The notes under the pieces: generated by a model
What the model was told of the DNA's origin: nothing
Database searches by the model: none
What the model saw: the letters and a program-made list of their open reading frames with translations, nothing else
In this document: positions 1 to 64,000 of the stretch, piece after piece
How the letters are laid out: every line of letters starts with the position of its first letter
Numbering within the stretch: position 1 is the first letter of the stretch
Program-made: the position numbers and the translations under genes
Sequence record: PQ511146.1
Source of the DNA: Escherichia phage NHEP1
Strand: one strand, 5' to 3'
Length of the DNA: 64,000 nt

Positions 1-1467
1 CAACAATCACGTGGCGGTTCTGCAACAGTATCATTCCTTGCACTGGACCCGCAGATTGATGAGCTAATCCGTTTGAGAAACCCTATGACTGTTGCTTCAA
101 AAAGAATCAACACCATGGACTACTCTATAGGTATTAATAGGTCGTTTATCAACCGTGTGGCTAAGAATTTAGATTGGATGCTTGTTTCTTATAAGCACGC
201 GCCTCAACTGCATGAGGGTATCTTCACCATGTCTATGGAGGAGTTTGATGCAGAGGTTGATCGTATCGCTAAAGATGACAGTATTCCTAAAACATGGATC
301 CGAGCTAGAGATCTTGCTGTTGAGCTGATCACGCAGCGTACCGAGGTTGGAAGGCTGTACGTATACTGGACAGATGAGATGAATAGACATACACCTTTTA
401 AAGATGTAATCTATTCAAGTAACCTGTGTGCAGAAATAGCCCTCCCGACAAAAGGCTATTCAGATATGCGTAATATCTTCAAGTACGATGTTGATGATGG
501 CGAAGTTGCATTGTGCTTCCTGTCATCTCTTGTAGCTGGAAGGGTTACCCCAGAGGAGTATGAGGATGTTGCATACTACACGGTGCTTATGATTGACAAT
601 GTTATGGAAATCATGACATATCCGTATGAAAATATGGAGAGCACTGTTAAAAAACGCAGATCCATTGGGGTTGGCCTTACTAATGTTGCACATTTTATTG
701 CCAGCCACAAGGTTACTTACGGATCTCCTGAAAGTAAACAGCTTGTTCACGATCTTGCAGAGCTCCACAGCTACAGCTTGCATAAGGCAAGTTTACGATT
801 GGCAAAAGAGCGTGGTGTCTGTGAGTGGATGCATAAAACAAAATACCCGGAGGGTTGGTTACCAATCGACACCTATAACAAAGAGGTCGATAGTGTGGTG
901 AAAGATCCTTCTCTTAAGCAGGATTGGGAAGGGTTACGTAAAGAAATCATTGAAAATGGTGGGCTACGTAATAGCGTTCTTGAAGCATATATGCCTAATG
1001 AAAGCTCTTCGCTGGCAACAAACACCACTAACGGGGTTTATCCTGTCCGTGAGCACATTATCTTTAAAAAGTCGCCACAAGGTCAGGTGCTGTTTATCGT
1101 TCCTGAATATGATGAACTGAAAGAGTATTATACCTCGGCTTGGGACGTTGATACTAACGACATGATTGATATGTATGCTGTGATTCAAAAATTCACAGGG
1201 CAGGCAATCAGTGCTGACCTATATATTGATTACACCAAGTTGAAAGATGGTAAAATTTCAATGAAGGAGCAGCTGGGGTATCTTATCCGTGCTACTAAAT
1301 TCGGGATGAAGACATGGTATTACTTAAACTCTCGGGTTGGTGCTGGTGACTCTTTGACAGAGGAGCTTCACGCGAAGAAACAGGCTGAAGATGAAACCAG
1401 AAAGAACTATCCTTTGATTGCAGATAGTTCAGTTGAAGGTCCATATTGCGAAAGTTGTGCACTGTAA
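1..1467 (+). CDS. nrdA: Ribonucleotide reductase class I large subunit, 3' portion (gene begins upstream of window)
   Basis: Frame open from nt 1; active-site-like NLCAEI motif; C-terminal Cys pair CESCAL; followed by nrdB. Confidence 0.9.
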   Translation, partial: QQSRGGSATVSFLALDPQIDELIRLRNPMTVASKRINTMDYSIGINRSFINRVAKNLDWMLVSYKHAPQLHEGIFTMSMEEFDAEVDRIAKDDSIPKTWIRARDLAVELITQRTEVGRLYVYWTDEMNRHTPFKDVIYSSNLCAEIALPTKGYSDMRNIFKYDVDDGEVALCFLSSLVAGRVTPEEYEDVAYYTVLMIDNVMEIMTYPYENMESTVKKRRSIGVGLTNVAHFIASHKVTYGSPESKQLVHDLAELHSYSLHKASLRLAKERGVCEWMHKTKYPEGWLPIDTYNKEVDSVVKDPSLKQDWEGLRKEIIENGGLRNSVLEAYMPNESSSLATNTTNGVYPVREHIIFKKSPQGQVLFIVPEYDELKEYYTSAWDVDTNDMIDMYAVIQKFTGQAISADLYIDYTKLKDGKISMKEQLGYLIRATKFGMKTWYYLNSRVGAGDSLTEELHAKKQAEDETRKNYPLIADSSVEGPYCESCAL

Positions 1468-1475
1468 TTTAAAAA

Positions 1476-1495
1476 GGGGCTTCGGCCCCATTTTA
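1476..1495 (+). terminator. Stem-loop GGGGC-TTCG-GCCCC plus T-run between nrdA and nrdB (terminator or attenuator)
   Basis: Inverted repeat followed by ATTTT seen directly. Confidence 0.5.
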
Positions 1496-1506
1496 GAGGT
1501 AGAATA

Positions 1507-2595
1507 ATGGCTGTATTTAATACTGAGAACACTGCTCATAAAACTGGTGATTATCCGCTGTTTTTAGGACAGCAGATGGGGATGTACGACTCTATTAACA
1601 AAAAGTACCCACAGCTGTTTGAACTATACAAAAAACAAAAAGAACAAGATTGGGCAGAGGACGAAGTAGATTTGTCACAGTCTATTTCGGATTTCGTAAC
1701 ATGCTCAAAGTCAACTTACGATGTGATGGTGCAGACACTTATGTGGCAATGGGAGGCAGACAGTGTTGCAGCAAGATCTATCATTTGTCTGTTTTCACCA
1801 TTTATCACCAATAGTGAACTTTTCACCTTGTTGATGAAGCAGTCTGAGATTGAGGTTCTTCATGCACTAACTTACTCAGAGATTGTTAGACAATGCCTTC
1901 CTAATGCTCGTGAGATTATAGAAGAGATTCAGGAAAACCAGAACGTGCTGAGCAGATCTGGAGTTATTGTCAAATACATGCAAGAGCTTGAGGTTATTGG
2001 TGCAAAATACCGACTGGATCCTTCCAGTGTTGAAGAAGATGTTGTACGGAAATGTATCCTTAGAGCACTTTTTGCACTTTTAGCTCTAGAAAGTATTGAG
2101 TTTATTGCAAGTTTTGCATGTACGTTCGCAGTAGCTGAGCAAGGTATTTTTGTTCAAGTTGCACAACTCGTTCAAAAAATTATGCTTGATGAAATGCTGC
2201 ATTCGAAAGGCGATTTTGCTATCATCGATATCCTGCTTGATGATCCTGCATGGGAGCAAAGCTTTCTTGAGATTAAGGGTGAGTTAAAAGAAATTCTTGA
2301 CGAAGTGCGAATCAAGGAGTACGGTTGGAGTGACTATATTTTCAGCGAAGGAAGAGCAATTATAGGTCTTAACTCACCATTACTTAAAGAATGGGTTGAC
2401 TATAACTGCTCACCGATTTATGATTACTACAACATCGACAAAGACTTTGTGCCGCCAACAAAGGACCCGTTACCGTTTATGCAGGTGTGGATGAAACCTT
2501 CACTGCAACAGACGGCTAACCAGGAAATGTCTAACACCGACTACCGCGTCAACACAACTGTTAATGACGCTGAAGAAGAAATTTGGGAGTTTTAA
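1507..2595 (+). CDS. nrdB: Ribonucleotide reductase class I small subunit
   Basis: 362 aa, immediately downstream of nrdA, size and position typical of R2; no intron-like interruption seen. Confidence 0.8.
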   Translation: MAVFNTENTAHKTGDYPLFLGQQMGMYDSINKKYPQLFELYKKQKEQDWAEDEVDLSQSISDFVTCSKSTYDVMVQTLMWQWEADSVAARSIICLFSPFITNSELFTLLMKQSEIEVLHALTYSEIVRQCLPNAREIIEEIQENQNVLSRSGVIVKYMQELEVIGAKYRLDPSSVEEDVVRKCILRALFALLALESIEFIASFACTFAVAEQGIFVQVAQLVQKIMLDEMLHSKGDFAIIDILLDDPAWEQSFLEIKGELKEILDEVRIKEYGWSDYIFSEGRAIIGLNSPLLKEWVDYNCSPIYDYYNIDKDFVPPTKDPLPFMQVWMKPSLQQTANQEMSNTDYRVNTTVNDAEEEIWEF

Positions 2596-2598
2596 TAT

Positions 2599-2877
2599 AT
2601 GAGCTGTGAAAAATCTTTTTTCATTATCATCTACGGTAAGGATAACTGCCCACATTGTGTAAGAGCAAAAGAATTTGCAGCAAGCAAAGGTATACCTTTC
2701 GTATACAAGACGCTTGGTGAAGGATACACAAAAGAAGAGCTTATTGAGAAGTGTAGTCCATTTGTTCCCAGAACGTTGCCTCAGATCTTCTTGGAAAGCA
2801 ACCTTGATAGTGTCCACATCGGTGGTGCTGACGATTTCATCTCTTTTGTTAAGAATGGTTTTGGAGAGAAAAAGTGA
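2599..2877 (+). CDS. Glutaredoxin/NrdH-like thiol-disulfide oxidoreductase
   Basis: 92 aa with CPHC redox motif near N-terminus; sits between nrdB and nrdD. Confidence 0.7.
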   Translation: MSCEKSFFIIIYGKDNCPHCVRAKEFAASKGIPFVYKTLGEGYTKEELIEKCSPFVPRTLPQIFLESNLDSVHIGGADDFISFVKNGFGEKK

Positions 2878-4997
2878 AAATTGTAAAACGGGACGGTAGA
2901 GAAGAGGTCTATAACGGAGTTAAGGTAATCAAGGCGGCAGAGTCCGCCTTACTTGAGTCTGGGCATACTGAAGAAGAAGCTTACCGGATCGCTTGTACGG
3001 TTAATGAAGTTGTTGCCAACAATCTACCAACCGACCAGTGCACGATCTCTGTAAAAAATATCCATATCCTTGTTGAAGATGCTCTTATGGATATGGGTTT
3101 AAAATGTGCAGCCAGAGAATATATCCAGTATAGACAGACAAGAGATAATAACAGAGAGGCAGGTGGAAAACTGCTTGCAGATATTAGTGGCTTCTTGGAT
3201 CGAACTTGTGATGAATTTACAAAAGAAAACGCAAATAAGCCCACTAATCATGTACATACTCATCGTGACCTGCTTGCAGGTATCCTTAGCAAACACCTTG
3301 CATCAACACAGATACTGCCAGATCGTGTCTCCGAAGAGCACAACAAGGGATTCATCCATGTGCATGATCTTGACTATCTGATCAGTCCGTTAACAAACTG
3401 CTGTTTGGTGAATTATCCGGATATGCTGGAAAACGGATTCAACATTGGCAACGCCCATGTCAGTAAGCCGAAGTCAATAGGGGTTGCAACAACAATCCTC
3501 AGCCAAATCTCTAGTGCAGTAGCTAGTGCTCAATATGGTGGTCAGACCATGAGCCATATTGATCATTACCTGGCGCAGTATGCTGAAGCAACCTATGAGA
3601 AGAATCTTAAATTTTGTCAGGAACATTGGTTGCCGGATGCTGAGACTGTTGCAATGCAAATGACGGATAAAGACGTGTTTGATAGTATGCAAACTTTGCT
3701 ATACCAAATCAATACGTTAACTTCTGTCAACGGGCAAACCCCATTCATCACATTAAGTTTAGGACTGGATACCTCAATCTTTGGTAGAATGATTACCAAA
3801 AACTACCTGAAAGTCCACAAAATGGGTCTTGGTGAAGAACGTATCACACCTGTGTTCCCTAAGGTGCTGTTCTTCCTGGAGGAGGGTATCAACATGAACC
3901 CTGGGGATCCTAACTATGATTTGAAACGATTAGCTCTGGAATGCTCTGCAGAGCGGATTTATCCTGACTTCGTATCTGTACCACTAAATAGAAAAGTGAC
4001 AGGTTCAACAGAAGGTAATGTCACAAGCATGGGTTGCCGGAGTTTTCTTAGCAAATACAATGACTTGGAAACAGGAGAGGAGAAATACCTTGGCAGATTT
4101 AACTTAGGTGTTGTTAGCCTTAACCTACCAATGATTGCGGCAAAAGCTAAAACGGAAGGTGTTGATTTCTTTGCAGTTCTTGACGAGTACTTGGATCTGG
4201 CATACGAGGCTCACCTTGTAAGGGTTAACCGTCTAAAAGGAACAAAGGCAGGGCAGAACCCCATCATGTGGTGTGAAGGAGCCCTTGCTCGCCTGGATCC
4301 TGAAGAGAGCATTGATAAACTCTTCTATGACGGGTATGCTTCCATAAGTATTGGGTATATTGGTGTGTATGAAACCTGCCAGATTTTAGGCAGAGAGGGA
4401 GACAAGTCCTTAGCTCTTGGGATCCTTCAACACATGAAAGACGCTTGTGATCGGTACAAAAAAGAAAGTGGTCTGGCATTCAGCTTGTACGGCACTCCTT
4501 CAGAGAGCTTGTGCTATAAGGCTGCAACATGTCTAGATCGTGAATACCCTGAAGTGTTGAAGCACGAGCACGAATACCTTACCAACAGTTTCCACCAACC
4601 CGTGTGGATCAATAGCTCACCTTTTGACAAGTGGAAGTATGAGGAAGGTTTTGCTATGATCTCTTCTGGCGGCAACATTGGATACATAGAAACACCTAAC
4701 CTGAAAAACAACCTGGATGCTTTGGAATCCCTTGTCGATTTCGGGTATAAACACATTATGTATTTTGGTATTAACCAACCTGTGGATAAATGTCTTAAGT
4801 GCGGATTCTCTGGTGAGTTCAGTGCAACAGCTAAAGGCTTTGTATGCCCAGAGTGCGGAAACCATGAAGAGGGAACGATCAGTGTGATTAGACGTGTATC
4901 TGGGTATCTGTCCAGTCCAAACTCCCGCCCTTACAATAAGGGTAAGCAGGCTGAGGTTATAGAACGGGTTAAGCACTACGGAAGTTGTGGTTGCTGA
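2874..4997 (+). CDS. nrdD: Anaerobic ribonucleoside-triphosphate reductase (class III)
   Basis: 707 aa; C-terminal zinc ribbon CLKCGF...CPECG and glycyl-radical motif RVSGY. Confidence 0.9.
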   Translation: MKIVKRDGREEVYNGVKVIKAAESALLESGHTEEEAYRIACTVNEVVANNLPTDQCTISVKNIHILVEDALMDMGLKCAAREYIQYRQTRDNNREAGGKLLADISGFLDRTCDEFTKENANKPTNHVHTHRDLLAGILSKHLASTQILPDRVSEEHNKGFIHVHDLDYLISPLTNCCLVNYPDMLENGFNIGNAHVSKPKSIGVATTILSQISSAVASAQYGGQTMSHIDHYLAQYAEATYEKNLKFCQEHWLPDAETVAMQMTDKDVFDSMQTLLYQINTLTSVNGQTPFITLSLGLDTSIFGRMITKNYLKVHKMGLGEERITPVFPKVLFFLEEGINMNPGDPNYDLKRLALECSAERIYPDFVSVPLNRKVTGSTEGNVTSMGCRSFLSKYNDLETGEEKYLGRFNLGVVSLNLPMIAAKAKTEGVDFFAVLDEYLDLAYEAHLVRVNRLKGTKAGQNPIMWCEGALARLDPEESIDKLFYDGYASISIGYIGVYETCQILGREGDKSLALGILQHMKDACDRYKKESGLAFSLYGTPSESLCYKAATCLDREYPEVLKHEHEYLTNSFHQPVWINSSPFDKWKYEEGFAMISSGGNIGYIETPNLKNNLDALESLVDFGYKHIMYFGINQPVDKCLKCGFSGEFSATAKGFVCPECGNHEEGTISVIRRVSGYLSSPNSRPYNKGKQAEVIERVKHYGSCGC

Positions 4998-5060
4998 TAC
5001 TTGACAAAAGTCACAAGGATGTGGCATATTGTTGTCACACAGTAAACTAGGAGGTGCAAT

Positions 5061-5177
5061 ATGTCTACAGGTATTTATAAAATTTGCAAGTGTGGTTGTC
5101 ATTGCAATCTTCGTTGGTGTAAGGCACTGGACGATTTTATTTGGCATTGTCCTAAATGCGATGCGGAGTACGTATGA
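5061..5177 (+). CDS. Small Cys-rich zinc-ribbon-like protein (38 aa), stop overlaps nrdG start
   Basis: AGGAGG 6 nt upstream of ATG; translation MSTGIYKICKCGCHCNLRWCKALDDFIWHCPKCDAEYV; ATGA overlap with nrdG; below the 60-aa track cutoff. Confidence 0.5.
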   Translation: MSTGIYKICKCGCHCNLRWCKALDDFIWHCPKCDAEYV

Positions 5178-5647
5178 ATATTGTCGGGTATACAGAGATA
5201 TCTTACACCGAGGGGCCAGGCATTAGGACAGCTTTGTGGGTATCTGGGTGCCCACACGCTTGTCCTGGTTGCTTTAATCAAGCATTTTGGTCAAAAGATA
5301 AAGGAAGAGAGTTCACCGAAGAAGATTTGCAGAAAATTTTGTCGGATTTAGACAATGAATCTGTATGCGGTATTTCTTTGCTTGGTGGAGAGCCTTTGGC
5401 TACGTATAATGAGCCCGGTATTATTAAACTTATGAGGAGAATTAAGGAAAAGTTTGGTGACAAGAAAACTATTCTTGTGTATACTGGGTTCACATTTGAG
5501 CATATCTCTAGTGATGTTCTTGAGCTGGCTGATATCATCATTGATGGCAAGTATGTAAAAGATTTACCAACAAAGAAACCATTCCGAGGCAGCGATAACC
5601 AAAGAATGTTTAAAAAGGTAGCAGGCGGTTGGGTTCAGGTTGACTAA
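5174..5647 (+). CDS. nrdG: Anaerobic RNR activating enzyme (radical SAM)
   Basis: CPHACPGC (CxxxCxxC) cluster motif; start moved to ATG 5174 (MNIVGY). Confidence 0.85.
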   Translation: MNIVGYTEISYTEGPGIRTALWVSGCPHACPGCFNQAFWSKDKGREFTEEDLQKILSDLDNESVCGISLLGGEPLATYNEPGIIKLMRRIKEKFGDKKTILVYTGFTFEHISSDVLELADIIIDGKYVKDLPTKKPFRGSDNQRMFKKVAGGWVQVD

Positions 5648-5650
5648 TCG

Positions 5651-5680
5651 TTGACAAAGCTTTGGTAAGTTGGTTATAAT
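5651..5680 (+). promoter_or_regulatory. Sigma70-like promoter TTGACA-N18-TATAAT
   Basis: Consensus hexamers seen at 5651-5656 and 5675-5680. Confidence 0.5.
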
Positions 5681-5709
5681 TATCGTAATGAAAGCAGAGG
5701 AGGTGCCAA

Positions 5710-5823
5710 ATGGCTAAAAAAGCCTTGAAGAAGGCGTACAAGAAAGAGATTGCGCTTGAGCTTAAGAAAAAACACAAGCGTGAAAAGAAATATCATGAAG
5801 ATGAAGAGGGGGTGCAACAGTGA
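5710..5823 (+). CDS. Small lysine-rich protein (37 aa)
   Basis: GAGGAGG 6 nt upstream of ATG; MAKKALKKAYKKEIALELKKKHKREKKYHEDEEGVQQ; stop overlaps GTG start of next ORF. Confidence 0.4.
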   Translation: MAKKALKKAYKKEIALELKKKHKREKKYHEDEEGVQQ

Positions 5824-6170
5824 CACAAGAGCGTATTGATTTAGCCAGTAAGTTTGTAGATCTCATTTTGCCACGGTTGGTTACTCAACATGCAGACGCT
5901 ATTTCTACTAATCTTGATGGCTTACGCCTAATGCTGAACCGAACAGATGACCCACGTATTCGGGCCGATTTAGAGGCCTCTGCCAACAAACTGGAAAAGT
6001 TCTTGCAAGTAGACACGCAAGAAGCCTTGCACAAGATTATGGTGGAAGGTTTCTCTAAAGAATTCACCGTTAAAGAGCTTAAGGAGCTGATCCGCCAAGA
6101 AGAGATGAATATCCGAGTTCAGGCTGTTGCAAGCAGCATGGAAGCGGCTATTGAAAAACTGTTGCAGTAA
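5820..6170 (+). CDS. Hypothetical protein (GTG start)
   Basis: Track ORF, 116 aa, coupled to upstream small ORF. Confidence 0.5.
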   Translation: MTQERIDLASKFVDLILPRLVTQHADAISTNLDGLRLMLNRTDDPRIRADLEASANKLEKFLQVDTQEALHKIMVEGFSKEFTVKELKELIRQEEMNIRVQAVASSMEAAIEKLLQ

Positions 6171-6208
6171 AAGTCCTTGACACATCTCAATCTGAAAGGA
6201 GTCCCAAC

Positions 6209-6997
6209 ATGGGTCGAGCTAAAGAAACAAAACGCATGCGTGATGAAGCCAGAGAGGCTCGCAAATCTGATCGCCTGCGTAAGGCTGCTGAGAAATTTGC
6301 TGACGAACGAGAGCACACAGCTCCAGCTCTCCGACCAATGAACAAAAAGCAGCAAAAGTATCTTGATTATCTAGGATCGCGTAAGATTATTATTGTAAAC
6401 GGTGTGTTTGGATCCGGTAAGACATTCATGGCATCCGCATATGCAGGTGATCTTTTGCGTAAGAACGAGATTGATAAGATCATTGTTGCACGCCCTTACG
6501 TTCAGACAGGAAAGACTTCAGGGTTTAAACCTGGAAACGCAATGCAGAAACTGTGGCCCTATCTCCGAAGCATGATGGACACGATTTGTCGTCGTGTTGG
6601 CAAAGGTGCTTTTGCCGCAATGCTGGGAGATGGTCAGAACAGTCGTATCGAGATCTGTGAAGTTGAAAGCATTCGTGGTCGTAGTTTCGATGAGCGGTGC
6701 TTTGTCCTAATTGACGAGGCACAGCAAACTAACCCTGAAGAAATGTTGTCAATTATCACAAGGATCTCTGATCAGGCCACACTTGTAATCATGGGTGATA
6801 ATAGCCAACGTGACATCCCTGGTAAGTCTGGACTTGCATGGGTAACGGATTTCTTTACTCGTCATCCAGATCCTGAGGTTGGGATGATTAGCTTTGATAG
6901 CCCAGATGATGTCGTTCGTTCCGGGTTGGGTCGTCAGATTGCACTCAATCTTATCGAGGATCGTGCAAATCATATTTGGACCCCTGTTTCCGAGTAA
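6209..6997 (+). CDS. phoH: PhoH-like ATPase
   Basis: Walker A GVFGSGKT and PhoH-like downstream motifs; RBS AAAGGAG upstream. Confidence 0.9.
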   Translation: MGRAKETKRMRDEAREARKSDRLRKAAEKFADEREHTAPALRPMNKKQQKYLDYLGSRKIIIVNGVFGSGKTFMASAYAGDLLRKNEIDKIIVARPYVQTGKTSGFKPGNAMQKLWPYLRSMMDTICRRVGKGAFAAMLGDGQNSRIEICEVESIRGRSFDERCFVLIDEAQQTNPEEMLSIITRISDQATLVIMGDNSQRDIPGKSGLAWVTDFFTRHPDPEVGMISFDSPDDVVRSGLGRQIALNLIEDRANHIWTPVSE

Positions 6998-7042
6998 TAC
7001 AGAAGGGTGGTTATTCCACCCTTAAATATCTAAAACGATTAT

Positions 7043-7070
7043 TGACAAACAGATAAGTTTTAGGTATTAT
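7043..7070 (+). promoter_or_regulatory. Sigma70-like promoter TTGACA-N16-TATTAT
   Basis: Hexamers seen upstream of 7096 ORF. Confidence 0.4.
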
Positions 7071-7095
7071 CGAACAAAACAAGGAGAATGACAGT

Positions 7096-7407
7096 ATGGC
7101 TACAATACAAGAGAGACTGAATAAGATATACTGCCTATTTGTCTATAACGGTGAGACAATTTTGGCAAACAAAGGATACAAGAATGTGTGGATTAAGGAC
7201 AGCGGTGGTAACATAATCAACTTGGCGCTACTACGTGAGCGAAGACACCGATTCTTCACTGAGTCCCGTGTTATTGAAAGCAACACATTTTACAGAACAG
7301 GGGATAAAGTAATTGTTGACAATGACACGTGGTATGTGGTAGACTGGCAATCGTTGACCTGTGATGCTTCTGACAATTGTAAGTATTCCATGGTAATTGC
7401 TAAATAA
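7096..7407 (+). CDS. Hypothetical protein
   Basis: Track ORF 103 aa with AAGGAG RBS. Confidence 0.5.
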   Translation: MATIQERLNKIYCLFVYNGETILANKGYKNVWIKDSGGNIINLALLRERRHRFFTESRVIESNTFYRTGDKVIVDNDTWYVVDWQSLTCDASDNCKYSMVIAK

Positions 7408-7468
7408 AGGCAAATGAGAATCAGGTTTAAATAGATCGCTTTTAACTTTCCAACATTAAGGACCTCAC

Positions 7469-8518
7469 ATGAATTTAACACCTCGCAGCACCATGGTACA
7501 CGGCATGAAAGAAAAACAGAACGGCTTCGAACCGATGAGTAATAAAATGTTTGGTATGCCTGGTGGTATTATGGAAACATACAGCTACCCAACGCCAGTT
7601 GTTGACCACGTGCTTTATATTGACGATCTTGAGGATTTGCAGGATCATATGTCCCGTTTGCAAACAATTCGTATGGCACAGCCGGAAGAAAGTATCCGTG
7701 TAATTGTTAACAGCCCTGGTGGTTGCGTCCACATTGCCATGGCGTATTTGCAGGCATTCCGCGAGTCTCAGGCAAGCGTTGTTGTACACGCTGAAGGGAT
7801 GTGCTGCTCAGCAGGAACAATCTTATGGCTGGGTTGCAAAGAACGAACTGTGGCTCCGGACACAGAGTTTATGTTCCACTACTATCAAGGTGGCACCTAT
7901 GGCAACGGTGTGAACATGAATACTCAGGTCAACTACTGGAAGAAACGTTTTGAACGCCTGATCGAAAAATACTACGGTGGGGTTCTGACAGAAGATGAGA
8001 TCGCATCCATCACGGCTGGTGGAGAAGTGTGGTTGGATGGAGAAGAGCTGGCAGCTCGAACTGGTGCTATCATTCTGGACGATGAAAACATTCAGCGCAT
8101 TCAGAATGGGCAGAAACCGAAAAAGCTTTTGGCAAAAAGTGATGAAGAAGGTGTGCTAGGCGAAGCAGGCCTGCCAGAGATTCACCAATGCACATCTCTG
8201 GACGAGCTGGTTCACGCTGTTGAGTCTGCAAAAGCAAATGGTATGAAAGGTGATGTTCACACTGTGTTCCTGAATCTGCAGATGGAGAGTGGTGAGACCG
8301 TTAAGATTGCACTGGGTGAGATTACCTCGGAAGATCTGCAGCGATTCTCTGTGGTAGAGCTTCAGGACATTTTGTCCCAATTGAAAACCACCCTGAACGG
8401 AGGTGAAGAAGTTCAGGTTAAAGATAAGACCCGCAAGCGTCTGGTGGACAATATTATTAAAACAGCAAAAGAGCTCAATGAAAAAATCCTGGGCGCAGGA
8501 ATTATCGAAGAAGCTTAA
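7469..8518 (+). CDS. ClpP-family serine peptidase-like protein with C-terminal extension
   Basis: VNSPGG motif, candidate Ser in MCCSAG and His in MFHYYQGG spaced as in ClpP. Confidence 0.65.
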   Translation: MNLTPRSTMVHGMKEKQNGFEPMSNKMFGMPGGIMETYSYPTPVVDHVLYIDDLEDLQDHMSRLQTIRMAQPEESIRVIVNSPGGCVHIAMAYLQAFRESQASVVVHAEGMCCSAGTILWLGCKERTVAPDTEFMFHYYQGGTYGNGVNMNTQVNYWKKRFERLIEKYYGGVLTEDEIASITAGGEVWLDGEELAARTGAIILDDENIQRIQNGQKPKKLLAKSDEEGVLGEAGLPEIHQCTSLDELVHAVESAKANGMKGDVHTVFLNLQMESGETVKIALGEITSEDLQRFSVVELQDILSQLKTTLNGGEEVQVKDKTRKRLVDNIIKTAKELNEKILGAGIIEEA

Positions 8519-8530
8519 ACATTAATCTTA

Positions 8531-8556
8531 AAGCCCTCTTCGGAGGGCTTTTATGA
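8531..8556 (+). terminator. Rho-independent terminator
   Basis: AAGCCCTC-TTCG-GAGGGCTT followed by TTTAT. Confidence 0.6.
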
Positions 8557-8569
8557 TCTGGAGATTTGC

Positions 8570-9103
8570 ATGACTTGTGCTAGAAAACCTGACGAACAAC
8601 GTAACGCCTATGATGAATATGTGACACCAGAGTGGTGTGCAGAAGGGTTGTATGACCTCATTCCGTTCCCAGAAGATTGGACCTATTTGGAGCCTTGCAG
8701 GAATAGCGCCTCAGGTGTGTTCTACTCCCGTATGCCGTTAGGATCTGCATGGGGAGAAATCCAAGAAGGTGTTGACTATCTGAATACAGAATACAACCAT
8801 GTTGACTGTATTATCACCAACCCGCCGTACAGCCTGGCTCGTGAGTTTGTGGACAAGGCGTTGAAAGATGCCGACGTAGTTATTATGCTTTTGCGTCTTA
8901 ATTTTCTGGAAAGCAAGGCCAGATTTGAATGGTGGCTTGATAATGCCCCTACCACTGTGATCACAATATCTAAGCGTCCATCATTCCAATCGAATGGCAG
9001 AACTGACGGGCAAGCATATGCATATTTTGTGTGGGACAAGAAGAACCGTTTAGACCTACCACCATTTATGTGGTTGGCACCTCCGGAGGCAGATTTGAAA
9101 TGA
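8570..9103 (+). CDS. Small phage Dam-like DNA N6-adenine methyltransferase
   Basis: NPPY catalytic motif (ITNPPYS) and N-terminal W..TPEW-type motif typical of small phage Dam proteins. Confidence 0.65.
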   Translation: MTCARKPDEQRNAYDEYVTPEWCAEGLYDLIPFPEDWTYLEPCRNSASGVFYSRMPLGSAWGEIQEGVDYLNTEYNHVDCIITNPPYSLAREFVDKALKDADVVIMLLRLNFLESKARFEWWLDNAPTTVITISKRPSFQSNGRTDGQAYAYFVWDKKNRLDLPPFMWLAPPEADLK

Positions 9104-9384
9104 AAATGAGTGCTAAGGACAAGTTGCACCAGTTAGCGCTAAAACGTCCTGTAACTCTCCCTGACGAGCTTAACTCCATTTATGATGCGATTGTAGGGGA
9201 GATACAAAATAAGGCGTTAGCAGGCTTTCTGGGATGCGGATTTTCGATAAATCTTCCATCACACCTCTCAGACTACTTCCCACACATCGTTGGGGATTTG
9301 AGGGCAGGAGGTCTGCAGGTGGATGTTGTTGGCATCTCCCCGGAGAAAAATAACACAGTTGCCTACTTGACAGTGACCTGGTAG
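9100..9384 (+). CDS. Hypothetical protein
   Basis: ATGA start/stop overlap with preceding gene; start moved to ATG 9100. Confidence 0.5.
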   Translation: MKMSAKDKLHQLALKRPVTLPDELNSIYDAIVGEIQNKALAGFLGCGFSINLPSHLSDYFPHIVGDLRAGGLQVDVVGISPEKNNTVAYLTVTW

Positions 9385-9419
9385 TAGTGTATTTTGTTTT
9401 CAACAAGAGGGGGTCATCT

Positions 9420-9659
9420 ATGTATAAGTCATTTTCAATTTACTCAAGACAGGCAAAACACTACACAGAGATTCTGATCACTCAGAAAAAATCTGTGGAA
9501 GGTGAGTGGGAATATCATCATAAAATGTTGCGTCCAGACTGGGTTTTTGATAGGCTTATTGCTATGATCCCTCTTGGAGAAGTATACCCTCTGACAGGTC
9601 ATAGGGATGCTTGGGATTTAATTGACTATATAGATTCATTTAAGGAGCCTAGATTATGA
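9420..9659 (+). CDS. Hypothetical protein
   Basis: In-frame ATG at 9420 preceded by GAGGGGG. Confidence 0.5.
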   Translation: MYKSFSIYSRQAKHYTEILITQKKSVEGEWEYHHKMLRPDWVFDRLIAMIPLGEVYPLTGHRDAWDLIDYIDSFKEPRL

Positions 9660-10054
9660 AGATTGAGATTACTGAAGAAGGTAAGAAAGTCTCTGGTAAC
9701 TATGCAACAGTTATCCGTGATGTAATGTTCGAAGTCACTAAGATTGGCACATCCAAGGTTGGTCAAACGGTGAGTGTGCAAGGTAATATCACCTCAGGAG
9801 AGAAGATATTCATCGTGATAAAAGGCCAGGATCCTGTAGAAGGGACAGTTGGACGTGGTGGATACTTGTGTATCTCTGAAGAGCCTCGCATGCTAGTTGC
9901 TGATAACTCCACAGGTAAAAAGCGAGTATGTAACACGGACGAGGTGATGATTATCTATCCAGTCAACCCGGATGATCCGGCAACATGGATTGTGGGAAAT
10001 GAAATCTTCTCTTTAGAAGAGTTATCCTTCCCAGCTCCGCGATCTGTTCAGTAA
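9656..10054 (+). CDS. Hypothetical protein
   Basis: Track ORF 132 aa, ATGA overlap with upstream gene. Confidence 0.55.
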   Translation: MKIEITEEGKKVSGNYATVIRDVMFEVTKIGTSKVGQTVSVQGNITSGEKIFIVIKGQDPVEGTVGRGGYLCISEEPRMLVADNSTGKKRVCNTDEVMIIYPVNPDDPATWIVGNEIFSLEELSFPAPRSVQ

Positions 10055-10093
10055 TAATTTATCTTACCAGGGACGGTAAAAGCAGGAGGTAGC

Positions 10094-10327
10094 ATGAAAG
10101 TTAAATTTCTTACAGATTTAGGGTACCCTTCCTTGGTTGACTGCGTTGGTAAAATTGTGGAAGCAAAACGGCTATCTGCAAACGATAATGTTGTCATGGT
10201 TAAGGGAAAAGATTTACTAGCTGCAGGTGCAGAGTCTGGCAGGATCTCTCCTGACTATACGTATTACCTGTCTTTAAGTAATCTACCAGAACGAGGCGGC
10301 AAAGGCCTTGAAGTTGTGGAGGAGTGA
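10094..10327 (+). CDS. Small acidic protein, paralog family A (MKVK...KG.DL.AAGA...VVEE)
   Basis: Shares N-terminal MKVK, KGxDLxAAGA core and acidic C-terminus with 13749, 13966, 15838, 16106 ORFs. Confidence 0.55.
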   Translation: MKVKFLTDLGYPSLVDCVGKIVEAKRLSANDNVVMVKGKDLLAAGAESGRISPDYTYYLSLSNLPERGGKGLEVVEE

Positions 10328-10869
10328 CAGGTATGCTTCTGATTAACTGGGAAGACCTCTATGGGGACAAAGACCCTGTTGCGTTTGTTGATCGTAGGTG
10401 GAGATACACTGAAGAACAACTGGCTGCAAAAAATTTAACTGCAAAACGCAGAAAGATCATCCAGTGCAAGTACAAATACGCACAGTTTGCTGCAAAAGTG
10501 TCTCCACAAATCGAGAGTTTTGTACTTAAATTGTATGACGAGTACCTCAAATTCAAATTGGATTTTGTACAGGTATACCGTGCACAGGTACGTCCAGATA
10601 CCAACATCTGTAGATGGAAGGTTGTTTGTGATGGTAAAGATTTGCCGCTCAGTTTGACAATTGAGTGGCGTTGGGGGTATCATGAGTGCGGTTTGTGTGA
10701 TATTTGGGATGTCATTGTAGATCCTGCTAAGTACCTGAACACAGAGGAGCTGGAATATATCAATAAGGTTATTCTAGATATGTTTTTCAGCTACACCCGT
10801 GAAAACTCTGAGAAAGAACGGGATAATTTTCTTGACACCCTCGGCAACCACCTGCAGTGTACAATTTAA
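10324..10869 (+). CDS. Hypothetical protein
   Basis: Track ORF 181 aa. Confidence 0.55.
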   Translation: MTGMLLINWEDLYGDKDPVAFVDRRWRYTEEQLAAKNLTAKRRKIIQCKYKYAQFAAKVSPQIESFVLKLYDEYLKFKLDFVQVYRAQVRPDTNICRWKVVCDGKDLPLSLTIEWRWGYHECGLCDIWDVIVDPAKYLNTEELEYINKVILDMFFSYTRENSEKERDNFLDTLGNHLQCTI

Positions 10870-10887
10870 CCTACAAAGGAGGAGCCA

Positions 10888-11124
10888 ATGAGTATAGATG
10901 CTGTGCTGATAGGTTACCTGGTAGTAGCTGTTATAACAGCAGTAATCTTGGCAGGTATATGCATCGTGTCTACACGAAGGGTGAAGTTTGATGATTTTAT
11001 CACCATCATCACTGCTGCGCCCTTTTGGCCTGTTGTTATCTTCATCGTAATAATGTGCCTAGTTGATTACCACAAGAATACCCGTAAGGAGAAAAAGGAG
11101 AGTAGGGATGGATACCGCACCTAA
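10888..11124 (+). CDS. Small membrane protein
   Basis: Hydrophobic N-terminal segments; RBS AAGGAGGAG. Confidence 0.5.
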   Translation: MSIDAVLIGYLVVAVITAVILAGICIVSTRRVKFDDFITIITAAPFWPVVIFIVIMCLVDYHKNTRKEKKESRDGYRT

Positions 11125-11239
11125 AACTGTTTATACTGTTCTTAAAGAGATTGCGTTCTACGCAGATCTTAGCCGGGCACCTTTATGGGAAAAGAATATG
11201 TATTTAAAATGGTGCGTGAAATTAGAGGGGGCCTTCTAA
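11108..11239 (+). CDS. Small ORF (43 aa)
   Basis: AAGGAGAG RBS 7 nt upstream; TAATG overlap with next small ORF. Confidence 0.3.
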   Translation: MDTAPKTVYTVLKEIAFYADLSRAPLWEKNMYLKWCVKLEGAF

Positions 11240-11358
11240 TGTTTCAAGCCATGTTTATTGAAATGCTCTCTGGGGTATTACTGCTGGTAGCCATTTTGGG
11301 TGGCGCGGCACTGATGTATAATTATCTTGAAAAAGGAGACAGTAATGACAAAAAATAA
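11239..11358 (+). CDS. Hydrophobic micro-protein (39 aa)
   Basis: MFQAMFIEMLSGVLLLVAILGGAALMYNYLEKGDSNDKK; overlaps next gene by 14 nt; junction sequence repeated at 18635-18659. Confidence 0.35.
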   Translation: MFQAMFIEMLSGVLLLVAILGGAALMYNYLEKGDSNDKK

Positions 11359-11530
11359 ATCCTTAGAACAGGCTGAAAACCTTCTCCACGAGCTGGTAAA
11401 GGAGTGGAAAGTTGAATACTCAGATTTTAATGCAAGAGAGGGGGAAGATTATTGGCCTACGGAGCGCTCAGAGGGAGAGTGGTATCAAGATTTCATAGAA
11501 TGGCTATATCAGACGTGCGATGAGGGGTGA
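11345..11530 (+). CDS. Hypothetical protein
   Basis: ATG 11345 with AAAGGAG RBS; track start 11327 is TTG. Confidence 0.45.
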   Translation: MTKNKSLEQAENLLHELVKEWKVEYSDFNAREGEDYWPTERSEGEWYQDFIEWLYQTCDEG

Positions 11531-11988
11531 CGATGTTTGTTAAATATGTAAAAACGTGCCTCAACAACCTTGGTAGAGAGCATTGGTACACACTGCTTGA
11601 AAAAGGAGAAATTTTAACAAAATCTGGAAAGATAACTTTGATACCTTTGGACGATAAAGACCCGTCACTACTTGTCATAGATGATTACGTTACAGGTGTG
11701 TCGTACGAGGTATCTGTGGAGAGGTTAATACGCAGATCTGGAGGTCCTTATGACCGAAGAGAGTATGTTTTCGATTCCGTTACAGAGAAGGAAGATCCGT
11801 CCCTGATGTTTAGGATGGTAATCAGGGATATGAAATCATCTATAAATAGGATCGTAAAGGACATTAAGGAGCCTTTTAGGGTAAAAGTTAAGAAGTTTTT
11901 TGATTCTAAGATCAACATACTCGCCGTTGTGCTGGGCGTAATTCAACTTCTGTTAATTTTGCACTATTTTGAACTGTTGTTTAAGTAA
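11527..11988 (+). CDS. Hypothetical protein with C-terminal hydrophobic segment
   Basis: Track ORF 153 aa. Confidence 0.5.
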   Translation: MTMFVKYVKTCLNNLGREHWYTLLEKGEILTKSGKITLIPLDDKDPSLLVIDDYVTGVSYEVSVERLIRRSGGPYDRREYVFDSVTEKEDPSLMFRMVIRDMKSSINRIVKDIKEPFRVKVKKFFDSKINILAVVLGVIQLLLILHYFELLFK

Positions 11989-12048
11989 TGTGCATTATGG
12001 CACAAAGGATGTGCCATAATTAAATAAACTAAGAAAGAGGTAGAGAGA

Positions 12049-12396
12049 ATGTCAAAGATTAAATCGATATTAATGTGGGTGTCTGTTGTAGCTTTTGTAG
12101 GATACTGGACTTGGGAAACTGAATTAAAAGATATTGGGTATACCAGCCTTGAGAGTAAGGCGTGCATTGGCATAACCGATGCATTCAGGCAGAATGCTAT
12201 GGATCACGAATGTGTCGATGCAGATATAGATGAGAAACTGTCTAAGGACAAAGATTTTTACCATGGTCATGCCTTGCTTGATAGTGGTGACACTGTAGAA
12301 TTCTGGTCGTGGTTCCGTGAAGATGGGACAATAAAGACAGCAGTAAAGATTTCCAACAAAGAGTTGATGCTGTTGCAGCAGAAGGAGGTGCAATGA
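12049..12396 (+). CDS. Hypothetical protein with N-terminal signal/TM segment
   Basis: Track ORF 115 aa; AAAGAGG RBS. Confidence 0.5.
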   Translation: MSKIKSILMWVSVVAFVGYWTWETELKDIGYTSLESKACIGITDAFRQNAMDHECVDADIDEKLSKDKDFYHGHALLDSGDTVEFWSWFREDGTIKTAVKISNKELMLLQQKEVQ

Positions 12397-12680
12397 TCTG
12401 GATATCCTACGCTGATGGCACCATGCTGTATACTGCAGGTACTAGATATGAAGTTAAGGAGGACGATAAAAAATTTATCGTAAAAACATTTGACAAGGAC
12501 GACAACCTTTTGCTAGAATTGACTTACAAGGTTGGGGATGTATCTAGCATCCAATTGGATTGCGGTCATAAAGATAACCCGCTCAAGAAACCTGGGGTAG
12601 GTAAAGCTTCAGAAGAACGCCTGTCTCGTATTGCAGAAAGCGTTTCTGCACAAAAATCTAAAAAGGGGACTAGAAAATGA
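12393..12680 (+). CDS. Hypothetical protein
   Basis: Track ORF 95 aa. Confidence 0.5.
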   Translation: MIWISYADGTMLYTAGTRYEVKEDDKKFIVKTFDKDDNLLLELTYKVGDVSSIQLDCGHKDNPLKKPGVGKASEERLSRIAESVSAQKSKKGTRK

Positions 12681-12871
12681 AAAACTTACATTTTAACACT
12701 TATTACTACAACACTTTGAATGATTTGTATTATATTGTTCGAAGTAAAAATCCTGAAACAGTCCTATTCTGCCGCGAACCTTTCAAAGGAGAGGAAGTGG
12801 AGTCTGAGATGAATGTTAGCCAGATTACCTCTTTGTTGCTCTCAGGTGCAATGGAAGAAGCAATATTCTAA
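12677..12871 (+). CDS. Hypothetical protein
   Basis: Track ORF 64 aa. Confidence 0.4.
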   Translation: MKNLHFNTYYYNTLNDLYYIVRSKNPETVLFCREPFKGEEVESEMNVSQITSLLLSGAMEEAIF

Positions 12872-12889
12872 ACCAGGCGGGAGGGTTTT

Positions 12890-13075
12890 ATGAAGCACTA
12901 TTGTCTGTCTGGTAGGATGGGGGTGGATTGTGATTGGGTTTTCTTAAAACTTGTCAGCGTTCGAGAGTCCATTCCAGAGGAAGAGCAAGAAAGTGAGCTG
13001 ATGTCATGGATCAACTATTACGGCAACACTTTCCGGTATGTCAAAATGGAAGAGCTGCCAAACGAGGATGATTGA
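12890..13075 (+). CDS. Hypothetical protein
   Basis: Track ORF 61 aa. Confidence 0.4.
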   Translation: MKHYCLSGRMGVDCDWVFLKLVSVRESIPEEEQESELMSWINYYGNTFRYVKMEELPNEDD

Positions 13076-13170
13076 TTATGGTAGCATCAATATTAACGTT
13101 TATGGGTGGCGTGGCATTCGGATTCATTCTTTGTCTGTTTATAGTTATTATGGCTATGCGAGGCTGAATT

Positions 13171-13455
13171 ATGAAACTGTTCGAGTGGTTTAAAAAGTTT
13201 AAATACCAGGCTGTTGCTGTATCGAAATGGACCGTCCGCTGGGTGGACGATGATGGAACACAAATTCCTGGTGATCAGGATACCGGATACTGGGTTATGA
13301 TGGAGAACGGATTTGGGAAAAGGAAGTTTAAATGTGCTGGCGCTCCTACTCTTTTAAATGTTAGGAATGTACCAGGGTACAGCACTATGGTTGTTTGGGA
13401 GCTATCCGGTGTTCCTCCTGCCAATGTGCAATATCTGCCAAACCCAGAAAAATAA
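13171..13455 (+). CDS. Hypothetical protein
   Basis: Track ORF 94 aa. Confidence 0.5.
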   Translation: MKLFEWFKKFKYQAVAVSKWTVRWVDDDGTQIPGDQDTGYWVMMENGFGKRKFKCAGAPTLLNVRNVPGYSTMVVWELSGVPPANVQYLPNPEK

Positions 13456-13467
13456 AAGGAGAAGATA

Positions 13468-13752
13468 ATGAGCAATGGTGTCAGCAACAGTGCTGCAGAG
13501 TTTAAAGTGATCTGTAAAGGAACTTATTGGATAGTGAAACAGAAGGTGTACCTATTCGGTTTCATACCGTTTTGGCAGAGATTTTGCTGGGGAGCTAACG
13601 AGCTTAAGAGATACGCCACCAAGGCTATGGCACTTATTGGTATAGCTGAATACATTGCTGCCAGGGACAGAGAGGGGAAAACTTGTTACTACACTGCTGA
13701 CGAGATTCGTAACAGTGTTTACGTTCCACAACCGCCTGAGGGAGACCGTTGA
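13468..13752 (+). CDS. Hypothetical protein
   Basis: Track ORF 94 aa with AAGGAG RBS. Confidence 0.5.
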   Translation: MSNGVSNSAAEFKVICKGTYWIVKQKVYLFGFIPFWQRFCWGANELKRYATKAMALIGIAEYIAARDREGKTCYYTADEIRNSVYVPQPPEGDR

Positions 13753-13976
13753 TGAAAGTTAAAGTTTTAGATTCAAGCTTCTATATTGGTCAGGAGCCCT
13801 TAGTGGGGAAAGTGTTTACCGCTATCCCTAACGAAGATTATCCTGACCTTTTAAAAATAAAAGGTGCAGATCTTATTGCCGCTGGTGCATCCCAGGAATG
13901 CTTTGACAGTCAGTGGACCTACAACTTTGCCCTAGGAGAGGATGTGGAGATAGTGGAGGACGATCATGAAGGTTAA
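13749..13976 (+). CDS. Small acidic protein, paralog family A
   Basis: MMKVKVLDSSFYIGQ...IKGADLIAAGA motif. Confidence 0.55.
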   Translation: MMKVKVLDSSFYIGQEPLVGKVFTAIPNEDYPDLLKIKGADLIAAGASQECFDSQWTYNFALGEDVEIVEDDHEG

Positions 13977-14220
13977 AATTCTTGACTCTAACGTCTACTT
14001 GGGACAATCCTTCCTGAAAGGAAAGGTCGTACCTGCTGTATACTTCGAAGGGTTGCCGTGGGACGATCCTGTGCGGCAAAATCACAGCCATGTAGGCCAC
14101 AATGTGGTGTTCATCTTGGGATCAGACCTGATCGCGGCTGGTGCCCCGGAATATTATTTCGGAGAGGACTTGTATTATGCCTTTGGGGCAGGGTCAGATG
14201 CGGATATTTTAGAGCTGTGA
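13966..14220 (+). CDS. Small acidic protein, paralog family A
   Basis: MKVKILDSNVYLGQ...GSDLIAAGA motif; tandem to 13749. Confidence 0.55.
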   Translation: MKVKILDSNVYLGQSFLKGKVVPAVYFEGLPWDDPVRQNHSHVGHNVVFILGSDLIAAGAPEYYFGEDLYYAFGAGSDADILEL

Positions 14221-14232
14221 TGGGGAACTATT

Positions 14233-14631
14233 GTGAAAAATAAACTGTTCAAAGTTACAATGAAAATTCGCGGAGCTTGGAGCGTAAAGCAAGGGCGTAT
14301 CCCCGAATTTGAGAAAGACTTCTACGTAGTCTCCACCTCGGAGGAGGCTGCATGCTGGCAGGCTGGCTATGCCTATGCAAGAACCTGGTACGAAGGATAC
14401 CAGACTGGTGGCTATGACGGAGAAATTATCAGCAAGGGTGTAGAAGAAATTAATGTGTTGACAAGTGAAAAAGTTTTTGTTATAGTGCATCCAGATTCCA
14501 GAGTGAAGCATTACTGGAATGCCAGAACAAAAACTTGGACACCGTTTGCAGATTCTGCTACACCACTTTTAAGCCAGAAAGCTCTTGACTCTGCTCCAAG
14601 CTACGGGGTTGTTGAAGAAAAGCTAAACTGA
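14233..14631 (+). CDS. Hypothetical protein, paralog family B
   Basis: C-terminal half similar to 16438..16833 (HP.S...YYW.....W TP motif). Confidence 0.55.
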   Translation: MKNKLFKVTMKIRGAWSVKQGRIPEFEKDFYVVSTSEEAACWQAGYAYARTWYEGYQTGGYDGEIISKGVEEINVLTSEKVFVIVHPDSRVKHYWNARTKTWTPFADSATPLLSQKALDSAPSYGVVEEKLN

Positions 14632-14648
14632 AACAGTGAGGTACCAAC

Positions 14649-14939
14649 ATGATGGATTTAGTTCTGGACACTGATAACACCGGAGCGTTTAAAAAGGATG
14701 GTGCAATAAGCATTGACCAATTCTTCCCTGCCAAGATTGACTCAAAATGGACCTACAAGTTTGACGGTGAGATCTTCGCAAATGATGAGAAGGTCGTGGA
14801 TGCTGTAGCCATTTTAAACGCTTTAGGGTATGACCCTGTGAACTCATTGATCAAGGATCCTGTTGAGTTTGCAGAGTATGTTCGTAAAATGGCAGATCTT
14901 GCAGTAGATATTTTAAAAACTATCGACAACAAGTTGTAA
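14649..14939 (+). CDS. Hypothetical protein
   Basis: Track ORF 96 aa. Confidence 0.5.
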   Translation: MMDLVLDTDNTGAFKKDGAISIDQFFPAKIDSKWTYKFDGEIFANDEKVVDAVAILNALGYDPVNSLIKDPVEFAEYVRKMADLAVDILKTIDNKL

Positions 14940-14945
14940 AAACTG

Positions 14946-15001
14946 TTGACACAACGCTTCAGATTTAGTATCATTGTTTTCAAAGAGGGTTGGTTCCCTC
15001 T
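14946..15001 (+). promoter_or_regulatory. Sigma70-like promoter (TTGACA-N17-TATCAT) followed by 5'UTR stem-loop AGAGGG/CCCTCT
   Basis: Hexamers at 14946-14951 and 14969-14974; hairpin 14984-15001; precedes HPF-like gene. Confidence 0.5.
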
Positions 15002-15020
15002 TCTTTAAAAGGAACACATT

Positions 15021-15338
15021 ATGCAAATTGAAATCACTGGCAACGTAGAGATCACTGAAGGTATGGTGTCTTTCATTTCCAACAAAATGTCCAAGCTGGA
15101 GCGTTTGCACCCCTCTGCCAACTATGCACGTGTGAGTGTAAAAGTTGAAAATGATCACCAGGAAGTTATGGCTTTCATTTTTGACAATTCTGGGAAAGAA
15201 GTTATCGCCAAAGCTAAAGGCAGCGATGCTTACGAGGCAACTGACCGTATGGTGGATGTTGCAGCACGCCAGTTGGCTAAATGCGGTGGAAAGAAAGGTA
15301 AGGGAAAAGGTAAAGTAAAGATTGACTTTTTAGATTGA
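15021..15338 (+). CDS. Ribosome hibernation promoting factor / RaiA (S30Ae family) homolog
   Basis: MQIEITGNVEITEG...KLERL...VKVE...ARQLAK pattern matches bacterial HPF/YfiA; Lys/Gly-rich tail. Confidence 0.8.
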   Translation: MQIEITGNVEITEGMVSFISNKMSKLERLHPSANYARVSVKVENDHQEVMAFIFDNSGKEVIAKAKGSDAYEATDRMVDVAARQLAKCGGKKGKGKGKVKIDFLD

Positions 15339-15475
15339 GGTGCTACAATGGGCATGATTAAGAAATTAGTCCCAAATGTAGAGATTGCATGCTTTGAAAT
15401 TATGTTTGCAATCGCAGTTGTAGTTAATGTGTTAGGTTACGGCTATTAATATCAAATAATTGAGGAGACCTCTAA

Positions 15476-15745
15476 ATGAAAATTAAATTATTCCAAACTG
15501 AGCTGGCAGACAAAAACTGTGGACTGGTTGAAGGCATGATCGTTGAAGCACAACCAGTTGACTACATGAAGGTGGTTCGTGATGCCCTGGGTGAAGGTTT
15601 TGATCTGATGGAGCCAGCTCTGCGAGAAGATGTCATCGAGATGGCTAAAAAGCACACACCGGAAGGTTTGGTAGTGTTTGTTGCACCAGGTAACGGGGAA
15701 GAGTTGATTGTAACTCCGGATGTGTATGAGGTTGTAGAAGAGTAA
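15476..15745 (+). CDS. Small acidic protein (C-terminal YEVVEE), paralog subfamily
   Basis: MKIKLF start and C-terminal VYEVVEE shared with 16913 ORF. Confidence 0.5.
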   Translation: MKIKLFQTELADKNCGLVEGMIVEAQPVDYMKVVRDALGEGFDLMEPALREDVIEMAKKHTPEGLVVFVAPGNGEELIVTPDVYEVVEE

Positions 15746-15837
15746 TCCTGCTTGGGTTAGCATACTTTCCTCTACAAGAAAGGTTTGTAATTATTTGTGG
15801 GAAAGGAATCCCCATCTCTTACCAGAGGTGATACTAT

Positions 15838-16101
15838 ATGATTGTTTATTTTAAAACTTCAGGTGGATACCCTGATTCTCAAAGCTTGATTGGAAAAACG
15901 TGCACAGCATACTCACCTCTTGATGAGGAGGTAAGCAATATCCTACGAGATATGTATCGGATTGATCCCCAAGAAGCTTTTGATCAAAACCTTGTATTTG
16001 TCAAGGGATCAGACATAAAGTCTTTGGGGGCATTCCCTGAAGCAGATGATGATGCTGTTTATTCGTTTATGACACCTTTTGAAGCTATGATTGTGGGGTG
16101 A
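15838..16101 (+). CDS. Small acidic protein, paralog family A-like
   Basis: VFVKGSDIKSLGA core motif. Confidence 0.5.
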   Translation: MIVYFKTSGGYPDSQSLIGKTCTAYSPLDEEVSNILRDMYRIDPQEAFDQNLVFVKGSDIKSLGAFPEADDDAVYSFMTPFEAMIVG

Positions 16102-16105
16102 GAAT

Positions 16106-16438
16106 ATGAAAGTACGCTTTATTGGTGAAACAATTCCTGTGCATCTCCGGTCTCCTGAAGACTCTGCAGATCTTGCATCTCAAAAGGCGAGAGGGTATGA
16201 TAAGAAAGTGATCTCAAGCAATGTAGAGCTTGAGGCCACCAGTCTACCTGACCCAGCTGCATTCTTCAATCATTATGGCTACTATTTTAGCAATCTGATG
16301 AATATTGGTGAGCTTGTGTTTATTAGTGGTGGAGAGATAGTTAGCAAGCTTGGTGGAGATCCGGATATCTTTCATGAAACCTGCCCTTTTGCATTTGTGG
16401 TGGGTTCAGATGTGGAAGTTATTGAGGAGGTTCGGTAA
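16106..16438 (+). CDS. Small acidic protein, paralog family A-like
   Basis: ATG 16106 (MKVRF) after GGGGTGAG; C-terminal VEVIEEVR. Confidence 0.5.
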   Translation: MKVRFIGETIPVHLRSPEDSADLASQKARGYDKKVISSNVELEATSLPDPAAFFNHYGYYFSNLMNIGELVFISGGEIVSKLGGDPDIFHETCPFAFVVGSDVEVIEEVR

Positions 16439-16833
16439 TGGTAAGTCTATACCGTGTTGAGTATAGCTCGGATACTGTATACAATGTAAGAAGCAAAGAT
16501 CGCAGTGACAGAGTGCAAGAAATGTATGTTCTTGCAGACAGTCCGTTATCTGCAGCGTTCAAGGCAGGAGCTCTTGCATCTCGTTGGAAATTTGAGGGTG
16601 GATCTTTCTATGAAGAAACCCTTGAAGATTCTGTTGTTATTTCTTCTGTAGAGGTTTCAACCGACTACGAAGGGAAAAAGTTCGTAATGCGGCACCCACA
16701 CAGCAACATTGCGTACTACTGGGATGTTCTGAACAATGAGTGGACCCCTGATCTTCAGAAGGCCACTGTTCTAACCCCATTCCTGGCAGATAAGTTTCCA
16801 CCAGAAGGTAATTTATCTGCACTGTTTCAGTAA
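16438..16833 (+). CDS. Hypothetical protein, paralog family B
   Basis: Similar to 14233..14631 over C-terminal half. Confidence 0.55.
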   Translation: MVSLYRVEYSSDTVYNVRSKDRSDRVQEMYVLADSPLSAAFKAGALASRWKFEGGSFYEETLEDSVVISSVEVSTDYEGKKFVMRHPHSNIAYYWDVLNNEWTPDLQKATVLTPFLADKFPPEGNLSALFQ

Positions 16834-16842
16834 TTTTATGCC

Positions 16843-16880
16843 ACACAGGTGTTGACAACACCAACCCTGTGTGCAATAAT
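16843..16880 (+). promoter_or_regulatory. Promoter TTGACA-N17-AATAAT embedded in a 12-bp-arm palindrome
   Basis: CACACAGGTGTTG...CAACCCTGTGTG inverted repeat overlapping the -35. Confidence 0.4.
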
Positions 16881-16912
16881 ACCTTCATCTTAACAAGATA
16901 GGAGACCGATTG

Positions 16913-17170
16913 ATGAAGATTAAATTGAAAAACCTTGAAACGGCAGAGATTCAGGAAGGTATTGATTTCCGTTCTAAAGATGGAGACATCCTGGAGGCGA
17001 ATGTCCCGACATATAAGTTGATTAAAGGTTTTGGCAACGTTCCGGAGGAGGATATTACAGACATTCTTATGATGTTGATCCTTGACGGGACTGTGTTTGT
17101 AGGTGAAGGTGAGAACGCTATTGCAATCCCGAGCCATTTTTATGAAGTAGTTGACGAAGAGGTGCTGTAA
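16913..17170 (+). CDS. Small acidic protein (C-terminal YEVVDEEVL)
   Basis: ATG 16913 after AGGAG RBS. Confidence 0.5.
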   Translation: MKIKLKNLETAEIQEGIDFRSKDGDILEANVPTYKLIKGFGNVPEEDITDILMMLILDGTVFVGEGENAIAIPSHFYEVVDEEVL

Positions 17171-17521
17171 ATGAAAGTAGAGATCACAGGTTTTGATATG
17201 AATGCGGTTCCGGAAGATATTTTAGCTAAACTCCCGGAAGGTTTTGGTAACGGTGTTGTGGTTGATGCTGTTCCTCCTACCAAAGACATCCTGCTGCAGT
17301 ATGGTGTGGCAGAGGAAGATGTTGATAAAGTTCTTACAATGATGGCAATCGACCGTGTTGTCGTTGTTAAAGGTCTTGAAGGTTTTGATAACGATCCTCT
17401 GATTATTCGTGGTGATGACTATCATGTCATCGACAACGAAGGCCAAGAGTTCTACGAACCTTCTGCTGAAGATGTTCTTAACTTACTACTGGAAGCAGGC
17501 ACCGAAGAGGAGGAAGAATAA
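17171..17521 (+). CDS. Small acidic protein with poly-Glu C-terminus
   Basis: Track ORF 116 aa ending EEEEE. Confidence 0.5.
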   Translation: MKVEITGFDMNAVPEDILAKLPEGFGNGVVVDAVPPTKDILLQYGVAEEDVDKVLTMMAIDRVVVVKGLEGFDNDPLIIRGDDYHVIDNEGQEFYEPSAEDVLNLLLEAGTEEEEE

Positions 17522-17850
17522 TGAAAATTGATCCGTTACTGAAGGCTCGTGCAGAAAAAGCATACACTATCAAGCTGACCTCTCTGGTCCCTACTTGTCA
17601 TCCGGATGTAGGTTGGCCTGAAGGCTTGGTAGAGGGGACTGTAACAGCTGCATACCTTCCTAACATCAAATACCTCATGGAGATCTTGGAGATGGATGAG
17701 GAAACGGCAGAACAGTTCCAGTTAGACATGAAGCAAAGTGGGACTCTGGTTATTCACGGGTGGTATAATACTAAAGATGCAGAAGATCCCCTGGTAACTT
17801 CTAATCTGGCATATGAGATCTTAGGGCCTTTGAACTTGGGGGAAGACTAA
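17521..17850 (+). CDS. Hypothetical protein
   Basis: Track ORF 109 aa, ATGA overlap. Confidence 0.5.
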   Translation: MKIDPLLKARAEKAYTIKLTSLVPTCHPDVGWPEGLVEGTVTAAYLPNIKYLMEILEMDEETAEQFQLDMKQSGTLVIHGWYNTKDAEDPLVTSNLAYEILGPLNLGED

Positions 17851-18137
17851 TGAAAGATTTGGTTAAGATCAAGATTAAAGACACCAATGGAGAACTCAGC
17901 CATTTTGGAATTAACGATGGTGACGAGCTGATCGCCCACCTGCCTACCAAGGAAGTTGTAAGCAAAGCGGTTGCCGGAGAAGAAGATGCAATGCAGGCTG
18001 CAGGTGTGGATGAAAGCTATGTAGCAATGTGTATGTGCCGAGATCAGGTTGTTCTGTATAAAGCGTATCGACCAAATGGAGCACCTGAGTGGCTTGTTTT
18101 CCGACCCGAAGGGTATGAAATTTTAGAGACGCTATGA
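17850..18137 (+). CDS. Hypothetical protein
   Basis: Track ORF 95 aa. Confidence 0.5.
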   Translation: MKDLVKIKIKDTNGELSHFGINDGDELIAHLPTKEVVSKAVAGEEDAMQAAGVDESYVAMCMCRDQVVLYKAYRPNGAPEWLVFRPEGYEILETL

Positions 18138-18226
18138 TAAATCTTGCCAAGGTTGCAACGGCACTGTTAATTATTTGCTGGATAGTGACCTTGGCACTAT
18201 GTCTTGTATTTCATTAAGGGGGCTAT

Positions 18227-18490
18227 ATGAACATCTTGGTGTGGGTTGTAGCAGTAGCGTTTGTTGCGTGCCTCTCTTGTTGGGTTGCTGTGAGGATTTC
18301 TATAGCCACTCTTCGGAAATTAGGGTTCTCAGAGTGGGATATTAATATCCTTTCTTTTCGCAATGAGACAATCTCAGCCGCCCTGCTGTGTAAGAAGTTT
18401 AAGTGGGAACCTTGTGAGGTCATGAACTATCTAAGAACAGGAGATATTCCTGAGAGATTTAAAAAAGTTCTTGACGGCAAAGACAAATGA
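18227..18490 (+). CDS. Small membrane protein
   Basis: Hydrophobic N-terminus ILVWVVAVAFVACLSCWVAV. Confidence 0.5.
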   Translation: MNILVWVVAVAFVACLSCWVAVRISIATLRKLGFSEWDINILSFRNETISAALLCKKFKWEPCEVMNYLRTGDIPERFKKVLDGKDK

Positions 18491-18518
18491 TAGTATAGTG
18501 ACTAACAAGAGGTGAGGA

Positions 18519-18659
18519 ATGACTGATTTTACTGAAGCTTTAATGATGGCCTTATCTGTTTTAGCGCTATCGGTGTGTTTTGGGGCGTTATTCACATCTC
18601 TGGTTAAAGTTTTACATACCATATTCTCACCCAAGGAGCACAGTAATGACGAAGATTGA
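18519..18659 (+). CDS. Hydrophobic micro-protein (46 aa)
   Basis: GAGGTGAGGA RBS; overlaps next gene by 14 nt; C-terminus HSNDED resembles 11239 ORF C-terminus SNDKK. Confidence 0.35.
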   Translation: MTDFTEALMMALSVLALSVCFGALFTSLVKVLHTIFSPKEHSNDED

Positions 18660-18897
18660 CTTAAATGCTGGCGACCATGTTGTTGTCAAATGCATCGGGG
18701 ATTATCTTGGATTCACAATCGGCAATACTTACGAGGCAGTGGTGGCGAAGGTTTATCATGATAAAGTCCTCAGCCTTGTATTTGACTGCGATGATGACGG
18801 AGATGACCGTTACGTCTGTGAGGTGCTGGCACGTGACGATAGTGAAGACCAAAAATTCCTGGTTATTGAACTGAACGGTATTTTTGTAGAACGTTAA
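18646..18897 (+). CDS. Hypothetical protein
   Basis: ATG 18646 with AAGGAG RBS; track start is upstream alternative codon. Confidence 0.5.
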   Translation: MTKIDLNAGDHVVVKCIGDYLGFTIGNTYEAVVAKVYHDKVLSLVFDCDDDGDDRYVCEVLARDDSEDQKFLVIELNGIFVER

Positions 18898-18925
18898 TTT
18901 AAAACAATATAAGGAGACTCTTACT

Positions 18926-19231
18926 ATGGCTAAATCTAAAGTTGAACTGTTCACCTCTCTGCCTTCTGACATTGCAGAGCGTGATCGCCTCCGTAAAACA
19001 ATTGAAGAGCTGGTGGAACTTCAGCTTCAGATTAAAGATCTGAAAGATGCTATCAAAGATATTATTCTTGTCGAGAAGCAGGATCACTTGTATTCTCCTA
19101 AGTTTATCAAGTCATTGGTGGCTACCGAGTTCGATATCCGCTACGAAGCTGAAAAACGTCGAGCTAAAATCGAAGAGGAGGTTGAGCACATGTCTGAAGC
19201 AGACATTCTGTTCAAACGCTCTGCAGAATAA
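18926..19231 (+). CDS. Hypothetical coiled-coil-like protein
   Basis: Track ORF 101 aa; AAGGAG RBS. Confidence 0.5.
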   Translation: MAKSKVELFTSLPSDIAERDRLRKTIEELVELQLQIKDLKDAIKDIILVEKQDHLYSPKFIKSLVATEFDIRYEAEKRRAKIEEEVEHMSEADILFKRSAE

Positions 19232-19235
19232 TGAC

Positions 19236-19262
19236 AAAGAGGGGTCTTGGCCCCTCTTTTTA
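19236..19262 (+). terminator. Rho-independent terminator
   Basis: AGAGGGGTC-TTGG-CCCCTCT followed by TTTTT. Confidence 0.6.
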
Positions 19263-19284
19263 CTATCTATGAAGGAGATCAGAG

Positions 19285-19611
19285 ATGCTAATGCCGATTA
19301 CTGTAAAAGAACTAAATGAACGTGATGCAGGAGGCCTGTGGCCTGCACGGAAAATACGCTGCGTTTATATGAAAGAGAATCTTGAACACCTTGATCAACA
19401 GATTGCGGTTGGCGATATTTTCGAAGTTCTCTATTCTAATCGCCGCAACTGGGAAACCATTCAACCTTCCGGTTTTGTTCTTGCCAGACTTGATACCGGA
19501 GAAGTGATTATCCCCGGGCTGGATATTGTCTTCGAAATTATCCAGGAGTGGGATCCTGATAAGATTAAATATGAAGAGTTATTCGGCGAAGGTATTATCA
19601 AGCCTGTGTGA
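19285..19611 (+). CDS. Hypothetical protein
   Basis: Track ORF 108 aa; GAAGGAG RBS. Confidence 0.5.
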   Translation: MLMPITVKELNERDAGGLWPARKIRCVYMKENLEHLDQQIAVGDIFEVLYSNRRNWETIQPSGFVLARLDTGEVIIPGLDIVFEIIQEWDPDKIKYEELFGEGIIKPV

Positions 19612-19619
19612 GGTGGATT

Positions 19620-19919
19620 ATGTCTACAACGACAGCTAAATACTCCTATATGCCAGCAACCTCAGCAGAAATAGACTTCAGTTTCGATGTGTTTCCATTG
19701 TTTGAGATAGTCCTGGCATACCCAACAATTCTATCTACTCCTGAATCACTTGTACCTGTTAAGTTGCAGAACGCTATGCATTCCATGCACTACAACAATA
19801 AATGCAGGCACAGATGGTGTCAGGACGAGGAAAAAGATCTGGAGAGTTTGAAAGATTTTGACAGTCACCTTTTGACACCTTTTAGTTACTCAAACCTAGA
19901 CAAGCCTTCATGGGTATAG
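19620..19919 (+). CDS. Hypothetical protein
   Basis: ATG 19620; track start 19608 is GTG. Confidence 0.5.
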   Translation: MSTTTAKYSYMPATSAEIDFSFDVFPLFEIVLAYPTILSTPESLVPVKLQNAMHSMHYNNKCRHRWCQDEEKDLESLKDFDSHLLTPFSYSNLDKPSWV

Positions 19920-19943
19920 CAAAGTATCAAATTTAAGGCACAT

Positions 19944-19970
19944 AGGACGCTCTGTGGCGTCCTTTTCTTT
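19944..19970 (+). terminator. Rho-independent terminator
   Basis: AGGACGC-TCTGT-GGCGTCCT followed by TTTTCTTT. Confidence 0.6.
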
Positions 19971-20547
19971 ATCTGGTGAACGATTCCATACCTTAAGCAG
20001 TTAATATCATTACAGAGCGTTTAAAGGCGGCTTACAAGCAACTCTCTATTTCGAGCGTAGCGAGAACGCACGTCCGTTTTGACCCAAATCACCATACGCT
20101 CGGATTTTAACCAAACCCTCGCGGTGTTTCTGTTGACACATTACCGCTCCTGAAATATGCTTATAGCATCGACACGTTCCAGCCATATGTCGATAAAGTC
20201 TTATTTTTTAAACATGTTGCCGGAATACTCACGGGTGGAACATGACCAACACACATGCATCTACAGAAACATCTGGAGGAGTGAAAGAGGAAAACTTCAA
20301 TTCTGAGGATTCTCTATCTCCGTCCCAGGTGGATCCTGAGGCTGATGACCTAACGTGGGAGGATATCATAGCCATCTGGTTCTCTATTATGCCTGAGCAC
20401 GAAGAGTTCAGAGGTGGGAGACTATAAAGCACCGAGCCCACATAAGTTTATCATGCTAAAGCATGGCCTGAAGAGGCAAACGTGCATAATTCCATCGTAT
20501 TGGAACGTGTAAACCCTGTTCACACTCTCATTTCCAGAGGAGATTCC

Positions 20548-20763
20548 ATGAAAATAGAGATATTTGGTGGGGCTGACAACACTCGTGGCCTGATTTACCT
20601 TGAATTCGATGAATCATACCTGCCAGAGGTGTTAAATATAGATGCTGTTGCGGAAGCCCTTGATGTAGACCCTAAAGATCTCTACTCCCGTGCTGAGATT
20701 GATGGTTGGGAAGAGACTCTGAACATTGATTTCAGTGAAGTAGTAGATGAACCTTTGGACTGA
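20548..20763 (+). CDS. Small acidic hypothetical protein
   Basis: ATG 20548 after GAGGAG; 71 aa. Confidence 0.4.
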   Translation: MKIEIFGGADNTRGLIYLEFDESYLPEVLNIDAVAEALDVDPKDLYSRAEIDGWEETLNIDFSEVVDEPLD

Positions 20764-23270
20764 CACACAAGTCTGCTTTGCAGGTTTAGCTGCTCAGCTA
20801 AGGTTCTGGAGGCACCTATAACATCTTCCAACTAAATTTCCTACCAACACAGTTACTTACCTACCACACATGACTGTTTGCTTGTTTAGTGAGCAGTCAT
20901 CACTTGACATTCTTGCCTATCTTGATAAAATTAAGTTCTTCTCTTTTCTTTTACCGAGTAATTCGGGTTTTCTGTTCTCTTCGGTTTGAAGGGGTATGGA
21001 GATACACCTGAGTGAACAGGGTGAACAACCGAACCTTTAGCTATGGCATTAGCATGGCGAAGCGGACGGGTGACGAAAGAGGGGCCGGAGGACACCAGTC
21101 ACTGCCATATAGTATATGGGTGATAACCTGAAGAGTCTGAATAAGTGTTTAAGTACCAGTCAGAGGAAAAGGTGAATGGTAGCCGAAGGGGGAGGGGGGT
21201 TTCTTATATCTTTAATTTGTATACTTTATATACACTTGTAAACCAATTCAATTAGAATCTGTTTACCACACAAAGGGGATGGAGACAAATATCACCTATT
21301 AAACTTGAATTATTTATAGAAAATACCACAACACCCGTTAAGTCTTTGATTTTACACACAAATCTTACAAATATCCTACCTCCACATTTAACATACTTGT
21401 AACATATTCCATATCCTACCTGCCTGATCAATTTACTCCATCACATTCCCACATTTTCCCTGTCTGTACTACCCCACCCCCGCCGGGAGTCCCGTCATAT
21501 CTGGCTTTCCAGCAAATATCACACCAACAAATATCATCACCTGAAGAGGGTTTCATCCCATAATACCTGCCTTACCTGAAGAGCGCTTCATACACCACGT
21601 AAATTTTTTAATTGACCCCTCCCCGCCGCCAGAGAGGTTGGCTTTTCCCACACAGGCCTGAAGAGTCAGCCAGAAATATCTGAACAGGCAGTTATGTCCC
21701 GATTTTGTGCTTGTCCTACAGGAGTGCTGCCAGGCGGACGGAATGGGAATACTTCTCATTCTTATAATAATTCTCAAATATCGAGGCAGTGAGGCAAATT
21801 AATAGGCCAGGCCGTTCACACAGTGGCACAACATTTGCAATCTATCTTGTGTGGATGAATGAGAATACCTATCATTGTGAGAATGGTTATCATTACGGGC
21901 AATTTAACATAATACCCATTATGCGCACCACTGGCGATACATACAGGGATTGATAACATGGGTTACTGTTTACGCATATAACAATTATATTTCTTACTAT
22001 TTGTGTGGGATATAGTTAGCAACCAATAGATTAGATATTGACCTGCAGACTTCTGACCGTCCAGACGTCTAAACGCCCACACAACAAGGATTATACATAC
22101 ACTCCTGCATGTAACCAGGGCCGCAAAAATGCTACCATACCAGTTTGTAAATTTTTCATGCAGCACTTGACAAAGAGGAGAAAAACTTGTCTGACACAAT
22201 GTGACAATTTTGTCACTTTTGACACTTTTACCTTTGACACAATATGACACAATAACGGCTGTTACTATTCCATATCTCACTGTTTACGCCTGAATAGTTT
22301 ACGCAAAAACTGTTTACACAGAGATGATAAGCCATGCCATTCGTTTGCATGAAAACAATTAACAAGATAACAATTGACAAGCTAACAGCCAACAAGCTGA
22401 CAGTTAATAAGTTAATAAGTTATGACATAATATAAAAGCAGGGCAACTATTAGAAGATCTATAGTTGCCTTGCTTGTTATGTCATGATTAACTAAATACA
22501 AGGCAACTATGATCTGAATAATAGATTGCAGACAAACTATCACGGGGGTGATTGTTACTGCTTTTATATTATGTCGCGACTCCGTCGCGCCATGCCATTC
22601 GTTTGCATAGTTGCCTTATTGTTACAGGTAAAACAATTACATTATTAATTATTTCTTATCTTTCTCTTAGTCATCTAATGATTCCAGTCAGTATAGTAAT
22701 GTACAGTAAACATTAGACGACTAAATATTTCTCTGTGTATAATAACTTATCGTGACAATTTCGAACTGTTTACGAAAAATGTTGACACCTGAGCTGATTT
22801 ATGTTATGCAGTTTACACGAATAATTATTTTATGCAGGTATTGACTATTCCGTTATTCTGTGGTTGGAATAAATACTTTGCAGACTATAGAATGGCGTGC
22901 GTACGTGAATTCTGAGATCTGGCGGCTATAGTTATACTCGATTTTTCGCGTAGAACACGCTTTCGATGCTGTGTAAGTGTATGACTTATAAAGATTTTTA
23001 GTTGTTGACAAGATATTGGAGATGTGCATCAGGTTAAAATTTGTGCAATAGCGGCATTACGTGCACTTTTGGGAGAGAAAACGGGTAAAAATGGCCCTGC
23101 TACCACACAATGAAAGATTATGCAATAGTTATTTTCCATGTATATTTGTACAGTATGTGGGATTGATGGCTAGTCAATTATTCCACTTGCCAGGTAGGGC
23201 CGTTTATGGTAGGAGAAGAGCAGACAAAAAGAAAGGGGCCTTTAAGCCCCTTGATAATTCAGTTAAGAAA
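20764..23270. repeat. ORF-poor, repeat-dense non-coding zone at the convergence of plus and minus transcription blocks
   Basis: No convincing ORF of 100 aa or more; at least five short repeat families seen (see findings). Confidence 0.6.
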
Positions 23271-23690
23271 TTATAATGATTCGTATATTTCAAAAATCCG
23301 ATTTGCCAGGTCGTTACGGTAGCGGAATTTTTCATCGCGCTTGATCATTAAATCCTTATAGCCGTACTCTTTAAGCACTTCATTAACTTTATAGCGGCAT
23401 ACCTGCATATTATCTTGAGCGTCACCAATAAACTTGTTGCTGTGGTGCATTGCTTTAATTTCTTCTTCCAGGACCAGGGCAACTACCCGGACCGGATCAA
23501 GCTGATAGGCGGTAACATCTATGCGGCATTGTAGACGGCTTTTAACGTCTGCCACCGGATATACTGCAACCTCTTCCCCGTCAACATTGACAATAATTAG
23601 TTTACCATCGATTTCGAATCCTTTCGCCGCCGGACCGTGACAAAAAGCGTTATCAAAGCTATATGCCGGATTATCAGATTTAATGTTCAT
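23271..23690 (-). CDS. Hypothetical protein
   Basis: Track ORF 139 aa; ATG with AGAGG RBS. Confidence 0.5.
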   Translation of the reverse strand: MNIKSDNPAYSFDNAFCHGPAAKGFEIDGKLIIVNVDGEEVAVYPVADVKSRLQCRIDVTAYQLDPVRVVALVLEEEIKAMHHSNKFIGDAQDNMQVCRYKVNEVLKEYGYKDLMIKRDEKFRYRNDLANRIFEIYESL

Positions 23691-23834
23691 GGTGTTTTTA
23701 CCTCTTAGTTAATTTTCTTACAACTTCCCTTCAAAAAAGAATATAGCAAAACTGCCGATCCCTGTCAACAAGGGATAGCATAATTTTTATGTGATCAAGG
23801 GGCTTTATCGCCCCTGACCATGCAACCTGTTGTA

Positions 23835-24098
23835 TTATTTGTTGCTCATCCAGTTTTCCCAAGCTGCCTGATAATCTGCCTCACTACGGCGGATCTCTTC
23901 TTGTTCTTCAAGCCGGATCTCTTCTTCCAGGTACCCCAAGATGTCAGCCTTTTTAGTCTGGCGCAACATCCAATCGTCTTTTTTGCGAGTAAAGATCTTG
24001 TACGCTTTCTCGCAAACTTCTTTTTTGCTACCTTTTTGGACTTCAAGAATTCTGTAAGCCATGTACTGAACTAGTTTGAGCTGGTCAAGACGTTTCAT
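23835..24098 (-). CDS. Hypothetical protein
   Basis: Track ORF 87 aa; promoter and hairpin upstream. Confidence 0.45.
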   Translation of the reverse strand: MKRLDQLKLVQYMAYRILEVQKGSKKEVCEKAYKIFTRKKDDWMLRQTKKADILGYLEEEIRLEEQEEIRRSEADYQAAWENWMSNK

Positions 24099-24161
24099 GA
24101 TGTTTTCCTCTTTATGGGGTTCTGGTTTGGTGGGGGCCTTTTGGCCCGTGTCATTATCTTA

Positions 24162-24434
24162 TTACTTACGGCGGCAAAATTCAAGTGTTTTTAATTGATA
24201 ATCTTCCTCAGCCTGGAGTACAACCGCCTCGATCATTTCGTTGGCATTGTTGAAGCCATACCCTTGAGCGAACTCATCCGCGCCACCTTTGTGATCATGT
24301 TCTGCGTTCATCGCTTCCACAAAATGGAATTCAAGATTATTGAGGTAGGGGCTTGATGTTCCGTCCTCTTTTTCGATGAGATCCCAGATAGCGTTAAAAC
24401 GTGATTCGACTTCTTGGTTAATCCAGCTTGACAC
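24162..24434 (-). CDS. Hypothetical protein
   Basis: Track ORF 90 aa. Confidence 0.5.
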   Translation of the reverse strand: MSSWINQEVESRFNAIWDLIEKEDGTSSPYLNNLEFHFVEAMNAEHDHKGGADEFAQGYGFNNANEMIEAVVLQAEEDYQLKTLEFCRRK

Positions 24435-24537
24435 GGCGTTTTCCTCTCTTCTGGTTGTTGTGTGGGCACTTTTGCCCCTTCAAGGTAAATGCTACCCCAC
24501 CACCCGGCAGATGTCAACGGTTTTTATAGTTTTTTAT

Positions 24538-24588
24538 ATGACAGGCACCCCCGGTGATTGTCTCCCCCCGTCGCCAGGTGCCTGCCGT
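24538..24588. repeat. Imperfect hairpin element (copy A), related in inverted orientation to 33699-33880
   Basis: ACAGGCACCCCCGGTGATTGTCTCCC is the exact reverse complement of GGGAGACAATCACCGGGGGTGCCTGT at 33854-33879. Confidence 0.6.
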
Positions 24589-24639
24589 GAAATAAGCATA
24601 ACAAAAAACAGGACAAAAACAAGCCCTGTTTTGTAAAGA

Positions 24640-24843
24640 TTAGATGATCTGCATATCCTCCACGATAATTTCTAATTTCCAAATAAGATGATCTAAGCTC
24701 CCTGATAAAAATGATTCCGATACATAACCGCCATCGGATACCGTAGCAAGGATCTCGCCATTTGCTTGCTCTTTGATTTGAACATCCAGGCGGTTAGCCT
24801 TTGCTTTATTCAGGACGGCGATCAGGCGGTTAGCTGTAGTCAT
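24640..24843 (-). CDS. Hypothetical protein
   Basis: Track ORF 67 aa. Confidence 0.45.
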   Translation of the reverse strand: MTTANRLIAVLNKAKANRLDVQIKEQANGEILATVSDGGYVSESFLSGSLDHLIWKLEIIVEDMQII

Positions 24844-24927
24844 GGTGTTTTCCTTCCAGTTGTGAGCGGCACTATTGCCGCCCTACGTGATACATCTTAC
24901 ACTATCCGGCACATCATGCAAGCTATT

Positions 24928-25119
24928 TTATACTTCCTCACCTATAAAGTCGGATCTATTCTTCTCCGTCATGCGTTTAAGTAGTTCTTGCATGTTGCTG
25001 ATAGCTTGCAATGTATCTTCTTCCAGGCTTGAATCAAGATAATCAGGATCATTCTTCACCTTGCTATGATTGTGATACCGCAACGCTGCTAATACCTTTC
25101 TAACTTGTTCTGCATTCAT
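24928..25119 (-). CDS. Hypothetical protein
   Basis: Track ORF 63 aa. Confidence 0.45.
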   Translation of the reverse strand: MNAEQVRKVLAALRYHNHSKVKNDPDYLDSSLEEDTLQAISNMQELLKRMTEKNRSDFIGEEV

Positions 25120-25131
25120 TTTTATTACTCC

Positions 25132-25344
25132 TTAAAACCAGGTGCCAACCGTTTCCAATAGGTCACTGACTACCAGAACAACACCGATTAGCACATATTT
25201 AATCAGGAAGGGGATTAGCGCCAGCGCCGCTACTATGATCCCCATTGTCATGATTATTTTTCTCATGGTTAACGGTTCACGTAAGTTTTTTTTTCCCATC
25301 TTCTGATCCTCTGTTAGCATACGATAGCGATCACGCCGCCACAA
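25132..25344 (-). CDS. Small membrane protein
   Basis: Two hydrophobic segments. Confidence 0.45.
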   Translation of the reverse strand: MWRRDRYRMLTEDQKMGKKNLREPLTMRKIIMTMGIIVAALALIPFLIKYVLIGVVLVVSDLLETVGTWF

Positions 25345-25577
25345 ATAGAAGGTAAATCAAAACGGTCTAACTTGCAAGCTATTTTTAAACGAAAGGCAAC
25401 ATAAAAGAAAATTTGCAAACAATCGATCATTGTGTTAGCTGTTGAAACGCTGCCAGCATTAAACACCACCCCGCCCACGGCGTTAAACGTTGCGTTACTC
25501 ACGAAAGCGGAAAGGCAAGCGATCACGGTGGCGATCATAATGTTGCGTTTTGTCAATCTGTAGATGATGTTTTTCAT
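25314..25577 (-). CDS. Hypothetical membrane-like protein
   Basis: Start moved to ATG (MKNIIY) downstream of the promoter and GGCGGCAGCATTGCCGCC hairpin that the longer track ORF reads through. Confidence 0.45.
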   Translation of the reverse strand: MKNIIYRLTKRNIMIATVIACLSAFVSNATFNAVGGVVFNAGSVSTANTMIDCLQIFFYVAFRLKIACKLDRFDLPSICGGVIAIVC

Positions 25578-25646
25578 TCTGTCATGTTGGCGGCAGCATT
25601 GCCGCCCTACGAAATACATTCTACCCGATTTGTAATTGTTGTCAAA

Positions 25647-25916
25647 CTAATTTTTCAAGCTCGACCAGTCAAAACACGGCGGGATCTCGTTAAAACTTGT
25701 GCCCTGTAAAGCACATAATTTTTTAGCAATAGCCGCCGTGACCTGGCGCTGTACGCGCGGATCTGCTACTGATTGGAGAAAGTAGGCGGCTTTATACGTG
25801 ATCATGCTTTCGCCTGTTTCCTTGCTAACATGATGCACTATTTTAGCCTTATCATCTTTTACCAGGGTGTAACCGGATTCGATGGCCTTGATTGCAACGT
25901 CCAATGATATTTTCAT
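25647..25916 (-). CDS. Hypothetical protein
   Basis: Track ORF 89 aa. Confidence 0.5.
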   Translation of the reverse strand: MKISLDVAIKAIESGYTLVKDDKAKIVHHVSKETGESMITYKAAYFLQSVADPRVQRQVTAAIAKKLCALQGTSFNEIPPCFDWSSLKN

Positions 25917-25963
25917 GATTTATCTCTTTATTGATGGCGGGGAATACTCCCCCGCCTTATTAA

Positions 25964-26134
25964 TTACTCTTCATCGTCGCCGTTATAGTATTCAATGCCG
26001 TTTTCATCGGTTACGGTAATATTAACGCCACCGATAGCAACACGATCACGGGCAAACGTCATGGCTTCATTTAAATCTTCAGACCAAAAAATATTGTGAC
26101 CTTTGCGCGATACGTAAAACATAGTCGGGATCAT
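25964..26134 (-). CDS. Small ORF (56 aa)
   Basis: Not in track; ATG preceded by promoter plus GC-clamp hairpin cassette; translation MIPTMFYVSRKGHNIFWSEDLNEAMTFARDRVAIGGVNITVTDENGIEYYNGDDEE. Confidence 0.4.
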   Translation of the reverse strand: MIPTMFYVSRKGHNIFWSEDLNEAMTFARDRVAIGGVNITVTDENGIEYYNGDDEE

Positions 26135-26216
26135 GATTTGTTTCTCTTTTGTTGTGAGCGGGAAACCATTTCCCGCCCTATGTGATACATCTTAAACTAA
26201 TTTAAAACGTTGTCAA
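26135..26216 (-). promoter_or_regulatory. Promoter (TTGACA-N16-TAAGAT) followed by GC-clamp 5'UTR stem-loop (PeSL-like cassette)
   Basis: Minus-strand hexamers map to plus 26211-26216 and 26189-26194; hairpin GAGCGGGAAACCATTTCCCGCCC at 26156-26178. Confidence 0.5.
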
Positions 26217-26446
26217 TTATTTTCAAAAAATTTTTCTGCCGTGATATTCTTCCCGGTAGGGTTCGCTACTTTCAAAATTTTATCATGCACTGGACGCCCA
26301 AAAGAATAAGCGCCGTACACAGTGCACCAATAATCGCCGTCAGGCTGTACTATTACCGCCGCATAGGGTACGCCTTTTTCGTTTTTGCTGACAAAATAGA
26401 TCACATTGCCATTAATAGCCTCAGCGCGTTTAATTTGTTCCATCAT
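26213..26446 (-). CDS. Hypothetical protein
   Basis: Track ORF 77 aa. Confidence 0.5.
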   Translation of the reverse strand: MMEQIKRAEAINGNVIYFVSKNEKGVPYAAVIVQPDGDYWCTVYGAYSFGRPVHDKILKVANPTGKNITAEKFFENN

Positions 26447-26509
26447 GATGATTCACCTATCTTTATTTTTTCATAGTTTCAGGAGGGGCCTTTTTCGGCC
26501 CCGCCAGGC

Positions 26510-26794
26510 TTATTTATTGATGGCGTGCAGCGGGAAAGGTACGCCAGGTTGATAGATAACTTTTACAACCTCATCAGGGCAAAAGAAGTTACAAAATTCA
26601 CCCCGATAAGCTTCATCTTCTTTTAATTCTTCATCAACATACTCAAAAAAGTAGTCGATGCTTGGATAATCCTGGCCGGGATTATAGTCAACCATTGTCA
26701 GGACCAGTTCAAGATCGTTGCGTAGGATATGCATACCTGCTTTTAAGTATTTTGCTTCCATTTCTACTACATCGCCAACGGTAACAATAGCCAT
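26510..26794 (-). CDS. Hypothetical protein
   Basis: Track ORF 94 aa. Confidence 0.5.
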   Translation of the reverse strand: MAIVTVGDVVEMEAKYLKAGMHILRNDLELVLTMVDYNPGQDYPSIDYFFEYVDEELKEDEAYRGEFCNFFCPDEVVKVIYQPGVPFPLHAINK

Positions 26795-26998
26795 GGTTTT
26801 AACTCCTATCTATCTGGTTAATGATTGGAGGCCTCACCGCTCCCCCGACACCCTTTATTATCCATATTGTAGGACTTGATGCAAGTACTTCTTTAAAAAT
26901 TTTTAAGCGCCTTGAGGCCGCTGTAACGCCAAAATAATAAAGGCCATGCGGTTGCATAGCCATTAGATGATTATATCGCTGTAGGCCCTGCTGGGGCC

Positions 26999-27349
26999 TT
27001 ATTTTGCATTATTTCCTATATTGCCGCTACGGTACCAGCGTTTACGGTGAAAATGGTAATAATCGCCATCGGCATTAAACATCAGATGGTTTTCAATAAC
27101 CAGCTTACGAAGGTGGGCCGGATCTTGTTCCATTCTTGCCAGATTCTGGCGGCTGTTACGTAAGCGGATAAATTCCATATTCAGGCCGTTGATTGCAGCA
27201 TGGATGTCAAAGTAACCACCTTTGAGACGTTCACGCATGGCGTTAATCTCAACACAATATACAGATTTCTCACAAATCAAGGTATTAGCCAGGGCGCGGA
27301 CCTGGGCAAGGGGGTTAAGCTCATTAAGGTAATATAGTTTTACTTTCAT
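26999..27349 (-). CDS. Hypothetical protein
   Basis: Track ORF 116 aa. Confidence 0.5.
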   Translation of the reverse strand: MKVKLYYLNELNPLAQVRALANTLICEKSVYCVEINAMRERLKGGYFDIHAAINGLNMEFIRLRNSRQNLARMEQDPAHLRKLVIENHLMFNADGDYYHFHRKRWYRSGNIGNNAK

Positions 27350-27366
27350 AAAATAACCTGCTGAAA

Positions 27367-27672
27367 CTAGTTTGAGAAAACATCGTTCACAATAGCGATC
27401 ACAATGCCGTTCACCTTGTCACGGTCAACAATGCACAAATCACCATAGATCATGTGGTAGTCTGGATGATCTTTGACGGAATAGTCAATCAATGTTTTCT
27501 TATCATCCAGCTTACCAACTTCCATTCTCATAACGATATGAGAATCATCAAAGGCATTATTCCGAAAAGTCATAACCTGACCGCCAGGGCACCCAGTGAT
27601 TTCCACCTCCACGCCGTCTACGATCTGACCATCAAAGAAATAAAGATTATTAGCCTGGATAAACATGATCAT
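27367..27672 (-). CDS. Hypothetical protein
   Basis: Track ORF 101 aa. Confidence 0.5.
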   Translation of the reverse strand: MIMFIQANNLYFFDGQIVDGVEVEITGCPGGQVMTFRNNAFDDSHIVMRMEVGKLDDKKTLIDYSVKDHPDYHMIYGDLCIVDRDKVNGIVIAIVNDVFSN

Positions 27673-27716
27673 TACTCCTTTTTTGCACTGATTATTTTAA
27701 CAGGGTTTAAATTTAC

Positions 27717-27756
27717 TTTATTGATGGCCCTGGAATCAAGGCCATCTAAAAATAAA
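27717..27756. repeat. Conserved 40-bp hairpin cassette TTTATTGATGGCCCTG..CAAGGCCATCTAAAAATAAA (copy 1 of 3)
   Basis: Near-identical copies at 31423-31462 and 32045-32084. Confidence 0.6.
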
Positions 27757-27758
27757 TT

Positions 27759-27959
27759 TTACAGGCCTACAATCTCTTTAATTCGTTTTACTGCTGCCTC
27801 AGCGCCTTGAGGGTAAAAATTATGGTAACCAATCACGCGAGTGATACTAATCGCCGTTTGATGATCTTCATAATCACCTTTAAAGATTTCTTGACCGTCA
27901 ATCAGCACGGCAATTTTTTCTTCTTTTTTGAAGTTAATAACGCGGATATTGTTGCTCAT
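27759..27959 (-). CDS. Hypothetical protein
   Basis: Track ORF 66 aa; promoter, GGGGAGCAATCCCC hairpin and AAAGGAG RBS upstream. Confidence 0.5.
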   Translation of the reverse strand: MSNNIRVINFKKEEKIAVLIDGQEIFKGDYEDHQTAISITRVIGYHNFYPQGAEAAVKRIKEIVGL

Positions 27960-28434
27960 TTTGTTTCTCCTTTCTAGTCTTTGTGGTGGGGATTGCTCCC
28001 CGTTGATTGTTATTATCCATATTCCGGACCGGATTGCAACACCCTAGAAGAAAAATTTTTGAAAAAGTTAAGCCCCCAGGGATTGGGGGCCGTTATCAGT
28101 TACTTACAGCGATAAAGTACATCCCTACGCCTAACAATATTTCAAGAGCGATGATCTCAAGCCATACCGTAACACGGCGCACCTTATCGGTGCGGGGCTT
28201 ATCCTTGGGTGTCATCGTCTCCCCCTTTCCTCCTGTTAGCAGTTACGTGGTTTGCAATGGTCCCCAGGAGTATTATCACCACGCACATTACAAGAAAAAT
28301 TATCTCTGTCGTTGTTCGATCCATTGTTATAAAATTCCTTAAGATCAGGCCTGAAAATAAAGCTTTCGTTATTGAATCCATCCCGCCAGGCGGCTGGCTT
28401 CAAATCTTCACTAAATGGATTAATTAACGTGGCA

Positions 28435-28836
28435 TTATTTCGGCTGGCCCACATATTTTCTATTCCTCTTAAATAAGCGATCCGCCTCAGTTAAACAAAT
28501 CTCATGGGCGTGATCTCTGGTTTTAGCTTCATCGAAAACCTGTTGTGCAAGGCTGCAACGTAGGGAGACTGGAAGATCACTATAATAGGCGTTGACAAAC
28601 GTTTGAGCGTCGTACAGGTCTGAAAATACTTTACCCTTTCTATTATTCCCCTTGTCAACAATTGCAAGGATAACCAATACAATAGTTGCAACCACCCCCA
28701 GGAAAATAGATATAATAAACCATAAAAAGGCGGATCTTCCCATCTTGCCAGCGATCCAGGCGTTAAACAAGGCAACCAATACAGCCAAAATAATAAATTC
28801 CATTCTATGTACCTCTTTTACAGTTCTGATTAACAA
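28435..28836 (-). CDS. Membrane protein (two predicted TM segments)
   Basis: Hydrophobic stretches FIILAVLVALFNAWIAG and FLWFIISIFLGVVATIVLVILAIV. Confidence 0.5.
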   Translation of the reverse strand: MLIRTVKEVHRMEFIILAVLVALFNAWIAGKMGRSAFLWFIISIFLGVVATIVLVILAIVDKGNNRKGKVFSDLYDAQTFVNAYYSDLPVSLRCSLAQQVFDEAKTRDHAHEICLTEADRLFKRNRKYVGQPK

Positions 28837-28867
28837 TAAGGCGGCAAATATGCCGCCTGTTACCTGA

Positions 28868-29248
28868 TTAAAAATTATCGCCGTAAATCTTTCCGCTTTC
28901 TACCCATACCACCACGCGAGGCATACTATCCCACACGTCTTGTTTTAGATTGAGCGCGTGCAATTCTTCGGTGGTGCTCATACCAGGCACGGGCTGATTG
29001 TATACTGCAAAACGACCACCCGCATAATCATAGGCCAGGGTTAAATCACACTGGATCATCTTTTTGATCATGGCATTAAGCATGGCGTTAGCCGCATATT
29101 GATCACGTTTTAAAGGCAACTCTTTGATTAGTTTGCGATAGTTTTCGATATGGTCGCACACTGTTTCACGCGGAAGATCTTTCATATCTTCACGGAATGT
29201 GACCAGGTTAAACATAACGGTGTCAATAGCCTTGGTAGTGTTTTTCAT
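28868..29248 (-). CDS. Hypothetical protein
   Basis: Track ORF 126 aa. Confidence 0.5.
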   Translation of the reverse strand: MKNTTKAIDTVMFNLVTFREDMKDLPRETVCDHIENYRKLIKELPLKRDQYAANAMLNAMIKKMIQCDLTLAYDYAGGRFAVYNQPVPGMSTTEELHALNLKQDVWDSMPRVVVWVESGKIYGDNF

Positions 29249-29338
29249 GATGTTATCCTCTTTGTTTTGTGTTGGGGCAAACGTCTTGCCCCCTTGAGTT
29301 TTAATATAGCAGGTTTTTAGGTTATTGCAACACTTTAT

Positions 29339-29962
29339 TTATGAAAAAGTCATCTCACCATATTCATCGACATCAAACCGCCAATCATTGGCCTCGATAA
29401 GGCCGATCAGGTTTTCTGCGGTGAACTGTTCTAGATAGGCCTCCTCCAGGTCTACGTAAACCTTGCGGGATAGCTCCCGTGCCGTCTCGGTGATCAGTTC
29501 TTCCAGGTCTTCCACTTTGTTTTCTTGTTTGGCGGTCAGATCTAGCCAAGTGGTATCAATGTACCCGTTTACAGTGTTTTCATGGCTGTAATGGCTGTAC
29601 TTGTCGCGTTCAATACTGGCGGATAGTTCGCCATCGTGCATTGTGCCGAACAAGTGACGAATTGATCTGAACTTGGTCAGGGCCTTGACTTTACGCAAGA
29701 ATTTTTCTAAGTCTACATTTTCAGCACTGATCGATGCGCCATCGCCTTGACACCAAAAGCCGGACCAATGTACTTCGGTATCTTCAAGGCCGTACTCTGG
29801 AAAGATATATTCTTTGTAGTATTCAATTACATTTTCTGCAAAAAAGTCATCCCCGCTGCGTTCTTCTCTTTCGCGTACCATTTCAATGGCTTTTTCTTTT
29901 TGTTCGTCGGTCAGCACGTCGAAAGATAAATTGTAACCTGTGGTAATGTTAACGGTGGTCAT
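29339..29962 (-). CDS. Hypothetical protein
   Basis: Track ORF 207 aa; preceded by promoter and hairpin cassette. Confidence 0.55.
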   Translation of the reverse strand: MTTVNITTGYNLSFDVLTDEQKEKAIEMVREREERSGDDFFAENVIEYYKEYIFPEYGLEDTEVHWSGFWCQGDGASISAENVDLEKFLRKVKALTKFRSIRHLFGTMHDGELSASIERDKYSHYSHENTVNGYIDTTWLDLTAKQENKVEDLEELITETARELSRKVYVDLEEAYLEQFTAENLIGLIEANDWRFDVDEYGEMTFS

Positions 29963-30048
29963 GATATTTTCTCCTGTTTTCTTTGTTAGTGGCGGGAAGT
30001 TTTCCCGCCTGCGTGTTTAATTATACTTATTGGGATTTACTTGTCAAC
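29963..30048 (-). promoter_or_regulatory. Promoter (TTGACA-N16-TATAAT) followed by 5'UTR stem-loop GGCGGGAAGTTTTCCCGCC (PeSL-like cassette)
   Basis: Minus-strand hexamers map to plus 30042-30047 and 30020-30025; hairpin at 29991-30009. Confidence 0.55.
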
Positions 30049-30297
30049 ACTATTTTTTAAATTATTGTGGCGCAAAATGTTTAAAATCTCCTCAACGTCA
30101 TCAACACGGCGGCAATTTTTAAACGCTACCAATTGCCCCATGATTTTAATCACTGGGCGGCCTTGCCAGTGCCCCTGAAGAAAGCGCGCCTTGACTTTAT
30201 CGGTGGAACTATCACGCCACCAAATAGCCTTGTTGTTGCAGTAGTAAAAATTATTCAGGATAACATCAACTTTATCAAAATTTTTTAATTTACGCAT
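30037..30297 (-). CDS. Hypothetical protein
   Basis: Track ORF 86 aa. Confidence 0.5.
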   Translation of the reverse strand: MRKLKNFDKVDVILNNFYYCNNKAIWWRDSSTDKVKARFLQGHWQGRPVIKIMGQLVAFKNCRRVDDVEEILNILRHNNLKNSVDK

Positions 30298-30516
30298 GGC
30301 GTTTACTCCTTTCTCTCTTTGATGTGGTTAGTATAGCTAACCTGTTGACGATGTCAATGATATTTTTAACGCCATAAAACGGCCCTGGGCGATGTTTTCA
30401 GGTTAAAGGGGGGCGATTGCATAGGTGGGGGCCTTTTTGGCACTTACAGGGCCAACCAGGGGCGCTATTCGTAGGATAGAAATAAAAAGCCCCGCACAAT
30501 GGCGGGGCGTTGGTTG

Positions 30517-30738
30517 TTATTTGTCTTTATGGCGGTATCGTTCTGCCTGTCGTTCACGTTCCAAAAGTAGGCAGGGCAATTTACGATCATAATGATTCCG
30601 CCAGATCTTCCCAAACCTTTTTGGCTTATTCAGTTTATTGTTACGCTGTCGGCGTTCTGGCAGCTCTTCGGAATCATGAGGGCGCTTTACAATTTTCTCG
30701 AAATTAATTTTCATATATTCCCCCCTTGCTAACTTCAA
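30517..30738 (-). CDS. Small basic hypothetical protein
   Basis: Track ORF 73 aa, Arg/Lys-rich; chosen over the overlapping plus-strand ORF for strand consistency. Confidence 0.4.
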   Translation of the reverse strand: MKLARGEYMKINFEKIVKRPHDSEELPERRQRNNKLNKPKRFGKIWRNHYDRKLPCLLLERERQAERYRHKDK

Positions 30739-31075
30739 TATTGGCCTGAATGGCCCGGATACGGCGCTTTATAACTTCCTGATCTGTGTGGTCGTATCCC
30801 CAAAAGTCCACAATTTTTGCGCCCCCAGCCTCCAGGCGGTATAGTGTTTCCTGCATTTTGTAAGCCGGGATCGGTCGCGGTGTTACTTGGTCACCTTCTT
30901 TATTTTTATACTTTATAATATAATCTTCGTTATCGTTGAATTCCCAAAATGGATATTCTGCAAGGGCGGTACTTCCTCTTTCCTTTTTATCCTGGATCTT
31001 ATTTACAATTAAAGCCGTAGCAATAGCGCCAATAATAAAACTAGCCCCGCTGATCATGTTACTTTCTCCTTTCAT
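30704..31075 (-). CDS. Hypothetical protein with N-terminal TM segment
   Basis: Track ORF 123 aa. Confidence 0.5.
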   Translation of the reverse strand: MKGESNMISGASFIIGAIATALIVNKIQDKKERGSTALAEYPFWEFNDNEDYIIKYKNKEGDQVTPRPIPAYKMQETLYRLEAGGAKIVDFWGYDHTDQEVIKRRIRAIQANIEVSKGGIYEN

Positions 31076-31131
31076 GGTGTTAATAAATTATCTTTATAGA
31101 TGGCCCTGCAACCAGGACCACCGAAAAATAA

Positions 31132-31377
31132 CTATTTCACAATGCCTACAAAACAGATCCCGCCTTCACCTATGTAAGCAATATCGGTCACTTTGTAGTC
31201 GGTTAAGATCTGTTTATTCAGATCATTAATAAAATCGGTCATTGCGTTGGTGTAGTTGTCTTCTGTATCTAAGGCATAATCCCAGGTGTAAACCTTTTTA
31301 CGTCCGAAGCCTTTTACCATGATACGGGCGCTTTTGGTGTTAGTAGGGGCATAATACTTGGTGATTAGTGCTGCCAT
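31132..31377 (-). CDS. Hypothetical protein
   Basis: Track ORF 81 aa; GAGGAG RBS. Confidence 0.5.
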   Translation of the reverse strand: MAALITKYYAPTNTKSARIMVKGFGRKKVYTWDYALDTEDNYTNAMTDFINDLNKQILTDYKVTDIAYIGEGGICFVGIVK

Positions 31378-31422
31378 GGTTTTAACTCCTCATTAGTTCA
31401 GTGTTAACAGTGTAAAGTTTAC

Positions 31423-31462
31423 TTTATTGATGGCCCTGAAGTCAAGGCCATCTAAAAATAAA
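31423..31462. repeat. Conserved 40-bp hairpin cassette (copy 2) carrying a minus-strand TTGACT -35 in its loop
   Basis: Minus strand reads TTGACT-N18-TAAACT upstream of gene 31132..31377. Confidence 0.55.
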
Positions 31463-31464
31463 TT

Positions 31465-31806
31465 TTACTCGTTTTCTTCCAGCTTTGAAAGCTCTTCTTT
31501 CACTTCTTCAAGCTCTGTCTGCAATTCTTGGTATTCTTCGTCGTCCTCAATATCCAGGCTGTCGATGTAGTCGCTAAATCCGCAGCGGTAAGCGATAGGA
31601 TCTAACTCCTTGAGGATACGCGACGGAAGAAAAGAAATGCTTCCGATCATAATTTCGCCGTAGATCTCGTCTAACCATTCATCATAGTTTTCGTCGTACT
31701 TGTCCTCGTCGATTTCAAAGTTATCGATCTTGTTCTCAAGGTCTGCGATCTGTTTTTTCAGCGCGGCGATCTGCATAGCTTTTTCTGCGGCGGTCATAGT
31801 AGTCAT
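31465..31806 (-). CDS. Acidic coiled-coil-like hypothetical protein
   Basis: Track ORF 113 aa. Confidence 0.5.
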   Translation of the reverse strand: MTTMTAAEKAMQIAALKKQIADLENKIDNFEIDEDKYDENYDEWLDEIYGEIMIGSISFLPSRILKELDPIAYRCGFSDYIDSLDIEDDEEYQELQTELEEVKEELSKLEENE

Positions 31807-32044
31807 GGTGTTTTCTCCTTTTGTGTATTCTGGGAAGTTTTCCCGTTTACGTGTTTAAGTATATCAATCTAAGTTAGCTTGTCAATTAAAAATTTAAGAA
31901 AAATTTTGCAAAACTGTTAGCGCTACTCATTAACATTTGCGCCAGGATGTAACCGACAACGCAAACGATAATAGTTACCTTTGTGTATTGGCGTGTAGTG
32001 CTCATCTTAAAGCCCCCTTTTTCGCTTAGTTGAGACTAGTTTAC

Positions 32045-32084
32045 TTTATTGATGGCCCTGGAGTCAAGGCCATCTAAAAATAAA
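32045..32084. repeat. Conserved 40-bp hairpin cassette (copy 3)
   Basis: Same sequence family as 27717 and 31423. Confidence 0.55.
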
Positions 32085-32085
32085 C

Positions 32086-32490
32086 TTAATAAGTTTTCAG
32101 TACTTTACCGTCCAACCTGTCAAGCTGGATCTCAATAGCTGCAGAAAACCTATTGTACACCACGTCGCCCATGGAATCCAACCAGTCTATGACGTTATAC
32201 ACCTGCTCTTTGTTCTTGCAGGTCCGGATCCGTTTCATGATGTAAGCCGGATCAATATTGGTACTTTCGTTGGTGTTCCCCTGTACCTGATTTGCCGTAT
32301 TAGTTACATCTTTAATGGCCTTTACCACCACCTGGAAGGGCTTTAAGGTGCCTTTTGCGTTCATCTCACGCACTTTTGCGGCGCGGTTGTTATAGGTTAC
32401 ACAACGGCGGCAAATGTTCACTAAGTGCATGTCAATAATTTTTTCATCGTTTGCCAGTTCGTTCATGATGCGGCGTACGTTCTTATTCAT
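32086..32490 (-). CDS. Hypothetical protein
   Basis: Track ORF 134 aa. Confidence 0.5.
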   Translation of the reverse strand: MNKNVRRIMNELANDEKIIDMHLVNICRRCVTYNNRAAKVREMNAKGTLKPFQVVVKAIKDVTNTANQVQGNTNESTNIDPAYIMKRIRTCKNKEQVYNVIDWLDSMGDVVYNRFSAAIEIQLDRLDGKVLKTY

Positions 32491-32566
32491 GATCTTTTTC
32501 CTTTGTGTTGGCGGGAAACATTCCCGCCTTTTGTGATTAGTTTACTTGAATTTTGCAGCGTGTCAA
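32491..32566 (-). promoter_or_regulatory. Promoter (TTGACA-N16-TAAACT) followed by stem-loop GGCGGGAAACATTCCCGCC
   Basis: Minus-strand hexamers map to plus 32561-32566 and 32539-32544; hairpin 32510-32528. Confidence 0.5.
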
Positions 32567-32572
32567 CAATTT

Positions 32573-32971
32573 TTATTCGTGGGCGCATGTTACAATGTGC
32601 TTTTTATAGCCCAGGTGGTTAGCAAGTGCCGACAAAAACTCTTCTTCATAGATCCAGCCGTTGGCAGTGATCCCCATAGCATTTAATGCGCTCTCAAGTG
32701 CTGCATTAGCTTTATCGTAACCGTGACCGCTCGCCTTCCCGCCAGTATAACCGTACTTATTGTTCTTGTTGTCGTGAATCCAAAAAACACAGTATTGAGT
32801 GTTCCCGCTGGCGGCGGCATAATACCGGATCTCAGCTACTTCGTGCAAATTATTGTCATCGTCCAGGCCCACCAGATTATAAGCCTTGTAAAATCCACGA
32901 TCACGGCGGCAGTTCTTGACATCAGAAAAAGAAAAGTCCGCATTATCAAAATTAAAGGTAGTGGTTTTCAT
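32573..32971 (-). CDS. Hypothetical protein
   Basis: Track ORF 132 aa. Confidence 0.5.
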   Translation of the reverse strand: MKTTTFNFDNADFSFSDVKNCRRDRGFYKAYNLVGLDDDNNLHEVAEIRYYAAASGNTQYCVFWIHDNKNNKYGYTGGKASGHGYDKANAALESALNAMGITANGWIYEEEFLSALANHLGYKKHIVTCAHE

Positions 32972-33035
32972 GATTTTATCCTCTTAGTGTCTTTTGTGCT
33001 TTTAGTGTATTTGGTGTCAGAATGTATGTCAATAC

Positions 33036-33233
33036 TTATTTTTTATTAAACCAGTGGTTGATCTGGCCTTTTGTCAGGGCGCAACGATTAAGCTGTTGCC
33101 GGGTGTAGCTCTGACCGCGACGGAATTTATAAAGGCCTTGCCCGTTGTTGATGGTTACGTCCACCTGGCAAATCATTTGATCGGTGACGGCCTGGCGAGT
33201 GTTGCGACGTACTTTAATTCCGTAGGCGTTCAT
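33036..33233 (-). CDS. Hypothetical protein
   Basis: Track ORF 65 aa. Confidence 0.45.
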   Translation of the reverse strand: MNAYGIKVRRNTRQAVTDQMICQVDVTINNGQGLYKFRRGQSYTRQQLNRCALTKGQINHWFNKK

Positions 33234-33633
33234 GATTTTTATCCTCTCTGTTAATTAGTGTGGTGTTGTTCACCTTGCGAGGATAAGAATAACAGAACTA
33301 TCCGAGCTGTCAACCATTAGTTAGAATTATTTTTTGGGCAGAATTCTCCAGCCGCCGCCACTGCCAGGTTAACCATCATTTTTTCGTACTCTTCTTTATG
33401 TTCCAACGCTCCCGCCATAGCCTTTTCAACCAGGGCGATAGCCTCAGCGTCATTAATCGCTACATTTTCCAGGGGGGATCCTATTACCTTTCATTTTTGT
33501 ACCTCTTCTTCAGTTGTTGCCTACCCTGCATAGGCCCACCAGGTTTGCAAGCCTTCATTCTCCCCTACCTGGTCAGTTAGGTCCTGCCAGGCTGGCCCCG
33601 CCAGGTTGCAACGGTTAGCGCATCAGGTTAGAA

Positions 33634-34510
33634 TTTTTTTTTTTTTTGAAAGTGTTGACAGCGGCCCCGCCAGGTGGCACAATATACCTATCGAAAGGAC
33701 GGCAGGCACCGGTGACGGGGGAGACAACCACCGGGGATGGGCGCTGCATAAAATGAGAACGGTTATCATTATCATTTAAAAATTTATGCAAAAAATCCTT
33801 GCTCTCTTTGTCCTGTGTGATACTATAATAACAAGCCGGGGCAACAGGGGCCGGGAGACAATCACCGGGGGTGCCTGTTATTCTGCAAACGAGAATGATT
33901 ATCATTCAAAATTCTAAATGAGAACTTCTCGCATTTCATAAATTTAATTAGCATGCTAATTACCTACCGTGACAATTCTATATAAAATAATACCTCCTTA
34001 AGTATTTCCATATACAAATTTTAAAAATCCATTTCCGAAAACGAAAAATCGCTTTCGTTCCCAAAAATTTCAGGTCGAGCGCCGGAACGATTTCCAGAAA
34101 ATCTGATTCAGAAAACGAAAAACAGATCGAGTACTGAGAAATTTATCGAGAAAAATTTTCAGAAAATTCAATCTTTGAAATGAAAAACAGATCGAGTACT
34201 GAGAGAGATGTGCCTAAACTTCCTGATAATGATGGGCTTATTGTTATAAAAGGCCAGAAGTAAGTTGGGAAAGTTCTGGTAGATGGGTGAGAGTGTGTGC
34301 GGAAAATCTGGAACGGTGATTTGAAGTACGGTGCGAATGATAGAATGAGTAGCGCAGCTTATCGTGCCTGTCTTGAAAAAATCCATTTTAGTTTTCGATC
34401 CATTTTCTGATTTTCTAAGAATTTTAAAATATCCGACTAGGTAAAATATCAAAAGGAGGAAATCTATTTTAGAAACCCTCCTTATACTTGATGTGCCAGG
34501 GATTTTCAAG
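33634..34510. repeat. Repeat-dense non-coding hub: T14 tract, split hairpin element (copy B), direct repeats, 18-bp perfect palindrome
   Basis: T-run 33634-33647; GGGAGACAAYCACCGGGG twice; TAATTAGCATGCTAATTA at 33945-33962; GAAAAACAGATCGAGTACTGAGA twice. Confidence 0.55.
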
Positions 34511-34512
34511 TA

Positions 34513-34842
34513 TCAACTATCTTTGTTTTTAGGCTTGTACATGCGTAGAGGTATAGTTTTTATAACACTCCATCTCCCCAGCCCTTCCCAGTTCCAGTTG
34601 TGGGCATGGTACCCGGTTATGCATGCACTGCTGGCGTGATCATAAGCATAAGAGAACGCTATGCGTAACAAACGAGGCCAGTCTTTCCATGGTTGTGGTC
34701 CGTAAGCTTTTCTCCAACACCGACACAAACTAAATGTCTCAAGAATAGGCAGGATAACAAATCCATACACCGCCACCAGAATGGTCAGCGCAATGATTGT
34801 CAGGAATACATACCCTGCAGTTGAAATAATGATCTCTGTCAT
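34513..34842 (-). CDS. Hypothetical protein with N-terminal TM segment
   Basis: Track ORF 109 aa. Confidence 0.45.
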   Translation of the reverse strand: MTEIIISTAGYVFLTIIALTILVAVYGFVILPILETFSLCRCWRKAYGPQPWKDWPRLLRIAFSYAYDHASSACITGYHAHNWNWEGLGRWSVIKTIPLRMYKPKNKDS

Positions 34843-35042
34843 TTGTCATCCCCTTTCTTACGGATATAGATGTGAGAGCCTGCTTGTACATAAATTTCCC
34901 GACCATCTTCTGCAAAGATGTGGAATACACGGTCACCTTCGTATTCAATACGAGATATCTTCATAACGGTCTTCCCACCCGGAATGCGGATCTCATCGCC
35001 TACAGCAATGTTCCATGCAGATTTAAGCTTAAACATCGTCAC
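34839..35042 (-). CDS. Hypothetical protein
   Basis: Track ORF 67 aa. Confidence 0.45.
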   Translation of the reverse strand: MTMFKLKSAWNIAVGDEIRIPGGKTVMKISRIEYEGDRVFHIFAEDGREIYVQAGSHIYIRKKGDDK

Positions 35043-35274
35043 CCTCCTTTGGGAACTTGAACTCTGGCATAGCCATATACGCTACAACAGGGTTGTGATC
35101 AAAGTAGAACTGACCATTAATTATCCCAGTTTTTTGCACATAGTCACCAGATCCTGCAAGAACAACCTCGCAAGCTCCGAAATCTACATTGCCATTCTCG
35201 TCAGCCATGGCTACGATATACTTTCCGAGAGGCATGTTTTTAACGCCGTCTACAAATGTCCACCCTTTGTTCAT
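35029..35274 (-). CDS. Hypothetical protein
   Basis: Track ORF 81 aa. Confidence 0.45.
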   Translation of the reverse strand: MNKGWTFVDGVKNMPLGKYIVAMADENGNVDFGACEVVLAGSGDYVQKTGIINGQFYFDHNPVVAYMAMPEFKFPKEGDDV

Positions 35275-35294
35275 ACTTTATCTCCTGCACTTTC

Positions 35295-35627
35295 TTAAGG
35301 TAACCAGTAAACAATCTCGCCTTTCAGTTCCATACCATTACCTACATAAATTTGCCAGCCATCCATCTTAGCTGCTGCAGGAGTAAAATCTTCAGAGCCT
35401 CTAACCTCTTTCCATGAGCCATAGTCTGGCTGCCAGATATAAAATCCACCTTCTTTGTCCCATGCGCAATACACCACGTTCAACCAGTTACCCATTGCAA
35501 CAATGGTGGGCCGTGGGAATAATACATCTACAGATGCGCAGCAATATCGGGTATCTTTTAAATTGCAATCCCAAAAGATGTCTGCCAGTGTGGCGGCGAT
35601 AGCTTTACGTCTTTCTAATGTTACCAT
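35295..35627 (-). CDS. Hypothetical protein
   Basis: Track ORF 110 aa. Confidence 0.5.
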   Translation of the reverse strand: MVTLERRKAIAATLADIFWDCNLKDTRYCCASVDVLFPRPTIVAMGNWLNVVYCAWDKEGGFYIWQPDYGSWKEVRGSEDFTPAAAKMDGWQIYVGNGMELKGEIVYWLP

Positions 35628-35637
35628 GGTACGATAC

Positions 35638-35829
35638 TCACTTGTTGTTAAGAAGTTCTAAAACTTTCTGTTTTACTTTATCAAGATCTGTTGATTCAAA
35701 AACTGTGCGATATCCCCAACTTTGCCCATAGGAATGACTGCAATCACCGTAACACCATTGCTCAACCTGATAGTATTCAAGGAATGGGTGCTGTCTAACT
35801 ATGATACCGTCTCGATTAAAAATTACCAT
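35638..35829 (-). CDS. Hypothetical protein
   Basis: Track ORF 63 aa. Confidence 0.45.
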   Translation of the reverse strand: MVIFNRDGIIVRQHPFLEYYQVEQWCYGDCSHSYGQSWGYRTVFESTDLDKVKQKVLELLNNK

Positions 35830-35892
35830 AATTTATCCCTCTCTGCTAGTTTATGTTTATATTATATACCGCAGTTTTCAGATGTCAACCTT

Positions 35893-36144
35893 TTACAGGT
35901 TACTCCAGTATACTCGGCATTTACACTTCGGGCAATGAGGTTCTTTTATGTAATAACCGTCAGTCTTTGGAACACTTTTTGGTGCAGTTTTAAGATTGTA
36001 CCGAGTAAAGCAACGGAAGCAGGTTACCTCTCCTACCTGTTGATCGTTTATCCACTCGCCAGAGTAAAGCTCTTTCTTGTTTCTCATAATTATCTCCCCA
36101 AGCCTCTGCAATCTTCTACCAGAATCTCCAGCCAGAAAGCACAC
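35893..36144 (-). CDS. Small Cys-rich zinc-ribbon-like protein
   Basis: CFRCF...CPKCKC motif pairs. Confidence 0.5.
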   Translation of the reverse strand: MCFLAGDSGRRLQRLGEIIMRNKKELYSGEWINDQQVGEVTCFRCFTRYNLKTAPKSVPKTDGYYIKEPHCPKCKCRVYWSNL

Positions 36145-36338
36145 GGGAACACTTTGATGATTGAATCTTCACTCGGCTCGGAAGTTCTTTTTCCGTAGGG
36201 CAGGTAGAAATACCCTCCTGCAGATTCAAACATGGCTCCTTCTGTTGTATCTATCACAGCTAGAATTAAGATTTTAGTCTCCATAGTGCTCCCCTGTCTT
36301 AATCGTTGTGGTGACTATACCACCTTAAAATATAGCTG

Positions 36339-36878
36339 TCAACACTCTTTGTACTCCACCACGATAATATCTATATCAAAAGTGGCAAGGTTAATAATGT
36401 CCTCTACATGTTCCCACTTCAAACCGCCTATGCCGCACCCGATCTTAGGGATGTAGAATGGTAAAATCGACCCCTCAAATACTTCATTGACTCGCTCAAA
36501 TCCTTTCAGTATTGAGAAATATTCAGCATTAGGCCCTGGGTAGAACTGAGTATACAGATTTATTCCGTAGACAATACCTCTCGGAGATAAGTGCTCCCAG
36601 CGGGAGAACGCGCCCAGTTTACTTAGGCAACCGTGCATAGTCATTTTATCAGCTTCCAATGCTTGAGGGAACTCACGGGCAATCTGTTTTGCTACACCCT
36701 TACCCATTGTGTGGAAGCAGTTACAACCGTGGATCAGGTGACCATCACCGCTCTTAAAAAGGGAGATTAAATCTCCCTCTACAGTATCAATAATCACGAT
36801 ATTCCAGCTCCTCTTCCACAATTTCAAAAAACTCAGTCCAGCACTGTGGCATATTGGAGTTACCGAAGTGGCTTTCAT
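36339..36878 (-). CDS. Macro-domain-like protein (putative ADP-ribose binding/processing)
   Basis: GDLI...HGCNC...MGKGVAKQI and later GCGIGG glycine-rich motif, in the order expected for macro domains. Confidence 0.5.
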   Translation of the reverse strand: MKATSVTPICHSAGLSFLKLWKRSWNIVIIDTVEGDLISLFKSGDGHLIHGCNCFHTMGKGVAKQIAREFPQALEADKMTMHGCLSKLGAFSRWEHLSPRGIVYGINLYTQFYPGPNAEYFSILKGFERVNEVFEGSILPFYIPKIGCGIGGLKWEHVEDIINLATFDIDIIVVEYKEC

Positions 36879-37212
36879 AGTAAAGGTTTTTACCGCTCGG
36901 AAGATAAAAATCTGTTACCTCATAAAATCCACAATCGTCGCACTCTCCCTCTTCAAACTTGGCCTTAACCTTAATGCCGAGGAAGGTGAAAAGTTTATGG
37001 ATATCTTCGGTCTCGAACTCCCAATTAATGTTGTTTTCCGCATCGGTGTAAAACTGGATCAGTAGGCCATCATCCATTTTTCCAAAATATTCTGTGAAGT
37101 AGCTTCCTTCCCAGAAGTCTTTGTGACAAATAATATCCATGCGCTTGCCCATAATAAAGGTGTGGGCGTTTCGTGCATCGTCACGAATCAGTTTTGGCAT
37201 TTCATAAATCAT
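36787..37212 (-). CDS. Hypothetical protein
   Basis: Track ORF 141 aa. Confidence 0.5.
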   Translation of the reverse strand: MIYEMPKLIRDDARNAHTFIMGKRMDIICHKDFWEGSYFTEYFGKMDDGLLIQFYTDAENNINWEFETEDIHKLFTFLGIKVKAKFEEGECDDCGFYEVTDFYLPSGKNLYYESHFGNSNMPQCWTEFFEIVEEELEYRDY

Positions 37213-37277
37213 CGTAGTTCTCCAGGATCAATAGGTGGTGCTACAGGAAGATCATAAAACATGGCGATCACATTCTC

Positions 37278-37475
37278 TTACGCAGGGATTGCTTCAAACA
37301 GGCCGTTATCGATACCATCCTTCAAGTAAAGATTATACTCTATGTCAGTATCTGTGTAAAGGGCAGCATCTAGCATTCTATCTGTTAGTCCATCCATTGG
37401 GTGGAGAAACCACCACCCACGCCAGTCAAAGTAACAACCTGGTGCATCTTCTCTCACACGGATTCGATAAATCAT
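37278..37475 (-). CDS. Hypothetical protein
   Basis: Track ORF 65 aa; AGGAGG RBS. Confidence 0.4.
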   Translation of the reverse strand: MIYRIRVREDAPGCYFDWRGWWFLHPMDGLTDRMLDAALYTDTDIEYNLYLKDGIDNGLFEAIPA

Positions 37476-37571
37476 GGGCAGTGGCCTCCTGTTAGTTACA
37501 CATCCCAGTTTTCTTCGTTCATTACATCCTCCAGCTCAACAAGGTTATAATTGCACACCTTACAACCCGTG

Positions 37572-37988
37572 TCAACAGAAAACTTCAACAAATTCTTCCA
37601 CAGTTTTAATGTCGTGGGAAAAAGGTTTGCGGCTATAACGGGCAATAGCACTGTCAACCACCGCCCGGTACTCCAAATCTTCAGAATATTTCATGAAGCA
37701 TTGCAACGTCTCTGGACAGATAGCCAGATAGCTCCACCACCCCTCTTCAGATTGGTAGTCAAATCCCATACTCTCTAGCCACGAAGCGTATACACCTGCA
37801 CCTTCCAGCCAGTGAGTATTTTCATCAAGGAACTTGTTCACAGTCATGTGAGCTTCTAAGCATTTATCCAACTCTTTTCCGTTAACCAGCCACGCACTGA
37901 CAGTGGCGCATCCAAGGTCCACAGATTGGGTTGATAGATTGTATTGGTCATAGTTCTCAGGTTTAACAATGATATCTTCTAATGTCAT
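37572..37988 (-). CDS. Hypothetical protein
   Basis: Track ORF 138 aa. Confidence 0.5.
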   Translation of the reverse strand: MTLEDIIVKPENYDQYNLSTQSVDLGCATVSAWLVNGKELDKCLEAHMTVNKFLDENTHWLEGAGVYASWLESMGFDYQSEEGWWSYLAICPETLQCFMKYSEDLEYRAVVDSAIARYSRKPFSHDIKTVEEFVEVFC

Positions 37989-38007
37989 TTTTCAGTCCTC
38001 TCTATAC

Positions 38008-38035
38008 AAAAATGCCCCACCCTTTCGGGCAGGGC
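38008..38035 (-). terminator. Rho-independent terminator (minus strand)
   Basis: Minus strand GCCCTGCCC-GAAA-GGGTGGGGC followed by ATTTTTGT; identical hairpin recurs at 49129-49150. Confidence 0.6.
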
Positions 38036-38050
38036 TATGTTGACTAGATG

Positions 38051-39277
38051 TTAAAAAGGTATGTCATCATCAAAGGCGTACTGTGCCGGATTCTGATCCA
38101 TCGGGTCGTCTTCCGCATCATCTACAGGAGGAGCGTCTACAGTGTTTTGCTGTGGGGCGGCTTCCTGTTTGGCAGCTTGAGGCTCTTGATGGTCAGTGAC
38201 TCCAGCACCGTTCTTGATCCAATCATACAACGGTTCAGCAAGATTAGTCAAGACATCTTTTGCCTCTGCAGTAATTGCTACTGCAAAATCATCAACTTTC
38301 GTTTTCTTGTCAATACGGCGACAAGCGTTCAATACCGCATTACCAACACTGGCACCTACTTCATCTTCAGTTCGGTTAGTGGCTTGAGCGTACTCTTTCT
38401 TAAGCTCGATGGTGACCACGTGCAGTGTTTTAGCCACATCTAAAGGACTGTCAATCTTAAACCCGCGATCCAGGATGATCTGCAATGCATTGATACTGTG
38501 CCCTGTCTCTACACCGATGGGGTCGTAAGAGGATTTACGCTTACCACCAGAACCTTGTGTACCGTTCTCTGCTTTAGGCGGGTAGGCCTTGAAGCCGCTG
38601 ATAATATTCCCGGTGTCTTTGTCAACAATAGCTGCAACACGACCACCTACCACCAGGTCTTTAAGCTGCTCATCAGAGACAACCATAGCACCTTCACCAA
38701 TCTTGTGATCATTGACAGTAACCACGTTGCCAACAATCTGAGTCACATCGCCATAGATGCGTAAAACGTCCTGATTGGCATTCTGCTGAGGTTTCTGCTT
38801 CTGGCCTTGTGATTGTGCACCTTGTTGCTGTTTTTGCTGCTGAGTCGCTGCTGGAGCCTCTCCTGCACCCAGCTTGACCATCTTAGCCAGGGAGCCTTTG
38901 TAATAGATCTTACCGTTATGCTCGTTTGCCTTCAAAGGGATATTTACGATCCATCCTGGCGTTACAGTTTCCCACTTGTCATCAATTTTAACAGAGACAG
39001 AGTCTTGATGACCCGGTTTAAGCAGCTTATCACCCATACTGATCCAAACTTCTTCACCACCTTGAAGCAGGTTATCAGAGGAATCCAGTTCAGAAATCAG
39101 TAAAGAGATGGTGTGGCTGGATTCAATTTTCTTACCTTGCCACACAGTGGTTTTAATACCTGTTGTAGGATCAGCACCTTTGATAGGCTTGATGCTGACA
39201 CGTTTAATCATGCCGTGAGCCAGTAAAACAGTTTCACGCGGATTCATCGGGTTAGCGAATTGTTGAATAACGCTCAT
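38051..39277 (-). CDS. Hypothetical protein with Gln-rich linkers and bacterial SSB-type C-terminal tail (DDDIPF)
   Basis: 408 aa; C-terminus ...AQYAFDDDIPF; N-terminal region unlike a canonical SSB OB fold by eye. Confidence 0.6.
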   Translation of the reverse strand: MSVIQQFANPMNPRETVLLAHGMIKRVSIKPIKGADPTTGIKTTVWQGKKIESSHTISLLISELDSSDNLLQGGEEVWISMGDKLLKPGHQDSVSVKIDDKWETVTPGWIVNIPLKANEHNGKIYYKGSLAKMVKLGAGEAPAATQQQKQQQGAQSQGQKQKPQQNANQDVLRIYGDVTQIVGNVVTVNDHKIGEGAMVVSDEQLKDLVVGGRVAAIVDKDTGNIISGFKAYPPKAENGTQGSGGKRKSSYDPIGVETGHSINALQIILDRGFKIDSPLDVAKTLHVVTIELKKEYAQATNRTEDEVGASVGNAVLNACRRIDKKTKVDDFAVAITAEAKDVLTNLAEPLYDWIKNGAGVTDHQEPQAAKQEAAPQQNTVDAPPVDDAEDDPMDQNPAQYAFDDDIPF

Positions 39278-39753
39278 TATTTATCTCCTTGTTCTTCGTT
39301 AGTGTTTGCCGTGTGTGCAAACCCTGCTTGAATTAATTTGTCCTGAACTTGAGCCAACAGGCCCATTGCAAAACTTGTGGTCCCAGAGAGGGCCATCAGC
39401 ATATCTCGTTGTTGAGCTACCCAACCTAAGGCATAGTCCAAACGACGATATTTTTCTTCTTCACGCAGAGCCTGGAATAATTGTTCAGCCTCTGGCTGTT
39501 GTGTAAGCTCCTGAAGTCTTCCCATGAAAGAAGAAAGCACTAGCAGAAGAGACACTTGATCTTTACTTAACCCTAAGAAAAATTCTTGAGGTTGTTCTTG
39601 CTCGTTCATCGCAACCGACGCTTGATCGTTCATTTGTTCCATTATGGAATCTCCGATTTTATTTGAACAACATAGAAGGAGACACCATTTTAGCATCTCC
39701 TTCTGCAAATTACAACAGGTATTTGTTAGCCAATTACTTCGAAAGTACCCCAA
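39277..39753 (-). CDS. Hypothetical protein
   Basis: Track ORF 158 aa. Confidence 0.5.
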   Translation of the reverse strand: MGYFRSNWLTNTCCNLQKEMLKWCLLLCCSNKIGDSIMEQMNDQASVAMNEQEQPQEFFLGLSKDQVSLLLVLSSFMGRLQELTQQPEAEQLFQALREEEKYRRLDYALGWVAQQRDMLMALSGTTSFAMGLLAQVQDKLIQAGFAHTANTNEEQGDK

Positions 39754-39971
39754 CTCCCGTTCAGCAGGCAGGTGATCGGATCACCATCATCGTCAATTAT
39801 TTCAAAGTTTTCAACATCCAGAATATGGTCATCGAACACAATGCTCTTATCGCCACCACCAGAAATAACAGCGTATTCCTTACCTTGTGTTAGGTTCTGG
39901 CAACCTTTGCCGCCGAAACCAACTTCAACACAACGTACTTTCTGTCCTGCGCGAGCAACTACTCCAGCCAT
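39726..39971 (-). CDS. Hypothetical protein
   Basis: Track ORF 81 aa. Confidence 0.45.
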   Translation of the reverse strand: MAGVVARAGQKVRCVEVGFGGKGCQNLTQGKEYAVISGGGDKSIVFDDHILDVENFEIIDDDGDPITCLLNGSWGTFEVIG

Positions 39972-39988
39972 CTTAAGGTCTCCTGATA

Positions 39989-40309
39989 TTAATCGTCAAG
40001 TTCAAAATAGATTTTAACAGCTTCATCAAAGATTGGAATCCCGATGTTGTTGATAAGCTGCCAAACTACCATATCTTTTCCTGGATCTGGGAGAATGTCA
40101 ACCTTTCTCCATGCGCTATATATCCAGTTCGGACCGCCTTCTGCACTAACTGGTAGATTTTCACCAGCTTCTTGTAAATACTTATACAGCAAAAGGTATT
40201 CTGGGTACTCTAGAACACTGTCCTCTGTAGTATATAGCAGTTCACGGTATACTTTCAAGAATCCTGTTGGGTTGATGTTTTCAGTCTTCATTTGCTGCTT
40301 CTCCTGCAT
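39989..40309 (-). CDS. Hypothetical protein
   Basis: Track ORF 106 aa. Confidence 0.5.
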   Translation of the reverse strand: MQEKQQMKTENINPTGFLKVYRELLYTTEDSVLEYPEYLLLYKYLQEAGENLPVSAEGGPNWIYSAWRKVDILPDPGKDMVVWQLINNIGIPIFDEAVKIYFELDD

Positions 40310-40685
40310 TCATCAGATCTGCCATAGCGTCACCAACGAAGAGGACAACCACGTCGTTGACAGCGTCAGCATCATCTTTATTGATGTTGCTGAATTTGGG
40401 GCACACTGCAATGACCATATAGACCCCGTTGCCCAACTGAACAGTGCGTGTAGTGCACATTAGTGTGGTGCTTGTGCCTTCTTTAAAGGCAAATCCTTGC
40501 AGACGTTCTTCCAGAGAGTCACCTGTGGATTTCAACAAGGCAAGATCGCCCAATGCGTAGGTAGTGTCCTCATAGGTCAGTCCAGAGGTCAATGTTGCCT
40601 TTCCATCAGAAACTATAATAACCCCATCGGCACCGTCAAGCTCAGAGGCTTCAAAGATATTAATATCCCAAATGTTTTTCATCAC
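40281..40685 (-). CDS. Hypothetical protein
   Basis: Track ORF 134 aa. Confidence 0.5.
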   Translation of the reverse strand: MMKNIWDINIFEASELDGADGVIIVSDGKATLTSGLTYEDTTYALGDLALLKSTGDSLEERLQGFAFKEGTSTTLMCTTRTVQLGNGVYMVIAVCPKFSNINKDDADAVNDVVVLFVGDAMADLMNAGEAANED

Positions 40686-41002
40686 GCTTCCTCGTCATCT
40701 AATGGGTTGAAGATTTCACCGAAGTATTCTAAGACTTCCAGCTCACGGGTGGTGCAGAAAACACAGTCCCCGTTGTCATCTTCGATAACGGCCTCTTTAC
40801 CAAGAACATCAACTTCAAATTCGTCGTTTAACAGAACGGAACCTGTGTAAACTTTATCTGCCGTGCAGTCCCGAAAAGCAGAGTCCTTCTCCAAGTAGTC
40901 TGGCTTAACCTTGGCTTTAATTCGTTGATATTGTTTGGTCATTGCTGTGGTCCCCTTTCGTTTTGATAGGGCCATTATATTAGGCCCTATCGCTATTGTC
41001 AA
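40682..41002 (-). CDS. Hypothetical protein (paralog of 41006..41260)
   Basis: Shared AF(R/K)DCT and DD(N/E)GD.V(F/W)CT motifs. Confidence 0.5.
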   Translation of the reverse strand: MTIAIGPNIMALSKRKGTTAMTKQYQRIKAKVKPDYLEKDSAFRDCTADKVYTGSVLLNDEFEVDVLGKEAVIEDDNGDCVFCTTRELEVLEYFGEIFNPLDDEEA

Positions 41003-41005
41003 GTA

Positions 41006-41260
41006 TTAATGCTCAGGTTTTACAAAAACTACTTCGTTAACAGTGCACCAGACAGAATCCCCTTCATCATCTTTAAAGGTAAGACACTGGGCCGAGTTTT
41101 CCAACTCATCAAGTTCTTCTTGTGATAAATAGGTCCCTTCTTCCAGAAGGGCTTTTACCAGAGGGTTCTCACAAAACTCTGCTTCATAAATTGCACCGAG
41201 TGTGCAATCTTTAAAAGCTCGGTCATTTGCAACGCATTCTGGCTTCAAAGTAATTTTCAT
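41006..41260 (-). CDS. Hypothetical protein (paralog of 40682..41002)
   Basis: Shared motifs with the upstream neighbour. Confidence 0.5.
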   Translation of the reverse strand: MKITLKPECVANDRAFKDCTLGAIYEAEFCENPLVKALLEEGTYLSQEELDELENSAQCLTFKDDEGDSVWCTVNEVVFVKPEH

Positions 41261-41335
41261 CTTGGCGGTCTCCTTAATTATTTAAAATCAACGCTCTGTC
41301 TGTGTGGGGTATCTTACATCTACCCCAACTTGTTG

Positions 41336-41734
41336 TCAACGACTATTTTCAATCATCCACCAAGGATCGAGATAAGTTTGTTGACTTTTTGCCCACTGGC
41401 AAACTTCATTGTACATCTGGATCTCTTTGTCCGTCAGTTCACGAATAGGCTCATCTATACCCTCATTTTTGTGGTAATCCCAGTCGGCATCGATTTCCCA
41501 CAACCATGACTTACGATCTTCACGTTTACGCACACAGAAGTCCCCAGGACGGCCTGCCAGTGCATTTAGGAACTCGTTCTCCGCTCGCTCCTGGAGAATA
41601 CTAAGGAGCAAAACGTTGGAGCATGACCGTAAAATATGCTTCAGCTCACAATCATCGATCTCAACTTCAATACGTTGCTTGACTGTGTGGGTACCTTTTA
41701 CTAACATTCTACCTCCTCTAGACGAACTCTGCAA
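41336..41734 (-). CDS. Hypothetical protein
   Basis: Track ORF 132 aa; consensus promoter upstream. Confidence 0.5.
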   Translation of the reverse strand: MQSSSRGGRMLVKGTHTVKQRIEVEIDDCELKHILRSCSNVLLLSILQERAENEFLNALAGRPGDFCVRKREDRKSWLWEIDADWDYHKNEGIDEPIRELTDKEIQMYNEVCQWAKSQQTYLDPWWMIENSR

Positions 41735-41912
41735 GGGTTGTGTTGTTCACTGCACCGCAGTAGATGGAGTATCCCAACCCGTTAGGGTGTAGAAACCACG
41801 GCACACCTTGATCATCCTTCACGTATACATCTCCATTTTCCGTAAAGGGCCAATACTCTTCTCCAAGGGTAAAATACCTACTCATACCTTCAGCCAGATA
41901 CTTTACTTTCAT
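41718..41912 (-). CDS. Small protein, DDxGxxW(F/Y)L paralog family
   Basis: KDDQGVPWFLHPNGLGYSIY motif shared with the next two ORFs. Confidence 0.45.
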   Translation of the reverse strand: MKVKYLAEGMSRYFTLGEEYWPFTENGDVYVKDDQGVPWFLHPNGLGYSIYCGAVNNTTLAEFV

Positions 41913-42136
41913 AGATCCTCTTCAACAGCTACAAACTTGGCAAGTAGGGTGGTTCCATAGATATGATACTCACCGTTTGCCAGATGGGAGATAAACCAGG
42001 CAACACCGTCCTCGTCTTCGATCATATTGTTTCTGCGATCCTCGTCGTAATAAACCTTGTAGACCTTACCTTCTTCAAAGAATGATAGGTCTGTCATCTT
42101 CTCTTCTACAAATGTCGCTTTAACCAAAGTTGTCAT
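41909..42136 (-). CDS. Small protein, DDxGxxW(F/Y)L paralog family
   Basis: DEDGVAWFISHLANGEYHIY. Confidence 0.45.
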   Translation of the reverse strand: MTTLVKATFVEEKMTDLSFFEEGKVYKVYYDEDRRNNMIEDEDGVAWFISHLANGEYHIYGTTLLAKFVAVEEDL

Positions 42137-42507
42137 TGATCTGCCTCCTTCTTGTTGAGCCGGAACACTGCAATAATAGCATTTCCAAGATGCAGTGTCA
42201 AATCATTTCCCAGATACCATAACATTCCACGGTCATCTTTAATGAAAGGGTAACAATCCGGTGCCTTCCAGACATTATACACTTTGCCGACCTGAAAGAA
42301 ATCAGGCCCTGTTGGAATTTTAGTACCGGGCCATACTTGGGACACCTGAACGCATTCTACCTGCATAATGACAGGGATAGTCATGGAGGTAAATGTTTTT
42401 GTTGGTTCTACTACCATAAAAGTCTCCTCTCTGTCTAACAACACTTCCGTGTGTTGATAGTTTACATTAGTGACAATCACCCCAGTTACGACCGCACAAG
42501 TATTCAC
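42133..42507 (-). CDS. Small protein, DDxGxxW(F/Y)L paralog family
   Basis: KDDRGMLWYLGNDLTLHLG. Confidence 0.5.
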   Translation of the reverse strand: MNTCAVVTGVIVTNVNYQHTEVLLDREETFMVVEPTKTFTSMTIPVIMQVECVQVSQVWPGTKIPTGPDFFQVGKVYNVWKAPDCYPFIKDDRGMLWYLGNDLTLHLGNAIIAVFRLNKKEADQ

Positions 42508-45500
42508 CTGTGATCTGGAACGGAACGCCCATCATTTTAGAAGCCTGCCAGAAGCAATGCACCACCATTTCGCCCACAGGGCTCCAGATAAGCTCAAGCT
42601 TTCCGTCATCATTCAAGATAGGATCGTATACCGTATTTCCATCCTTGTCAACCACTTCGTTTCCGTCCTCATCTTTGCGTGCCTTTTTGTACTTATGACC
42701 GTCGAACACATGAAGTTTAGCCTCTTGTTGGGCTTTAAATGTTTCCAGCTCTTCAATTGTGTCGAAGGTGTATACGGTTTTATACTTAGGTGTGTCAGGC
42801 ACTTGAAGCTGATATTCGTCATGGTAATAGATAATACGACGAACACCCTCATCATACCATCCACGCTTCACCATCTGGTGGTGCATGAGGATTCCGACCA
42901 AGTCGCACAACGATGCACCGCCATTTTGCTGATATGCATTAAGCAAAGAGTGTTTAGAGCGGGTCCAAATGGCATGCCCGTCAAAAGAGTAGATAAATTT
43001 CTTACCTGTTGCTTCCCAGAATTTCTCCAGATCCTCTTTACGCCCCTTAAGGCCCGGGTTGGCATCCCAGAGAGCATCAATTACTCTCTGTCCAAGTTCT
43101 GGAGAGATATCTAGCATATCTGCAACTTTATCTTTTTGTGCCCCGTACATAACCCCATATGTGACAGGCTTACCATCGTTACGGGAAATCTCCTTGCCTG
43201 CTACAGAAGAGTAAGCTTTGGCGTTATTACAGTTACCGCACACTGCCACTTTACCATTCCTTCTCACAATGATTGCTCCAGAAGGGACGGTAACGCAATA
43301 AACCAAAGAACCGCTCACCTCGACAGACTCTTTAGATAGTGTCAGCAACCCTGCTCTCTGTTTGCTACCAATCGTGATTCTGTGCTGTACGGAACGACCT
43401 TTTTTGTGAATCGCCACCGTATTATTCCGTAAACCACACTGAGTAGCCAGCGCAGACACAACCTCTACAGATTTCTTCCTGCACCCGGCCTGAGAGTAGT
43501 AGGCAACTTTTCCACCTTCGGAAGATACCCACCCGTCCCAGTTAGATAAAGAAGCTATAAACAGGTTTTTAGATTCTTTATCAAGGTCCATCAGGTTGTA
43601 GGTGAAATCCTTATTGCTGTCCAAAAACTCAAATACCCAGGACGGAACGTGGAATTGGAACCTTCTCGCCAGTAAGCCCCCTTTTGTGGTTTTCCCGCTC
43701 TGCTCTACATAACTAAGGCTTAGAGCAGAAAAAGTATCTAAAAGCGTTGCAACTTTTCTGCCCTTCCCGACCTGAATCCTGCACACGATGCTGCCGTCCT
43801 TATTTGTATGCAAGTGCCCATCATCGTGAATAGCAATAAGCAAATTAACCTGGGCAGGAGATAAGGTTGTATTCCCATAAAACTCTGCCGCATGGATAAA
43901 CCTTCTTCCTGAATTAGACCCTTTACCTGCTTTCAGGTCTTTTGCCAAATCTTCAAACAATTTATTGCTTCTGTGATCCACGGTCAGCATCCTGTGTTGA
44001 TCTGTAACCATAAAATCCACACTGCTGTTGTGGAAATGATACATATCCCCACAATAACTACGCTTAACGTAATTTAATGGAGTAACAAGGTTCATCGACG
44101 AGGTGTTGTGATCGTACTGGAACACCTGTGTTCCCGGATCAAGATCTTCAAACCTCACCCACCCTTTCTCCGTGAGAATTTGTGTATCTCCTGAATAACA
44201 GTGTGCATCGCCGTTACTTACAACATCATAATACAGACCGTTGTCAAACTCAAAGGCACCCCAGGCCCCGATGAGCTGCTCTAAGTTGGACCCGTCAATA
44301 CCGATCTCAAAGTATCCTGGAGGAACACCCCACAGACTACGCATCTCTTTACCCATAACCACTTTAGGAGATGGTTTAGGCATGTTTGCACAAATACTAT
44401 GTTTCTGTCTGGAAGTGTTTGTTAATCCAGAACTTTTAGCAGGAAGCTTGTGGTCAATCTTCAAACGTGGATGATTAAGAAGACCAGTATCAACCTTATC
44501 TTCCTTGATTGGATCAAGGACCGATCTGCGGTTTCGCAATGATAACCACAAAACGATATCTTTAGCCATCTCTCCGTTCAATTTTTCAAGATTCGGGCAC
44601 AGGTGTCCAAACGTATCTTTCAGTTGCGGAGAAGTAATAAGCGCTCTGGCTTTTCTACGTATCTTCCCAAACACTTCCTTTTTAATCCTTTCTGAGTTAG
44701 GGAAGCTTCGGAACTTATGCACAGTTGTCTGGAACTTGGCATCAGTTTTGTTCCAGAAGTTGATAATTAGATCACAATACTCTGACTCCAAAAGCTCGTC
44801 CATATATGCATATACTCGTGCATCAACATCTGCATCAGGTAAAGCTTTCTTCTTGCTGTCTTTAGTTACATCTTTAGTTCTCCACATTGTTGGGAGCCAA
44901 CCAGCACTGATCAGGTATCGCTTGATGTCGTCCTGATTGCTGATTTTCATAGGTATCTTGCAGTCAGGCATTCGCTTCTGCTGTAGGTCACTTATCGCCT
45001 GATCCATCAGCTCTTTAGGTAAAGGGTGTGGTGTAGAAGTTCCTTTGATATACCCCCTCAAGAAATCAGCCATCTTATCGGGGTCTTTACAGCCCATCTC
45101 TTCACACCATTTTATCCCCATCTTACTTACATCCCCTGTGGAGGTAAATGCTCGCTTAGGAGGAGCTTTGAACTCTAAAGCACTCATGTCCACAGGGTAG
45201 CCAAGCTTGTCTTTTAACCATTTCCAACCATTATTGGAGATTGTCCCATCTTGGTTAAACGGCTTTTCAGGGAACTTAGGCCGCTGAGACATTGATAACT
45301 CTTTTAAAGGAAGTTGTGGTTCAACACGATCAGCGATCTCTTTCATCCACGCATCGCAACGGTCACGTAAAGCAATAGCCCCATCTATGTCGAAATACAC
45401 CCCCTGTCGAGCCTGCAGCTCCATCAGGAAGTGCTGTAACATGCCTCGGCGTAATGCGTTCTTCCAGGTGATCTTCTTGAAGCCTTTCGGCTTCTCTTTG

Positions 45501-46213
45501 GCAGGATCGTACATAAAGTTCTGCATGTCAGATTTGCCGTAGAATACACCTTTTGATTCCGCTACCAACTCCTTCCAGAGCAACTCCTGGATGATAACGT
45601 CCTCGAACACACGATCCACATACTTCCACAGTGGAAGCTCACGCCAGTCATCGATTTGAACTTTCTGGTTACCAAGGGCATAGCCCCATGCCATAAGGCC
45701 ATGAGGCCCAACAGGCTGCATTTTCTTGGTAACTGGATTGAATACTGCGTCCGGACAACCTTTTGGCAAAGGGCGGTCAGGCCACAAGATTCGGCTCATC
45801 GCTAACGTATCAAACAGATTAACCGGGTGGTCGTTGATAGTCCCCATGCATTTAGGATCACGGAACATATCAAAATGAATACCGGATAATCTTTCCATCA
45901 GCATAAAGTCGTAACTGTAGCAGTTATGACAGTTCAAAGCCGTAGGTGACCAGTCTGAATTGCCTGTAAGCCAACCTTCCAACTCTGAAAAATCTGCTAT
46001 GCGAGCCTCAAAATCTGTATAAAGGGTCTTCTTTGCCAGAATGAAGTTCTTAGCTTTCTCCACATCCTCTTCAGAGTAGTGTGTGCGGTCATTTAGAGGA
46101 AGGAACAGCATAAAACGGTTCTTATTCAGCTCTTTAAACAAACCGCAGTGATAATAAAGATCTGGGTCTTCCAGCAGGCCAGAGGCCTCAAAATCGAACG
46201 ACCACATGCTCAT
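42467..46213 (-). CDS. DNA polymerase, family A (T7 gp5-like), intein-containing
   Basis: N-terminal exonuclease motif FDFEASGL and YHCG; motif A-like GIDGSNLEQ...FDNG; motif B-like NAK...YGVMYGA; motif C-like YYHDEYQ; AAGGAG RBS. Confidence 0.85.
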   Translation of the reverse strand: MSMWSFDFEASGLLEDPDLYYHCGLFKELNKNRFMLFLPLNDRTHYSEEDVEKAKNFILAKKTLYTDFEARIADFSELEGWLTGNSDWSPTALNCHNCYSYDFMLMERLSGIHFDMFRDPKCMGTINDHPVNLFDTLAMSRILWPDRPLPKGCPDAVFNPVTKKMQPVGPHGLMAWGYALGNQKVQIDDWRELPLWKYVDRVFEDVIIQELLWKELVAESKGVFYGKSDMQNFMYDPAKEKPKGFKKITWKNALRRGMLQHFLMELQARQGVYFDIDGAIALRDRCDAWMKEIADRVEPQLPLKELSMSQRPKFPEKPFNQDGTISNNGWKWLKDKLGYPVDMSALEFKAPPKRAFTSTGDVSKMGIKWCEEMGCKDPDKMADFLRGYIKGTSTPHPLPKELMDQAISDLQQKRMPDCKIPMKISNQDDIKRYLISAGWLPTMWRTKDVTKDSKKKALPDADVDARVYAYMDELLESEYCDLIINFWNKTDAKFQTTVHKFRSFPNSERIKKEVFGKIRRKARALITSPQLKDTFGHLCPNLEKLNGEMAKDIVLWLSLRNRRSVLDPIKEDKVDTGLLNHPRLKIDHKLPAKSSGLTNTSRQKHSICANMPKPSPKVVMGKEMRSLWGVPPGYFEIGIDGSNLEQLIGAWGAFEFDNGLYYDVVSNGDAHCYSGDTQILTEKGWVRFEDLDPGTQVFQYDHNTSSMNLVTPLNYVKRSYCGDMYHFHNSSVDFMVTDQHRMLTVDHRSNKLFEDLAKDLKAGKGSNSGRRFIHAAEFYGNTTLSPAQVNLLIAIHDDGHLHTNKDGSIVCRIQVGKGRKVATLLDTFSALSLSYVEQSGKTTKGGLLARRFQFHVPSWVFEFLDSNKDFTYNLMDLDKESKNLFIASLSNWDGWVSSEGGKVAYYSQAGCRKKSVEVVSALATQCGLRNNTVAIHKKGRSVQHRITIGSKQRAGLLTLSKESVEVSGSLVYCVTVPSGAIIVRRNGKVAVCGNCNNAKAYSSVAGKEISRNDGKPVTYGVMYGAQKDKVADMLDISPELGQRVIDALWDANPGLKGRKEDLEKFWEATGKKFIYSFDGHAIWTRSKHSLLNAYQQNGGASLCDLVGILMHHQMVKRGWYDEGVRRIIYYHDEYQLQVPDTPKYKTVYTFDTIEELETFKAQQEAKLHVFDGHKYKKARKDEDGNEVVDKDGNTVYDPILNDDGKLELIWSPVGEMVVHCFWQASKMMGVPFQITGEYLCGRNWGDCH
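43232..44200 (-). mobile_element. Intein (about 323 aa) with LAGLIDADG-like endonuclease motifs inside the polymerase gene
   Basis: Begins CYSGDTQIL right after GDAH; T..H block; LIAIHDDGHL and FIASLSNWDGW motifs; ends ...VAVCGN before +1 Cys; extein boundaries by alignment-by-eye. Confidence 0.75.
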
Positions 46214-46219
46214 ATACAG

Positions 46220-46260
46220 TTCTCCTTAAAGGGGAGGCGGTTGTACTACCCCTCCCACTC
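46220..46260 (-). terminator. Stem-loop between primase-helicase and polymerase (terminator or attenuator)
   Basis: Minus strand GGGAGGGGTAGTACAACCGCCTCCCC followed by TTTAAGGAG. Confidence 0.4.
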
Positions 46261-46271
46261 TTGGTTAAACA

Positions 46272-48350
46272 TTAAAAAGGTGTTTCGTCGTCTTCAAAAC
46301 CAGGAACGTGGTTAGAGGACGGATCATCATACTGAAGGTCTTCCTGTGTGTCAACAGGGTTAACAGCAGGGGTTATAACCTTATCAGCCACAACCTTGCC
46401 CACAGGTGTTTCTACAACTGCATGCTCCTGATCCTCAAACATAGCCTGAGGTCTCCAAACAACCTCCCCACCTTCCCCGTCTGTAAACATCTGCATTTCT
46501 TTGTCCCAGTACCAGTTGCTGGCATCATAGAACTTGCCTGTGTGGGGATCCATAACTAGAGTGTCCGCAATACCTAAGGTTTTTGCTGGGCGGTTTTTAA
46601 GACCTACCAGTCGGACACGTCCACGGGAACGATCCACCATCTCCTCTGCCTCTACCCCGACAACCACCCAGCTAAGTTGCTCCAATCCGGCACTACCGCG
46701 AAGGTTCTCTTTTCGTACAGGGTACCAGAAAGGTAACGGATTTCCATCCTTATCCTTCGGAGGTACAATCTCTGTGCGCTTCAGGTGAGCAATCACCAAG
46801 ATAAACACATTAAACTGCTTACAGAACGCGGCTAGTTGAGTCATAGCCATGTCAAGCTCTTTACGCTCATCCTTAACATTAAGCCCTGAAATCACCATAG
46901 ACAGGTGATCCAGCACAATGTAACGGCAGTGATACAGGCACACCATTTGTTTAAGCTTAGTGATCAGCTCATCTACAGGGATGGAGCCGAAATGCTTGAA
47001 CACTTTGATTTTTCCGGCCTTGGCCCAAGATTGATGAATCTCAGCGTGCTCCTGATCGGTCAGGAACTGACTGGGGTCTTCAACAAACTCTTTAACATCA
47101 AACCCCAGCTGGTTAGCGTACAGAGAGTTGATTGCTTCCTCAGGATCCTCTTCAAGGTGAATCAGGCACAGGCGATCATCCTCTTCATAATCATCAGCTT
47201 TAGGGCATGTTGGATCCATCAAGTATCTTGCAATGCAATGTTCCAGCTTCTTGGCTACAGTTGTTTTACCACCGCCAGACGGGCCTGTCAGCATCATCAA
47301 GGTGCCTTTGTGGAGTCCTTTCAGCATCTTCTGCAGTTTAGGGAACTCTGCACTGATATCTACGCCATTGGAAGTCTTCTTACGAAGAGATTCAATGGAG
47401 AAGTCTTCTAAATCAGATACAGCATCAGGCACATATTTGACTGGGTGACGGAACATGTTGACAATATCTTCCAGCTTTTTAGCCTTCAGCATGTCACGAA
47501 TATCTTTTACACCATCAGGGTCGTTTACCTCACCCGGGTATTCCACGTGGTAAACGTTATCAGCCATCAAAAATGCTGCGATATTATGTGTGGCTTCAAC
47601 ACCTTTAATAACGTGTTTTTGCTTCTCTACCTCGTTAGCTGCATCGTTGTCCATTGCAAGGACCACTGTTCCGTAGCTACGGATAAATTTCTCATTGTTC
47701 GCAAAAGTGTCTACGGCGTTTGCACACCCACAGTTAATTCCAACAAAAGGCAGGCATGGTTTTCCTGCCAGATCCCCGCCGTTGATAACTGCATCAATCC
47801 CATCCTGGACTTCTTTAGCCCACTGCTTCACCTTCGCTGGGGCTTTAGCATTGGTGAGAATTCCTTTTACTTGTATCTGATATGCAGCCTGCCACGCTGC
47901 AATAACATCTCCTTCTCCCTCACAAACGTTAATCTGCTTACGGTTGTTGGAGGATGCACACAGCTTTTGACCAAACATCTGGGAGTTGGCCTTTACTATG
48001 CCAACAACCGAGAAATGGCCCCTTTGCTCTTTAGGGATTGTCCAGTCACGCTTTTTAAAGCCAGATAGATTACCGTAGCGGTCATAATACGGAAAGTAGG
48101 TGGCAGTAACAGTTACACCATCCTCTTGGGATAGCGATGATCGTACACCAAAATATTGTGCAGCCATCAGTCCAATATTTTGTTGTGGAACAGGGACAAT
48201 TTTAGTGTTTTCTAAAACAGTCTCCACAGTTTCAACTTCTTTTTCATCACGATAGTCTCGTTTCACACTCCCCCCACTTTTATACTTAGTTGCTTTCGGG
48301 TTTGGCTCACCGAAACGGTTGTATGCAGATGCCATGAATTTACTGCCCAT
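46272..48350 (-). CDS. DNA primase-helicase (TOPRIM plus DnaB-family helicase, T7 gp4-like)
   Basis: TOPRIM-like VCEGEGD and LAMDNDAAN; Walker A GPSGGGKT; Walker B-like FILVIAHL; AAGGAG RBS. Confidence 0.8.
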   Translation of the reverse strand: MGSKFMASAYNRFGEPNPKATKYKSGGSVKRDYRDEKEVETVETVLENTKIVPVPQQNIGLMAAQYFGVRSSLSQEDGVTVTATYFPYYDRYGNLSGFKKRDWTIPKEQRGHFSVVGIVKANSQMFGQKLCASSNNRKQINVCEGEGDVIAAWQAAYQIQVKGILTNAKAPAKVKQWAKEVQDGIDAVINGGDLAGKPCLPFVGINCGCANAVDTFANNEKFIRSYGTVVLAMDNDAANEVEKQKHVIKGVEATHNIAAFLMADNVYHVEYPGEVNDPDGVKDIRDMLKAKKLEDIVNMFRHPVKYVPDAVSDLEDFSIESLRKKTSNGVDISAEFPKLQKMLKGLHKGTLMMLTGPSGGGKTTVAKKLEHCIARYLMDPTCPKADDYEEDDRLCLIHLEEDPEEAINSLYANQLGFDVKEFVEDPSQFLTDQEHAEIHQSWAKAGKIKVFKHFGSIPVDELITKLKQMVCLYHCRYIVLDHLSMVISGLNVKDERKELDMAMTQLAAFCKQFNVFILVIAHLKRTEIVPPKDKDGNPLPFWYPVRKENLRGSAGLEQLSWVVVGVEAEEMVDRSRGRVRLVGLKNRPAKTLGIADTLVMDPHTGKFYDASNWYWDKEMQMFTDGEGGEVVWRPQAMFEDQEHAVVETPVGKVVADKVITPAVNPVDTQEDLQYDDPSSNHVPGFEDDETPF

Positions 48351-49134
48351 TAATTCTTCTCCTTACTGCAGGCTCGTTTGCTAAGAATACAGCTCTTGCC
48401 CAGCCACGTGGTGTAAGGCTTCGAATCATCTTCGTCCTTGCACTCTTTCCACCTAGCTTAGCGTGTTGCATGGAATAACCACTAACCGCATCAACTATTT
48501 GCGGGACAGGTTTTGTGGCGGGGATTATAAATCCATTGCCTATCCAACCGCAAGTTATTTTTGGGTAGGCATCACGTGGAGCTATAAATTCAGGAAACCA
48601 TGGGTTTACATCATCCTCTGGTAAATACCCACCATAATCCGAAGGATGAAAACGGTAATCAGGTTTTCGCCACAGTGTTGACATAACTCCTACAGGGTTC
48701 TCTACATGCCACGGGCAATCGTAAATCTCTCCCAACTCTTCTGCAACCCGAGCATCTTTCACAGCATTAATTTGGATCAGAGGATCCTTAGCCAGCTTTT
48801 TCTTAAAGTGTGCAGCTCCGGATACTGCTAAATGCGTGCACGGAGGAAATGCAAGAATAAAGTCTGGAGCCGGATACATGCAAAAAGTTTCTTGAGGGAA
48901 CCATGGATCAATCCAATAATCCACATAGTGAATGTTAGGATGATCGGTTATCACCTCTACATAACTACCGTGGTCAGCACCTTCTGCATTAAAGCACAGG
49001 CACAGGTACCCAGCTTTTGCCCAGTCAATAACTGCACCACCGGACCCGTCAAATAGACTCCACACGACACCTTTGTGGTAGTGTTCTTTGTAGATAAATT
49101 TCAATTTGCTGTCTCCTAATGCAAAAAGCCCCAC
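48340..49134 (-). CDS. Putative C5-cytosine DNA methyltransferase-like protein (start codon uncertain)
   Basis: Motifs LFDGSGGA (I-like), FPPCTHLAVSGA (PC motif), HVENPVG (ENV-like) in canonical order; track start is GTG inside a terminator hairpin, TTG at 49104 with GGAGA RBS is an alternative. Confidence 0.4.
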   Translation of the reverse strand: MGLFALGDSKLKFIYKEHYHKGVVWSLFDGSGGAVIDWAKAGYLCLCFNAEGADHGSYVEVITDHPNIHYVDYWIDPWFPQETFCMYPAPDFILAFPPCTHLAVSGAAHFKKKLAKDPLIQINAVKDARVAEELGEIYDCPWHVENPVGVMSTLWRKPDYRFHPSDYGGYLPEDDVNPWFPEFIAPRDAYPKITCGWIGNGFIIPATKPVPQIVDAVSGYSMQHAKLGGKSARTKMIRSLTPRGWARAVFLANEPAVRRRINGQ

Positions 49135-49150
49135 CCTTTCGGGCAGGGCA
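49129..49150 (-). terminator. Terminator hairpin identical to the one at 38012-38033
   Basis: GCCCCACCCTTTCGGGCAGGGC on plus strand. Confidence 0.45.
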
Positions 49151-49155
49151 TAGTG

Positions 49156-49638
49156 TTAAACCCGGATACCTATTGTATACTCGGTGGATACCAATGTCAA
49201 ATCTAAATTTAAAATTTCTTGCATCTCATAGTATGCGTCCAGGGTGAGATACATTTCACCATCCTTTTCTACATACTTGTCAAGGTGTTTTAGGCACTTT
49301 GGATAGCTATCAAGGGCAGCCTTTAGGCACTCAAACTCCGTGCTGTTGATGAATCCTTCCATCTTGGCTACCCGTTCCGGAGTAACGATAGCACTGTAGT
49401 GAGATTTAGCTTCCTGAATGCAATGGGTCCAAGCATCAACTTTCTCTTCGAAAAGTCCGAAGAACTTCTTCTTGGTGAGCTTCAGATTCTTTAAGTGCTT
49501 AAGAACTCGGTTGCCGATTACAGACACATCACGAAACTTAAGGATCACTTTGTCAATATCCTCGCGGCCTATTTTCACAAAGCAGGCCTCACACATTTCA
49601 GGAGAGGCATAGCCTACTTTCCACATAAAATCTGACAT
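49156..49638 (-). CDS. Hypothetical protein
   Basis: Track ORF 160 aa. Confidence 0.5.
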   Translation of the reverse strand: MSDFMWKVGYASPEMCEACFVKIGREDIDKVILKFRDVSVIGNRVLKHLKNLKLTKKKFFGLFEEKVDAWTHCIQEAKSHYSAIVTPERVAKMEGFINSTEFECLKAALDSYPKCLKHLDKYVEKDGEMYLTLDAYYEMQEILNLDLTLVSTEYTIGIRV

Positions 49639-49650
49639 AGCACTCCCTCC

Positions 49651-50049
49651 TTATTCCTGAAAAGCAACGATATCGTATGAGCTTGCAGACGAGCCGGGGG
49701 AAGAGTGACTCCAGTCTAGATCATCAGAGAAGTCAGCATACTGTGCACCACTCCGCAGTTTATATTTTACCCACTTACCTGGTGCAGGGTTTTCACCACC
49801 CTCCCATACTTCCCAACCTTCTGGCAAGCCGTTATCTTGGGAGTAACCATCAACTTCACTAGTGATCTCTGGGTTTGGCACCAAGATCCATGCAGGCTCT
49901 TCCTTCTTAGCAAGTGTCCACACAATGTATGTGTCTGAGCAGGAGCATGTCAGTAAAGTATACCCACTGTTCAGAACTTCTGCAAGCTCTTTTTCAGCAT
50001 CTTCTAATTTGGTTAGGTGGTATTGGATAATCTTCACATCTGTAATCAT
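49651..50049 (-). CDS. Hypothetical protein
   Basis: Track ORF 132 aa. Confidence 0.5.
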   Translation of the reverse strand: MITDVKIIQYHLTKLEDAEKELAEVLNSGYTLLTCSCSDTYIVWTLAKKEEPAWILVPNPEITSEVDGYSQDNGLPEGWEVWEGGENPAPGKWVKYKLRSGAQYADFSDDLDWSHSSPGSSASSYDIVAFQE

Positions 50050-50351
50050 TAGAAGCCTCCTACTTCTTCAGCAAATGCTGCCGCTGTCGTCGCTGCATCC
50101 AGATAGGACTCTAGTTCACGTGCTGCACGTTTGTAAATCGAGTGGCGCAGATCGTTTGGTAACTGGTGAAAATCCACCTCTTCTCCGTTGTGGTAAACAT
50201 GCACATCAGTAATCTGTCTAAATCCATAATAATCAACATCAGAATCACGGCACTCCAGATCTGGCAACTGGACAACTGCCTGAGCCTCTACAGTGAGCAT
50301 ATCGTCAAGTTCGAAATCGATTTCAAAAGTGTATGGTTTATAACGCTTCAT
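50049..50351 (-). CDS. Hypothetical protein
   Basis: Track ORF 100 aa. Confidence 0.5.
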   Translation of the reverse strand: MKRYKPYTFEIDFELDDMLTVEAQAVVQLPDLECRDSDVDYYGFRQITDVHVYHNGEEVDFHQLPNDLRHSIYKRAARELESYLDAATTAAAFAEEVGGF

Positions 50352-50410
50352 TATTCGGTGTTCTCCTTATCTTGTGTGAAGAGTAGACCTCTCCTTCGAT
50401 ATTTTAAATA

Positions 50411-51754
50411 TTACTCTAAATCTTCTTCTGAGTCAAGCTTATCTTTCACAGCTAAATTAGGGGCAAGTTTGTAATAGCGAAAGCCCCCACCGCCTTGCCA
50501 GTTTACAGATTTAGAAATACCACTTTGATCTTCACCATCGATCACTTTTTGCAAGCGTGGAATAATATGGGTATGACAATGATCTCCTAGCTCAACCGAG
50601 ATCCAACGTCTTTTCATCTTGTGAGCTACAGCAGCAGTAGTTCCAGAACCACCAAATGAATCCAATACTAAATCTCCTTCTCGCGTACACATTTCTAAAA
50701 TCCGCTTCAAAAGCGCTTCAGGTTTTTTTCCATTTTTGAAACTAACGCCCCCTTCATTTGCTATTCCATTCCAACTAATGTCAGTCCAAACATCAGTTAT
50801 TAGTTCAGCAGGCTGCATCTCACCGTCAATTTCCAAAAGCCTGTTGGAATAAAAGACCATTTGCCTACCATTTGCGATATAAAAGCCTTCGACATCCTCA
50901 TTTGGATGTACATAAACCTTATCCCTATCTTTCTTTGACTTCTCGATAGTTTCTTTTCTCTTTATTTTGGCACCACCGCCAATTGCAACGGATTGAAATA
51001 CACGTTCTGCATTATCAATTGCAAATTGTGCTAATTCATCATCAAATGTATCAGGCAGTTTTTTCTTGGCTTCTTTTGTATCTTTATAGCCATTGGCCTT
51101 TGCAAACGCATCGGCAATACCGCACCACGTCCAACTTTTATAATGGTCATCTGGGTTTAATAGATATTTGTTATATCCCGTATCATACTCTTTAGGTATA
51201 TAGATTTTGTTAAGTGGTTTCTTGGTACGATCTTTTGCATATACAAGCAAAAAGTTTGCTGTGGAGAAAACTGTAGTTCCTGTTGCCTTAAAGCCTGAAG
51301 GGCAATTTGTAGTCATCGATATGGTATTTAACTGATTTGCACGACCAAAAATCTCGTCCATCAAGACTTTTAAATAAGCCATTTCGCAGTCATCTAAGTG
51401 AACGAATATCACTCCATCATCGCTTAGCAGATTACGAATTATTTCTAATCTGTCCCGCATTAAGCCCAGCCAAAGGGAGTGCTCCAGGCTATCATCGTAG
51501 TGCTCAAAATCCCTTCCGGTATTGAATGGCGGGTCTATGTAAACACACTTCACTTTGCCTGCATACTCTTGCTCTAGTGCCTTCAATGCCAGTAAGTTAT
51601 CTCCAAAAATCAGTTTATTATCAAAAATATCGTTTTCGGTCACCTTTTTACTGGCGTGATAAGACTTGCTCGAATCTTCTAACAAAATGTGAGGCTCTAG
51701 CTTTTTGCGCTCGTTCTTACCTATCCAGGTAAGTTCTAATTTGGTTTTACTCAT
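50411..51754 (-). CDS. DNA methyltransferase, beta-class N6-adenine/N4-cytosine type
   Basis: Catalytic DPPF motif (YIDPPFN) preceding SAM-binding FGGSGTT motif. Confidence 0.8.
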   Translation of the reverse strand: MSKTKLELTWIGKNERKKLEPHILLEDSSKSYHASKKVTENDIFDNKLIFGDNLLALKALEQEYAGKVKCVYIDPPFNTGRDFEHYDDSLEHSLWLGLMRDRLEIIRNLLSDDGVIFVHLDDCEMAYLKVLMDEIFGRANQLNTISMTTNCPSGFKATGTTVFSTANFLLVYAKDRTKKPLNKIYIPKEYDTGYNKYLLNPDDHYKSWTWCGIADAFAKANGYKDTKEAKKKLPDTFDDELAQFAIDNAERVFQSVAIGGGAKIKRKETIEKSKKDRDKVYVHPNEDVEGFYIANGRQMVFYSNRLLEIDGEMQPAELITDVWTDISWNGIANEGGVSFKNGKKPEALLKRILEMCTREGDLVLDSFGGSGTTAAVAHKMKRRWISVELGDHCHTHIIPRLQKVIDGEDQSGISKSVNWQGGGGFRYYKLAPNLAVKDKLDSEEDLE

Positions 51755-51815
51755 CGTTTGGTGCTCTCCTTAGTTTTTGTGGGGAGGAGTGCCTCCCCTT
51801 TATACTCACATCTTA

Positions 51816-52157
51816 CTACTCAAGGTCTTCAGAGTCAAGCTCAAAAAGAATCAAACTGTGCATGCCTGCAGAGAGATCAACACACCCTGCAACAATAAGG
51901 GTTTGATAGTAAGGTTCAGCACCCTCAATATCTTCGTTAAAATCCACAACAAGGTAGTCACCTTTGTTAAAGGTGTATTTGTCCGATGTAAACGCAAAAC
52001 CTGCCCAGTCCCCTACTGCAGGATCTTTATCAGTCACCTTTGTTAGCAGTAGATCTTTTTCACGAGATCTTTTAGTAAAATCGTGAATCACAACATCCTT
52101 CTCTTCAGGAGTCGGATTGCCACACACGTAGTTAACGATATTTCTCCACAAACTCAT
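51816..52157 (-). CDS. Hypothetical protein
   Basis: Track ORF 113 aa. Confidence 0.5.
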   Translation of the reverse strand: MSLWRNIVNYVCGNPTPEEKDVVIHDFTKRSREKDLLLTKVTDKDPAVGDWAGFAFTSDKYTFNKGDYLVVDFNEDIEGAEPYYQTLIVAGCVDLSAGMHSLILFELDSEDLE

Positions 52158-53524
52158 ACGTCCCCCTTTTCTGCTCTAGTTTCAAAATCTTTCCTGACTT
52201 TCTCGTCTAAGCCAGGGAAAGTTGTATTATAAAACTCTACGACTCTCGGGTCAACAATAATATCCACCTCTCTTAATGGACGCAACAAGTTTATTCCTTG
52301 TATCGTCTTAACCCGACTCAAGGCAACATACGTCATTCCGGGAGAGAAAGCTCCGTTCTTTCCGAGGTCTAGGTTGTAACAATCTAACGTAAGTCCTTGA
52401 CTTTTATGCGATGTTACTGCGTACCCAGATTTCAAAGGAAGTTGCTCATAAGACCCGATCACAACCCTCTCTATGAACTTCTCCATCTTCCTTTCGGCAA
52501 TATTGTACCTCTGGGAAGGTTTGTACTCGTTATTCTCCCACAATCTCGGCTCAATTTCAACCTGTGTCCCGTCTTCCAGCTCAACCACCACAGACTTGGT
52601 CTTGAATTTTACCACTGTGGCGCGTGTCCCGTTGACATAGTACGGAACTTTATGTGTCGGGTCAACATCGTTTGAGGTTATCATAACCTTCATCCCTATC
52701 TTCAGCCTCATTTCCTGCTCCACAGGCAGTGTGGAGGGGAACTTACCTTTCATTTTACCAATGTAGGTCTTCTCTGGGGCCTTGATGGCATCATAGAAAC
52801 GTCTGTTCACCTCCTCTGCTTGCTTATTGGTGGCACAGATGGTCAAGGCATCTGTTGGGACACCACCATGATAGCAACGAGTGTTAAGCTCTGCTACAAC
52901 CTCTTTTATGCGACGACCTTCACGAACACAGTTCAACATTGTGGCGAAGCGAACAGATTCCTGACGGAACTGGTCTACTAATGCTATATTGTGAAGATTA
53001 AGATCCTCCCAAGATTTTGTATAGCAACACAGGTCTGTGTGGTAGAAGTTGAAGTAGGCTTCTTTCTCCATAGAAGAGACAACTGGGGGTGCTTGGTAGA
53101 AATCTCCAAACAATAGCACCTGAATGCCTCCGAAAGGTTTGTCATTTTTCCGAAGAAAGCGGAGTTTTCTATCCATCTCTATGAACTTGTCAGCACGGAT
53201 CATAGAGATTTCATCGATAATTAGGATGGTAAATGCCTTGCTTTTCAGAGGCTTTGCTGTTTTTGCCCTTATTGCTGTCCAGTCTGACTCCATGCTCACA
53301 CCTGCGGCAAGATCGAAAGTTCGGTGCGCTGTTGCTCCATTAACGTTTAAAGCGGCTACCCCTGTCGGGGCAACCGTTATGCAAGAGTCTCCATACATGG
53401 ACTGGATCATGTTGATAAGATATGTCTTCCCGGTTCCACCGGGTCCACTTACGAAGACATTCTCACCACTCATGATTGCAACAAGGGCAGCATCTGTGCC
53501 TACATCGTACTGCCCTTTTTCCAT
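52154..53524 (-). CDS. SF1 DNA helicase, Dda/RecD-like
   Basis: Walker A GPGGTGKT; IIDEISM Walker B-like; HKSQGLT motif. Confidence 0.85.
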   Translation of the reverse strand: MEKGQYDVGTDAALVAIMSGENVFVSGPGGTGKTYLINMIQSMYGDSCITVAPTGVAALNVNGATAHRTFDLAAGVSMESDWTAIRAKTAKPLKSKAFTILIIDEISMIRADKFIEMDRKLRFLRKNDKPFGGIQVLLFGDFYQAPPVVSSMEKEAYFNFYHTDLCCYTKSWEDLNLHNIALVDQFRQESVRFATMLNCVREGRRIKEVVAELNTRCYHGGVPTDALTICATNKQAEEVNRRFYDAIKAPEKTYIGKMKGKFPSTLPVEQEMRLKIGMKVMITSNDVDPTHKVPYYVNGTRATVVKFKTKSVVVELEDGTQVEIEPRLWENNEYKPSQRYNIAERKMEKFIERVVIGSYEQLPLKSGYAVTSHKSQGLTLDCYNLDLGKNGAFSPGMTYVALSRVKTIQGINLLRPLREVDIIVDPRVVEFYNTTFPGLDEKVRKDFETRAEKGDV

Positions 53525-54765
53525 TACGCCTCCTCGTAGATAATGTCGATAGTATTACCGTCGCGGTCAACCACGTACTCAATTGGGTCGCCATCTTTGC
53601 GTGATTCTGGAGCTACTACGATTTCGTAGCGGCATGCACGGCACTTGGCGCTGTTGTGTTGGTAAGGTACACTAACTACATCAGCAGGGTCAACCATGAC
53701 CGTCATCACAGTTCCGTAGCTCTTTGCATACTCTTTGCTGGCACAGTGCAGGCCATAAGAGCATGCAGCTTCCGGATCATCCTCTACAAAGTTACGGGGC
53801 ATGGATACAAAAGCTCCCTGGTATTGTGGGACTTTACCACTGTGCCAATCCACCCACTTGTCGCCGTTAAACTGAACCCCTTTGTAGCAAATGATTCGAC
53901 CATCTTCTGCAATCTGAATGTCGTTTGCCTGCATAAAATCGTAGAGCATGTTTACAGATTTTGCAGAAGGATTGCGTAGCAGGCGAACGAGGAATTTCAC
54001 ATAGCGGTCATCCAGTGTTCCGTCTGCATAATCTTTCTCAATTTTCTTTGCAATGGTGGATCGCATCTCTACACCGTAGTAGTAGAGCTTACCATCTTTC
54101 ATGATCAGGTTGTCTGCAAGTGTGGTGAACTCATTCTTGCGTTCCAGCCAGACAAGGATTTCACCAATTGCCTCGTCATATTCCTGAACAGAGATATGGT
54201 CGAAGACTTTCTGGTAAACTTCCTCACTTTCACTGCGGCGAATTTCAAAAATACCTTCGTTGCAGGTGATCTGGAGGAGTTCCCCGCAAATAACCACCAA
54301 AGGCTCGATGCTTCGGGTCTGTTGCTGAGACACACTGCTCACCACCTCCAGCACCGGGTCTTTTACTTCTACTAAAGGTTCTTCTGACTTGATTGCTACC
54401 CCAGTGAACCCTACACCGTGAACAACACACAGTGGATATACCACACCCCAACGTTTAACGGAACCTTCTCCTGAATCTAAGATCATGGCGTACTTACCGT
54501 TATCTTCCAGCCCATATCGAAATAAACGGGCCTCTTCACGGGTTTCAAAATCCTCACGGGTGTAGCAGACGCTGTCACGGTCAGGATCGAACAACTCTGG
54601 GGCACCTACTGCCAGTGTCCAGGTTGTGTTACCTTTCTCAATAGCGCATGTGAAACCCTTCTTCTCAAGCTCTGCACGGCGGTCACGTGCTTCTTTACGA
54701 GTTTTGAAATGTTCGTAGATGAAAATCATCTTGGTCTCCTTATTTGATGTTATTCTTTGTATCAA
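53524..54765 (-). CDS. rIIB: rIIB-like protein
   Basis: Motifs LYDFMQANDIQIAEDG and ACSYGLHCASKEY...VVSVPYQHNSAKCRACRYEIV resemble T4 rIIB; adjacent to rIIA. Confidence 0.8.
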   Translation of the reverse strand: MIQRITSNKETKMIFIYEHFKTRKEARDRRAELEKKGFTCAIEKGNTTWTLAVGAPELFDPDRDSVCYTREDFETREEARLFRYGLEDNGKYAMILDSGEGSVKRWGVVYPLCVVHGVGFTGVAIKSEEPLVEVKDPVLEVVSSVSQQQTRSIEPLVVICGELLQITCNEGIFEIRRSESEEVYQKVFDHISVQEYDEAIGEILVWLERKNEFTTLADNLIMKDGKLYYYGVEMRSTIAKKIEKDYADGTLDDRYVKFLVRLLRNPSAKSVNMLYDFMQANDIQIAEDGRIICYKGVQFNGDKWVDWHSGKVPQYQGAFVSMPRNFVEDDPEAACSYGLHCASKEYAKSYGTVMTVMVDPADVVSVPYQHNSAKCRACRYEIVVAPESRKDGDPIEYVVDRDGNTIDIIYEEA

Positions 54766-56722
54766 TCAGTTCACGGTATTCAATCATAGCAGGAGTGTCC
54801 CAATATTTCAAGCCTACATGCTTCAAAAGTGGATATTTCTTTTCCAATCTTGCAATATAGGCCTTCCCGCACTTAACCCGGTTGGCGATTAAGATTTTGG
54901 CACGATGATTTAGCTCACCGTACTTCCACGTGGTGCTACCTTCCCACTTGTGGAAATGTGGCCGATAACTTCCAAAATCCTGCATGGGGATAATTTTACC
55001 TAACTGTCTGTACAGGCTGTCATATGAAGTTTCATTTGCTGCGCGAGTTAGTAAGAATTTCCAAGCATCCTCTTTCAACAAATGTTCCACATTCTTCTCT
55101 GTAACATATTGGCAATCAGGATCAGTCCAAAGCAGACGAGATTCCGACACCAGGTACAGATCTTCCCCTTCAGGAATCTGGAGTGCCGCACGCACACGGT
55201 CATAATCTTGCTGGTAGATGTTGCTCATCTGCCCTAGCCAACAACTTCCGCGTTGGATATCCCCCTCATACGGTATGCAGTGCTTAATCTTCCTGAACTC
55301 TGCCTTAGTAATACGCTCACGCCGGAAGTAACCATCCTTCTCAAGTTTTTTAACCCAATAGCCTGGTTCGTAACGGGTTTTGGTTTCACCTTTCTTCGTA
55401 GGTCGGCGTGGAAGCTCCGATAACAATTTGACCGTATCTGCAAAAAACGGATGGTGTGCCGCCTCTTTAAACTCTTTCACCAGATCCGTGTTACGGCAAT
55501 AGAAAACGTTGCGTCCGGTAATCTCGCTTAAGTAGTTACACTTATTCCGGTTATATTTGCCGTCTCCGTCGTTAAATACTAAATAAACTCCCCGTAAGAA
55601 TTCTACCTTTCCGTAGCAGGCGTAACCTATGCGGCCTTTATTTAAGCCGCCAGCGAAGATCTCGCAGTCCCCCAAATTTCCTAGCCCTGTTTCTTCCCAG
55701 CGGTCATACATAAAATTCTTACCGAAGATGTGCCCGAACACTCCACTGTTCTTCATCATCTCGCGTGCTTCTGAGGATGTTTTTGCTGTCTCCAGTTCTG
55801 CAACAACTTCTGCTCCACGAAGGCGAATGCCTTCTTTGACAAAAGCTTCCAAACGCTCTTGGAATCCACCATCGTCGTGACCTTCTATGGTCCATTCACG
55901 CCCTGGGTTAATATTGCAATCTCCGATAGGGATCTCTACACAAATTGCAGGATAATCTATTAGTGTCTCCAGGAACTTAGAACGGTAAGGTTGGTGACCC
56001 ATTACCACACGACTCTCGTCAGAGCTGGTATAACCCTTCAGGATGGTCATCTTCCAACCATCTTTTTCATAATAATACTGCGCCTCTACTTTGTCTCCCT
56101 CCAGCATCTTGCTCGTCATCGGGTCGGTGACAGTGAACGGAAATTTTGCATAGCGCAGGCATGATGCAATAGCGGTGCGATATTTCAGAACATGCTCTTT
56201 CTTAACATGAAACTGAACTTTTACCCCGTTGTGCTCTTCAGTCTTCCGCTCACGGATCTTGGTGACATTTGGGATACCCTGGTCCAAGAACAATAGGTAT
56301 GTGCTTTCCACACCGTTGTGCACACTGATTACATCGAAAGTGTCCACCATACTGAACGGGGCCTTTGAACCAACACCTTTATTGCCTACCAGAGCGTTGC
56401 TGTTGCGCTTGGTTGACTCTCCGAGGTTCATGAAGGTGTTGCGGACCATCTCTTCTGACATGCCTAATCCAACGTCCTGCACAAAGAAGTATGGTTCAAG
56501 GTCTGTAGGAGAGTGAATGATGATCGGAACATCACCCCGTCCAGACTCAACATGGGAGTCCACAGCATTGAAGATCGGTTCACGGCAGCTTGCCAGCACC
56601 TTATCTTCATAAATCCCTTTGATGATTAGCCCAAAAGTCTCTTTGTTCAGAGAAATTGATCCCCTGGTTACCTCCATATTCCCAGTTAGCACCGCTTTAG
56701 TTTCACTGCTGTTTACAATCAT
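54740..56722 (-). CDS. rIIA: rIIA-like protein (GHKL ATPase-like N-terminus)
   Basis: LEPYFFVQDVGLGMSEEM and VGNKGVGSKA motifs resemble T4 rIIA N-terminal domain. Confidence 0.85.
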   Translation of the reverse strand: MIVNSSETKAVLTGNMEVTRGSISLNKETFGLIIKGIYEDKVLASCREPIFNAVDSHVESGRGDVPIIIHSPTDLEPYFFVQDVGLGMSEEMVRNTFMNLGESTKRNSNALVGNKGVGSKAPFSMVDTFDVISVHNGVESTYLLFLDQGIPNVTKIRERKTEEHNGVKVQFHVKKEHVLKYRTAIASCLRYAKFPFTVTDPMTSKMLEGDKVEAQYYYEKDGWKMTILKGYTSSDESRVVMGHQPYRSKFLETLIDYPAICVEIPIGDCNINPGREWTIEGHDDGGFQERLEAFVKEGIRLRGAEVVAELETAKTSSEAREMMKNSGVFGHIFGKNFMYDRWEETGLGNLGDCEIFAGGLNKGRIGYACYGKVEFLRGVYLVFNDGDGKYNRNKCNYLSEITGRNVFYCRNTDLVKEFKEAAHHPFFADTVKLLSELPRRPTKKGETKTRYEPGYWVKKLEKDGYFRRERITKAEFRKIKHCIPYEGDIQRGSCWLGQMSNIYQQDYDRVRAALQIPEGEDLYLVSESRLLWTDPDCQYVTEKNVEHLLKEDAWKFLLTRAANETSYDSLYRQLGKIIPMQDFGSYRPHFHKWEGSTTWKYGELNHRAKILIANRVKCGKAYIARLEKKYPLLKHVGLKYWDTPAMIEYRELIDTKNNIK

Positions 56723-57219
56723 TTATTGCGCTCCTTGTAGTAGATATGACTCCCGAATTGAGCTGTCCTCTGCATCTTTTTTGCCCATTTCGGTCGTACT
56801 TTTGTTGTATGGTAGTGTGTTGCTCCGCCTGTTATATCCATAGCCATGTATGCAACATGGTTGTTATTATAGACCTTTAGAAGCATCTTTGCAAGACTTT
56901 TAGCGTGATCCCATGAATCTTTTTCTGTCACCTTAAAAGTTTTGCCGTGGTTTGTCCACGAAAACTGGTTAGGTTGGTAGACAATCTTTCTTATAGTGTC
57001 TGGGTATTTGGGGTGAGATTTCCTGTTTAGTGTGGCAAACCCAGATGCCAGCATACCCATCGTGCCATCCCCTCTAGCCTCCCTGTAGATATTGCATGCC
57101 AGAATGTTTTCCTTAGTATCCGACGGCTTGCAGGTGTGATATACTTTTTGTTTTGGTGCTGCAACAACAGGCAGCGATAAAAATGCGCTCAAAATAATAG
57201 CAAAGATCTTAGTTTTCAC
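56719..57219 (-). CDS. Secreted cell-wall hydrolase, SleB/CwlJ (Hydrolase_2) family
   Basis: N-terminal signal-peptide-like segment; NIYREARGDG...ATLNR...IVYQPNQFSW motif. Confidence 0.75.
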   Translation of the reverse strand: MKTKIFAIILSAFLSLPVVAAPKQKVYHTCKPSDTKENILACNIYREARGDGTMGMLASGFATLNRKSHPKYPDTIRKIVYQPNQFSWTNHGKTFKVTEKDSWDHAKSLAKMLLKVYNNNHVAYMAMDITGGATHYHTTKVRPKWAKKMQRTAQFGSHIYYKERNK

Positions 57220-57224
57220 AATAG

Positions 57225-57250
57225 CTCCAAATAGAAAATCCCCGCCGAAG
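57225..57250 (-). terminator. Terminator hairpin (minus strand)
   Basis: Minus strand CCCCGCTTCGGCGGGG followed by ATTTTCTATTT. Confidence 0.5.
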
Positions 57251-57268
57251 CGGGGTGTGTCTTAGAAA

Positions 57269-57649
57269 TTAATCGTAGTGTGCCAAAATCTCTCCATCGT
57301 TGCAAGTCCCCTCTACGAAGTTGTGAAGATTCATGCATTCATCTTGATAGAAGAATTTACCGCTTTTCAGCCGTAGACCAAACAACTCCGCATCTCCACG
57401 ATGGCAAGCCTCTACAAGTTCATAGATTTCATACGGTAACTCTCCATCGTCATGGAAGAACCCCGCTTTATCGTTGACATAGATGAAGAAATAGTCACTG
57501 CTGTCGCAAGCGTCCAGTATTTTAAACCAGATTTCATCCACATCTTTTTCTCGGATATCGATCACACAAGTGGAGCTGCATTCGTACTCCTTCTCCGGCT
57601 CCTCGGTCAATACCACCAAGTAGTTTCCCCGCTTACCTACTTTAGCCAT
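57269..57649 (-). CDS. Hypothetical Cys-containing acidic protein
   Basis: Track ORF 126 aa. Confidence 0.5.
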   Translation of the reverse strand: MAKVGKRGNYLVVLTEEPEKEYECSSTCVIDIREKDVDEIWFKILDACDSSDYFFIYVNDKAGFFHDDGELPYEIYELVEACHRGDAELFGLRLKSGKFFYQDECMNLHNFVEGTCNDGEILAHYD

Positions 57650-57658
57650 ACAACCTCC

Positions 57659-58843
57659 TCAAGCTTTAGCTAAAATGGCGCTAAACTCTTCACCAAACTC
57701 TTTTACAATCTTCATCAGGTTTGGGTATGCTTTGATCAGCTGAGCGACGATCTTGTCCCTGCCTTTACCAATAAGTAAGGCATTTCCTAAGGCGTTAGGT
57801 TTCATCATCGCCATAAAGACTGAGAATACAAAGTCTCGGTTCTCATCCTTGAAATTTTCCCAAAGGAAATCAAGGAAGTTTGCCACACAGCTGACAAGAT
57901 CTTCGTCGGAGATACTTGCATTTTCCATCATATTACGAATAGCGATACAACCTTCTGACCCCAGAATCCACAAGATGTCTGGCTGCTTAGGACCTACATA
58001 TTCTTTGCAGCCTCCTGCCATAATCCGACCGATTTCTGGCAAGTTTCGTTTCTTGGTGTGGTAGGTCCAAATTTCTACCGCTGCAGTGTGACCAATTGCA
58101 CCTTGTAGAAGGACACGGGCCATAGCGTCAGAAATAATACCGCTGTCAAAATCGTGCAGGATGTCAGATGCAGCAACCCAAGATCGCGGTGTGGCAAAAG
58201 ATGGACAATTAATCTCAGCCATGGCCTCATAATTATCAATGGCTGATGGGACTCTTTTCAGATATCCAATTACAGAGGAGTGCACCCCATTAAGGAATGC
58301 ATAGTCCTCAATAAACACCTCTGCACTGCTTGTAACTTCTACAATGATAAAGCGGTTAGCTAGAGGAGCTTCGAGCGCCGAAAGAACAGCACCGTCTGTA
58401 GCACGGTTACCTGCAGCTACAAAAACAGAGCCCTTAGGAAATGCATAGGTGCCGCACTTGTGGTCGAGCATAATTTGCATTGCAACCTTCTGCAGGTAGT
58501 TATCTGCATGAGTAAGCTCGTCTAGAAAGATAATTCCGCTCCAGTCCGGATCTGCAGGCCAAAATTCTGGAATTGCAAACACTGTACGTGTAGTCCCATC
58601 CGACTCTACAGGGATAGGTAGCCCAGATAAGTCAGCAGGGTCTTTATCTGACAGTCGCACGTCAACAAGGTTGTCATCTCGCTCACCGAACATATTATCA
58701 GCGATCTGCTTCATCACCTGACTTTTACCCACACCCATTGGTCCCAAAATTAGGACAGATCGGCTATGACGTTGGGCAAACTGAATAATGGCTGGCAACT
58801 CACGGACAGTGATTTGACCACTTTCGAATACGTTTCTTGACAT
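57659..58843 (-). CDS. MoxR-like AAA+ ATPase
   Basis: Walker A GPMGVGKS; Walker B IIFLDELTHA; about 390 aa. Confidence 0.8.
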   Translation of the reverse strand: MSRNVFESGQITVRELPAIIQFAQRHSRSVLILGPMGVGKSQVMKQIADNMFGERDDNLVDVRLSDKDPADLSGLPIPVESDGTTRTVFAIPEFWPADPDWSGIIFLDELTHADNYLQKVAMQIMLDHKCGTYAFPKGSVFVAAGNRATDGAVLSALEAPLANRFIIVEVTSSAEVFIEDYAFLNGVHSSVIGYLKRVPSAIDNYEAMAEINCPSFATPRSWVAASDILHDFDSGIISDAMARVLLQGAIGHTAAVEIWTYHTKKRNLPEIGRIMAGGCKEYVGPKQPDILWILGSEGCIAIRNMMENASISDEDLVSCVANFLDFLWENFKDENRDFVFSVFMAMMKPNALGNALLIGKGRDKIVAQLIKAYPNLMKIVKEFGEEFSAILAKA

Positions 58844-59145
58844 TAGTAAAAGTCCTCTACTTGTGTGTAAGTGTTTTCAAAGTTTTCCAAAACAGATGTC
58901 ACATCGGATCTGTCAATATCGTACACAACTTCCCAGTTGTATGCAACCCTTTCTGCTGTTGCTTCTTCGGGACTTAACCGCCTACTGGGGTGAAAGAATG
59001 TTGGAGTGCACTTTCTTAGCTGTTTCCCGATTTTCCCATAACAATACCTGTGGATAATTTTGTCAAAATTTAACTCTTTTTCTGCACAAAGTTCATGTTT
59101 CTGGTATAGCATGTTTATTACTCTTTTAAGTGGCCTCCTTGCCAC
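58843..59145 (-). CDS. Hypothetical protein
   Basis: Track ORF 100 aa. Confidence 0.5.
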   Translation of the reverse strand: MARRPLKRVINMLYQKHELCAEKELNFDKIIHRYCYGKIGKQLRKCTPTFFHPSRRLSPEEATAERVAYNWEVVYDIDRSDVTSVLENFENTYTQVEDFY

Positions 59146-59151
59146 TACCTG

Positions 59152-59532
59152 CTAGAATGCAGTTCGAATCCAAACAAGGTTTTTATCTGCCCAATCATAA
59201 AGGCAAGTCATTGCACTGTTGAATTGCTCGCATGGTGGATAATCCTCTTCCATTCGGCGCATACCAGAACCTTGAGGGAAAAGACTCATTGCTGCAAACC
59301 ACGAATCGTAGTCATCCACAGTGTCGAAGTAGTATACAACATCCTCCAATTCAGGGTCGAATTTTAAATTATCAGGATCCAGCAGCTCAGGAAACTTGGC
59401 ACGTAACTTGCCAGCTACGATACTTGCCAGCTCGCTAACATGCTTGTTGTCCCAATCTACCAGTTTCCCGTCTTCATCGATGCGTCCTAGCCACTGTTCA
59501 TGGAGATCAACTGTTGTCTTCCACTGTGCCAT
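59152..59532 (-). CDS. Hypothetical protein
   Basis: Track ORF 126 aa. Confidence 0.5.
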   Translation of the reverse strand: MAQWKTTVDLHEQWLGRIDEDGKLVDWDNKHVSELASIVAGKLRAKFPELLDPDNLKFDPELEDVVYYFDTVDDYDSWFAAMSLFPQGSGMRRMEEDYPPCEQFNSAMTCLYDWADKNLVWIRTAF

Positions 59533-59534
59533 TA

Positions 59535-59792
59535 TCAGTCTACCTCTTCTTCCCGTTGCAGCTCAAGATACCCATAGGTCTGGATATCTTCAAGGGTGTG
59601 AAACTCCCCGTCAGCAGCCAAGGCGCGAACAACTTGGCGCAAAACTTTATGAGGGACTTCATCCAGCCCTAGATTCAGTGCAGGAAACACCTTATCTAAG
59701 TCAACAAAATAAACGAACTGTAGTTCACCAGCTTCAAAAGGTGTATCTTCAATAAACATCTTCTCGGCATTGGTCAAGATCTGCACTTTCAT
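59535..59792 (-). CDS. Hypothetical protein
   Basis: Track ORF 85 aa. Confidence 0.5.
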   Translation of the reverse strand: MKVQILTNAEKMFIEDTPFEAGELQFVYFVDLDKVFPALNLGLDEVPHKVLRQVVRALAADGEFHTLEDIQTYGYLELQREEEVD

Positions 59793-60148
59793 TATTCTAC
59801 CCCCTCTTCTTTTTCTTCAGCATTAGTTTCAGTGCTACCCCACTCTGGAGTTTCCACCTCGATAGTAAACTCACGCACTACACGGTAATTGCCCATGAAG
59901 CGCTCCACTTCTTCAAGGCTTATGGAGAGGCCATTGGCAACCAAGTCTGCAGCACCCTTCTCTACCAGGTAGTCCAGATTGGCTTCCAAGGCTTCAGGCT
60001 CAAACCCTGTCAATGCAATCATATAACCTTCCCCTTCATCAGGGAGGGCAATACAGCCCAACTGATTTTCTTTAAAAAAGCAGTGACCATCATTATTGAT
60101 TGGGTGCTCATTGCAGTAAATAGCTGCACGATAAGTAACTTTAGACAT
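59792..60148 (-). CDS. Hypothetical protein
   Basis: Track ORF 118 aa. Confidence 0.5.
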   Translation of the reverse strand: MSKVTYRAAIYCNEHPINNDGHCFFKENQLGCIALPDEGEGYMIALTGFEPEALEANLDYLVEKGAADLVANGLSISLEEVERFMGNYRVVREFTIEVETPEWGSTETNAEEKEEGVE

Positions 60149-60160
60149 TGATAGGCCTCC

Positions 60161-60439
60161 TTAGGCAACTGTCATTTTACATTCTTTGAATTTTAGCACA
60201 AGACGGTGATTGTGTCTAGTGTCTAAAAAGATTTTTTCAACCATCAGGCACACGGTGTAACCGTCCATCTTATTGACAACAAAATCTCCAGGGTAAGGGA
60301 GAATGTCACCTGGACTGGGGAAACATAGCCCACTCAAGAAGGCATCGTCGGTGGTGGATTTAATGGATTTCCACACACTGTCTGCCTGAATATTTTCACC
60401 CACATAATATACACTACCACATGCCTTCATCATAGTCAA
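60161..60439 (-). CDS. Hypothetical protein
   Basis: Track ORF 92 aa. Confidence 0.5.
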   Translation of the reverse strand: MTMMKACGSVYYVGENIQADSVWKSIKSTTDDAFLSGLCFPSPGDILPYPGDFVVNKMDGYTVCLMVEKIFLDTRHNHRLVLKFKECKMTVA

Positions 60440-61335
60440 ATCTCCGCGTAAATTAAACTGGAATCAGTATACTTCTTTAGTGGGTAAATATCCTGTCCAT
60501 AGATGCCGTCATTAAACACCTCATCTACCCAAAGGCTACACTTATATCCCATCATCTCTAAAACACCCATCTCTTCTTCGGTAAACTTATCACCGCTCTT
60601 GCAAGATGTCAATACCTCATTCTGTACTCTTGCCACCTCGAAGCGGTTATTGGCAATATCGCTATTAGCGATCAAATACTCACCCAAAGGGTGTGCGGCA
60701 TTAAAGATGCACAGTGGACGGTTGACGTAATAGTCTCCAGGTGTATAAAAATTATTGAGGTCTTTCACTAGAACATTCTTATCAGTCACTTCATTCATAA
60801 CATCATGCATATCGCACATCTTTATATGTTTGAGGATTCCATCCCCCATCACAAAATAAAAACTTGCTGAAACACTTTCGGCATAGATCTTACTAGATCC
60901 GTTGTAGTTGTATTTTACTCGGATGCTAACGGGGGTTTTTCCTGTCGCGTTAGCCATCATCCAAAGAAATGGCAGCTCATACTTCTCCTCTGAGGAAACA
61001 AAAGGTGAAGTTGCCAGAGATCGGAAACCTCCAGAGAAGTTGAAAGTTACAGAACCGCTCCGGCGGTATGATACTGCGTATTCCACTTTTATATCAACAT
61101 ATCCGTTGGAGTAAGTATGCCCTCCATTATCAAGGTATGTCCACTTATCGGACCCAGATACCAACCTCCGCTCAATTACCTTCATCACTACAGGGATTAG
61201 CGGATTAGTACAAACCGATTTTGAAGTAGCTTTATCATCCAAAGCCTCGTAAATTGCAGAAAGGATATCACCTGCTGAGAGATTGGTTGTGATATCTTGT
61301 TTCCACCTGGTGCTAAAACTGTTAAGATTTGCCAT
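60436..61335 (-). CDS. Hypothetical protein
   Basis: Track ORF 299 aa; first gene of the minus-strand block. Confidence 0.55.
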   Translation of the reverse strand: MANLNSFSTRWKQDITTNLSAGDILSAIYEALDDKATSKSVCTNPLIPVVMKVIERRLVSGSDKWTYLDNGGHTYSNGYVDIKVEYAVSYRRSGSVTFNFSGGFRSLATSPFVSSEEKYELPFLWMMANATGKTPVSIRVKYNYNGSSKIYAESVSASFYFVMGDGILKHIKMCDMHDVMNEVTDKNVLVKDLNNFYTPGDYYVNRPLCIFNAAHPLGEYLIANSDIANNRFEVARVQNEVLTSCKSGDKFTEEEMGVLEMMGYKCSLWVDEVFNDGIYGQDIYPLKKYTDSSLIYAEI

Positions 61336-61375
61336 GAGTAAGTGCTCCTATGTTAGTTTTCTTTTGAATGGGTGC

Positions 61376-61446
61376 ACTATATCGTGGATTTAGAGTAAAG
61401 TCAACACGTTTTTCAGGTTGACATCTTCTCAGGCACTTGGTAAGAT
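61376..61446. promoter_or_regulatory. Divergent sigma70-like promoter pair
   Basis: Plus: TTGACA (61418-61423)-N17-TAAGAT (61441-61446); minus: TTGACT (plus 61399-61404)-N17-TATAGT (plus 61376-61381). Confidence 0.5.
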
Positions 61447-61477
61447 TTCTCCACCCACAGAGAACAAGAGACAACTC

Positions 61478-62467
61478 ATGAATCTTGAAAAATATTATAC
61501 ACCAGAAGAGTTAGAGCGCTTGCTCAAAAAATACAGACGCAAACAGAATAACGCACGGAAACGGGATATAGAGTTCAACCTGTCATGGGAAGAATATCTC
61601 CTATTTGGTAAAAAACTTTTAGGAGAGGGAGTATGCGACTATACCCTTATACCTTTCGACATGCACACAGATGAAAACGGACTGGGAAATCCTTTCTACC
61701 CATCTCTGGAGCGGATAGATGATGAAGGTCCTTATGCGGTTGACAATTGTTGTGTGGTGGGATTGAGATGCAACTCCCTAAAGGACTGCCTGGTAGATAA
61801 AAAGACCGCAGTCTTGATTAAAGACAAAACTGATCGAAAAATTGTCCAGCAGATGATGCTCCACCTGAGCGAAGAGCGTATGGAGAAATTGAAAGGTGAT
61901 TACACTTTTGAAGATTTCATCTTGCAATATGGAACGGAAGAGGATAAACTAGCACTCTTTGACGAAGAATGGGAGGAAGATATGTCACCGATGCAGGATT
62001 TTAAAAACTTCATGGCTAATCGTGGAGCCAACAAGCACATTTCTGACATTGTAAACGAGCCTGTAGTAGAGGAGATTGGAGAGATGACGCAACAGGCTTA
62101 CGAAGAGGAAAAAGAGCCTCAAGTGGTCGAAGAAGAGCTTACAGAAGAGGTTCCTGCACTGCCTGACGATGTTGAGATTGCCAAAGCTTACACTTTCTAT
62201 TGCCAGACGTTCTACGATGCAGGTATGAAAGTTGATCTGTCATTCAGCCAGTTTAAGAGCACATACATTCGAAAATGTTGTGCTTTAACTGGTGAACGTC
62301 TCGGTGCCGGACTTAAACCCCTATTAGTTACCGACTGGAACAAAGGTTTCACCAAAGGTAACTTCATGGTAGTATCTCCAATCATGGAGAAGGCTATGAC
62401 AGACCTTATGAAGACCACTCGCATGACAATGACCGAGTTGGCTGGTATTTTCAAGCACGTTAAATAA
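61478..62467 (+). CDS. Hypothetical protein
   Basis: ATG 61478 (MNLEKYY); the longer track ORF begins at a TTG that is the promoter -35. Confidence 0.55.
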   Translation: MNLEKYYTPEELERLLKKYRRKQNNARKRDIEFNLSWEEYLLFGKKLLGEGVCDYTLIPFDMHTDENGLGNPFYPSLERIDDEGPYAVDNCCVVGLRCNSLKDCLVDKKTAVLIKDKTDRKIVQQMMLHLSEERMEKLKGDYTFEDFILQYGTEEDKLALFDEEWEEDMSPMQDFKNFMANRGANKHISDIVNEPVVEEIGEMTQQAYEEEKEPQVVEEELTEEVPALPDDVEIAKAYTFYCQTFYDAGMKVDLSFSQFKSTYIRKCCALTGERLGAGLKPLLVTDWNKGFTKGNFMVVSPIMEKAMTDLMKTTRMTMTELAGIFKHVK

Positions 62468-62500
62468 TGACAGGGGCCATTGGCCCCTTCTGGAGTTTTA

Positions 62501-63961
62501 ATGGATAGCAGAAGTTCAGAAATCATTACCGCACAAAAAGATGATGCCTTGCGAATGCTGCAGGCCGCTCGCATGTACCTTCTTGAAAAGCTGCCGTTTT
62601 ATGGCACACTGTTGTCAGGGTTGCAGTTCGTAGAAAACCACACATGGTGCTCCACTATGGCAACAGACCATAAACGCATCTACTACAGCCCTGAGTTCAT
62701 TATGGGGTTGGCAGATGAGCGTAAAACCATTCTTAAAGCATCTCTGACTGACAAGCAGTTTGAGATGGCTGAAGTTTTCTATTCCCCAAAATCTGTGAAA
62801 GAGGTGGCCTTTCTTCTGTCACATGAGGTGGGGCATATTATCTGTGATCATCTGGTCCGTGGTAAAAGCTTTGAGCCGGAACTGTTCAATATTGCTTGTG
62901 ATCACGTTATCAACACAGGTCTTGTGGTTGACTTTAGCAAGCCTCCTTGTGTTTTCTTCCCGAAGGGGAAAAGCACTGAGTTCGTAAAAGGTAAGCCTTT
63001 TGGCTTCTTAGCTAATTGCTACTGCGACATGAAGTTTCATGGATGGATTGCGGAGAACGTCTATGCAGTTCTTGATAAACAAAGAGATCAGAATGGCGGT
63101 AAAAGTAAGAACGGTAAAGGTGAGAACTCCCAAGGAGATAAACGACAAACCGATGATCACATGAGCGGGAACGGTGGCACTAGTGATGATCTTGGAAAGG
63201 CTATGGGGTATGATCAGCCGCAACCAGTAATCAGTCAATCGGATAAAGATCAGGCCATGCAGGACTCTGGTGACATGTTGGAAGCAGCAATGCAAGCTTC
63301 AGGAGGTCGTTGCCCCGAGGCGGTGCGCGAGTTTGTCAAAAACAGAGGCAAGCCTGTAATCAATTATATAGATATTATTAAGCAACGTATGTTATCTAAA
63401 AGAAAGGCTGAGTTAACCTACAGAAAACCTGGTCGCCGATCTGGGTCTTTGACCACCACAATGCGAAAAGTTGGAGCTATAAACAAGAATCAACACGTTA
63501 TTGTTCCTGGTCGTAATCCGGAAAACACTATAGATATTGTAGTGGCTTTAGACGTTTCTGGGTCGATCTCACAAAGAACTTTAAAGAAAATGTTCAATGA
63601 GATCACCGGGTTGTGCAATTTGTATAAAGAGTTTAAGGTTACGATGTTCTGTTGGTCAACCGAGGTTGGAGAGGTTAAAGTATACACTCGCGGTAACATC
63701 GATGAGATGATCAACTATGAGGTCCACTCAACATGGGGCACAACAGCCGCCTGCGTGTTCGAGTATCTTGATGCTAACATACCGAATGCAAAAGATGTCA
63801 TCGTCCTTACCGACCTCTACTTTGAGCATAACTTTGAACAAAAGGCTGTTGACAACAAGTGGAAAAAGTACGATACTTTATGGGTTCTCACCGAAGGGTA
63901 TAATAAAAATTATATCCCGAGCTTTGGGAAAACTGTGGAATTAATCGAGTACGCTAAGTAA
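62501..63961 (+). CDS. VWA-domain protein with N-terminal HExxH metallopeptidase-like motif
   Basis: HEVGHIICDH and MIDAS-like DVSGS motifs; ATG 62501 after GGGGCC/GGCCCC hairpin. Confidence 0.7.
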   Translation: MDSRSSEIITAQKDDALRMLQAARMYLLEKLPFYGTLLSGLQFVENHTWCSTMATDHKRIYYSPEFIMGLADERKTILKASLTDKQFEMAEVFYSPKSVKEVAFLLSHEVGHIICDHLVRGKSFEPELFNIACDHVINTGLVVDFSKPPCVFFPKGKSTEFVKGKPFGFLANCYCDMKFHGWIAENVYAVLDKQRDQNGGKSKNGKGENSQGDKRQTDDHMSGNGGTSDDLGKAMGYDQPQPVISQSDKDQAMQDSGDMLEAAMQASGGRCPEAVREFVKNRGKPVINYIDIIKQRMLSKRKAELTYRKPGRRSGSLTTTMRKVGAINKNQHVIVPGRNPENTIDIVVALDVSGSISQRTLKKMFNEITGLCNLYKEFKVTMFCWSTEVGEVKVYTRGNIDEMINYEVHSTWGTTAACVFEYLDANIPNAKDVIVLTDLYFEHNFEQKAVDNKWKKYDTLWVLTEGYNKNYIPSFGKTVELIEYAK

Positions 63962-63976
63962 GAGAGGATGGTATTT

Positions 63977-64000
63977 ATGGCAACAGAGGTAGTAATTAAA
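63977..64000 (+). CDS. Start of a further plus-strand gene (truncated by window end)
   Basis: AGAGAGGA RBS then ATG; only 8 codons visible. Confidence 0.3.

Follow-up and report, generated by a model that had tools for sequence, protein, structure and literature searches.

Two copies of one hairpin bracket the replication genes of Escherichia phage NHEP1 (PQ511146.1), which raises the question of what these elements do and how they came to be identical. We addressed this question in a stretch of 64,000 nucleotides, hereafter the window, which belongs to a Vequintavirus (an rV5-like E. coli myophage) and in which all genes of the region lie on the minus strand. A search of the window found two exact copies of the 22-mer GCCCCACCCTTTCGGGCAGGGC (plus strand), one at 38014-38035 (site 1) and one at 49128-49149 (site 2). 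The sequence-only reading that drew attention to the pair was right about the exact two-copy reuse but placed the copies at 38012-38033 and 49129-49150, off by +2 and -1. No third copy occurs in the window with up to three mismatches allowed, and 100 dinucleotide-preserving shuffles yielded 0 matches to the 22-mer, the chance expectation being no copy. The full repeat is 27 nt long, AAAA(T/A) followed by the 22-mer, with 26 of 27 positions identical (repeat family D13). The whole genome of rV5 also holds only 2 copies, even with up to six mismatches, and its 28 terminator-like hairpins include no other identical pair.

On the minus strand, both copies read GCCCUGCCC-GAAA-GGGUGGGGC. In minus-sense RNA this gives a stem of nine pairs, seven G-C and two G.U, capped by a GAAA loop; the next bases are AUUUUUG at site 1 and UUUUUG at site 2. 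The 9-bp stem, GAAA loop and U-run that had been proposed for the minus strand are therefore all present, both in the sequence and in the predicted fold. With a predicted energy of -17.6 kcal/mol for the hairpin alone, it is the strongest terminator-like hairpin in the window. The arrangement has a direction: read as plus-strand RNA, the two G.U pairs would be C.A mismatches, and only the minus strand has the combination of stem, GAAA loop and U-run. Over all six distinct variants, 100% of stem cells pair in the minus sense vs 75.9% in the plus sense. Both sites show the anatomy of an intrinsic terminator, namely a stable GC-rich stem-loop in the sense-strand RNA, a U-rich tract directly 3' of the stem (invariant in 18 genomes), and an intergenic position 3' of a gene on the same strand. 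No Rfam family was matched at gathering score anywhere in the window.

Site 1 (38008..38035, minus strand; hairpin 38035..38014, then AUUUUU at 38013..38008) is a predicted intrinsic terminator corresponding to rV5 t213. Its hairpin starts 15 nt past the stop codon of a 408-aa ORF (38051..39277, minus strand), the homolog of rV5 ORF214 and the last gene of the bracketed block, and 26 nt beyond the hairpin begins a 138-aa ORF homologous to rV5 ORF212 (37572..37988, minus strand). Site 2 (49123..49149, minus strand; hairpin 49149..49128, then UUUUU at 49127..49123), likewise a predicted intrinsic terminator, corresponds to rV5 t232. Here the hairpin starts 6 nt past the stop codon of a 160-aa ORF homologous to rV5 ORF232 (49156..49638, minus strand), which is found in Vequintavirus only (115 phage records, all at least 95% identical in amino acid sequence). 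The first gene downstream is annotated as a Dcm-like cytosine methyltransferase (48340..49104, minus strand; rV5 ORF231) and starts with TTG, or GTG in one relative, behind an AGGAGA ribosome-binding site. It is followed by genes for a 692-aa primase/helicase (46272..48350, minus strand), which lies between site 2 and the next strong promoter (46354..46326), and a 1248-aa family A DNA polymerase (42467..46213, minus strand, from the ORF list). The polymerase gene carries an in-frame intein-like insert of 324 aa. The two sites bracket a methyltransferase, primase/helicase and polymerase block. Pfam searches returned no family for the six ORFs neighbouring the hairpins, the 160-aa ORF and the methyltransferase gene included.

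A promoter scan placed a sigma70-type promoter, rV5 P231, at 49172..49200 on the minus strand (TTGACA-17-TACAAT, 11/12). The promoter is contained in the 3' end of the 160-aa ORF; 22 nt separate the end of its -10 hexamer from the site 2 hairpin downstream, and both hexamers are invariant in 18 genomes. No minus-strand sigma70 match of at least 10/12 was present in 49128-46354, from site 2 to the strong promoter that follows, or in 38014-37575, downstream of site 1. We also considered anti-terminator pairing of the P231 leader (CGGGU) with the 5' arm of the hairpin, and dropped it: by eye the two share only 5 bp, and the pairing is absent from the predicted fold.

Both terminators are already known from the 2013 rV5 genome paper, and the finding is real but ordinary. 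In the available part of that source, Table S4 of Additional file 4 lists t213 and t232 as rho-independent terminators predicted with ARNold and MFOLD, and P231 is published as an rV5 promoter, which is also annotated (Kropinski et al., 2013, Virol J 10:76). The rV5 elements, as given there, are orthologous to those in the window, with the identical hairpin GCCCTGCCCGAAAGGGTGGGGC, the same strand and the same neighbouring genes: ORF214 or ORF213 together with ORF212 at one site, and ORF232 together with ORF231 at the other. The two genomes differ in detail. rV5 has an endonuclease gene, ORF213, that separates ORF214 from t213, whereas the window is without ORF213; and in rV5 and most relatives a G before the site 2 stem extends it to 11 pairs, whereas the window has a T there and 9 pairs. 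Neither Table S4 nor the available passages of the paper remark on t213 and t232 being identical (Kropinski et al., 2013). Terminator annotations in GenBank cover site 1 in Gotham (ARNold) and site 2 in Alma, Murica and Gotham. A literature search for Vequintavirus transcriptome, 3'-end or termination-efficiency data found none.

Both sites are present in 18/18 Vequintavirus genomes sampled from roughly 115 in GenBank, with the exact hairpin at site 2 in 17 of the 18 and at site 1 in 13. The substitutions seen, C2>U, G6>A and C9>U, all keep RNA pairing; each occurs at one site only, and none is common to both sites of any of the 18 genomes. The GAAA loop and the 3' arm are invariant across all 36 site instances, though the genus is shallow (90-97% nucleotide identity), which makes this conservation weak evidence of constraint. 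All changes among the six variants are one-sided, with no compensatory pairs, and so give no statistical proof of structure.

Beyond the genus, the replication regions of Mydovirus KB57 and Seunavirus SalP219 contain neither a copy of the hairpin nor a reused terminator. IMG/VR yielded two vequintavirus contigs only, with two copies each, and a search of metagenomes with the site 1 flanks as anchors returned two contigs only, the one that was read carrying the canonical hairpin. We rejected a host origin: 5,426 complete E. coli genomes gave no significant match, and the 35 matches from a degenerate scan of GTDB representative genomes were treated as chance. The titles that give a taxon point mostly to Streptomyces or to uncultured bacteria, and none of the titles refers to a member of the Enterobacteriaceae.

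Taken together, these observations make it very probable that the two sites are rho-independent terminators, both probably leaky, which would owe their identity to an ancestral copy of the terminator unit alone. That the elements are terminators had already been proposed from the letters, and the reading is borne out by anatomy, strand, position after stop codons, conservation in the genus, the published rV5 predictions and the GenBank annotations, with function remaining a prediction. In this scheme, leftward RNA polymerase would produce a nascent RNA that folds into the 9-bp, GC-rich, GAAA-tetraloop hairpin, and the U5 tract behind the stem would weaken the RNA-DNA hybrid, so that part of the transcripts would be released. 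Site 2 (t232) would end the upstream rIIB-helicase-methylase run before the methyltransferase, primase/helicase and DNA polymerase genes, and site 1 (t213) would end the replication block ahead of the next run of small genes. Because the adjoining downstream genes lack a strong promoter, and P231 lies upstream of its hairpin, we reasoned that transcription must pass both sites to a useful degree, an argument that presumes that only sigma70 consensus promoters matter; middle or late promoters that escaped recognition could also drive these genes. A late motif has been proposed in rV5, in the available passages for genes 27-66 only (Kropinski et al., 2013). Both terminators are probably attenuators that set transcript dosage rather than full stops.

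How the two copies came to be identical can be judged from what surrounds them. The pair had been taken as a sign of duplication together with adjacent gene modules, in which case the flanks would be paralogous, and the exact 22-nt identity is the sole observation in favour of such a segmental duplication. The alignment of the 200-nt flanks that the sequence-only reading called for detected no similarity past the 27-nt core, the flanks aligning no better than unrelated sequence. Unrelated flanks were one half of what that reading had named as evidence against itself. The flanking proteins are dissimilar as well: BLASTP of the upstream pair (408 aa vs 160 aa) and of the downstream pair (138 aa vs about 254 aa) gave E values above 2. 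Furthermore, the primase/helicase-polymerase gene order is ancestral and is shared in synteny by other genera that have no hairpin. With homology extending into neither the flanking DNA nor the flanking proteins, duplication with neighbouring genes is extremely unlikely. Since the repeat ends at 27 nt and both the flanks and the flanking proteins are unrelated, we favour a copy of the terminator unit alone. The unit of about 27 nt would have been copied in the ancestor of the genus, and each copy would have been under purifying selection since then, without ongoing homogenisation between the two.

Two further readings give the identity itself a purpose. The hairpin could be a shared recognition site for a phage-encoded or host RNA-binding factor, such as an antiterminator or a protein that processes or stabilises RNA, with selection for identity coupling the onset of read-through at the entry to the replication block and at its exit; a P231 transcript would then carry the hairpin about 16 nt from the mRNA 5' end, where it could stabilise the mRNA. 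It would fit this reading that the pair is the sole reused terminator among the 28 in rV5 and brackets the replication module, that a conserved strong promoter stands upstream of site 2 and not downstream, that essential downstream genes need read-through, and that the loop and 3' arm never vary in the 36 site instances. However, shallow divergence of the genus alone can explain that invariance, and 5 of 18 genomes tolerate a change in the site 1 stem, the copies drifting independently, which is better accommodated by a constraint on structure only than by sequence-specific recognition. The boxA consensus is CGCTCTTWA; no minus-strand match resembling it was found closer than 100 nt to either hairpin, and across the window such matches are about as frequent as expected by chance. 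There is likewise no Rfam family match and no candidate factor. We consider a shared recognition site very unlikely. Equally so is the stronger version, in which the exact reuse is functional: the entry and exit hairpins would be a common target of a phage-controlled read-through or antitermination factor, or of an RNA-stabilising factor, and, together with P231 upstream of the entry hairpin, would act as a gate that times when rV5-like phages express their replication genes. The pair might instead be a mobile regulatory cassette or recombination linker of the PeSL type, a remnant of promoter/terminator cassettes used for module exchange through homologous recombination, as in RB49 and phi1. 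In these T4-type phages, each PeSL combines a stem-loop with a sigma70 promoter in a composite of ~100 bp, and many copies flank ORFans in hyperplastic regions (PMC2839356; PMC4122927). Repeated PeSL-like cassettes of promoter plus stem-loop do occur among the early ORFans of the same genome, some relatives carry an inserted mobile endonuclease VII gene immediately upstream of site 1, and the stem-loops of PeSLs are proven terminators. Yet the repeat here measures 27 nt vs about 100 nt and is without a promoter: only the hairpin and T-run are common to both sites, and the one promoter, 22 nt upstream of the stem-loop, belongs to site 2. Nor does the pair flank variable ORFans in a hyperplastic region with repeat-bounded indels; it flanks a conserved essential module, and the 16 genomes for which a single retrieved stretch covers both sites all keep the block between them, at 10.1-12.6 kb, the length varying with interruption of the polymerase gene and with the presence of an endonuclease gene next to site 1. 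A PeSL-type cassette is accordingly a very improbable explanation.

Two probably leaky terminators that would stem from copying one unit have very little importance beyond annotation, in that two transcription-unit boundaries are confirmed in a Vequintavirus genome. Nevertheless, the pair suggests that copying can involve a terminator unit by itself, and the hairpin, which nature uses twice, is a candidate terminator that is compact, folds strongly and would work in one direction. The order at site 2, promoter then terminator then essential genes, offers a concrete and cheap place to test regulated read-through in rV5-like phages.

Among known systems, the boxB hairpin of the lambda nut site, which serves N-dependent antitermination, resembles the element in being a small GC stem with a GNRA-type loop on nascent RNA, and both begin GCCCUG. 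Unlike boxB, the stem here has 9 bp vs 5 and is followed by a U-tract, there is no boxA-like element nearby, and no N-like protein was identified. We rejected a lambda-type nut site on the grounds that neither hairpin has a boxA-like element within 100 nt. Like the pair, PeSLs are regulatory stem-loops that recur in the early or middle genome regions of large virulent coliphages (Arbiol et al., 2010; Comeau et al., 2014), and they act as terminators or attenuators, a role predicted here, whereas in the window a 27-nt terminator alone is repeated, twice, around a core replication module. The canonical intrinsic terminators of E. coli differ in two respects, as the U-tract here is rather short at 5 U, activity being predicted, and there is no upstream A-tract, which makes this a one-direction element. 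In other respects the hairpins are like them: 9 bp with 7 G-C, a GNRA (GAAA) tetraloop closed by C-G, five U right after the stem or after one A, and an intergenic position past a stop codon.

The window carries two exact plus-strand copies of a 22-mer, GCCCCACCCTTTCGGGCAGGGC, at 38014-38035 (site 1) and 49128-49149 (site 2). No third copy is found there at up to three mismatches, none is expected from shuffled sequence, and the twofold occurrence is genuine rather than a product of chance. A repeat search (family D13) shows that the direct repeat spans only 27 nt, of which 26 are identical. Minus-strand RNA from either copy reads GCCCUGCCC-GAAA-GGGUGGGGC, forming nine pairs (seven G-C and two G.U), with AUUUUUG (site 1) or UUUUUG (site 2) 3' of the stem. 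At -17.6 kcal/mol, these are the strongest terminator-like hairpins of the window. Plus-sense RNA has C.A mismatches in place of the two G.U pairs, and the U-run is present on the minus strand only. The repeated unit is exactly the stem-loop and T-run, the functional terminator unit, and nothing beyond. A sequence-only reading had described a reused hairpin with a 9-bp stem, GAAA loop and minus-strand U-run. Each of these features is present, at positions shifted by +2 and -1 nt from the stated coordinates. The terminator reading holds up, and both elements qualify as intrinsic terminators at the sequence level.

Both elements are already published as predicted terminators of phage rV5. The rV5 genome paper predicted 20 rho-independent terminators by ARNold and MFOLD, and its Table S4 includes t213 at site 1 (121343..121370, minus strand, GCCCTGCCCGAAAGGGTGGGGCATTTTT, -22.3 kcal/mol) and t232 at site 2 (132395..132422, minus strand, GGCCCTGCCCGAAAGGGTGGGGCTTTTT, -22.3 kcal/mol) (PMC3606486). 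We confirmed both sequences at these positions in the rV5 record. GenBank terminator features mark both sites in Gotham, and site 2 in Murica and Alma. The complete rV5 genome holds only these two copies, even at up to six mismatches, and no other identical pair exists among its 28 terminator-like hairpins. None of 5,426 E. coli genomes contains the hairpin sequence; matches to a degenerate pattern in GTDB representative genomes were mostly Streptomyces and uncultured bacteria, with no Enterobacteriaceae member named in their titles.

At the DNA level, the window shares 92-97% identity with rV5-like myophages of E. coli in the genus Vequintavirus (e.g. ECP32, FV3 and rV5). GC skew stays below zero over the whole stretch between about 20 kb and 62 kb, and within the parts examined (22-53 kb) the minus strand carries every long ORF and every strong sigma70-like promoter. 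In transcription order on that strand, a 160-aa ORF (the rV5 ORF232 homolog), confined to Vequintavirus, has its stop codon 6 nt before the site 2 hairpin and U5 tract. These are followed by an AGGAGA ribosome-binding site, a gene with a TTG start annotated as a Dcm-like methyltransferase, the primase/helicase and family A DNA polymerase genes, and ~12 small genes. Last in the block is a 408-aa ORF (ORF214 homolog), whose stop codon lies 15 nt before site 1, and the ATG of a 138-aa ORF (ORF212 homolog) follows that site by 26 nt. One hairpin thus sits on either side of the core replication block.

The polymerase ORF (42467-46213) is 1248 aa long versus 925 aa in ECP32, the gap being a single in-frame 324-aa insert (43229-44200, minus strand) that starts CYSGDTQIL, ends VAVCGN and is followed by C. 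The insert matches Hint_2 weakly (E = 5e-5, short of the gathering score) and resembles an intein, one whose penultimate residue is not His. In some relatives the same gene is interrupted in other ways: rV5, FV3 and Mangalyan have an HNH gene between polymerase pieces, and LL12 has an annotated intron.

We compared both sites across 18 Vequintavirus genomes, comprising the window, 15 phages from GenBank and two IMG/VR contigs. Of these, 17 keep the exact hairpin at site 2, the exception being EPFV3 (C2>U), and 13 keep it at site 1, where ECP2303, YP-6, ECP32 and YN3 have G6>A and Murica has C9>U. All three change types leave a standard pair in the minus-sense stem, paired cells of the variant alignment amounting to 100% in minus sense versus 75.9% in plus sense, and the loop, 3' arm and U-tract are invariant. 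The variants are consistent with a minus-sense RNA structure but fall short of proof, because double compensatory changes are absent from these genomes and divergence within the genus is shallow. No genome has the same variant at both sites, so nothing points to ongoing gene conversion between the two copies.

In about one in four related phages, among them rV5, JEP1, Mangalyan, WM and 241Ecol014PP, an endonuclease VII/HNH-type gene has been inserted after the 408-aa ORF and ahead of the site 1 hairpin (site 1 region, window about 38036-38055; 2052-2675 of rV5 locus L001). In every case this gene ends 15 nt before an intact hairpin, so the mobile gene shares the site 1 terminator; genomes with and without this gene have different sequence in the 20-25 nt just before the hairpin. 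Sixteen GenBank 'Campylobacter phage' records (MG0656xx, e.g. MG065635.1), whose stated host is C. jejuni, share 91-98% identity with the window's E. coli Vequintavirus across the region, which suggests mislabelled hosts or contaminating coliphages in the submission.

The sequence-only reading had also proposed that the hairpin was duplicated together with adjacent gene modules. This is wrong. Alignment of ±200 nt at both sites found no similarity outside the hairpin core, and neither the upstream nor the downstream protein pair is related. The helicase, primase/helicase, polymerase order is syntenic in Mydovirus KB57 and Seunavirus SalP219, whose replication regions lack the hairpin and any reused terminator. 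Given a 27-nt repeat, unrelated flanks and flanking proteins, and syntenic genera without the hairpin, we reject gene-module duplication; the simplest history would be a 27-nt unit copied once in the genus ancestor.

Both elements are most likely intrinsic terminators of leftward transcription. P231, a strong sigma70-type promoter (TTGACA-17-TACAAT, 49200..49172) likewise in the rV5 paper's listing (PMC3606486), has hexamers invariant in the 18 genomes and lies inside the 3' end of the 160-aa ORF, its -10 hexamer ending 22 nt before the site 2 hairpin (49123-49149 with its U-tract). RNA started at ~49165 would reach the site 2 terminator after ~16 nt; if promoter and terminator are both active, an abundant RNA of ~40-45 nt ending at site 2 is expected, and this RNA has no Rfam match. 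Because no sigma70 match of at least 10/12 lies between site 2 and 46354 or between site 1 and 37575, the methyltransferase and essential primase/helicase genes (site 2) and the ORF212 homolog (site 1) appear to depend on read-through. A factor recognising the shared hairpin could regulate it, but this idea has no positive support: neither site has a boxA-like element nearby, Rfam offers no match, and site 1 tolerates stem variants. We infer that both elements are probably leaky attenuators setting transcript dosage, assuming that those downstream genes are served by no unrecognised promoter class.

Identity with the PeSL (promoter-early stem-loop) cassettes of T4-type phages RB49 and phi1 was rejected. 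The hairpin repeat is 27 nt versus ~100 nt for PeSLs, carries no promoter, unlike the PeSL cassette, and flanks a conserved essential block, whereas PeSLs flank ORFans. PeSL-like promoter and stem-loop repeats do occur in the same genome, at 27.7-32.1 kb. A cassette of ~60 nt is present in four minus-strand copies in the small-ORF early region (27710-27770, 31086-31146, 31416-31476 and 32038-32098), with related families at 24861/25585/26156 and 29994/31832. Separately, tandem-like direct repeats of ~55 nt and ~47 nt (families D4 and D6, 70-78% identical) occupy a short AT-rich region, 34024-34204, which also contains a long, imperfect hairpin (34068..34031). The ~60-nt cassette comprises an AT-rich tract, TTTATTTTT, and a stem-loop, GATGGCCTTGA..TCAGGGCCATC, with a -35 hexamer (TTGACT) within the stem-loop and a -10 (TAAACT) 18 nt further on, and so resembles the promoter and stem-loop cassettes of RB49 and phi1.

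Follow-up and report, generated by a model that had tools for sequence, protein, structure and literature searches.

The DNA analyzed, hereafter the window, is a 64,000 nucleotide stretch of Escherichia phage NHEP1 (PQ511146.1), a Vequintavirus (rV5-like myovirus). Its segment 38051–39277 encodes, on the minus strand, a protein of 408 amino acids that begins with ATG and ends ...NPAQYAFDDDIPF* at the stop codon (Table 1). An earlier note on this DNA had placed a 408-aa ORF at these coordinates, which proved correct with the strand being minus; the plus-strand reading was discarded as it contains no ORF and its translation is full of stops. The ATG of this SSB-like gene shares bases with the stop codon of the preceding ORF (TAATG), which suggests translational coupling. 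No family match was obtained for the upstream ORF in Pfam or NCBIfam, and its product may be a translationally coupled partner of the SSB-like gene. On the 3' side the operon is closed by a strong intrinsic terminator. A perfect sigma-70 promoter (TTGACA, 17 nt, TATAAT; 12/12) was observed at 40974–41002 on the minus strand. It is located 5' of the block of small ORFs that is closed by the SSB-like gene and the terminator, and the full consensus match is consistent with transcription of this block by host RNA polymerase. At the DNA level the SSB-like gene shares 99.8% identity with ECP32DNA_00187, a 'hypothetical protein' gene of phage vB_EcoM-ECP32. Counterparts that are 94–98% identical were found in more than 100 E. 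coli phages, carrying the same label in all matches listed.

Table 1. Features of the SSB-like gene, its product and its surroundings, in window coordinates unless another record is named.
Feature	Position	Strand	Basis or remark
Complete CDS, SSB-like protein, phrog_4477 member	38051..39277	minus	Translation; PHROGs E = 3e-171, full length
Predicted N-terminal OB-fold domain, residues 1-138, basic (pI 9.1)	38864..39277	minus	Predicted structure; conserved positions
Gln/Lys-rich disordered linker GEAPAATQQQKQQQGAQSQGQKQKPQQNANQD, residues 139-170	38768..38863	minus	pLDDT <50 at 140-169; sequence
Predicted small five-stranded beta-barrel, residues 171-233, short helix between strands 3 and 4	38579..38767	minus	Predicted secondary structure
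Short basic linker PKAENGTQGSGGKRKSSY, residues 234-251, net charge +3	38525..38578	minus	pLDDT <50 at 237-250; charge
Predicted four-helix bundle, residues 252-356	38210..38524	minus	AlphaFold2 model; most widely conserved part of the family
Acidic intrinsically disordered tail, residues 357-408, net charge -12	38054..38209	minus	pLDDT <50 at 359-408; charge
Tip FDDDIPF, residues 402-408	38054..38074	minus	Equals the last 7 residues of E. coli SSB (SSB-Ct)
RBS AGGAG, 7 nt 5' of the ATG	39285..39289	minus	Sequence
Upstream ORF of phrog_7310 (function unknown), ~121 aa in the ECP32 annotation	39277-39645	minus	Stop overlaps start of the SSB-like gene
Strong intrinsic terminator, hairpin GCCCTGCCC-GAAA-GGGTGGGGC then T-run ATTTTTGTAT	38014..38035	minus	Sequence; 3' of the stop codon
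T7 gp4-like DNA primase/helicase, 692 aa	46272..48350	minus	DnaB_C; phrog_239
Family A DNA polymerase, very probably interrupted by an intein	42467..46213	minus	Pfam and PHROGs; comparison with ECP32
Endonuclease VII cassette in relatives	SYGMH1 L006:2724-3400; also L007		Absent from the window, where the site would be 38053/38054 (minus strand)

The SSB-like gene is the last of a minus-strand block headed by a RecD-like helicase, the primase/helicase and the family A polymerase, and is separated from the polymerase by roughly ten small ORFs of unknown function. The gp4-like primase/helicase and the polymerase are both candidate replisome partners of the SSB-like protein. The gene order in phAPEC8 was found to be alike (primase/helicase, methyltransferase, Pol I, small ORFs, family gene, terminator). 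A metagenomic short form of the family was located 3' of a DnaB-type primase-helicase and a 554-aa protein, and in another relative a family A polymerase was found about 10 kb upstream of the gene. No second SSB was retrieved by phmmer from the six-frame ORFs with the three queries used, E. coli SSB, B. subtilis SsbA and T7 gp2.5. Nor is an SSB annotated in the complete related genome of Bas48.

The polymerase is 1248 aa in the window as compared to 925 aa in ECP32 and Bas48. It carries a 323-aa insertion at 43232–44200 on the minus strand, starting ...GDAH/CYSGDTQIL, ending ...VCGN/C and matching a Hint domain weakly, while the flanking extein sequence is 97–99% identical to ECP32. On sequence grounds this insertion is very probably an intein. 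The C-terminus of the primase/helicase (46275–46301, minus strand) is acidic and ends ...VPGFEDDETPF. This end resembles the tip of the SSB-like protein as well as the tails of T7 gp4 and gp2.5, both of which are acidic and end in Phe. The helicase tail is of the acidic-PF kind in both the window and Bas48 and of the acidic-F kind in a distant relative (L009; ...DQEFEEF), and the phAPEC8 helicase has no acidic Phe-ended tail. A T7-like rule in which SSB and helicase both carry such tails was for this reason kept as a parallel only.

The protein matches the PHROGs family phrog_4477, of unknown function, over its full length (residues 1–408 against profile positions 1–393 of 393, E = 3.3e-171). 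Pfam returned nothing and NCBIfam no SSB match, and both phmmer and profile searches of the PDB were uninformative. None of 46 diverse members of the family matched the Pfam SSB profile (PF00436), even with E values as high as 1 allowed, and with the NCBIfam SSB model PRK09010 the phAPEC8 member was matched through its tail alone, at E = 5e-5 and far below the cutoff. Alignment of the N-terminal domain to canonical SSB by hhalign gave a probability of 0.1, a weak negative since the SSB alignment was thin, consisting of 2 sequences. Relatives were numerous: a word-indexed search yielded 49 homologues, an exhaustive profile search 173 clusters at 50% identity and tblastn hits in 358 phage records. 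The latter spanned Vequintavirinae, Phapecoctavirus and Justusliebigvirus/phi92 as well as myoviruses of Klebsiella, Cronobacter, Erwinia, Pectobacterium, Serratia and Proteus. Alignment of the 46 diverse members defined the family core as the N-terminal domain, the helical domain and the acidic tail. Many members are short forms of about 260–300 aa with neither a Gln-rich linker nor a middle beta domain. One of these, phAPEC8 gp085 (295 aa, ending ...EEPPMDFDDDIPF), holds the full 9-residue E. coli SSB-Ct. In a few records, namely ESCO5, vB_EcoM_REC, NINP13076 and Salmonella phage 40, the homologue is called 'single-stranded DNA-binding protein', a name that was borne by 2 of 60 records in a spread sample. 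A literature search found no publication on the phrog_4477 gene family.

Structure was modeled with AlphaFold2 on the family alignment. The N-terminal OB fold was confident in the prediction, and structure comparison returned SSBs, PriB and RPA as its nearest solved structures, a likeness at the level of the fold only, with Z below 8 and some non-DNA OB folds scoring similarly. The OB surface is basic with conserved aromatic and basic positions, those kept across the family being H55, W78, W102 and Y126 together with K25, K42, K49, K97 and K123. As modeled, residues 1–138 are likely to constitute a ssDNA-binding module. The N-terminal ~300 residues had been described in the earlier note as not resembling an OB fold. 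This held at the sequence level, where Pfam, NCBIfam, PDB and hhalign were silent, but structure prediction of the region, the check proposed at the time, returned an OB fold and the impression of none was wrong structurally.

In the model the small middle barrel spans residues 171–232 and the four-helix bundle residues 253–355. The middle barrel may be either OB-like or SH3-like, and marginal SH3-like Pfam matches to it were seen in 4 of 46 family members. It is missing from the short family forms, and comparison of the N-terminal and middle domains by hhalign gave no signal of internal duplication. For the four-helix bundle neither a specific structural relative nor a sequence relative in the PDB was found. 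Family-wide conservation in this domain is confined to Gly and other small residues, which suggests a role in helix packing and not in catalysis. The bundle may be an oligomerization or scaffold domain. In three homologues (P0040, P0041 and P0042) the OB domain was strongly divergent while the linker and middle domain were near-identical to those of other lineages, a domain-wise mosaicism that points to recombination at the disordered linkers.

The E. coli SSB-Ct has the sequence MDFDDDIPF according to the published literature. The claim that the protein ends in the host SSB tip DDDIPF was borne out and can be extended, as the identity reaches 7 residues (FDDDIPF) and the tip is conserved across the family. 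By our own arithmetic, using typical residue frequencies, DDDIPF is expected by chance at a given C-terminus with a probability of about 2e-8, or less than 1e-5 when all of the window's few hundred ORFs are counted. In an alignment of 23 homologues P407 and F408 were invariant down to 36% identity, and an acidic run followed by IPF, LPF or VPF terminated 139 of the 198 family sequences retrieved. This family-wide conservation settles that the tip is real and not due to chance. In the window protein the Phe of the acidic ...DDDIPF stands at the free C-terminus, and a disordered linker precedes the tip. The segment directly before the tip (residues 357–401) is rich in Pro, Gln, Ala, Asp and Glu and predicted to be disordered, with a net charge of -12 when the tip is included. 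The Gln-rich flexible segments that the earlier note described before the tail were found in part: Gln is among the enriched residues of this disordered segment, but the strongly Gln-rich stretch (146–169) sits between the first two domains. When tips were compared to those of host SSBs with regard to IPF and LPF, all isolated phages with family members were found to infect gamma-proteobacteria, the SSB of which generally ends in IPF. LPF-tipped members were seen only in metagenomes without host labels.

In its general layout, in which a predicted OB fold leads into a disordered linker and then an acidic tip, the protein follows the logic of bacterial SSB of the E. coli type (PF00436). It differs from the latter in that its OB domain has no detectable sequence or profile similarity and is about 50 residues larger, and in being 2.3 times longer, with a beta-barrel and a four-helix bundle added between OB and tail. 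Bacterial SSB self-associates through the OB domain itself. In the phage protein oligomerization probably does not take place via the OB domain, the separate helical bundle of the model suggesting another mode. Thermus/Deinococcus SSB has two OB folds per chain, whereas the second barrel of the phage protein, which may be OB-like or SH3-like, shows no sequence relation to the first and is dispensable in the family.

Among phage proteins, T7 gp2.5 is likewise an OB-fold SSB with an acidic, Phe-ended tail, and its working partners are a primase-helicase of the gp4 type and a family A polymerase. Replication proteins are contacted through the gp2.5 tail, which is also a competitor of ssDNA at the OB surface (PMC10359462 and references therein). 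The window protein resembles the gp2.5 type in having an acidic tail with a terminal aromatic residue beside a gp4-type primase-helicase and a family A polymerase, but neither sequence similarity nor close structural similarity to the gp2.5/DUF2815 lineage was found. By sequence it appears to lie outside both the SSB and the gp2.5 families, and its modeled architecture differs from theirs in that a helical domain stands apart from the OB fold and a second barrel is present in some members. The SSB of phage HK620, a Sak4 partner, needs its last six residues NDYPPF to recruit that partner to SSB-coated ssDNA (PMC5928155). This ending resembles DDDIPF and provides a precedent for phage SSB tails as recruitment handles, although the HK620 protein is a remote homologue of canonical SSB, 21 kDa in size, whose particles are as large as a tetramer. 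Its partner is a phage recombinase, and no description of a helical domain exists for it. A further comparison is to the short forms of the same family, phAPEC8 gp085, phi92 gp156 and ESCO5_00088, the last labelled 'single-stranded DNA-binding protein', in which the OB, helical and tail parts are homologous, the tip reads DFDDDIPF and the gene occupies the same place after primase-helicase and polymerase. They differ in their length of ~295 aa, in lacking the Gln-rich linker and middle barrel, and in a longer identity to the E. coli SSB tail (EPPMDFDDDIPF).

A number of homologues run about 15 residues beyond the terminal PF, as in ...DDIPF-APVGLQYGKSRIHAL. In SYGMH1 and VB-EcoM-WM this extension was traced to a cassette of ~640 bp, annotated 'endonuclease VII', which is inserted precisely behind the last Phe codon. 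The free-standing endonuclease VII cassette was found in 52 related phage records, rV5 among them, in which it adds the same 15 residues and the remainder of the SSB-like protein is intact. Similar extensions with the conserved pattern A-P-x-G-L-Q-Y-...-I-Y-x-L were present in very distant family members, and at a further locus (L008) an HNH gene is located immediately 3' of the family gene. The position of the cassette exactly at the tip codons, the distant extensions and this HNH gene together suggest that mobile endonucleases home to the tip-coding sequence. Canonical SSB-Ct pockets bury the side chain of the terminal Phe and anchor its alpha-carboxylate, and deletion of the Phe abolishes binding (PMC10164576). 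As the pockets need a terminal Phe, the 15-residue extension should disable canonical docking. The extension-bearing phages still grow, and a free tip would thus be dispensable under laboratory conditions. Natural capping of the tip in 52 sequenced relatives amounts to a ready-made experiment on the importance of a free SSB-Ct.

Taken together, we consider it likely that the SSB-like gene encodes the phage's own ssDNA-binding protein, equipped with a host SSB docking tail through which host and/or phage partners would be recruited. From what was computed, namely the ORF, fold, disorder, tip, conservation, synteny and the search that returned no other SSB, we infer ssDNA binding, oligomerization and all partners along the following lines. 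The basic OB fold would bind ssDNA bared at the phage replication fork, and the four-helix bundle would most likely provide self-association, making up the conserved family core together with the OB domain and the tail. On phage ssDNA the tail could then recruit host SSB partners (exonuclease I, RecQ, PriA, the chi subunit and RecO), and/or the phage's T7-type polymerase and primase-helicase in the manner of the gp2.5 tail in T7. In addition, the tail is likely to fold back against the OB surface and to adjust DNA binding, as do those of E. coli SSB and gp2.5. The earlier note had left a choice between a divergent SSB serving a T7-type replisome and a tail mimic. The predicted OB fold with its basic and aromatic surface, the conserved placement near genes for a DnaB-type primase-helicase and a family A polymerase, and the absence of another SSB from a complete related genome, as judged by annotation and phmmer, favor the former.

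A mimic would act as a decoy. Present at high copy, the tip would titrate exonuclease I, RecQ, RecJ, PriA, UDG and chi without ssDNA binding being needed, with the outcome that host replication or repair is shut down or that phage DNA ends are protected. The identity of the tip to host SSB-Ct, extending to all 9 residues in some relatives, speaks for such a role, and any protein with this tip must compete somewhat with host SSB given that SSB-Ct is the docking site shared by its partners (PMC10164576). For a decoy, however, neither an OB fold whose surface keeps basic and aromatic residues nor a conserved helical domain would be required, and these domains were kept over the very large distances represented by the 173 clusters. 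The gene furthermore sits in the replication module and not among early host-takeover genes. In the 52 phages with a capped tip the folded domains are intact, which weakens a pure decoy and places the main job in those domains and not in the free tip. We regard a decoy as quite improbable.

Alternatively, host SSB could coat the ssDNA while the phage protein acts as a specialized ssDNA factor, such as a recombination mediator, an annealing protein, a PriB-like primosome or restart adaptor or a replisome organizer, with the tip plugging it into the host SSB network. Searches of Pfam, PDB and NCBIfam linked the protein by sequence to neither RecO nor PriB. Most RecO proteins have a Cys4 zinc finger, and RecO binds the SSB-Ct rather than carrying it, as is also true of PriA. 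The phage protein has a single Cys, leaving no room for a RecO-type zinc finger, and carries the SSB-Ct itself. A RecO-like reading was rejected on these grounds and on the absence of a Pfam or NCBIfam match. Moreover, an OB fold leading into a disordered linker and an acidic tip is what typifies SSBs, and a 135-kb phage that has its own polymerase, primase-helicase and ligase yet no SSB would, to our knowledge, be unusual among large lytic phages. A specialized factor is consequently thought to be unlikely. A further reading is a protein with an OB domain that binds protein or ligand and an IPF tail used for phage-internal contacts only, its likeness to the host being convergent. Identity over the full 9-residue SSB-Ct in relatives is hard to reach by convergence on a phage-internal partner, and the basic OB surface and replication-module synteny also stand against such a protein, which we hold to be very improbable.

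A bolder extension of the phage SSB reading, put forward tentatively and with considerable doubt, is that a widespread and essentially unrecognized phage SSB lineage captured the host SSB-Ct, possibly by recombination with ssb, and redirects the host SSB interactome to phage ssDNA, with endonuclease insertion acting as a natural on/off polymorphism. Capture by ssb recombination is suggested by members in which the identity runs through all 9 residues of the SSB-Ct and beyond. If true, the conserved 15-residue extension would be a functional alternative C-terminus as opposed to read-through junk.

Myoviruses of the rV5-like, phi92-like and phAPEC8-like types are common phages of E. coli, Salmonella and Klebsiella and are represented in therapy cocktails and in the BASEL collection. 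An SSB is listed in almost none of their genomes, and the present assignment would fill this gap in the replication module while defining a new SSB architecture that combines an OB fold with a helical domain set apart from it and a tip of the host type. Such a protein is expected to join the host SSB hub or compete for it, which bears on host takeover and on defenses that sense phage SSBs. A host-like tail on a phage SSB is by itself unsurprising; what is noteworthy is that widely used model phages carry an SSB family that has gone almost entirely without annotation.

Two further observations were made. A macro-domain protein (PF01661, E = 2e-7; phrog_335) is encoded at 36339–36878 on the minus strand, some 1.2 kb to the 3' side of the SSB-like gene. 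ADP-ribose is a possible substrate, and the protein may serve to counteract host defenses. Some 20 records named 'Campylobacter phage', with C. jejuni as host, contain the SSB-like gene at 94–98% identity to E. coli rV5-like or phi92-like phages. These host labels are probably wrong, or the records derive from contaminating coliphages.

Follow-up and report, generated by a model that had tools for sequence, protein, structure and literature searches.

Five small genes downstream of the family A DNA polymerase gene of Escherichia phage NHEP1 were found to form two sets of tandem paralogs, designated A1 and A2, and B1, B2, and B3. The duplications that produced them predate the genus to which this phage belongs; they are now fixed and under purifying selection. 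The account of these genes that is judged rather probable as a whole is that they are ancient tandem duplicates fixed in the genus, that the B proteins and the product of a further gene, C, belong to an unannotated phage domain in which B2 has a fold like that of Gp54 of phage Bas11, and that the products would be early-made, partner-binding modules.

The sequence analyzed is a stretch of 64,000 nt (PQ511146.1), referred to below as the window. It belongs to Vequintavirus, and the phage is an rV5-like E. coli myovirus. Over 3.5 kb around the A and B genes, phage S127 BCL3 is 98.3% identical to the window, and 118 phage records match. The genes of this arm are carried on the minus strand, and their order downstream from the polymerase is B3, B2, B1, X, A2, A1, E, D, and C. 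In the records of relatives, all nine genes, from B3 to C, are labeled "hypothetical protein".

Gene structure and location

The family A DNA polymerase gene (42467..46213, minus strand) has a promoter-like site upstream, at 46354-46326, and is followed by B3, B2, B1, and X without a strong promoter between them. The three B genes, B3 (42133..42417, 94 aa), B2 (41909..42136, 75 aa), and B1 (41718..41912, 64 aa), all on the minus strand, are joined by ATGA overlaps at both B3/B2 and B2/B1. Gene X (41336..41707, minus strand, 123 aa; phrog_6273) begins 10 nt beyond B1, with a GGAGG site before it, and separates the B set from the A set. The latter consists of A2 (41006..41260, minus strand, 84 aa), which has the ribosome-binding site AAGGAG, and A1 (40682..40942, minus strand, 86 aa).

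The coordinates of A2, B1, and B2 agree with those of the initial annotation. For A1 and B3, however, the open reading frames 40682-41002 and 42133-42507 had been taken, and both are most likely over-extended at the 5' end. The most likely start of B3, judged from sequence features, is the ATG at 42417. The shorter form is preferred because the polymerase gene extends over the GTG at 42507, and because a GAGGAG ribosome-binding site 6 nt before the ATG, the PHROG profile (phrog_12922 covers residues 31-124 of the long open reading frame), and most annotations (285 nt in Gotham and others) fit the ATG. A rare variant of B3, P0056, contains an 11-residue internal duplication. The start of A1 is most likely the ATG at 40942, since the TTG at 41002 forms part of the -35 hexamer of a perfect promoter and the ATG lies downstream of that promoter. 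A1 is likewise 261 nt long in the annotations of Murica, Gotham, and Alma.

This promoter before A1 (40974..41002, minus strand) is a perfect consensus sigma-70 sequence, TTGACA-17-TATAAT, with 12 of 12 hexamer matches, and its -10 hexamer lies in the loop of a hairpin formed by ATAGGGCC/GGCCCTAT. A sigma-70-type promoter, TTGACA-17-TAAGAT, precedes A2 (41311..41339, minus strand) and is also given as a promoter in the annotation of phage Gotham. In each of the eight relatives fetched, both promoters retain their hexamers, while the spacers vary. Accordingly organized, A2 and A1 would each be transcribed from their own conserved host-type promoter, and B3, B2, B1, and X would be translationally coupled behind the polymerase gene. 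Since the consensus promoters are conserved, early expression is suggested by the sequence, and the A and B proteins would all be made early. A literature search on Vequintavirus transcriptomics or early genes returned nothing relevant.

Evidence of paralogy

When each A and B protein was compared by phmmer with all 457 open reading frames of the window, the proposed paralogs were its best non-self matches. A1 and A2 match by BLASTP at E=2e-8, with 29% identity over 77 aa, and give a Smith-Waterman z of 11.9 (2000 shuffles, as in all tests of this kind below) and a family-level hhalign P of 5.6e-8. In the B set, z is 9.4 for B2-B3, 7.5 for B1-B2, and 5.5 for B1-B3, and the corresponding hhalign P values are 1.3e-5, 4.3e-5, and 1.7e-3. 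BLASTP detected B2-B3 at E=1e-6 and B1-B3 at E=7e-4, the latter in the motif region only; B1-B2 had no BLASTP match, yet its shuffle z is 7.5. The existence of two tandem paralog sets, proposed in the initial annotation with pairwise alignment as its check, is thus borne out, with significant similarity inside each set. When an A gene was paired with a B gene, or either with X, D, or E, z was below 4 throughout, and X showed no similarity to the A or B genes in either the shuffle test or hhalign.

The motifs on which the two sets had been recognized, AF(R/K)DCT and DDxGD in A and DDxG..W in B, correspond to invariant columns and are kept in the orthologs too. In the A family these columns are D13, A15, F16, D18, C19, Y25 ... 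D64, D65, G67, D68, V70, C72, and T73, so that two Cys-Thr motifs are invariant. In the B family they are F20, G23, Y26, D41, G44, W47, A66, and F68; in the three-way alignment of B1, B2, and B3, the residues F, G, Y, D, G, W, G, A, and F are invariant. A2 carries an insertion of about 16 residues relative to A1, and B3 has one of about 20 residues in the region of the beta1-beta2 loop. Some truncated A2 entries exist as well.

Gene E (40281-40682), the neighbor of A1, was considered as a third paralog of the A type on account of an A1/E fusion, P0052, and a 90% hhalign match. The match was caused by the presence of P0052 in the alignment; without it, P was 0.029, and the candidate was rejected. 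P0052 itself is a rare variant in which A1 and E were fused through a deletion.

Age and distribution of the duplications

All eight relatives fetched have orthologs of A1, A2, B1, B2, and B3 in an unchanged order, and the whole 1.8 kb region is covered in 113 of 117 matching records. Therefore, the comparison of copy number in relatives, suggested in the initial annotation, revealed no variation. Protein identity between paralogs is only about 30%, and no DNA-level repeats were found between them; together with the fixed order, this indicates that the duplications are old and not recent. In Nei-Gojobori comparisons with the eight relatives, dN/dS was 0.01 for B3, 0.16 for B2, 0.10 for B1, 0.17 for A2, and 0.07 for A1, and that of the polymerase C-terminus was 0.03. 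With 99% amino acid identity across the genus, B3 is under stronger constraint than the polymerase C-terminus.

The adaptive accessory functions that had been suggested for these duplications are accordingly retained in part. The genes are indeed small, accessory-type genes of one phage genus; nothing points to recent or ongoing adaptive duplication, the copies being old and fixed. An adaptive accessory function is plausible as a guess about the distant past.

In a collection of 5.8 billion proteins, the homologs of A2 and B2 all belong to Vequintavirus, with full-length matches of at least 73% identity, and a search of the same collection with the A profile added only orthologs of A1. Examination of the genes that follow the polymerase in Seunavirus, Mydovirus, Certrevirus, and a phi92-like phage revealed no A or B genes, X alone being kept. 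In fact, X is the only gene of the stretch detectable in sister genera, with homologs in Seunavirus (E=5e-20) and Mydovirus (E=2e-15).

Other small genes occupy comparable positions in these phages. In Seunavirus, a DUF2158 gene is located at the equivalent position, upstream of the X homolog. In the phi92-like phage UPEC06, three tandem small paralogs of phrog_622 lie directly downstream of the orthologous polymerase, as the B set does here; their products begin M-E-(I/V)-G-K-T-Y and have an EDG turn. These proteins, however, are about 120 aa long, belong to a different PHROG, and are not recruited by the HMM of the B superfamily described below, and the triplet may be an independent expansion.

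A wider domain superfamily

Each A and B protein has a PHROG of its own, and the cross-matches among these mirror the paralogy and lead to further PHROGs; all matching PHROGs are annotated "unknown function". When the B1-B3 alignment was used for an exhaustive profile search of 1.84 billion representatives, 15 matches were obtained at E of 0.001 or lower. Besides orthologs, they include P0060, P0063, P0064, and P0066-68, which contain 2 to 5 copies of the pattern FxTxGKxYxV...(D/E)DxG. P0060 is encoded on a phage-like metagenomic contig, among small open reading frames and near Prim-Pol and DUF3310 genes.

An HMM seeded with B1-B3 was iterated over the window, the loci fetched from relatives, and the proteins of the exhaustive search, with P0059, P0065, and P0062 left out. 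These three are unrelated repeat proteins: P0059, toward which a first iteration had strayed, is a surface protein of bacteria whose repeat is of another kind, P0065 had been included with it, and P0062 is of low complexity. The HMM recruited gene C (39726..39971, minus strand, 81 aa) at E=7.5e-4 and then at 1.9e-8. When the superfamily profile was built with C left out, C scored 86% against it by hhalign (P=5e-6). C corresponds to phrog_4927 and shares a cross-match, phrog_10169, with B2; it lies about 1.7 kb downstream of the B genes, outside the coordinates covered by the initial annotation. Domains of gp48 and gp79 of Bas11 were recruited as well.

Sequence comparison places B1-B3 and C, with one domain each, in a small phage domain family that is widespread and as yet unannotated. 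They match by profile the FxTxGKxYxV...DDxG domain represented by PHROGs 3523, 3249, 10169, 4927, 12802, 12623, and 12922, and they have its core motifs and its length of about 50-60 aa. Elsewhere, the domain often occurs as 2 to 5 repeats per protein, whereas here it is distributed over separate, translationally coupled genes. Two further open reading frames of the window are candidates for the superfamily. The candidate at 18580..18897 (plus strand; phrog_12851), with FTIGNTYEAV...FDCDDDGD, was detected by motif scan and a weak HMM match (E=0.046), and is linked to gp61 of Bas11 through phrog_25234 and phrog_12851.

None of the A or B genes reached the gathering threshold in a Pfam search with the nine small proteins of the stretch, and B1-B3 and A2 had no matches; nor does any Pfam family cover the wider domain above threshold. 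The best sub-threshold hits were DUF7127 for A1 (14.8 bits; cut-off 27.6) and DUF7244 for C (15 bits, E=0.027; cut-off 27). SH3-like barrels, DUF7244, and DUF2158 (YodC-like) are likewise small all-beta barrels, and P0067 shows weak, sub-threshold similarity to DUF7244, the RimM PRC barrel, and hSH3.

Predicted structure of B2

The AlphaFold2 model of B2, computed from 18 sequences without templates, has a pLDDT of 90.4 and presents a six-stranded barrel, with strands at residues 3-10, 25-31, 36-40, 46-48, 56-60, and 64-70 and a long beta1-beta2 loop. A barrel of the same build, loop included, is seen in Gp54 of Bas11, and the comparison yielded a single strong structural neighbor. B2 is thus predicted to adopt the rare barrel fold of Gp54 (PDB 9AXB / 9ERV). 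In a Foldseek search against BFVD, the B2 model matched uncharacterized proteins of 60-80 aa from Drexlerviridae and other enterobacterial phages and coliphages, with TM up to 0.83. The B family suggests that the Gp54 fold is common among early proteins of coliphages.

Gp54 of Bas11 (JohannLBurckhardt) is a non-essential protein of 66 aa and unknown function that directly binds and activates the toxin-antitoxin defense protein CapRelSJ46 (Zhang et al., Nature 2024, PMC11578894). It has come to notice solely through being sensed by this bacterial protein. Its fold was described as rare and without a close structural neighbor, and CapRelSJ46 responds with high sequence specificity, in that a Gp54 homolog with 3 differing residues fails to activate it (PMC11578894). 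Because of this specificity, nothing is inferred about CapRel for B1-B3. The two systems differ in other respects also. Bas11 is a siphovirus of Drexlerviridae, whereas the B genes belong to a myovirus of Vequintavirinae; and Gp54 is present in a single copy in Bas11, whereas three tandem B copies plus C are found here.

Proposed role and alternative explanations

The five open reading frames appear to be real, expressed-type genes of a Vequintavirus coliphage that arose by ancient tandem duplication, since ribosome-binding sites, ATGA overlaps, a conserved order, and dN/dS of 0.01 to 0.17 were observed. Their products may be small, stand-alone protein-binding modules, each engaging a partner, from host or phage, at an early stage of infection. 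Such binding might serve host takeover or counter-defense, and, by analogy with Gp54, host immune sensors could recognize such proteins.

The relation between the two sets, and that between B2 and Gp54, may each be read in two ways. The A family is probably a derived branch of the B-type superfamily. Against the broad superfamily profile it scored 52% by hhalign with P=1.4e-4, when controls D, E, and X gave 0.1 to 0.6, and both motifs were in register: AF(K/R)DCTxGxxY fell on FxTxGKxY, and the DDxGD turns were aligned too. In the superfamily HMM search, A1 (E=0.036) was third among the non-member open reading frames of the window and matched nearly the whole model; A2 gave E=3.7. These results speak against the view that A and B are unrelated, being two independent duplications side by side with a convergent DDxG(D) turn, a common beta-hairpin motif. 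That view is possible, if on the doubtful side, and would agree with the direct A-to-B pairs, for which z does not exceed 1.2 and hhalign P is at least 0.027 with Vequintavirus-only profiles, and with the position of A1 and A2 below the inclusion threshold throughout the HMM iterations from B. The A2 model (15-sequence alignment) also shows helices, which the B2 model lacks; at a pLDDT of 54 it is unusable for fold. As to Gp54, its likeness to B2 would carry no functional information if it were due not to common descent but to independent arrival at a small barrel or to an artefact of modeling; this alternative is regarded as somewhat unlikely. The identity between B2 and Gp54 is 13%; Foldseek of the B2 model against the PDB gave no meaningful matches and did not recover 9AXB; and a PDB sequence search with the B profile returned only 8w20, at chance level (E=1.3), and not 9AXB. 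The B proteins do not match phrog_7421, the PHROG of Gp54, and a profile of Gp54 and seven homologs gave a non-significant hhalign P of 0.03 to 0.045 against the B profiles (controls 0.085 to 0.16). Despite this score, that alignment is in the expected register. The B2 model was not copied from 9AXB, given the 2024 release of that structure and the absence of templates in the computation.

With respect to function, the B genes, and B3 above all, could instead be replisome accessory subunits or adaptors that bind the family A polymerase, a helicase, or DNA, like other small beta-barrels. The strong conservation of B3 and its coupling to the polymerase gene fit such a role. It is nevertheless considered unlikely: behind the same polymerase in the Seunavirus, Mydovirus, Certrevirus, and phi92-like relatives, B-like genes were looked for and not detected, which places these genes outside the conserved replisome; superfamily members in Bas11 and on the metagenomic contig are located among miscellaneous small early open reading frames; and nucleic-acid-binding families give no match. 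A more far-reaching version of the partner-binding account would make B1-B3, C, and perhaps A1/A2 and 18580-18897 diversified barrels of the Gp54 fold, each evolved to bind its own immune sensor or other factor of the host, whether inhibiting it, serving as a decoy, or triggering it inadvertently, so that the Gp54 fold would mark a large, unnamed class of phage-host interface modules, present in various coliphage families in the form of single genes and of multi-repeat proteins alike. This version is held to be quite improbable. The general account of early-made partner-binding modules remains the one preferred here.

Significance and related phages

Small paralogous open reading frames of unknown function abound in the early regions of phages. 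The A and B genes were already present in databases as hypothetical proteins, and the finding is modest and largely ordinary in that respect. What is added is that the B set and C are tied to a broad, unannotated phage domain and, through the predicted model, to the fold of Gp54, which triggers CapRel. The results suggest that the Gp54 fold is part of, or similar to, a large domain family that has gone unannotated and is present both in tandem genes and as tandem repeats. They make a case for a new domain family in annotation and provide a defined set of candidates for the screening of defense-system triggers and inhibitors. The genes are carried by a phage of the BASEL collection, RudolfGeigy (bas52 locus tags), and other Vequintavirus phages of that collection match the region by DNA search.

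Conservation and variants of the small proteins

The B-family genes are tandem paralogs on the minus strand downstream of the polymerase, and among them B3 (window 42133-42417, minus strand) is the most strongly constrained. Across the genus its protein identity is 99%, with a dS of approximately 0.55 and a dN/dS of 0.01; this constraint exceeds that on the C-terminus of the polymerase and is far greater than that on paralogs B1 and B2. Two variant proteins were found in metagenomic Vequintavirus contigs. In one (P0056), B3 contains an internal tandem duplication of 11 residues. The other (P0052) is a fusion of the N-terminal 65 residues of A1, an A-family paralog, with the C-terminal part of the neighbouring gene E (40281-40682), and its junction is the CTTR sequence common to both proteins.

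A1 is preceded by a perfect consensus promoter (window 40974-41002, minus strand). An 8-bp hairpin, ATAGGGCC / GGCCCTAT, holds the -10 hexamer of this promoter in its loop.

Equivalent positions in related phages

In the phi92-like Escherichia phage UPEC06, three tandem paralogs of phrog_622, each of about 120 aa, adjoin the downstream end of the orthologous polymerase (positions 6808-7941 of the fetched locus). All three proteins have M-E-(I/V)-G-K-T-Y at the N-terminus as well as an EDG turn; the triplet could have arisen by independent expansion at the same genomic position. In Salmonella phage KE23 (Seunavirus), a small DUF2158 (YodC-like) protein is encoded at 7489-7686 of its locus, directly upstream of the homologue of X, the gene between the A and B sets, whereas in Vequintavirus this place is occupied by B1.

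Insertion in the polymerase

The polymerase (gene 42467-46213, minus strand) has 1248 aa, compared with 925 aa in phage Murica, and the excess corresponds to one insertion of 323 aa (aa 672-994; window 43232-44200, minus strand). The insertion begins with CYSGDT, ends with VAVCGN and is followed by Cys; it is intein-like. No intein or endonuclease domain was found in it by Pfam search at E<=0.001. In other Vequintaviruses, by contrast, the polymerase is split by HNH homing-endonuclease genes.

Other observations

Two small plus-strand ORFs weakly matched the B-type domain HMM, at 12393-12680 (E=0.006) and 18580-18897 (E=0.046). The latter contains the motif FTIGNTYEAV...FDCDDDGD and matches phrog_25234 and phrog_12851, both of which are also matched by gp61 of Escherichia phage Bas11 (E=2.2e-5 and 0.0083, respectively). 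A few kb downstream, in the same early arm, the minus-strand ORF at 36339-36878 encodes a protein with a Macro domain (Pfam PF01661, E=2e-7). In the hit lists for the region, 16 records named "Campylobacter phage" (host C. jejuni) share approximately 90% identity with the present region, which comes from a Vequintavirus of E. coli; mislabelling or contamination may account for them.

Follow-up and report, generated by a model that had tools for sequence, protein, structure and literature searches.

The polymerase gene and its insert

The window analysed here, a 64,000-nucleotide stretch of DNA from Escherichia phage NHEP1 (PQ511146.1), carries on its minus strand a long reading frame for a family-A DNA polymerase of the T7 gp5 type, interrupted by an insert of 323 codons that we identify below as an intein (Table 1). 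The reading frame matches PHROG DNA polymerase families, and the joined exteins align with T7 gp5 structures at E=9e-16 over motifs A, B and C, in agreement with the T7-type host proposed in the initial annotation. In this alignment the host protein carries the motif A aspartate, motif B and motif C of the family-A polymerases: Arg1011, Lys1015 and Tyr1019 of the motif B pattern R-x3-K-x3-Y are equivalent to T7 Arg518, Lys522 and Tyr526, and the HDE of motif C, at precursor residue 1131, aligns with the HDE of T7.

The insertion point falls between the equivalents of T7 His506 and Thr507, at a conserved D-x-H↓T site (the arrow marks the insertion point), and is not directly behind motif A, where the initial annotation had put it, but 31 residues past Asp640 of motif A and 17 residues ahead of the O-helix arginine of motif B. 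In T7 gp5 structures the segment from His506 to the O-helix binds the incoming dNTP. Because the insert splits the active site, it would have to be removed for the polymerase to work, and its removal restores a GDAH↓xNNA motif. The spliced polymerase computed in this way has 925 residues (106.5 kDa) and the junction ...VVSNGDAH-CNNAK, across which the predicted tryptic peptide is SLWGVPPGYFEIGIDGSNLEQLIGAWGAFEFDNGLYYDVVSNGDAHCNNAK.

The insert starts with CYSGDTQIL directly past ...SNGDAH and ends with ...GKVAVCGN ahead of Cys995. Its GC content is 44.8%, compared with 45.0% and 45.8% in the two exteins, and shows no foreign base composition. In the six GenBank genomes that bear the intein the gene is labelled only 'DNA polymerase' or 'hypothetical protein'.

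Table 1. Features of the polymerase locus, with positions in the window and residue numbers as indicated
Feature	Position	Strand	Details
Family-A (T7 gp5-like) DNA polymerase precursor ORF	42467..46213	minus	single ORF, 1248 aa, 142.3 kDa
N-extein	44201..46213	minus	aa 1-671, ends ...VVSNGDAH; last His = T7 His506 equivalent
Polymerase motif A (EIGIDGSNLEQ)	44276..44308	minus	T7 gp5 alignment; catalytic Asp640 = T7 Asp475
Divergent tract, N-extein side	44201..44210	minus	3 silent substitutions in last 10 nt
Intein	43232..44200	minus	323 aa, precursor aa 672-994, 35.8 kDa; 969 nt missing from intein-free alleles
Splicing block A (CYSGDTQILTEKGW)	44159..44200	minus	intein residues 1-14; Cys1 = N-terminal nucleophile
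Splicing block B (DFMVTDQHRML)	43985..44017	minus	intein residues 62-72; Thr66, His69, Arg70, Met71
LAGLIDADG homing-endonuclease domain	43346..43885	minus	about intein residues 106-285; fold model, Foldseek
LAGLIDADG motif 1 (LLIAIHDDG)	43817..43843	minus	intein residues 120-128; Asp127 putative catalytic
LAGLIDADG motif 2 (FIASLSNWDG)	43532..43561	minus	intein residues 214-223; Asp222 putative catalytic
Splicing block F (LVYCVTVPSG)	43277..43306	minus	intein residues 299-308; Cys302 at block F position 4
Splicing block G (KVAVCGN + Cys+1 codon 43229..43231)	43229..43252	minus	intein residues 317-323, from sequence
C-extein	42467..43231	minus	aa 995-1248 + stop codon; begins CNNAKAYSS...
Divergent tract, C-extein side	43184..43231	minus	21 substitutions/48 nt vs closest intein-free allele
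Polymerase motif B / O-helix (RNDGKPVTYGVMYG)	43142..43183	minus	T7 gp5 alignment

Presence and absence of the insert among related phages

Exactly 969 nt are absent from 109 of 115 related Vequintavirus genomes, all of which hold an uninterrupted junction, and are present in the other six, the only phage records that carry the insert and all of them from isolated, propagating phages. The intein-free alleles encode a 925-residue polymerase that is colinear with the rejoined exteins and of the same length, as the initial annotation's picture of exteins rejoining to a T7 gp5-like polymerase would have it. The boundaries that had been drawn for an intein, with a cysteine at its start, ...VAVCGN at its end and a +1 cysteine, prove exact. 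The refuting case that had been named, an ordinary polymerase subdomain present in all relatives, is clearly at odds with this distribution, since 109 of 115 related genomes lack the insert.

The intein is 99.2-99.8% identical among phages whose exteins are 89-97% identical, and in a phage with an extein identity of only 75% the intein identity is 88%. Apart from the intein itself, the window polymerase is 97-99.6% identical to that of the intein-free phage ECP2303, except for a tract that runs from -10 to +48 nt around the insertion point and includes, on the C-extein side, the change of CAA (Gln) to TGT (Cys) at +1. This 58-nt extein tract is linked to the intein, being found in 6/6 intein-bearing and 0/109 intein-free genomes, and among those 109 genomes we found no precise intein loss, that is, no intein-free allele with an intein-type flank. 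Such a short imported segment (the intein and about 58 nt) in an ECP2303-like gene is as expected for double-strand break repair at the site. In the intein-free allele (of ECP2303 or rV5) the putative target lies at or near GACGCGCAC↓CAAAACAAT, around GTAAGTAACGGGGACGCGCAC↓CAAAACAATGCTGAGGC. Since the intein is rare (6/115) despite a well-conserved target site, homing may be inefficient or recent.

Rfam families and tRNAs were not found in the window, and the group I intron of its relatives is absent here.

The splicing domain

The splicing blocks of the insert can be read against 119 aligned members of its family. Cys1 is invariant (119/119), and the first residue is Cys in all 206 copies of the intein family. 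The T-x-x-H of block B, here Thr66-Asp-Gln-His69, has its threonine in 110 and its histidine in all 119 members; in block F, Cys302 is again invariant in 119/119 and Pro306 is kept in 103. The terminal residue is Asn323 (109/119), and the penultimate one is Gly322 (116/119) with no penultimate His. The glycine had been flagged in the initial annotation as atypical, which it is for inteins in general but not within this family, where it is the rule. Since glycine is the family rule and a homologue that has it, gp51 of phage Bethlehem, splices, the penultimate Gly gives no reason to doubt activity. At position G:5, Cys321 here, 49 of the 119 members have Thr, 37 have Ser and 21 have Cys. Family termini read TGN, SGN or CGN, and the +1 residue behind them is a Cys (99 family copies), a Ser (69) or a Thr (23). 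The Hint parts of the intein have dN/dS values of 0.05-0.12.

An AlphaFold model of the intein (pLDDT 94, pTM 0.91) has the Hint fold and matches solved inteins with a Foldseek probability of 1.00, the best full-length matches in the PDB being TliVMA, PI-SceI, PI-PfuI, PhoVMA and PI-TkoII. Curated sequence models stay below their cutoffs on the window intein: Hint_2 of Pfam, which aligns with residues 1-35, scores 23.6 vs 28.4 bits, and TIGR01445 of NCBIfam scores 14.4 vs 24.5. Pfam Intein_splicing matches 5/27 family members.

The homing-endonuclease domain

Nested in the Hint domain is a region modelled as a doubled alpha-beta-beta-alpha-beta-beta order of secondary structure, which matches I-DmoI, I-SceI, I-Tsp061I and the bI3 maturase (Foldseek, E about 1e-5). 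It contains two LAGLIDADG motifs, each with an acidic residue followed by Gly, at the spacing typical of the double-motif class (about 90-100 residues). The segments LIAIHDDGHL (intein residues 121-130) and FIASLSNWDGW (214-224), singled out from the start as homing-endonuclease-like, coincide with the two motifs that the family conserves best in this domain, and the fold matches to PI-SceI, PI-PfuI, I-DmoI and I-SceI bear that assignment out. The family consensus of motif 1 is LLIAxQADG, with Ala123 in 104, Asp127 in 115 and Gly128 in 101 of 119 members, and that of motif 2 is FIEELxxWDG, with Trp221 in 113, Asp222 in 118 and Gly223 in 110. Three well-conserved positions deviate in the window intein (His for Gln at 125, Asp for Ala at 126, and at 217 Ser for a Glu that 100/119 members have), so the endonuclease could be weakened. 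The two putative catalytic aspartates are retained, as are K-x-R-K and Lys197, and the dN/dS of the domain against the WM allele is 0.083. The Pfam LAGLIDADG models have no match to the window intein itself; LAGLIDADG_3 matches 5/27 aligned family members.

A large family of phage inteins

An exhaustive HMMER search with the insert returned 7650 matches at E<=1e-3 and 2116 at E<=1e-10, numbers that put its identity as an intein far beyond chance. Nearly all of the best 150 of the 7650 matches lie in the interior of proteins, which differ widely in length. A word-indexed protein search with the insert gave no matches, which reflects a limit of sensitivity, as the HMMER search found relatives. 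Full-length homologues, 20-31% identical, lie inside unrelated host proteins, namely the alpha and beta subunits of ribonucleotide reductase (RNR), NAMPT, PhoH, ThyA/Thy1, RtcB, a primase-helicase, a DNA methylase and Bethlehem gp51, and other family-A polymerases have related inteins at the same D-x-H↓T/S/C site. The insert also matches the PhoH, RNR and ThyA families of PHROG, which we rejected as indications of function: those families contain inteins, and the matches reflect the intein.

The relatives point to a candidate two-cysteine signature for what may be a very large, mostly phage-borne family with 7650 matches: Cys1, T-x-x-H-R-M, a Cys at F:4 that never varies, and [T/S/C]-Gly-Asn at the end. 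The insert is unannotated in databases, yet it is a member of a large and already known kind of phage intein. In the literature searched, no intein was found described for an rV5-like or Vequintavirus polymerase.

Interpretation and proposed mechanism

We conclude that the insert is very probably a functional, mobile phage-borne intein of the 'Cys1...Cys(F:4)...[T/S/C]-Gly-Asn' family, set in the nucleotide-binding region of a Vequintavirus family-A polymerase. Anatomy, homology, fold, presence/absence polymorphism, tract linkage and purifying selection are all observed at this locus; from them we infer the splicing chemistry and the endonuclease activity of the window intein. That protein splicing takes place in the phage itself is suggested, by analogy, by the viability of intein-bearing isolates together with experiments on homologues, and site-specific cleavage of the intein-free allele has indirect support from the short linked tract, the higher conservation of the intein than of its exteins and the endonuclease dN/dS of 0.083.

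The gene would be translated as a 142-kDa precursor from which the Hint domain, made up of intein residues 1-105 and 286-323, would excise itself. An N-S acyl shift at Cys1, with Thr66 and His69 straining the scissile bond, would be followed by movement of the N-extein to Cys+1 and by cyclisation of Asn323, in which Arg70 (block B:11) probably acts in place of the missing penultimate His; a final S-N shift would leave a normal His671-Cys peptide bond. The expected products are the 106.5-kDa polymerase and a free intein of 35.8 kDa. In mixed infections the nested double-motif LAGLIDADG endonuclease, using Asp127 and Asp222, would cut intein-free alleles, and repair off the intein-bearing allele would copy the intein along with roughly 10 nt on its upstream side and roughly 48 nt on its downstream side, a tract that would at once supply the Cys+1 codon and destroy the target site.

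Alternative explanations

Because Cys302 is invariant and the active site is like that of AceL NrdHF, the splicing route may be either that of class 1 or one that uses the block-F cysteine. In the second case, which we regard as possible though rather doubtful, the same intein would splice either by attack of Cys302 with a branched thioester (class 3, Cys1 being dispensable) or by a relay from Cys1 to Cys302 to Cys+1. Cys302 is as invariant as Cys1 (119/119 members), but Cys1 is itself kept in 206/206 copies, whereas position 1 of class-3 inteins is a non-nucleophile and is not required (PMC5222942). AceL NrdHF, the closest solved relative (E=1.7e-13 to the Hint N-terminal part of the family profile; Foldseek TMt 0.83), is class 3 by experiment and has, like the family, S/T at B:7, His at B:10, Arg at B:11, Met at B:12, Cys at F:4, a Pro four residues past F:4, T(G:5)-Gly-Asn and neither C-terminal His; the homologue gp51, on the other hand, was classed as class 1 by Kelley et al. 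A Trp at B:12 is absent, its place being taken by Met71, though AceL NrdHF, an atypical class-3 intein, also has Met there. In the family G:5 is Thr, Ser or Cys, like the class-3 triplet position, but the +1 residue here is Cys, whereas the known class-3 inteins almost always carry Ser or Thr there. Class 3 membership, considered on account of the Cys at F:4 and the AceL NrdHF match, is not adopted, since Cys1 is present and Trp(B:12), Thr(G:5) and Ser/Thr(+1) are all lacking. Class-3 inteins with a position-1 nucleophile were reportedly described by Tori and Perler in 2011.

It is unlikely, if conceivable, that the two-cysteine family forms a mechanistic subclass of its own, distinct from ordinary class 1 and working by a Cys1 to Cys(F:4) to +1 thioester relay or a Cys1-Cys(F:4) redox switch. 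Class-3 inteins such as AceL NrdHF would then have evolved out of this family when Cys1 was lost, and the family would be a surviving intermediate.

We think it decidedly unlikely that the intein splices with an inactive endonuclease and spreads only via ordinary homologous recombination in co-infection. The deviating residues His125, Asp126 and Ser217 and the low frequency of 6/115 genomes would fit such a state, but the catalytic aspartates, K-x-R-K and Lys197 are retained under a dN/dS of 0.083, conservation across phages is higher in the intein than in the gene that hosts it, and the shortness of the imported segment argues against it as well.

That the insert is retained in the protein, as a tolerated polymerase subdomain or a dead insertion inactivating this polymerase copy, is extremely improbable, for apart from its sub-threshold domain matches everything speaks against it: 109 close relatives lack the insert, unrelated enzymes carry inserts homologous to it, it interrupts the segment that runs from the His506 equivalent to the O-helix and binds dNTP in T7, all its splice residues are intact and under purifying selection, and no second DNA polymerase gene was seen in window positions 40000-48000, the region examined.

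Implications

On the reading of the insert as a functional, mobile intein, the essential polymerase of a subset of rV5-like coliphages would be made as an inactive precursor that must splice. Phages of this group are widely considered for biocontrol and therapy. Standard domain models miss the intein, and the annotation of six genomes is affected. With six alleles that have the intein against 109 that do not, and a linked tract of ~58 nt with the +1 Cys, the locus illustrates intein homing in nature with unusual clarity. The family unites the N-terminal Cys of class 1 with the block-F Cys of class 3 and a Gly-Asn terminus, and since this member sits in an E. coli phage it is well suited to work on the role of each cysteine. 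Gly-Asn inteins that are compact (at most 323 residues) and splice fast are attractive as tools for protein engineering, too.

Comparison with known systems

The canonical class-1 inteins PI-SceI (1VDE), PI-PfuI (1DQ3) and the Tli/Pho VMA inteins (7QSS, 7QSU, 7QST) have the same two-domain fold as the window intein (Foldseek E 3e-14 to 1e-11, TM-score normalised to the query 0.61-0.71), and they too have Cys1, a terminal Asn, Cys+1 and a double-motif LAGLIDADG domain between blocks B and F. They are, however, only 11-15% identical to it, have a penultimate His and usually an Asp at F:4, and are larger, with an extra DNA-recognition region, where the window intein is compact at 323 residues.

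A full-length homologue with experimental data is the 317-residue intein of Bethlehem gp51 (RDF / metallophosphoesterase), found by tblastn at E=3e-5. It splices completely, the substitution G316H slows splicing, and cloning of its endonuclease in the reporter construct proved toxic (Kelley et al. 2016, mBio, PMC5050341). Its layout is that of the window intein, with Cys1, T-x-x-H, a LAGLIDADG domain, Cys296 at F:4 and Thr315-Gly316-Asn317 at the end, but it is only about 20% identical, sits in another host protein of another phage group and differs in its +1 residue (Ser vs Cys), at B:12 (Val vs Met) and at G:5 (Thr vs Cys); nor is the K-x-R-K endonuclease motif conserved in it.

Among solved structures, the best sequence relative of the Hint domain is AceL NrdHF (PDB 6ZGQ), with E=1.8e-4 for the single sequence and 1.7e-13 for the family profile. 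It is a class-3 intein in which the penultimate Gly is required, its replacement by His is deleterious, and Arg at B:11 assists Asn cyclisation (Hoffmann et al. 2020, PMC7891396). Its active site is like that of the window intein in having S/T-x-x-H-R-M, Cys at F:4 and then Pro, a T-G-N terminus and no penultimate or block-F His: His68-Arg69-Met70 is equivalent to the H-R-M of the window block B, and Cys124 and Pro128 to Cys302 and Pro306. Apart from Cys1, the family has every unusual active-site residue of AceL NrdHF, which begins with Ala where the window intein has Cys and has Ser rather than Cys at +1. AceL NrdHF is also naturally split, with a free-standing GIY-YIG gene between its halves, in contrast to the contiguous window intein with its nested LAGLIDADG domain.

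The same intein family at the same insertion point is found in polymerases from metagenomes (P0007, P0009, P0014, P0058, P0141 and others), of which P0009 and P0007 hold the closest inteins outside the Vequintavirinae, at 37-40% identity. The exteins of these uncharacterised polymerases match Pfam DNA_pol_A and are 44-50% identical to those of the window, while their inteins are mostly followed by Thr or Ser at +1 in place of the Cys found here.

Host gene and insertion site

The insert interrupts a single polymerase ORF, whose product is reduced to 925 aa when the insert is subtracted (table below). The sequence ...VVSNGDAH stands directly before its first residue and Cys995 follows its last, and the coordinates, length and junction residues of the initial annotation are exact, since ORF residues 672–994 and their flanks read as claimed. 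Megablast assigns the gene to the rV5-like Escherichia coli phages (Vequintavirus; 118 records, 80–99% identity). The spliced protein is alignable to T7 gp5 structures (E = 9e-16) across motifs A, B and C, in agreement with the T7-type polymerase originally proposed as host. Motif A is GIDGSNLE, with Asp640 corresponding to T7 Asp475; motif B is RNDGKPVTYGVMYG, the counterpart of T7 Arg518, Lys522 and Tyr526; motif C reads HDE; and the junction FDNG...NGDAH/C corresponds to T7 FDNG...NGDIH506/T507. This alignment places the insert 31 residues beyond the motif-A Asp, with the O-helix Arg 17 residues further on. In T7 gp5 structures the equivalent segment touches the incoming nucleotide, and polymerase activity almost certainly needs an unbroken polypeptide across the insertion point.

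Features of the polymerase locus and of its intein (fractions refer to the 119-member family alignment)
Feature	Position	Strand	Description
Polymerase ORF	42467..46213	minus	1248 aa
Insert	43232..44200		969 nt; residues 672–994; starts CYSGDTQIL, ends ...GKVAVCGN
Downstream ORF	42133..42507		124 aa from a GTG start; shares 41 nt with the polymerase 3' end
Group I intron site in relatives	~42820/42821		CDS position 3393
Block A	intein Cys1		C-[FY]-x-x-D-T-E-[IV]-L-T-x-x-G-W; Cys1 in 119/119
Block B	intein Thr66, His69		Thr in 110/119; His in 119/119
Endonuclease motif 1	intein 120–128		family LLIAxQADG; window LLIAIHDDG
Endonuclease motif 2	intein 214–223		family FIEELxxWDG; window FIASLSNWDG
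Block F	intein Cys302		V-Y-C302-V-T-V-P
Block G			R-R-N-G-K-x-x-V-[T/S/C]-G-N

Relatives annotate a shorter downstream gene of 285 nt, so its true start probably lies further in than the GTG of the 124-aa ORF.

Distribution and probable homing footprint

The check for intein-minus alleles suggested in the initial annotation gave a clear result: a joined-extein probe finds an uninterrupted junction in 109 genomes, and in the nearest relatives (S127 BCL3, ECP2303, rV5_ev168 and FV3) exactly 969 nt are absent from a colinear 925-aa polymerase, which rules out an ordinary polymerase subdomain. The DNA of the insert is present in just six phage records: Mangalyan, JEP1, 241Ecol014PP, EPFV3-03/2025, YP-6 and VB-EcoM-WM. 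In sixteen records titled 'Campylobacter phage' (e.g. C15, A12a and A142) the polymerase shares more than 90% identity with the rV5-like gene of the window; such entries are probably mislabelled or derived from contaminating coliphages.

Without its insert, the window polymerase is 97–99.6% identical to that of intein-free ECP2303 but only 89–97% identical to those of intein-bearing phages, whereas the intein is 99.2–99.8% identical to those of four such phages. The differences from ECP2303 cluster at two places: the final 10 nt of the N-extein carry three silent changes and the opening 48 nt of the C-extein carry 21 changes, beyond which the two sequences are near-identical once more. Within this tract the +1 codon has become TGT (Cys), where every intein-free allele examined has CAA (Gln), and six further residues are changed just upstream of the O-helix. 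The divergent extein tract is common to all intein-bearing alleles and found in none of the 109 intein-free genomes. In a polymerase fragment of a more distant relative the exteins are 75% and the intein 88% identical. Taken together, the contrast in identity, the linked tract and this fragment indicate, on sequence grounds, that the intein spread recently and horizontally through repair of double-strand breaks accompanied by co-conversion of short tracts; the divergent tract would provide the nucleophile that the intein needs and would change its presumed target site. So clean a homing footprint is of some interest.

Vequintaviruses carry two intein lineages, the VB-EcoM-WM allele being 88% (DNA) and 92% (protein) identical to that of the window. 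Between these two, dS is higher for the intein (0.55) than for the N-extein (0.34), and the intein has therefore been present in Vequintavirus, or exchanged with relatives, longer than one would judge from the five near-identical copies.

Many relatives have a group I intron in the same gene (polymerase loci L002–L005 and L007), without an ORF in EPFV3-03/2025 and JEP1 (Rfam Intron_gpI, 64.7 and 73.7 bits) and with an HNH homing-endonuclease ORF in FV3, Mangalyan and VB-EcoM-WM, where annotation splits the gene into two polymerase ORFs. The window gene has no such intron; since 6/6 intein-bearing GenBank phages are interrupted at this site, its intein-plus, intron-minus combination is unseen in that collection.

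Intein family and endonuclease domain

By tblastn, the full 323 residues align (20–31% identity) with stretches that lie inside unrelated phage proteins, namely ribonucleotide reductase alpha and beta, nicotinamide phosphoribosyltransferase, PhoH, thymidylate synthase (that of Corynebacterium phage P1201 included), RtcB, primase-helicase, DNA methylase, nucleotidyltransferase and the phosphoesterase of mycobacteriophage Bethlehem. An exhaustive HMMER search returned 7650 proteins at E<=1e-3, and nearly all of the best 150 span query residues 1–323, internal to proteins of widely differing lengths. Conservation was counted across 119 aligned full-length members of the family, in which Cys, Ser or Thr follows block G at +1. 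The predicted structure (AlphaFold, 27-sequence alignment; pLDDT 94, pTM 0.91) has as its top PDB matches the endonuclease-bearing inteins TliVMA, PI-SceI, PI-PfuI, PhoVMA and PI-TkoII (E 3e-14 to 7e-9, query-normalised TM-score 0.61–0.71). Canonical splicing blocks, unrelated host proteins for the homologues and an intein-like predicted fold thus all uphold the original intein assignment. Related inteins (37–40% identical, exteins 44–50%) occupy the same site, D-x-H followed by T, S or C, in other family-A polymerases.

Two conserved motifs between blocks B and F, ending in Asp127 (115/119) and Asp222 (118/119), are the LAGLIDADG-like segments picked out in the initial annotation. The predicted endonuclease domain has a doubled alpha-beta-beta-alpha-beta-beta arrangement and is matched by Foldseek to I-DmoI, I-SceI, I-Tsp061I and bI3 maturase. 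Pfam LAGLIDADG_3 and Intein_splicing each match 5/27 family members, and neither matches the window intein. The domain is under purifying selection (dN/dS 0.083 between the two Vequintavirus lineages; 49 synonymous and 20 non-synonymous differences), despite the departure of the window allele from the family at three conserved positions, His125, Asp126 and Ser217.

Annotation

Inteins with LAGLIDADG endonucleases are well known in phage replication and nucleotide-metabolism genes, and this family, Gly-Asn terminus included, has already been described in mycobacteriophages. Our literature search found no report of an intein in an rV5-like polymerase; the five GenBank records examined (Mangalyan, EPFV3-03/2025, VB-EcoM-WM, JEP1 and YP-6) lack an intein annotation, and the feature name in the sixth intein-bearing record likewise does not mention one. 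Curated models fall short of threshold (Pfam Hint_2, 23.6 against 28.4 bits; NCBIfam TIGR01445, 14.4 against 24.5 bits). The window intein is therefore a real, unannotated case of a known type. PHROGs labels it 'PhoH-like', 'ribonucleotide reductase' and 'thymidylate synthase', because the profiles of those families include inteins; with the sub-threshold models, this is a pitfall for automatic annotation.

Penultimate glycine and splicing class

The penultimate Gly, called atypical in the initial annotation, is no oddity of this copy: Gly322 is shared by 116/119 family members, and Gly holds this position in 188 of the 191 intein copies with a scored C-terminus from the same proteins. Experimental work exists on two homologues. 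One, the Bethlehem gp51 intein, with Cys1, Cys296 and Thr315-Gly316-Asn317, splices completely in experiment and is slowed by G316H (Kelley et al. 2016, PMC5050341). The other is the AceL NrdHF split intein (PDB 6ZGQ), which among solved structures is the best sequence match for the Hint domain; in it Arg69 helps Asn cyclisation, and G145H clashes with Arg69 and so destroys activity (Hoffmann et al. 2020, PMC7891396). Its His68-Arg69-Met70, Cys124, Pro128 and Thr144-Gly145-Asn146 have as counterparts His69-Arg70-Met71, Cys302, Pro306 and Cys321-Gly322-Asn323 in the window intein.

AceL NrdHF has Ala at position 1 and is a proven class 3 intein, Cys124 making the first branched thioester (PMC7891396), whereas position 1 is Cys in the window intein and in all 206 sampled family copies. 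The window intein also lacks Trp at B:12 and Thr at G:5 and has Cys at +1; on these defining features class 3 is rejected, and we provisionally file the intein as class 1. Its splicing route may still depend on the block-F Cys, since Cys1 and Cys(F:4) are equally invariant in the family, and the position of this family between class 1 and class 3 is of some interest.
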